Positions 1 to 18,383 of a stretch of 18,383 nt of DNA are shown one piece after another (the first letter of the stretch is position 1; the number at the start of each line of letters is the position of its first letter). The notes under the pieces were generated by a model, which saw only the letters and a program-made list of their open reading frames with translations, made no database searches and was not told where the DNA came from. The stretch comes from Promethearchaeota archaeon. GTDB taxonomy: Archaea; Asgardarchaeota; Lokiarchaeia; Sigyniarchaeales; SOKP01. The DNA lies in assembly GCA_008080735.1 (NCBI GenBank), contig SHMW01000086.1, positions 1-18,383 of the forward strand. The letters run 5' to 3'. Position numbers and translations under genes: made by a program.

Positions 1-170
1 TTTAAACCATTTTAGCTTTCTTTTTCTTTTTTTATCTAATAAAATATATTATATTTCTCTTGTTGTAGATTATCGGCGGATATAAAACCTATTTTGATGT
101 TAATCATCATTTTGAATTAATAATTTTTTATACTCGTGTTTTAATTTTGGATACTATTTTATACACTAAG

Positions 171-180
171 ATATATAAAT
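171..180 (+). promoter_or_regulatory. Candidate TATA box for copB
   Basis: ATATATAAAT ends 32 nt upstream of ATG 213, a spacing that fits an archaeal short-leader transcript. Confidence 0.4.
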
Positions 181-212
181 TAGTCTATTCAGATTTTGGA
201 AAGTATAATATT

Positions 213-2198
213 ATGAAAAACAAGAAAGATGATAACGAAAAAATGAGTAAAAAAAGTCATCGTAAGAAAATGATGCAAGATTTTAAAAGGCGATTTTTTG
301 TCTCATTGGCTTTAACAATCCCTATTTTGGTTTTTTCCCCTACAATTCAATCATTATTTGGCGCATCATTTCAATTTCCCGGTATAACGATAATATCTTT
401 TGTCATGTCATCGATTATTTTCTTCTATGGAGGTTATCCTTTCTTAAAAGGATTACTAGATGAGCTTAAGGATAAACAACCAGGAATGATGACATTAATC
501 GCAGTTGCTATCAGTGTGGCCTATTTTTATAGCACATCCGTCGTATTTAATATTGTAGCAGGAAGGATCTTCTTTTGGGAACTTGCTACTTTAATCGATG
601 TTATGTTAATTGGGCATTGGATAGAAATGAAATCTGTTATTGGTGCTTCACGAGCCTTGGAAGAATTAGTAAAAATTATGCCAACCGTAGCACATCTTAA
701 GGAAGATGGAGAGATTGTTGATGTGAAAGTTGAAAAGTTGGAAAAAGGAGATAAAGTACTTGTTAAACCCGGAGAAAAAATACCTATTGACGGAATTGTC
801 ATAGGAGGTGAAACTAGCATAAATCAAGCAATGATAACCGGAGAATCAGAACCAGTGTTTAAAAGTAAAGATGATGAAGTTATAGGAGGGTCAATCAACG
901 GTGATGGATCGATTACCGTAGAGGTTAAAAAAACAGGAAAAGAAACCTATCTTAATCAGGTTGTAGAAATGGTCTCAGAAGCTCAAAAAAGTAGATCTAA
1001 AACTCAAGATTTAGCCAATAGGGCTGCTTTCTGGTTAACTAGTACTTCAATATCAGTAGGAATTTTGACATTTATAATTTGGATTTTTCTAAACCCCGAT
1101 ATAGCATACGCTATCGAGAGAACTGCAACTGTGATGGTTATTACTTGTCCACACGCCTTAGGTCTTGCCATACCTTTAGTAGTTGCAAGATCCACCTCAA
1201 TCGCCGCCACCTCTGGTTTGTTGATACGGGATAGAAAATCTTTTGAATTCGCAAGGAACATCGAAGCGATTGTATTTGATAAAACGGGCACACTAACAAA
1301 AGGAGAATTTGGGGTAACAGATATCATTACTTCCGAAACCCATACAAGTAAGGAGATTTTAGCTATTGCTGCCTCTTTAGAAACTAATTCTGAACATCCT
1401 ATAGGAAATGGAATTGTGAAATCTGCAAAAGATAGAGATATTGAATTTAAAGAAATTAGGGATTTTGAAGCAATTCCAGGGAAAGGTATAAAAGCTGAAA
1501 TTAAAGACACAGAATATAAAATAGTAAGTCCAGGTTATTTAGAAGAAAATAATATACACTTTAAAGAAAGCAGAGTCGAGAAAGTAAAGAAACAAGGTAA
1601 AACCATAGTGTATTTATTGAAGAATGAAAAAGTAATTGGTGCTATTGCTCTTGCGGATATTATTAGAGAAGAATCTAAAAATGCTATTGATAAACTAAAA
1701 GCTATGGGTATAAAATGCATGATGCTCACTGGAGATAATAAATATGTTGCTCAATGGGTTGCTGAAGAATTAGGTTTGGATGAGGTGATTGCTGAAGTTC
1801 TACCTGATGAAAAGGCAGAAGAAATCAAAAAAGTCAAAGCTCAATATAAGGTCGCAATGGTGGGGGATGGTGTAAATGATGCTCCAGCTTTGGCTAGCGC
1901 AGATGTGGGAATCGCAATAGGGGCTGGAACCGACGTCGCTATAGAAACAGCAGATATTATTCTTGTAAAAAGTGACCCCAGAGATGCCGCAGATATAATT
2001 GAATTATCTAAAAAGACTTATTCTAAAATGGTTCAAAATTTATGGTGGGCCTCGGGATATAATGTAGTTGCAATCCCTCTAGCTGCGGGGGTTTTAGCGG
2101 GATTCGGGATTGTACTTCCACCTGCGATTGGTGCATTGATTATGAGTCTAAGCACAGTAATAGTAGCTATAAACGCACGACTGCTCAAAAAAGAGTGA
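213..2198 (+). CDS. copB: Heavy-metal P1B-type ATPase, P1B-3 (CopB-type copper exporter)
   Basis: PGMMTLIA, FFWELATL, TGES, intramembrane CPH (VITCPHALGLA), DKTGT phosphorylation site, SEHP, TGDN, GDGVNDAP, GYN and MSLST: the P1B-3 signature. The ORF track starts at TTG 147. ATG 213 is preferred because a TATA-like ATATATAAAT lies at 171-180. Confidence 0.93.
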   Translation: MKNKKDDNEKMSKKSHRKKMMQDFKRRFFVSLALTIPILVFSPTIQSLFGASFQFPGITIISFVMSSIIFFYGGYPFLKGLLDELKDKQPGMMTLIAVAISVAYFYSTSVVFNIVAGRIFFWELATLIDVMLIGHWIEMKSVIGASRALEELVKIMPTVAHLKEDGEIVDVKVEKLEKGDKVLVKPGEKIPIDGIVIGGETSINQAMITGESEPVFKSKDDEVIGGSINGDGSITVEVKKTGKETYLNQVVEMVSEAQKSRSKTQDLANRAAFWLTSTSISVGILTFIIWIFLNPDIAYAIERTATVMVITCPHALGLAIPLVVARSTSIAATSGLLIRDRKSFEFARNIEAIVFDKTGTLTKGEFGVTDIITSETHTSKEILAIAASLETNSEHPIGNGIVKSAKDRDIEFKEIRDFEAIPGKGIKAEIKDTEYKIVSPGYLEENNIHFKESRVEKVKKQGKTIVYLLKNEKVIGAIALADIIREESKNAIDKLKAMGIKCMMLTGDNKYVAQWVAEELGLDEVIAEVLPDEKAEEIKKVKAQYKVAMVGDGVNDAPALASADVGIAIGAGTDVAIETADIILVKSDPRDAADIIELSKKTYSKMVQNLWWASGYNVVAIPLAAGVLAGFGIVLPPAIGALIMSLSTVIVAINARLLKKE

Positions 2199-2238
2199 AT
2201 TTAACAATATAAAAAAATTTTTACCTAGTGAATTACCA

Positions 2239-3195
2239 ATGTCAAAAATAACCTCAAAAATTTCTATAATAGGCTGTGGAAATGTGGGAATGGCGTTTGC
2301 ATATGCGGCAATAATAAAGGCGATTGCGCGAGAATTTGTACTTGTCGATATAGATATGGAAAGAATAAAAGGAGAAGTAATGGACTTGAATCATACTGCC
2401 CCCTTTACAAAAACTATCAATATTAAAGCAGGAGAATATAGCGATATAAAAAATTCGGATTTGGTTGTTATCACCGCAGGAAAAAACCAAGAGCCTGGGC
2501 AGACAAGGTTAGATATTGCTCAAGGAAATGTGGATTTATTCAAAAAAATTATCCCGAAAATATACAAGTATGCCCCTGATGCCATTTACTTAGTGGTCTC
2601 GAATCCAGTAGATATATTATCATACGCGGCATATAAAATATCCGGAAAGGAACATCGAGAAATCATTGGTTCTGGTACTACCTTAGACACAGCGCGATTG
2701 CGATTTAAACTCTCTGAGCATTGTGAAGTTGACCCTCGTAATGTCCATGCCTATATTTTGGGTGAGCATGGAGACACAGAATTTCCTGTATGGAGTAGGG
2801 CATTGATAGGGGGGCTATTATTTGATGATTATTGCCACCTCTGCTTTAAAAGAGATCTATGCGACCGGGAAGAACAGATTGATGCGATTTTCACTCAAGT
2901 AAAAAATTCAGCATATAAAATAATAGATAAGAAAAGAGAGACTTCTTATGGTATAGGATTATCACTTGTAAGGATTTCTCAAGCAATTATAAATGATGAG
3001 AATGCTATCTTGCCAGTTTCATGTCTTATAAGCGATTACTTGGGAATCGATGATGTTTTTCTTAGTCTACCACGCGTATTAAATAAGAAAGGAGTTAGAG
3101 AAACCTTAAAATTAAAATTAAATAAGGAAGAAGAAAAAGATTTAAAACATTCCGCAGATACCTTAAAAGACGTATTAGATAGTGTTAGATTTTAA
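2239..3195 (+). CDS. ldh: L-lactate dehydrogenase (LDH/MDH family, Gln-type specificity loop)
   Basis: Rossmann IIGCGNVG; VITAGKNQEPGQTRLD with Gln at the specificity position (MDHs have Arg); VSNPVD, GSGTTLDTARLR, GEHGD, TSYGIG. Confidence 0.88.
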   Translation: MSKITSKISIIGCGNVGMAFAYAAIIKAIAREFVLVDIDMERIKGEVMDLNHTAPFTKTINIKAGEYSDIKNSDLVVITAGKNQEPGQTRLDIAQGNVDLFKKIIPKIYKYAPDAIYLVVSNPVDILSYAAYKISGKEHREIIGSGTTLDTARLRFKLSEHCEVDPRNVHAYILGEHGDTEFPVWSRALIGGLLFDDYCHLCFKRDLCDREEQIDAIFTQVKNSAYKIIDKKRETSYGIGLSLVRISQAIINDENAILPVSCLISDYLGIDDVFLSLPRVLNKKGVRETLKLKLNKEEEKDLKHSADTLKDVLDSVRF

Positions 3196-3220
3196 TAGAT
3201 AGTAACCTAAAACCAATAGA

Positions 3221-3232
3221 TTTCTTTTTTTT
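3221..3232 (+). terminator. Candidate oligo(T) terminator after ldh
   Basis: TTTCTTTTTTTT 25 nt after the ldh stop. Confidence 0.4.
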
Positions 3233-3324
3233 AATACAAAATTTTTGATTTAACTATAAATAAACACAGAAAAACTAATTCTATATCTTAAATTAGATTA
3301 ATAAAATTATAATAGCAATTTGTT

Positions 3325-4623
3325 ATGAATCACAAGAAAATTAAAAAATCGTCCTTTTTAAGATTAATAGGATTATCTTCTTTTCAAGTTCTTACAATGT
3401 TTCGGAGAGGTCTATTTTATACCTATCTTTCAATTTATTTAAGAGATTTTTTAAGGCTTTCTGTGACAGAAACGACCTTGTATGCAACTTTACCAATGAT
3501 AATGAGTGTTTTATTCCAAAATTTTGTATGGGGTCCTCTTTCTGATAAATATCAGCGCCGTCGTACGTTTATAATTATAGGAGAAATTTTGGCAGGAATT
3601 GGAACAATTACTGTATGGTTTATACATCATCCACAATCAAATTACAGGATTGCTGGATATATAATAATAATTGGGCTCACGTTCATAGAAATTTTTTGGT
3701 CTATGTCAAATATTGCTTGGAGTGCTCTGATTAGTGATTTATATCCATCGATAGAGAGAAGTAAAATGATGGGAAAACTCACAAGTATAGGAGGACTTGG
3801 AAGAATCGTTGGAATTACTTTAGGTGGCTTATTATATGATAATGGATTTGGATTTCGAGATGGATATTTATTTATTATTGCTTCTTTTGTAATGTTTATT
3901 TCAACATTACCAATGTTGCTAACTCCAGAAGGCGGAATCGAATATCTTAATAATTCTACAATTGGAGAATCAGAAGATAAAGATATTATCGAAAAAAACA
4001 AACCTAAATTTAATCATAAAAATGTTTTTATCATTTTTATAGTGGCAATGGTTTTTATTAATTTTGGTAGAAATAGCATCAGTATTCCGTATTCTCAATA
4101 TTTAACATTAAAATCTGGATTTTTCGTAGATAGTATCATCTTAAGTTTTATTGTAAACACTCGTTCTTTTGCAGTCATAATAATTGGTTTTACAGCAGGT
4201 TTTTTAAGTAGGAAAATGGGCCATGCTAAAACATTGGCATTGGGAGTTATATTAGCTATTATGTCTCTAATTATAACTGCCACTGCAAAAACTCTATTAA
4301 TGATATTTATTGGTAGTTTTTTAATAGGGGCTTCTGAGGTTATAATTTATGCATCATCTTATGCAATCGCATCAATTCTCATACCAGAACATTATAGAGG
4401 GAAATTATTTGGAGCATATAATGCCACTTTTTTCTTATCATGGGGACTTGCATGTACTGCTATAAGTGGTCCAATAATAGATTTTATGATAAGCTTTGGT
4501 ACGAGTGAAATTAATGCATATAAATCTGCCTTTTTTGTTGGTGCACTTCTAAGTTCAAGCGGTTTAGTAATCTTTATAGTTTCTGAATTAAAACTATGGA
4601 AAAAAAAAAGAAAAAAAAAGTAA
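3325..4623 (+). CDS. Major facilitator superfamily transporter, substrate unknown
   Basis: About 12 hydrophobic segments in two halves with a hydrophilic central loop; motif A-like GPLSDKYQRRR and GFLSRKMG; ERSKMMG / YRGKLFG. Confidence 0.88.
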   Translation: MNHKKIKKSSFLRLIGLSSFQVLTMFRRGLFYTYLSIYLRDFLRLSVTETTLYATLPMIMSVLFQNFVWGPLSDKYQRRRTFIIIGEILAGIGTITVWFIHHPQSNYRIAGYIIIIGLTFIEIFWSMSNIAWSALISDLYPSIERSKMMGKLTSIGGLGRIVGITLGGLLYDNGFGFRDGYLFIIASFVMFISTLPMLLTPEGGIEYLNNSTIGESEDKDIIEKNKPKFNHKNVFIIFIVAMVFINFGRNSISIPYSQYLTLKSGFFVDSIILSFIVNTRSFAVIIIGFTAGFLSRKMGHAKTLALGVILAIMSLIITATAKTLLMIFIGSFLIGASEVIIYASSYAIASILIPEHYRGKLFGAYNATFFLSWGLACTAISGPIIDFMISFGTSEINAYKSAFFVGALLSSSGLVIFIVSELKLWKKKRKKK

Positions 4624-4630
4624 AAAGAGT

Positions 4631-4807
4631 CTATACATCTTTGCAGCAATCTTCGCATTTAAATTCATCTAAATCAATATATCCACACTCTGATCCCATG
4701 TAACATTCATAACTATGTGTCTCCTCATTATAAATCATATCCCGACCACAATGTTGAGGTACAGTATCTAATTCTTTACCACATTTACTACATACTAATT
4801 TTGCCAT
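4631..4807 (-). CDS. 58-aa Cys-rich putative metal-binding mini-protein (not in ORF track)
   Basis: Manual translation: MAKLVCSKCGKELDTVPQHCGRDMIYNEETHSYECYMGSECGYIDLDEFKCEDCCKDV*. ATG at 4807-4805, TAG at 4633-4631, Shine-Dalgarno AGGAGGTG (4824-4817) 9 nt upstream. Shares CxxC..VPxHCG..M..C[WY]MG..C with the neighbouring ORF and the CopA C-terminus. Confidence 0.85.
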   Translation of the reverse strand: MAKLVCSKCGKELDTVPQHCGRDMIYNEETHSYECYMGSECGYIDLDEFKCEDCCKDV

Positions 4808-4877
4808 ATTTTACAACACCTCCTATTATAATATTTGAATGAATACTCTGAAAAAATGATTTTATTAATAAAAAAAA

Positions 4878-5084
4878 TTATTGAATTATTTTCAAGGGTT
4901 TTCCATGATGCTCGGGTATATCGCTAGATTCACAATCAGGTCCCATCCAACAGATAAGCCGCCCGTCTTTCAAGCGCATTGGTTTTCCACAGTGAGTTGG
5001 AACTTCTTCTGTGTAGTTGCATTCTTGACATTCGAATTTTTGAATAATATATTCGGTCTCTGGTTCCCAGCTTTCCTTAGACAA
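4878..5084 (-). CDS. 68-aa Cys/His putative metal-binding mini-protein, paralog of the CopA C-terminal domain
   Basis: TTG start with AGGTGA Shine-Dalgarno (5096-5091) 6 nt upstream. The last 50 aa are 33/50 identical, ungapped, to the last 50 aa of CopA. Confidence 0.87.
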   Translation of the reverse strand: MSKESWEPETEYIIQKFECQECNYTEEVPTHCGKPMRLKDGRLICWMGPDCESSDIPEHHGKPLKIIQ

Positions 5085-5113
5085 TGTTTATCACCTTTTA
5101 ATTTTTTTAGGAA

Positions 5114-5128
5114 TTTTATAAGTTTTTT
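5114..5128 (-). promoter_or_regulatory. Candidate internal BRE/TATA promoter for the 68-aa gene
   Basis: Minus strand AAAAAAC-TTATAAAA about 30 nt upstream of the TTG; resembles AAAACTTATAT upstream of the rRNA leader. Confidence 0.4.
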
Positions 5129-5148
5129 ACATATATCTTCTTTAGATT

Positions 5149-8100
5149 TTATTTTACTATTTTCATTGGCTTACCATGATGTTTGGGAATTTCTTGTTTT
5201 CCGCATTCGGGACCCATCCAACACACCAATAAGCCATTCTCTTTATGCATCTGTTTTCCGCAATGCATTGGAACTTCTTCAGTATAGTTGCATTCTTGAC
5301 ATTGTAAAATCGGTTTTTGAGACACTGTATCAGATCCTGTTTGATCTATTGAAGTTTTTTCGACTACGGTTTCCTCCTCCTCAAGATATTTCTCAGGATT
5401 CATTTTGAACTTCTTCAAACAATTCGGATTACAGAAATAATATGTATCACCGTTATATTCATAATTGGTCCATTTTTCAGGTTCTGACGTGGTCATTCCA
5501 CAAACGGGATCCTCTACTAGTTCTTTTCCTTTTTCTCCACCCTTATGCATTAGTTTCGGGTCGATATTATTATAATCCTTGAATTTCTCCGGATTTTGTT
5601 CAAAGGTTTTCTCGCAGGATGGATTACAGAAATAAAAGGTTTCTCCTTTGTACTCATGTTCTATAGATTGGCTTGGGATAATTTTCATTCCGCAAACAGG
5701 GTCAGTTACGACTTCCTCTTGTTCCAATAACATTTCTTCTTCAATTTGTTGTTCTGTTTTAGGATCAAACCGTTTTAAGAAGAGTGCATTAGTGACCACT
5801 GAAACAGAACTTGAAGCCATAAAGACCGCCGCTAAATAAGGCGGCAAAAAGTAGCCAGTTATGTAAAAGAGTAGTCCTGCTGCGATCGGAATCCCGATAA
5901 CGTTATAAATAAATGCCCAAAATAGATTGCTTATCATTTTTCGGTAGGTCTTATGGGATAACTTTAATGCAGCTACCACATTTCGCAGATCCCCCCTCAT
6001 TAAAACAATACTTGCTGTTTCTATTGCGACATCAGTCCCAGAACCTATTGCAATGCCTATATCTGATTGAGCTAATGCGGGAGCATCGTTTATACCATCA
6101 CCAACCATTCCGATGATTTTTCCAGATTTTGATTGTTGTAGCTCTTCTATTTTAAGTGCCTTATCATTTGGAAGAACTTCTGCCAAGATATGGTTCTCAT
6201 CAAATCCTAATTCTTTTCCGATTGCAAGAGCTGTTTCTTTATTATCTCCTGTAATCATATAGAGCTCTAATCCCATATTCCTCAATTTTTCTAAAGCATA
6301 GGGCGCTTGCTCCTTGATTTTATCAGATATTCCAATAATTCCCCTCAAAGTGCGATCAACACTTATAAAAATCGTGGTTATTCCTTTTTGCTGAAATTCA
6401 AGGAATTTTTCCCGAAAATTACTAAAATCTATACTTTCTTCTTTCATTAATTTCTCATTTCCGATCAATACTTGTGAACTGTCAATTGTGGCAACTACAC
6501 CTTTTCCGGGAACGGCATCAAATTTTTCGGGGGAAATTAGGTTAAGACCTTTTTGATTAGCTTCCTCAATAATAGCTCTCGCTAAGATATGTTCTGATCC
6601 CATTTCAGCACTTCCCGCGTAATAGAGCAATTCTTTTTCATCGAAACCTTCACTTTTCAATTCTTTTTCGGTAAATATCTCAACTACGCTGGGTTTCCCA
6701 ACAGTTAAAGTTCCTGTTTTATCAAACACAATAATATCTAAATTATTAATCGATTCGAGGGAATCGCCCCCTTTGATTAATATTCCATTTTCGGCACCTT
6801 TGCCAGTTCCTACCATTACCGCAGTTGGTATCGCTAATCCAAGTGCGCATGGACACGATATAACCACTACAGAAGTAAAAACTAGGAGAGCACGTTCCAA
6901 ACCTATATCAGCTATTAAAAACCAGTATACAAAAGCGATTAATGCTATAGCAACCACAGCGGGAACAAAATAATTACTCACTTTATCTGCCAGTTTCTGC
7001 TTTTCTGCCTTCCTAATTTGTGCTTTCTTAACGAAATCTATAATTTGAGAAAGGACAGTATCTTTTCCAACTTTTGTCGTTTTGATATGTATCAATCCCG
7101 TCTGATTTATCGTACCTCCAATAACTTCTTCGTCTATTTCTTTTTTTATATATCTACTTTCTCCAGTAATCATTGACTCGTCAATCTTAGTTTTTCCCTT
7201 TACAACTACACCGTCAACAGGGATCTTCTCTCCAGGTCGTACTACCAAAACATCTCCAAGCTCTATTTCTTCTATTGGAATATCCGTTTCTCTCCCATCT
7301 TTCAAGAGAGTTGCAGTTTTTGGCTGCAATCCAATTAACTTTTTTATTGCTTCTGAGGTTTGTCCTTTTGTTTTATGCTCGAAGTATTTTCCAATCAATA
7401 AAAATGAAAGGATCATACTCATGGCTTCGTAAAAAGTAGTTCCTTCGATAAAGAAGGTGGTTAACACAGAATACACGTAAGCGGTGGTTGTTCCAAGAGC
7501 CACTAGAACGTCCATATTAGTTGATTTATTTTTAAGCGACTTATAGGCACCTTCTAAGAAAAAAGATCCAGCTATAATATAATTTCCAGTCGCAAGAAAG
7601 AATAATACCAGATTTCTGATGAAAGATTCAACTATAAACCAACTAATCGGGGTAATGATCAGTGTAAACGCAAGGGATATAAATAGAATTCTTAACCTAT
7701 ATTTCAATTCTTTTTGATGGGCCTCGATCTCTTTATCTACAGCTCCAGCTGCCTTTGTGATATCGTATCCAAATTCTTTTACTCTTGAATAAATTTCATT
7801 TTCACTGATTTGGATATCATTAAACTCAATAAATAATTTACGAGCTTGGTAATTCCCTCTTATGTTTTCGATTCCTTTTATTTTTTCCACATTTTCTACG
7901 AGTTCATTAAACTCTTGCTCAGAAATTGATACAGTCTCCTTGATTTTTAAATCCATCCTTGCCAAGGATGCCTTATAGCCAAGATCTTGTATAGCTTTAT
8001 TAAAAATCCTATAGTCTGCTTTTTCTGGGTCAAATTCTACGAGAGCTTCTTCATTGGTGAAATTTACGTTAGATGTCTTAACACCTTCAAGGTTTTTGAG

Positions 8101-8184
8101 CTTTGTTTCAATTTTAAGTGCGCAGCTCGCACAAGTCATCCCTCCGAGCTTTATTTTCATTTGTTCTTCTTTTGTTTGACTCAT
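5149..8184 (-). CDS. copA: Cu(I)-exporting P1B-1 ATPase with N-terminal HMA, C-terminal 2x YHS/TRASH and an extra Cys/His domain
   Basis: GMTCASC HMA; NMDVLVALGT; TGES; CPCALGLA; DKTGT; TGDN; GDGINDAP; YN and MASSS transmembrane Cu(I) ligands; two DPVCGM...Y.G..[FY]YFC...C repeats. Confidence 0.95.
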   Translation of the reverse strand: MSQTKEEQMKIKLGGMTCASCALKIETKLKNLEGVKTSNVNFTNEEALVEFDPEKADYRIFNKAIQDLGYKASLARMDLKIKETVSISEQEFNELVENVEKIKGIENIRGNYQARKLFIEFNDIQISENEIYSRVKEFGYDITKAAGAVDKEIEAHQKELKYRLRILFISLAFTLIITPISWFIVESFIRNLVLFFLATGNYIIAGSFFLEGAYKSLKNKSTNMDVLVALGTTTAYVYSVLTTFFIEGTTFYEAMSMILSFLLIGKYFEHKTKGQTSEAIKKLIGLQPKTATLLKDGRETDIPIEEIELGDVLVVRPGEKIPVDGVVVKGKTKIDESMITGESRYIKKEIDEEVIGGTINQTGLIHIKTTKVGKDTVLSQIIDFVKKAQIRKAEKQKLADKVSNYFVPAVVAIALIAFVYWFLIADIGLERALLVFTSVVVISCPCALGLAIPTAVMVGTGKGAENGILIKGGDSLESINNLDIIVFDKTGTLTVGKPSVVEIFTEKELKSEGFDEKELLYYAGSAEMGSEHILARAIIEEANQKGLNLISPEKFDAVPGKGVVATIDSSQVLIGNEKLMKEESIDFSNFREKFLEFQQKGITTIFISVDRTLRGIIGISDKIKEQAPYALEKLRNMGLELYMITGDNKETALAIGKELGFDENHILAEVLPNDKALKIEELQQSKSGKIIGMVGDGINDAPALAQSDIGIAIGSGTDVAIETASIVLMRGDLRNVVAALKLSHKTYRKMISNLFWAFIYNVIGIPIAAGLLFYITGYFLPPYLAAVFMASSSVSVVTNALFLKRFDPKTEQQIEEEMLLEQEEVVTDPVCGMKIIPSQSIEHEYKGETFYFCNPSCEKTFEQNPEKFKDYNNIDPKLMHKGGEKGKELVEDPVCGMTTSEPEKWTNYEYNGDTYYFCNPNCLKKFKMNPEKYLEEEETVVEKTSIDQTGSDTVSQKPILQCQECNYTEEVPMHCGKQMHKENGLLVCWMGPECGKQEIPKHHGKPMKIVK

Positions 8185-8341
8185 AATTATATTTACCCTA
8201 ATAACTATGGTATAATTGCAATTTGAAATAATTATAAATTATGTTTATAGAATGTAAAAAAAGACAAATGTTGTGGATTAAGATAAAAGCAAAAGTCTGA
8301 ATTTTCTATAATTTATTAACAAATCCCTTAGAAATATGCCT

Positions 8342-8740
8342 TTAAAAAGAGTCTACTTTGGTTTTTTTTTTTGCTTCATATTTATTTATTGCATCTCGAA
8401 GACCATCGCTTGCTAGATTACTACAATGCATCTTAGCTTCGGGGAGACCATCTAAAGCTGCGGCGATATCTTCCCGAGTGATTCTTGAGGCTGTTTGGAG
8501 CTTTTTTCCCTTCGCTAATTCTGTTAAGATACTCGATGTAGCAATCGCTGCAGCACATCCAAAGGTTTGGAATTTTATGTCTTCTAAAAATTCCTCACCA
8601 TTCTTTTCGCCAACTTTAATATAAATATAGGTGATATCCCCGCAAACGGGATTTCCCGCTTCACCAATAGCACTCGGATTATCTAATTCACCCATATTTT
8701 TTGGGTTTTTAAAATGATCCATCACTTTATCTGAATAAAT
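8342..8740 (-). CDS. iscU: Fe-S cluster scaffold protein IscU/NifU-N (start uncertain: ATT 8740 or GTG 8725)
   Basis: DHFKNPKNMG, GNPVCGD, FQTFGCAAAIATSS, LPEAKMHCSNL with all three Cys and the His ligand; in-frame YSDK lies upstream of the GTG. Confidence 0.93.
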   Translation of the reverse strand: MYSDKVMDHFKNPKNMGELDNPSAIGEAGNPVCGDITYIYIKVGEKNGEEFLEDIKFQTFGCAAAIATSSILTELAKGKKLQTASRITREDIAAALDGLPEAKMHCSNLASDGLRDAINKYEAKKKTKVDSF

Positions 8741-8975
8741 TTTGAAAGCCTCGCTAAAGTCTCAATAATTATTCCTTTAAGTTACTAAAAGAAGGGAAAA
8801 ATAAAACAAAAAATTTTCTAATTGACTAATTCAAAATTTAATGTGTAAAATTTTTCATTAAAATTTTCACTTAGGAGCCTTCAGAATTTAAAATTAAAAA
8901 GTATCATTTTTAAATAGCACAATAAATTTCTATTATCATTCCTTTCATTAAATAATTACAAGAGAGTGAGCGCCT

Positions 8976-10121
8976 ATGGAAAAAATTAAAATTGGAATCT
9001 GTGGAATCGGAAATTGTGCCAGTAGTTTAGTTCAGGGCATTGAATATTATAAAAACAAAAAACCGGAGCATGCGATTGGGTTAATGCACTGGGTTATTCA
9101 CAATTATACTCCAAGAGATATAGAAATAACTTGTGCATTTGATATTGATAAAAGAAAAGTTGGAAAAGATGTATCTGAAGCTATTTTTTCTAAACCTAAT
9201 TGTTCTAAGACAATTTGCGAAAATATCCCCCATATGAATGTGGAGGTAAAAATGGGAAGGATATTAGATGGTTTTGCCCCTCACATGAAAAATTATGCTG
9301 AAGAATCATCTTTTTTATTAGCAGATGCTGAAGAGCCAACAAAAGAAAAGATTGTCGAAGAATTAACCAAATCGGAATGCGAGGTTTTATTAAATTATCT
9401 GCCTGTTGGGTCTGATAAAGCAGTAAAATTTTATGCAGAATGTGCTCTGAAAGCAAATGTTGGATTCATAAATTGTATGCCTGTTTTTATTGCAAGTGAT
9501 CCCCAATGGGCAAATAAATTCGAGCGGAAAAATATACCAATTATCGGAGATGACATAAAATCTCAACTAGGCGCAACAATCGTCCATAGAGTTCTCACTA
9601 ACCTTTTTAAGAATCGAGGAGTTCACTTAGACCGAACTTATCAATTGAATACTGGAGGGAATACAGACTTTTTGAATATGTTAGACAGAAATCGATTAGC
9701 CTCAAAAAAGACCTCTAAAACGGAAGCAGTCCAATCTCAAACATCTTTGAGGTTAAAAGAAGAAAACATTCATATTGGTCCGAGTGATTGGGTCTCATGG
9801 CAAAAAGACAATAAAATATGCTTTATCCGCATGGAAGGGAGAATTTTTGGAGATATCCCTATAGATCTGGAGCTGAGGCTTTCAGTCCAAGACTCACCGA
9901 ATTCGGCAGGAGTGGTAATAGATGCAATACGTTGTATGAAACTAGCGCTAGATAGAGAACAAGGCGGGATCTTATATGCACCTTCGGCCTTTTTTATGAA
10001 ACACCCTCCGATGCAACTTACCGATGAGCAAGCATTTGAATTAACTGAGGACTATATTAAAGGTGATTTTCAGAAACAAAGTCCAATCGAAATAGAACAA
10101 TATATCAAGAATAATTTATAA
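8976..10121 (+). CDS. ino1: myo-inositol-1-phosphate synthase
   Basis: GIGNCASSLVQG, AFDID, NYLPVGS, GDDIKSQLGAT, YQLNTGGNTDFLNM, SKKTSKT, DSPNSAG. Confidence 0.95.
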   Translation: MEKIKIGICGIGNCASSLVQGIEYYKNKKPEHAIGLMHWVIHNYTPRDIEITCAFDIDKRKVGKDVSEAIFSKPNCSKTICENIPHMNVEVKMGRILDGFAPHMKNYAEESSFLLADAEEPTKEKIVEELTKSECEVLLNYLPVGSDKAVKFYAECALKANVGFINCMPVFIASDPQWANKFERKNIPIIGDDIKSQLGATIVHRVLTNLFKNRGVHLDRTYQLNTGGNTDFLNMLDRNRLASKKTSKTEAVQSQTSLRLKEENIHIGPSDWVSWQKDNKICFIRMEGRIFGDIPIDLELRLSVQDSPNSAGVVIDAIRCMKLALDREQGGILYAPSAFFMKHPPMQLTDEQAFELTEDYIKGDFQKQSPIEIEQYIKNNL

Positions 10122-12521
10122 TTATTGATTCAAAATCATAAGTTTTCGTTCTTGAGGAGTGGAGACTTTTTCTACTCCTAATGTGGTTACATATTTAGCC
10201 ACGTCCACTAACTTTTTAGGACTTTCATGAAAGAAACAGACTTCATCTGGTTCGAGGTTTTTAATCATCTCGGTTAATTGCACCTTATCACCATGAAGCT
10301 TTATTTTAATTTGCGGAGCGAAGGTATTTACTAATAATGCTCTAAAAGGAATTTTCCAAGTTTCTGAAAGTTCAATTATTCTCTCCTCATTTTTCTTGTC
10401 TTCGGGAGGGTGAACTAATGATTCTCCTGGTTCCTCATGAATTGCTCCCGCTAAAAACACAAGATTATGAGGATTCCTCCCAACTACGTTAATAATATTA
10501 CGAATAATTCCATATGAGAGATCTGGTGGATGAGAAATGATGATATTATTTTTCTTTTTTAGAAAGTCCAAATCATCATGACTAAACCACCGAAATTTTA
10601 TGCTATTAAATGGATTAGCTTTATTACGAATTAATCGTGAAATAGGACCGTAAATATATTCATAGCGATGATTTATCACTTGGATATTCTTCCTTACCAT
10701 CATATCCACATAGATATTGGGTCTTTTTTTATAATCGCGTCTAAGTTGTTTTTTACGGAAATGGCGCCAAAAAGTAAGCATAAAACTAATCGCCAAACTT
10801 GAAGGATCCGCTCCGATTAAGGAACTATCTCCGTATTCCGCTTTTTGTTCTAAAAACAAAATCAAGCTGTGAAAATGTTGCGATGGATTACCAAATTCTT
10901 CATACGCATTGGAACCATCAATTAACAAAAAATCCAATGGTTTGGATATTTGATCCAAAAATCTACGCGTGCCTGCGAATGGGGTTATATCGTAATACGT
11001 ATAATCACCAGAATAGAGGAATCGATAATTTCTGGCCTTAACCAGCATCATCAAAGCACCCGGCATATGACCCGCATGAAAAAAGGATAAATAGCAATTT
11101 TTATCTTTGAATTCGATCTTATCGCCATTCTCAACATATATTACATTTTTGACAATATTTCTGTATTCCTCCTCTTCGACTTCATCATGATCTTCTTGTT
11201 TTAAAAAATCGGAATCGCGTAAAAGATAAAGGTCTAAAGTAATTCTCGAGCATAAGATGGGAACATCAGGATGTTTTTTAATGAAGTCTTTTAACCCAGA
11301 TACGTGATCATAGTGAGAATGCGATAAAAACACAGCATCAATTTTGGGTTGGAAATCTGCAACATTTAGGATGATATTTTCTGATTTTTCTGATACTTCA
11401 ATATTTAGTTTGCTTTTTTCGCCTTGGGTTTCGTGAACATCCAGAATTTTTTTACCGTTATCACCTTCAATGTCTTCTTTTTCATTATCAGGGATTTGAT
11501 CTTGACTTTCAGATAAAATTATCTTACTTTTTTGGTCTGTTATAAGTAAATCATTCAAATTTGAAAGATACTCTTCAATATCTTCCAAAAATTCTTCCCC
11601 AATTCCACAATCAAGAAGGATATTTAATTGACCAATTCCCAAAATAATACAATTATGGTTGGGTCTCAGGGCAATTGGGTAAAGGGTTAAACGAATTTTA
11701 TCAGTATCTTTTAGATTTTGTGAGAGAAGGGTGTCTTTAAAGTAATTAGAGTCATATTTTTTATCTATTTTATCAATTGCTAGAGAGATCTCACTTTTAC
11801 CGACCGGTACACCTGTGATATAGAAATACCACCCGTATGCTCTTACTAAGTTTTCTAAATTTTCGTACATTTTATCTCCAATTAGAGATTTGATAACAAT
11901 TACTTTTTCATTTTCATAGTAAATGATTTTTCTAATTGCTTCCTTCTCTTTTTTTGGAATAGATTTATTTTCTGTTAAAAAGTGATTTAGAGTCTGTTTT
12001 ATGTCTTTTTGAGTGATATTGTTTGATTTAATGATATTTAGGTATTTGTGATATTCTTTGGTTTTGTATAGAGGTCGCATGTTTTCTTTTTCTGTTAATT
12101 CAATTTCGAATCCATCAACTTGAAAAATCTCCTCACTTACAACAGTTTCTCCGGATTTAGTTTTTTTCTTTTCCTTATCTCGGTAACGTTTTGTAACAAA
12201 GAAAAACCACCCATATTTCTTAACCAAATCTTCACGCTTCCAAATTATTTCCTTCCCATGGTTAGATTCAACAATTATAATCCTATCTTTTTCGCTATAT
12301 ATAATATTGGTAATTGACTTTAAGGTTGATTCTGAGATTATCTTATTTTTTTCGGAAAAAAAATCATTGACTACCTCCTCAATAGGCTCTTGTTTAATAT
12401 TCTCTTCATCCATCAATTCTAATTTCTCTTTATATGAACGTACTTTAAAAGATGAGGATAATTGGTGTTTTTGTTGGATAGCAATCGTTTGATTATGATA
12501 ATTTATTGATTCCTTTTCCAT
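10122..12521 (-). CDS. Divergent MBL-fold beta-CASP nuclease (CPSF73/aCPSF-like) with extended N-terminus
   Basis: LLDCG; FLSHSHYDH (HxHxDH); HAGHMPGA; YSGD; LLIDGS (motif A-like); KLHGD (motif B-like); FFHE (motif C His). About 270-aa N-terminal extension with an internal repeat. Confidence 0.8.
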   Translation of the reverse strand: MEKESINYHNQTIAIQQKHQLSSSFKVRSYKEKLELMDEENIKQEPIEEVVNDFFSEKNKIISESTLKSITNIIYSEKDRIIIVESNHGKEIIWKREDLVKKYGWFFFVTKRYRDKEKKKTKSGETVVSEEIFQVDGFEIELTEKENMRPLYKTKEYHKYLNIIKSNNITQKDIKQTLNHFLTENKSIPKKEKEAIRKIIYYENEKVIVIKSLIGDKMYENLENLVRAYGWYFYITGVPVGKSEISLAIDKIDKKYDSNYFKDTLLSQNLKDTDKIRLTLYPIALRPNHNCIILGIGQLNILLDCGIGEEFLEDIEEYLSNLNDLLITDQKSKIILSESQDQIPDNEKEDIEGDNGKKILDVHETQGEKSKLNIEVSEKSENIILNVADFQPKIDAVFLSHSHYDHVSGLKDFIKKHPDVPILCSRITLDLYLLRDSDFLKQEDHDEVEEEEYRNIVKNVIYVENGDKIEFKDKNCYLSFFHAGHMPGALMMLVKARNYRFLYSGDYTYYDITPFAGTRRFLDQISKPLDFLLIDGSNAYEEFGNPSQHFHSLILFLEQKAEYGDSSLIGADPSSLAISFMLTFWRHFRKKQLRRDYKKRPNIYVDMMVRKNIQVINHRYEYIYGPISRLIRNKANPFNSIKFRWFSHDDLDFLKKKNNIIISHPPDLSYGIIRNIINVVGRNPHNLVFLAGAIHEEPGESLVHPPEDKKNEERIIELSETWKIPFRALLVNTFAPQIKIKLHGDKVQLTEMIKNLEPDEVCFFHESPKKLVDVAKYVTTLGVEKVSTPQERKLMILNQ

Positions 12522-12705
12522 GATTTAAAATCTGAAAATAATTAATTAGGTATACTTCCTAATTGAATTTAAAAATCGATAACAATAAAATTTAATTATT
12601 CATTGAATTTTAGAAATAAGCAAATTATCTGAATAAAGTGACAGGTTTGAGGATTTAAATACAAACTTTGAGTAGCTTAGTTACTAAACTCCAATCTTTC
12701 TATGA

Positions 12706-12897
12706 TTATCTTCTTTCTGTAAGCACATCTATTTCTGATATCGGAATATAGGTACTATTATTGTATTTATCTTTAAGAACCACTAAATCATCTTCAGTAA
12801 TACGGGTTAGGGTTCCACTGAATTTTTCACTAATATTTTTGATATAGATATAAACATCAACGTCTATAAGTTCATTTAATAATTTTTTTGGGATCAT
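12706..12897 (-). CDS. Small protein with probable Sm/LSm-like fold
   Basis: Short N-terminal helix (PKKLLNELI), then V-x-I-x-I, FSGTL, LVVLKD and YIPISEI strand pattern reminiscent of Sm1/Sm2; recognised by eye only. Confidence 0.55.
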   Translation of the reverse strand: MIPKKLLNELIDVDVYIYIKNISEKFSGTLTRITEDDLVVLKDKYNNSTYIPISEIDVLTERR

Positions 12898-13017
12898 TTT
12901 AAGAAACTCTTATTTTTGTTTAGTATTATCATTTTATTTTCATCCTTATAATTTTTAACTTTTTCATTTATGTTTCAAATTAGTGATGGGAAGGAGATCA
13001 ATAATGAAGGAGAGAAT

Positions 13018-13668
13018 TTAAGAATCAATTGAAAGGTGAGATTTTTTTTTTCTAATCTCCTCTTTTAAGCTATCAATAAGCTTTTCTTTTTCTAAAATGG
13101 TTTCTTCAATATTATAACATAGTTTTTCCAACTCATCACACTTTTTTGCGAATGTGACTTCATATTCAGATTCAGTGGTTTCTATAGGTTTTTCACTGAG
13201 ATCTTTTAATTCTTTAATATTTTTTTGTTTAACTTCTAATTCCTCTTTAAGAAGTCTTATTTCTTCTTCGGTTTTCAAGATATTTTGGATTATTATATCG
13301 TTTTTGTCCATATCAATTAATTCTTCGATTTTTAAGAGATATCTTCTAATCGCGCTTAATTTCAGTTCTCGAGATTCTTCGGCTTTAAAGAACAAAGCAA
13401 TGTTACTTTCTTCTCCGAGCTTTAGTAATATAATTGAAAAAGCCTCTGTTTCACATATTATTTTATTATATTTTTCCAAATCAAATTTTGTTAGATTATA
13501 AATTTGCTTGAAATTCTCAACAATTTGAGCAAAAATCTCTCCGATTTTAGGTATGTTTATGCTTTGATCTAACGTTGTTTCAAATACAATTCCGTTATTA
13601 TAAAACATAATAATATGTGAAACTTCGGGTAAAGCATTTTTAATTCTTTCAATACTTTTAAACACCAT
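13018..13668 (-). CDS. Hypothetical protein: Roadblock/profilin-like N-terminal domain plus C-terminal coiled coil
   Basis: Helix-strand-(NNG)-strand-long helix-three strands pattern in aa 1-95; E/K/L-rich heptads in aa ~125-210; starts 7 nt after the transporter stop. Confidence 0.55.
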   Translation of the reverse strand: MVFKSIERIKNALPEVSHIIMFYNNGIVFETTLDQSINIPKIGEIFAQIVENFKQIYNLTKFDLEKYNKIICETEAFSIILLKLGEESNIALFFKAEESRELKLSAIRRYLLKIEELIDMDKNDIIIQNILKTEEEIRLLKEELEVKQKNIKELKDLSEKPIETTESEYEVTFAKKCDELEKLCYNIEETILEKEKLIDSLKEEIRKKKSHLSIDS

Positions 13669-13675
13669 TATTTTA

Positions 13676-15121
13676 TCACTTTATAATTTTTAATTTCATT
13701 TTTTTTAGAGTAATTAATGTGCCTTCTTTTAGCTTTTTTGGTCCAACCTTCGTCATTAAAAAAATTACTACAATCAATGAAACCGTTAGAAGAAATACAA
13801 TCAAACCGATTTCAGGTCGGAAAATGAGTGTATAGATAATACTCACAATGAATAATTGATAGATAGTCGTGATGAATCCTAATTTAAAAAATTGGTTTAT
13901 AGATATTGGTCGTTTATTCTGTTCTGCGATATTGACTACTAAAATATTATCTCCTAAGGGGGTTAAATTATCACCCCAATTTGCACCGATATCTAACCCT
14001 ATATAAAGTTGCTTTCTTACGGAATCTGAGACTATACTGGGAATCTCACTCACAATGGGAATAAGAACCTTTGTTATGGGAATATTATCAATTGAACTGC
14101 TTAATAAGGCGGATAACCAGAGAACTAAAAGAAATAGGATATAGGTATCAGATCCTCCTAAAAGAGAGACAAAATCTCCTATATAATTAAGTAATCCTGT
14201 AATTTCTAAAGCTCCAGCCATAATAAAGATCCCTAATAGATAAAATATTAATTCTATATCAATCTTTGAAATAATTTCTCTTGGATTCAAGCGGCTAATT
14301 ATGATCAGAATTATTGCCATAGTTAGCGCGATAATATCAGGTGAGATTAATGAAGAGGGAACAAGCAAAAATAAGGCTAATAAGATGACAAGAAAGGTCA
14401 TAGTTTGATATAATAAACGTTTATTTTGGACCACGTTCCACACATTATATTCTTTCAACACACGCAGACCATCTTCTGATATTGTCAATTCACTTTTATA
14501 GAGAAGAATGAAGAAGGCTAATGTAAAAAAGAAGATTATAATCGAAATTAATCCTACCGTAAGGAAAAACTCTAAAAAGCAGATATCTGCATAAGTCGTT
14601 ATTAGAATATTCGGAATTGAGGATATGGAAAAAATCGTCCCACCAATATTTACCAATATTGCTTGGGTTAAAATATATGGAGAGGGATTGATATTAAGAA
14701 TTCTTGAAATTGTAATAGTAAGTGGAATTAGGATGATCACAGTGAGGATATTATTCAAAATTGCAGAAATTAGCAGTGTAACGACACACATAATTATCAT
14801 TAATATAACGGGCTTAGCTTTTGATAATTTAATCATATTAATAGCGATAAACTGAAACATTCCGGCTTCATGTGAAATTTGTACAATAATCATCATCCCA
14901 ATGATTAGAACCAAGGCATGGAGATTTACATAGTCTTCATCTTTACTACTAAATAACAAATCAACGATAATGCTAAAATCATAATTCTCAAGAAAAATTA
15001 ATACAAAATAACAGACGATAGCTCCCGATAATGCTGCAACAGCCCTGTTAAGTCTCTCTGTAATAATCAAGAATATAACTAAGATGAAACTCATTAGAAC
15101 TATGAGAGAACTTATGAACAT
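13676..15121 (-). CDS. ArsB/NhaD/SLC13 (ion-transporter superfamily, P-protein-like) permease
   Basis: Very hydrophobic; SAILNN, NIGGTIFSISSIPNI, SSSIDNIP, GANWGDNLTPLG, ISINQFFKLG. Confidence 0.82.
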   Translation of the reverse strand: MFISSLIVLMSFILVIFLIITERLNRAVAALSGAIVCYFVLIFLENYDFSIIVDLLFSSKDEDYVNLHALVLIIGMMIIVQISHEAGMFQFIAINMIKLSKAKPVILMIIMCVVTLLISAILNNILTVIILIPLTITISRILNINPSPYILTQAILVNIGGTIFSISSIPNILITTYADICFLEFFLTVGLISIIIFFFTLAFFILLYKSELTISEDGLRVLKEYNVWNVVQNKRLLYQTMTFLVILLALFLLVPSSLISPDIIALTMAIILIIISRLNPREIISKIDIELIFYLLGIFIMAGALEITGLLNYIGDFVSLLGGSDTYILFLLVLWLSALLSSSIDNIPITKVLIPIVSEIPSIVSDSVRKQLYIGLDIGANWGDNLTPLGDNILVVNIAEQNKRPISINQFFKLGFITTIYQLFIVSIIYTLIFRPEIGLIVFLLTVSLIVVIFLMTKVGPKKLKEGTLITLKKMKLKIIK

Positions 15122-15174
15122 CGGAAACTTACTTTTTTATATTAATTATGATTTGAATTAATTGTTCGAAATAA

Positions 15175-15196
15175 ATTTTATTGATATCAATAAAAT
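15175..15196. promoter_or_regulatory. Perfect 22-bp palindrome, candidate operator between divergent genes
   Basis: ATTTTATTGATATCAATAAAAT equals its own reverse complement. Confidence 0.5.
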
Positions 15197-15256
15197 GTAA
15201 CCTCTAAATGAGAGAGAGGATAAACCACATATAATTAAAAAAGGTGGCAAATTAGA

Positions 15257-15898
15257 ATGATTGATGAATTCTCTTTTATATTATTCTTGGGGTGTGTGTC
15301 TATATACATTATTCTATTTATAATACGTTCTCGAAATCGTGGGAGTTCAGAACGTTCAACACTCAATTTAATATACAGAAATTGGGTTCAAAATAGGATG
15401 ACCGACGAAAATCTGCTCTATGCTACTCAAGCACTTCGCAATTTTATAATGGGAAACGCAACTTTCATTTCAGGTTTGTTGATATTAGTAGGAATTTTAG
15501 TTGGATTATATAACACGCAAATTTTAAGTTCTGAACCTTTTTGGGGTTTTCAAGAAATAAATATTGGTTTTTTGCAGATGGCTTCAAATCTCGCACTAGT
15601 GTTTTTCTCACTATTCAACTTCATCCTTTCAATTAGGTATATTGTCCGAGTATCTCTTTTATTGACAGGAGATATAAAAAAATACTCGGAAGGAGAATAT
15701 AATGGGATTGATATCGCAAAAAAAGCCTTTATATCGGCTCAAAACCACTGGTTTTTTGGAAATCGGGGATTATTTTTTATTTTTGCAACTCTTTCTTGGT
15801 TAATTGATTCACTCTTTTTCATTCTCGTGATTTTAATTATTACGGTATATCTTGTTGTTTTTCAAGATATATGGGTTGCATCTAAGAAGCACGATTAA
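15257..15898 (+). CDS. DUF599-like membrane protein
   Basis: R..WV, QALRNFIMGNATF and FFGNRGLFF motifs with about 5 hydrophobic segments; AGGTGG SD-like sequence upstream. Confidence 0.7.
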   Translation: MIDEFSFILFLGCVSIYIILFIIRSRNRGSSERSTLNLIYRNWVQNRMTDENLLYATQALRNFIMGNATFISGLLILVGILVGLYNTQILSSEPFWGFQEINIGFLQMASNLALVFFSLFNFILSIRYIVRVSLLLTGDIKKYSEGEYNGIDIAKKAFISAQNHWFFGNRGLFFIFATLSWLIDSLFFILVILIITVYLVVFQDIWVASKKHD

Positions 15899-15902
15899 GT
15901 TT

Positions 15903-17090
15903 TTATTTCTTAAATGGAGAAATCTCTCTCAAACGACTTATAATGGGAGGGAGTTTATCTAAAAAATAATCAATTTCACTTTCCGTGGTAAATCTTCCAA
16001 TAGAGACTCTTAGAGATCCATAAGCATCTTGGTGTGAAAGTCCAATTGCTCTTAGTACGTGGGAGGGGTCGGCTGATTTAGAAGAGCAGGCTGAACCCGT
16101 GGATGCTGCGATTTTTTCTGAGTCGAGATCTAACAATATCGATTCCCCTTCAACAAATCTTATTGTTAAATTTACATTATTAGGAAGCCTTTCTGTGGGA
16201 TGACCGTTAAGAAAACACTCATCAATTCTTTTCTGACATTCGTCTATGATTTTATCTCTTAATCGTTCTTGTCTTTTTGCTTCTCTGGACATTTCTTCCT
16301 TACATATTTCCACTGCTTTGGCAAATCCTACTATACCAGGGACATTTTCTGTACTTGGACGCATATTCTTTTCATGTCCTCCACCAAACATAAGAGGTCG
16401 AATAAAAAGTTCCCCACCATTAATAAATCCTCGATTTCGCATAAATAACATTCCCACTCCTTTTGGGCCATAAATTTTATGGGCACTAGCGGATAATAAA
16501 TCGATATTCATTTGTTCTACATCAATAGGAATCTTACCAAAAGCTTGAACCGCATCTGTGTGAAAAACAATGTCATGATCTTTTGCAATCTCTCCTATTT
16601 CGGATATGGGTTCTATCGTACCGATTTCATTATTCGCGAGCATAACGCTAATTAAAATCGTTTTGGGGGTAATAGATTCTTTTAATTCATCAAGGTCAAC
16701 TAATCCATACTTATCTACAGGTAGGTAAGTTACTTTAAATCCCCTTTTTTCCAATGTTTTACACGGATTTTCTACAGCATGGTGTTCTATTGATGTAGTT
16801 ATTATATGATTTCCCCTAGTTTTATTTTGCATTGCGACTCCTTGGATGGACATATTATCTGCCTCAGTTCCAGATGAGGTAAAAATTATATCTCTTCTAT
16901 CTGCATTTAATAAGGAAGCAATAGGCTCCCGAGATTTATACAACATCTTGGCAGCTTTTTGTCCTATTGAATGTAAACTAGAAGGATTACCATATGTCTC
17001 CTTAAAGTGTTTATGAATAACTTCAATTACTCTGGGATCCATTGGTGTAGTTGCAGCATAATCCAAATACACATCTTCTGATAAGGTCAT
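15903..17090 (-). CDS. iscS: Cysteine desulfurase, group I (IscS/NifS)
   Basis: YLDYAATTP, GNPSS, FTSSGTEADN, IEHHAV, NNEIG, HTDAVQ, SAHKIYGPKG (PLP lysine), STGSACSS (catalytic Cys). Confidence 0.96.
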   Translation of the reverse strand: MTLSEDVYLDYAATTPMDPRVIEVIHKHFKETYGNPSSLHSIGQKAAKMLYKSREPIASLLNADRRDIIFTSSGTEADNMSIQGVAMQNKTRGNHIITTSIEHHAVENPCKTLEKRGFKVTYLPVDKYGLVDLDELKESITPKTILISVMLANNEIGTIEPISEIGEIAKDHDIVFHTDAVQAFGKIPIDVEQMNIDLLSASAHKIYGPKGVGMLFMRNRGFINGGELFIRPLMFGGGHEKNMRPSTENVPGIVGFAKAVEICKEEMSREAKRQERLRDKIIDECQKRIDECFLNGHPTERLPNNVNLTIRFVEGESILLDLDSEKIAASTGSACSSKSADPSHVLRAIGLSHQDAYGSLRVSIGRFTTESEIDYFLDKLPPIISRLREISPFKK

Positions 17091-17275
17091 TTGATTAAGA
17101 TTTTGGTTAATTTAGGAAGCAAATTCTTGAATTTATTCCGTTATAAAAATATAAGGATCAGATATAGATTAATCTTATTTTATTAAAGATGAATATTAAT
17201 ATACAATGAATTCACTTTAAGGAATAATAAATATAAATACATGAAATTTTCTTTACCAATTAGAAGTGATTAGCA

Positions 17276-17836
17276 ATGGGATTAAAATTTGTCTGGGGTA
17301 TGACTGGGACGGGGTACTTATTGAAAGAATCTATTGATATTATGAAAAAATTACAGGAAAAATATGATGCAGAAATAACAGTAATGCTATCTAAAGAAGG
17401 TGCTGTGGTTGTGAAATGGTATAAACAATGGGACTATCTTAACGAAGTAATCAAAAGAGTGAAAGTGGAAAATACACCTAACAATCCATTCTTAGCAGGA
17501 CCCTTGCAGATTGGAAAATATAATTTCCTTTTAGTCTGTCCAGTTTCAGCCAACTCTGTTGCGAAAATAGTATATGGAATCGCTGATACATTAATTACAA
17601 ATTGCGTGGCCCAGACCATCAAAGGAGATGTTCCCGTTTATTTACTACCTTCAGACCAACACAAAGAACCAATCGTAACTACAAAACCCGACGGGAGTCC
17701 ATTAGTATTGAAAATACGAGATATAGAAATGGAAAATGTAGAAAAATTGAGAAAAATGGAAGGAATAACGGTTCTTTCAGACTTTTCTCAACTAAAAAGC
17801 CTATTGACTAAAAAATCTGAAGAAAAAAGTAAGTAG
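17276..17836 (+). CDS. afpA: Archaeal flavoprotein, AfpA family (HFCD flavoprotein fold)
   Basis: WGMTGTG, GPLQIGKY, PVSANSVAKIVYGIADTLITN, LPSD; no ferredoxin insertion. Confidence 0.75.
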   Translation: MGLKFVWGMTGTGYLLKESIDIMKKLQEKYDAEITVMLSKEGAVVVKWYKQWDYLNEVIKRVKVENTPNNPFLAGPLQIGKYNFLLVCPVSANSVAKIVYGIADTLITNCVAQTIKGDVPVYLLPSDQHKEPIVTTKPDGSPLVLKIRDIEMENVEKLRKMEGITVLSDFSQLKSLLTKKSEEKSK

Positions 17837-17906
17837 AACATCTAATACTAGTACCAATTCCTTTAACAAAATAAATAAAATGAATTTGTTGCTGTAAATA
17901 GGATTT

Positions 17907-17986
17907 CCATAAAGTTTATATGTCATATTTTAACTTTTTATTTGTTTTATTAAATTTTTGCTTTTCTGATACCATAAAACTTATAT
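17907..17986 (+). promoter_or_regulatory. Tandem BRE/TATA-like promoters for the rRNA transcript
   Basis: CCATAAAGTTTATAT (17907-17921) and CCATAAAACTTATAT (17972-17986), 13/15 identical, 65 nt apart. Confidence 0.55.
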
Positions 17987-18029
17987 TTTTATTATACTTA
18001 TATTCTTTGTAATCATTTACCAAAATGAT

Positions 18030-18383
<354 letters not shown>

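Follow-up and report, generated by a model that had tools for sequence, protein, structure and literature searches.

The C-terminal tail of a CopA-type ATPase and two small proteins encoded beside it in a Lokiarchaeia-type Asgard archaeon are members of a Cys/His module family that has its centre in Asgard archaea and carries no annotation; the module measures ~50 residues and is all-beta. On the evidence of gene order and domain fusion, the module has a close link to P1B ATPases of the Cu(I) type through fused forms, fission forms and a conserved small downstream gene. The three copies differ in standing: the pump's conserved partner is of the 58-aa type, and the 68-aa gene arose locally by duplication of the tail. 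Nor is the module specific to copper, because members also occur in acyl-CoA dehydrogenase/ETF/ferredoxin loci and in fusions with SCP2, TRASH and HTH domains.

Organization of the locus

The window, that is, the whole stretch of DNA analysed, comprises 18,383 nucleotides of contig SHMW01000086.1 (assembly GCA_008080735.1). The module-bearing ORFs all lie on the minus strand, and the features relevant to the module are as follows.

5149..8184 (-): CopA, P1B-1 Cu(I)-type ATPase, 1011 aa
7972..8151 (-): N-terminal HMA domain of CopA (GMTCxxC; PF00403, E 3.5e-16)
5380..5709 (-): two YHS/TRASH-type domains of CopA, at 5578-5709 and 5380-5517 (PF04945, E 2.7e-12 and 9e-14)
5152..5307 (-): copy 1, the last 52 residues of CopA (profile E 1.5e-31)
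5095-5091 (-): Shine-Dalgarno GGTGA, 6 nt upstream of the TTG of the 68-aa gene
4878..5084 (-): copy 2, free 68-aa protein, TTG start, canonical type like the CopA tail
4870..4877 (-): T8 run, directly after the stop of the 68-aa gene
4823-4817 (-): Shine-Dalgarno GGAGGTG, 9 nt upstream of the ATG of the 58-aa gene
4631..4807 (-): copy 3, free 58-aa protein, ATG start, diverged subtype

The ORFs and translations given in a preliminary description of this DNA are correct as described, and the Shine-Dalgarno sites that it assigned to both small genes can be read directly. A TATA-like TTATAAAA lies ~30 nt further upstream of the Shine-Dalgarno of the 68-aa gene (5091..5095) and is a candidate promoter, while the T8 run may act as an archaeal oligo-T terminator. 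The T-rich stretch after the 58-aa gene (~4600-4626) is longer and also complements the poly-Lys coding end of a convergent MFS gene.

The domain order of CopA is HMA, a weak HMA_2, the membrane/A/P/N core (CPC, YN, MASSS), YHS, YHS and the new module. Its assignment as a P1B-1 Cu(I) ATPase follows from a TIGR01511 score of 618 bits against a cut-off of 397; the motifs CPC (TM4), FIYN (the YN of TM5) and MASSS (the MxxSS of TM6) can be read from the sequence, and Pfam matches cover E1-E2_ATPase, Hydrolase, HMA and two YHS domains. Searches of the organism's own genome with PF00403 and PF04945 identify the N-terminal HMA and the YHS pair as the only domains of their kinds in the assembly. The YHS pair lies just upstream of the new module, its matches covering CopA residues 843-935 and the module starting at about residue 960.

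Homology and repeat structure of the module

The CopA tail and the 68-aa protein are identical at 33 of 52 positions (63%, E 4e-28), so that the likeness reported earlier holds, with 33/52 replacing the figure of 33/50. The 58-aa protein is more diverged, sharing 13 of 35 residues with the tail (E 3e-7). In a three-way alignment the positions C, C, VP, HCG, M, C, MG and C are invariant, and a profile built from the three copies recovers each of them in the 4.1-Mb genome at E 4e-27 to 9e-32, far beyond chance. The homology of the three Cys/His copies, as originally proposed, is thus confirmed by pairwise identity, by alignment and by profile search. All three also fit a 40-sequence family alignment, which places them in the new two-unit module.

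The ~50-residue module arose by tandem duplication and consists of two units of ~24 residues, CxxC-x7-(H/C)C-G-x-P-M; unit 2 opens with C[WY]MGxxC, and the internal repeat is detected with 98% probability (E 1.7e-13). The CopA tail carries the ligand sets C,C,H,C in unit 1 and C,C,H,H in unit 2. The 58-aa protein retains unit 1, and its unit 2 consists of CYMGxxCGY with CxxCC in place of HH; its family nevertheless aligns with the canonical family in hhalign at 98.4% (E 7.6e-15). Across the family, columns C19, C22, H31 and C45 are invariant, and C32, C51 and H59 are conserved in at least 90% of members. Histidine and cysteine replace each other at position 31 (HC 183, CC 18, HH 4) and at position 60 (HH 114, HC 52). 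Because each unit offers four ligands, two metal ions per module are predicted, and they would probably occupy sequential rather than interleaved sites, a pairing preferred because of the repeat structure, the existence of variants with two plain units (e.g., P0097) and the alignment with desulforedoxin described below. The AlphaFold2 (AF2) model of the 68-aa protein (pLDDT 87.5) is all-beta, with six short strands and no helix; the model of the 58-aa protein reaches pLDDT 79.

The nearest relatives of the 68-aa protein are CopA tails, other free forms being more distant, and its gene is limited to this species cluster. In two congeneric sister genomes (G275, G277), CopA is followed directly by the 58-type gene, ~75 bp past the tail match. 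The 68-aa gene is thereby identified as a recent free duplicate of the tail of the neighbouring pump, confined to this lineage. The same genome encodes two further copies: a fourth, degenerate one terminates a Zn/Cd-type P1B ATPase on contig C12, and the fifth is a paralogue without His on contig C30.

Comparison with known families and folds

The preliminary description held that the motif is neither HMA nor YHS/TRASH, and both parts stand. Neither the three copies nor the 40 family members give a Pfam match to HMA (PF00403); an HMA/CopZ identity is rejected by this result together with the missing MxCxxC and the helix-free AF2 model of the 68-aa protein. Likewise, YHS/TRASH models (PF04945, PF08394, PF24273) find no match in the module, in either free protein or in any of the 40 family members, and the YHS matches of CopA stop at residue 935, which leaves the module as a separate domain. 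Searches of Pfam and NCBIfam yield nothing significant for the module, with assorted zinc-ribbon matches only below threshold, and the PDB searched by sequence is equally empty. A word-indexed protein search with the 68-aa protein retrieves its own cluster only, source records name the relatives "hypothetical protein", and full-text searches of the openly accessible literature yield no paper describing the module.

Structure comparison gives little more. Foldseek returns nothing at E <=0.001 for either model, and a wide VIA fold search on both reaches Z 2.9 at most, the best weak matches being the Zn-binding Cys-rich region of PriA (PriA CRR, Z 2.9) and desulforedoxin (Z 2.8, 35 residues aligned). 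With predicted models as queries, these searches establish the fold as neither known nor new. In the ESM Atlas the module falls into unnamed Promethearchaeota clusters, and the nearest named clusters are Desulfoferrod_N at 0.80, which is a lead only.

The relationship to desulforedoxin requires closer consideration. In hhalign the repeat unit aligns with desulforedoxin domains of related genomes at 83% (E 8.8e-6) and 95% (E 2.7e-8), compared with at most 4.4% in 40 column-shuffled controls; the match spans 23-25 columns and is short and motif-based, so that convergence is possible. The two share the unit motif CxxC(G)...(C/H)CGxxM and a beta-knuckle build, and the two units of a module chain may mimic the two-centre desulforedoxin homodimer. 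They differ in that the module hairpin is 7 residues shorter and usually has His for one Cys, that both units are joined in one tandem, unit 2 with an inserted CWMG, and that the module accompanies copper pumps and not superoxide reductase. The earlier proposal of an undescribed family is accordingly upheld as regards conservation and the missing Pfam and NCBIfam matches, and is qualified by this alignment of its repeat unit.

These likenesses raise the question of whether the module is a redox iron centre of the desulforedoxin/rubredoxin type, acting as an electron carrier: on the pump it would work as a Cu(II) reductase, yielding Cu(I), or as a redox sensor, and elsewhere as a partner of flavoenzymes. 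Besides the hhalign, fold and ESM Atlas leads, this reading draws on members with the CC pair of true desulforedoxin (~18 of some 220 unit-1 instances) and on the gene neighbourhoods in Thorarchaeota and on C30, which include ferredoxin, ETF, acyl-CoA dehydrogenase and nitroreductase genes. A precedent is CopZ of Archaeoglobus fulgidus, whose N-terminal Zn/[2Fe-2S] domain is a Cys-rich extra with a proposed redox role. It resembles the module as a Cys-rich addition on an archaeal copper trafficking protein, and PDB searches with the module return no sequence or fold match to it. Against an iron centre, PF06397, run on six-frame translations of 61 related genomes, never finds the module, although it recovers true desulforedoxin/desulfoferrodoxin genes in 48 of them, and only two of the 40 family members match at E 0.1, below the cut-off. 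Membership in PF06397 is rejected on these grounds and because the window copies do not have the four-Cys set of CxxC plus CC, carrying HC and HH or, in the 58-aa protein, HC and a CxxCC end. Cys3His and Cys2His2 sets are unusual for rubredoxin-type iron, the hairpin carries the 7-residue deletion, and a real desulforedoxin is already present in the genome (C32:12177-12281). A redox iron function is therefore regarded as rather improbable.

Distribution and association with copper pumps

An exhaustive profile search finds 117 representative clusters worldwide; three matches (P0020, P0110, P0120) were set aside as repeat proteins or as sharing a mere CWMG string. Within the phylum the module is present in 272 of 400 genomes, and within the organism's own family in 128 of 134. 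Outside the phylum it is found in a few Bathyarchaeota and bacteria. Other fusion partners are SCP2, TRASH, HTH, sigma-70 region 4 and Roadblock; metagenome proteins include bacterial (Binataceae), Roadblock-TRASH, sigma-70-region-4 and SCP2 forms, and in the Roadblock-TRASH-module proteins the pairing with YHS/TRASH recurs outside pumps.

The related loci were searched with an 11-sequence alignment. The 80 named loci contain 126 module ORFs; 73 of these form part of P1B ATPases with the CPC/YN signature of the Cu(I) type, a share biased upward because the loci were picked by likeness to the CopA tail. The fusions comprise 56 C-terminal, 9 double C-terminal and 7 N-terminal cases and one that falls where the contig is cut; another 46 of the 126 ORFs are free and lie within 500 bp of a pump. 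Among module-bearing ATPases of at least 700 aa, the CPC pattern is found in 68 of 69 and YN in 69 of 69. The 58-type gene lies less than 600 bp downstream of the ATPase on the same strand in 47 of 52 and 17 of 18 cases, and a genome-wide search of 46 relatives agrees with this placement. Fission forms, in which the ATPase is followed by an abutting free module, also occur, and a closed genome encodes a pump followed by a free 53-aa module gene. Among closed genomes of the organism's order, both this layout and the fused form are represented.

It could still be argued that the small genes have no functional link to CopA and are leftovers of tail duplication or fission, or generic small zinc proteins that happen to lie beside the pump. 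The restriction of the 68-aa duplicate to one species cluster would fit this explanation, as would the promoter-like and T-run signals that each small gene may have of its own. It is made very improbable by the 58-type gene, which with its invariant Cys directly follows the pump in genomes of the Loki, Odin, Thor, Hod and Hermod types, and by fusion of the module at either pump end, also in bacteria.

The earlier remark that no CopZ-like gene is visible holds well beyond the window. No free HMA/CopZ protein is found in the 93%-complete assembly, nor in 40 relatives that are each at least 90% complete.

Members also reside away from metal transporters. In all 14 sampled Thorarchaeota genomes a free copy lies inside a cluster of ferredoxin, acyl-CoA dehydrogenase, nitroreductase and MBL genes, with no ATPase within 8 kb. 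The His-less paralogue on C30 is flanked by ACAD/ETF genes on one side and MBL/methylmalonyl-CoA mutase genes on the other, and relatives of this protein are fused to SCP2. Homologues unlinked to metal-transport loci, which the preliminary description named as a finding that would refute its proposal, thus exist in part of the family.

Proposed function

With chances judged slightly better than even, the family consists of Cys/His metal modules with a CopZ-like role, one copy being carried on the Cu(I) pump, the 58-aa protein being its conserved partner and the 68-aa protein a duplicate. The tail copy forms the final cytosolic domain of CopA, a P1B-1 ATPase that exports Cu(I), behind two YHS domains. 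By analogy with CopZ/HMA, the soluble 58- and 68-aa proteins would bind cytosolic Cu(I), perhaps Zn(II), through their Cys/His sites. They could then bind to the pump, at its matching domain or its entry platform, or exchange metal with it there, thereby delivering metal or relieving autoinhibition in a lineage without a free HMA chaperone. By the same analogy, the arrangement probably stands in for the absent CopZ.

The likeness to CopZ/HMA lies in one small predicted metal-binding fold that occurs both at the end of a Cu(I) P1B-1 ATPase, in one or two copies, and as a free neighbouring protein. In contrast to HMA, with its single MxCxxC loop, the module has two putative four-ligand Cys/His sites, and it is mostly C-terminal, behind YHS domains. 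YHS/TRASH domains are likewise small Cys-based metal modules of archaeal copper systems and stand directly upstream of the new module on pumps, but motif and domain are distinct. In Streptococcus pneumoniae, CupA and the cupredoxin-like domain of CopA represent a non-HMA fold common to a pump and its dedicated chaperone. They set a precedent for such sharing, although fold, ligands and lineage differ and no resemblance to cupredoxins is seen here. The cupredoxin-like domain is recognized as an alternative metal-binding-domain fold of P1B pumps (PMC11970713).

The suggestion in the preliminary description of a metallochaperone or buffer family serving CopA is only partly supported. Pump fusion, synteny and the missing free HMA argue for it; members in loci without a metal transporter and the SCP2/TRASH/HTH fusions argue against it. 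C3H and C2H2 ligand sets are moreover typical of structural Zn, and many archaea without CopZ are not known to need a substitute.

The ligand sets lead to a further explanation, in which Zn is held permanently at both sites, the tail is a regulatory, autoinhibitory or docking domain, the free proteins compete for its interface, and no metal is transferred. C2HC and C2H2 sets agree with such a structural zinc module, as do the sub-threshold Pfam matches to assorted zinc ribbons, the PriA CRR as best weak fold match and the many unrelated architectures (SCP2, HTH, sigma-70 region 4, Roadblock), which resemble those of a generic adaptor. P1B pump terminal domains have also been argued to be sensors for autoinhibitory tails (PMC11970713). 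It is nevertheless considered unlikely: the module is repeatedly paired with metal-handling HMA and YHS/TRASH domains, the fused forms are strictly with the Cu(I)-type pump class, and the conserved Met residues beside the ligands (GxPM, CWMG) and the CxxCC end of the 58-aa protein may resemble soft-metal sites.

A broader version of the CopZ-like reading can be put forward only tentatively. The module would then descend from desulforedoxin as a single-chain pseudo-dimer with two Cys/His metal sites, representing a new class of metallochaperone and pump domain that replaces CopZ/HMA for Cu(I) P1B ATPases, with a degenerate form serving the Zn/Cd pump and paralogues working with acyl-CoA dehydrogenase/ETF systems. 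If so, one fold would bridge metal trafficking and electron transfer.

Significance

The catalogued terminal metal-binding domains and chaperones of P1B pumps comprise HMA, His-rich stretches, YHS/TRASH, cupredoxin-like and hemerythrin-like domains, and their role as sensor or donor is debated (PMC11970713). The module would extend this set by a further fold without a database model. Its natural fused, split and free forms make the question of chaperone versus regulator directly testable, and hundreds of "hypothetical" proteins of 55-70 aa would gain a name and a testable function. Several Asgard lineages, which belong to the archaea nearest to eukaryotes, have the module in most of the genomes searched, and it may reveal an evolutionary link between desulforedoxin-type sites and copper handling.

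The Copper Locus and the Shared Cys/His Domain

Translation of the window yields three consecutive minus-strand genes:

5149-8184 (-): CopA, 1011 aa
4878-5084 (-): 68-aa ORF, TTG start
4631-4807 (-): 58-aa ORF

CopA scores 618 bits against the NCBIfam model TIGR01511 (cut-off 397) and contains HMA, E1-E2_ATPase, HAD, and two YHS domains. The motifs CPC, FIYN, and MASSS can be read from its sequence; this combination is the established signature of a P1B-1 Cu(I) exporter, and CopA is so classed. At the C-terminal end, a linker of about 25 residues separates the second YHS domain from a Cys/His tail of 52 residues. Of these, 33 are identical in the 68-aa ORF (E 4e-28), and BLAST aligns the 58-aa ORF with the tail at E 3e-7, which confirms the common domain proposed in the preliminary description. 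The two small genes are also co-oriented, as described there, and each is preceded by a correctly spaced Shine-Dalgarno site.

The absence of a CopZ-like gene, previously stated for the window, extends to the whole assembly (93% complete), in which no HMA or YHS domain was found outside CopA. Likewise, no free HMA was found in 40 relatives of at least 90% completeness: all their HMA matches lie inside long, pump-sized frames.

The window also encodes a second copper-type P1B ATPase (147-2198, +; 683 aa; CPH motif; TIGR01511 630 bits), in which no HMA, YHS, or new module was detected; it lies 3 kb from CopA on the opposite strand. An MFS transporter gene (3325-4623, +) is convergent with the 58-aa gene, their ends nearly back to back, and the long T-run at 4600-4626, 3' of the 58-aa gene, is the complement of its A-rich, poly-Lys coding end. 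An IscU-like gene (8342-8725, -) and a NifS/cysteine desulfurase gene (15903-17090, -) flank the copper locus, iron-sulfur assembly genes thus being neighbours of copper export genes.

Module Anatomy

The two halves of the module align off-register with each other as a second BLAST match. Because the halves of a 40-sequence family alignment also match each other by hhalign (98% probability, E 1.7e-13), the module is regarded as a tandem duplication of a unit of about 24 residues, laid out as strand, CxxC knuckle, strand, and (V/I)P-x-(H/C)(C/H)-G-x-P-M. In the family alignment, columns C19, C22, H31, C45, and G48 are invariant, and conservation is 90% or higher at P29, C32, M36, M47, C51, P57, H59, and M64. 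At the adjacent His/Cys pair (about 270 instances, both units), unit 1 carries HC 183 times, CC 18 times, and HH 4 times, and unit 2 carries HH 114 times and HC 52 times; such swapping at paired positions would be expected of metal ligands. For the 68-aa protein, AlphaFold2 run on the family alignment predicts an all-beta structure with confidence (pLDDT 87.5 overall, above 90 over the module); the model of the 58-aa protein is moderate (pLDDT 79).

The three copies in the window differ in kind. The 58-aa type, in which unit 1 is retained and unit 2 carries CYMGxxCGY, ends in CxxCC and has six invariant Cys. It lies downstream of a pump, on the same strand and within 600 bp, in 47 of 52 cases among the named loci and in 17 of 18 among loci of the window's family. 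In an unbiased six-frame search of 46 genomes of that family, the strongest matches stand directly after CopA tails. It is this type that is conserved as the pump's partner. The 68-aa gene, on the other hand, derives from a lineage-specific duplication of the tail, the copy having become a free gene: CopA tails, not free forms, are its closest relatives, long identical DNA blocks are still shared with the tail, and in the sister genomes G275 and G277 (same genus) CopA is followed directly by the 58-type gene.

Relation to Known Families

No Pfam or NCBIfam match was obtained for the window copies or 40 relatives, only sub-threshold zinc ribbons appearing, and the earlier assignment to a family that is neither HMA nor YHS/TRASH therefore holds. 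The PDB yielded nothing significant by sequence, nothing by fold at E <=0.001 with Foldseek, and Z <=2.9 in a wide VIA search. Source records use 'hypothetical protein', or 'YHS domain-containing protein' if a pump fragment is attached, and a full-text literature search found no description of the module.

The sole recurring lead on kinship is desulforedoxin. With hhalign, the family matches the desulforedoxin domains of related genomes at 83% (E 8.8e-6), the alignment spanning unit 1 and the entire 36-residue domain save a 7-residue deletion; the 58-type family reaches 95% (E 2.7e-8), and 40 column-shuffled desulforedoxin profiles gave at most 4.4%. Membership in PF06397 was rejected: in a search of 61 related genomes the model did not pick up the module, matching only true desulforedoxin/desulfoferrodoxin genes in 48 of them. 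Judged from such alignments, the likeness is taken to mean that the module's unit and desulforedoxin are remotely related or have converged. A true 39-aa desulforedoxin, distinct from the module, is encoded on another contig of this genome (L135 1489-1608, -; G000:C32:12177-12281; PF06397 63 bits).

Distribution

HMMER was run exhaustively against 1.84 billion representative proteins; 117 clusters passed E <=0.001, and for 37 the match reached E <=1e-10. The module was matched in 272 of 400 genomes of the window's phylum and in 128 of 134 of its own family; some other families of the phylum gave zero matches among their searched genomes. Archaeal records are named Promethearchaeota/Promethearchaeia, Heimdall-, Hod-, Hermod-, Thor-, Odin-, and Helarchaeota. 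Outside Asgard archaea, the matches comprise a few Bathyarchaeota and, among bacteria, Deferrimicrobium, a Binataceae bacterium, and an Elusimicrobiota bacterium.

Association with Cu(I) Pumps

The 80 named loci contain 126 module ORFs and are skewed to fused forms, because they were selected for resemblance to the CopA tail. Within this set, 73 ORFs are fused to a P1B ATPase: 56 C-terminally, 9 as two C-terminal copies, 7 N-terminally, with the module preceding two HMA domains, and 1 at a truncated contig end. A further 46 are free ORFs of at most 130 aa less than 500 bp from a pump, and one free ORF lies about 1.1 kb away. Six have no pump in the locus; five stand at contig ends and resemble cut-off pump fragments or their partners, the sixth being the Thorarchaeota free form. 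Pumps of at least 700 aa bearing the module show the CPC pattern in 68 of 69 cases and YN in 69 of 69. The most frequent layout, a tailed pump followed by a free small gene, occurs 31 times. Fission is also seen: in genome G229 (L154 7830-10931, -; G229:C40), a 909-aa tailless ATPase abuts a free 55-aa module followed by an 86-aa 58-type gene, and in a closed genome from the window's taxonomic order a free 53-aa module stands 135 bp after a tailless pump.

A Zn/Cd-type P1B-2 ATPase on contig C12 of this genome (L158 2111-4273, -; 720 aa; TIGR01512 455 bits, cut-off 313) has no detectable HMA. Its last 55 or so residues are a degenerate module copy, with CxxC...HH in unit 1, then CW..., C and CxxC.

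Occurrence Away from Copper

Several contexts, the Zn/Cd-type pump above among them, are evidence that the module is not copper-specific. In all 14 sampled Thorarchaeota genomes (L116-L129), the module occurs once, as a free 55-aa copy within a conserved cluster of co-oriented genes: 4Fe-4S ferredoxin, acyl-CoA dehydrogenase (ACAD), module, nitroreductase-family protein, two unknown proteins (125 aa; 412 aa with a weak Zn_ribbon_3 match), and MBL-fold protein. No P1B pump was found within 8 kb of these copies. On contig C30 of the window's genome, a His-less 57-aa paralogue of the 58-aa type (L155 6090-6263, +; G000:C30:15589-15753) has a divergent ACAD/ETF-beta/ETF-alpha(Fer4) operon on one side and MBL-fold and methylmalonyl-CoA mutase genes on the other, an arrangement kept in a sister genome (L156); SCP2 fusions occur among relatives of its subtype.

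Further architectures include YHS plus module, and proteins of about 190-260 aa combining Roadblock/longin-like, TRASH (HVO_1752_C-type), and module domains (clusters P0039, P0042, P0054, P0068, P0073, P0082), which are possible metal sensors. A winged-helix-like N-terminus precedes the module in P0111 and P0121, and sigma-70 region 4 is fused to it in one cluster, P0030, which could be an assembly chimera; both kinds are candidate metal-responsive regulators.

The earlier proposal of a metallochaperone family serving CopA thus stands in part: pump fusion and synteny favour it, while homologues in ACAD/ferredoxin loci lacking a pump, and SCP2 fusions, speak against so exclusive a role. Two alternatives stay alive, one a structural-Zn adaptor and the other a redox-active iron centre, given the chemistry of the ligands, the nearby redox genes, and the resemblance to desulforedoxin.

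Interpretation

The best-supported reading is that of a versatile, putative two-site metal-binding module. One main use would be with Cu(I) pumps, as an accessory domain of the pump and as its soluble partner, by analogy with CopZ/HMA or, alternatively, with CupA of Streptococcus pneumoniae and its cupredoxin-like domain. Support for this use comes from recurrent association with HMA and YHS/TRASH, from fusion at either end of the pump, from the split forms, and from the lack of a CopZ. The module is an undescribed domain family in a known kind of role, and its worth lies in its wide spread in Asgard archaea and its direct testability.
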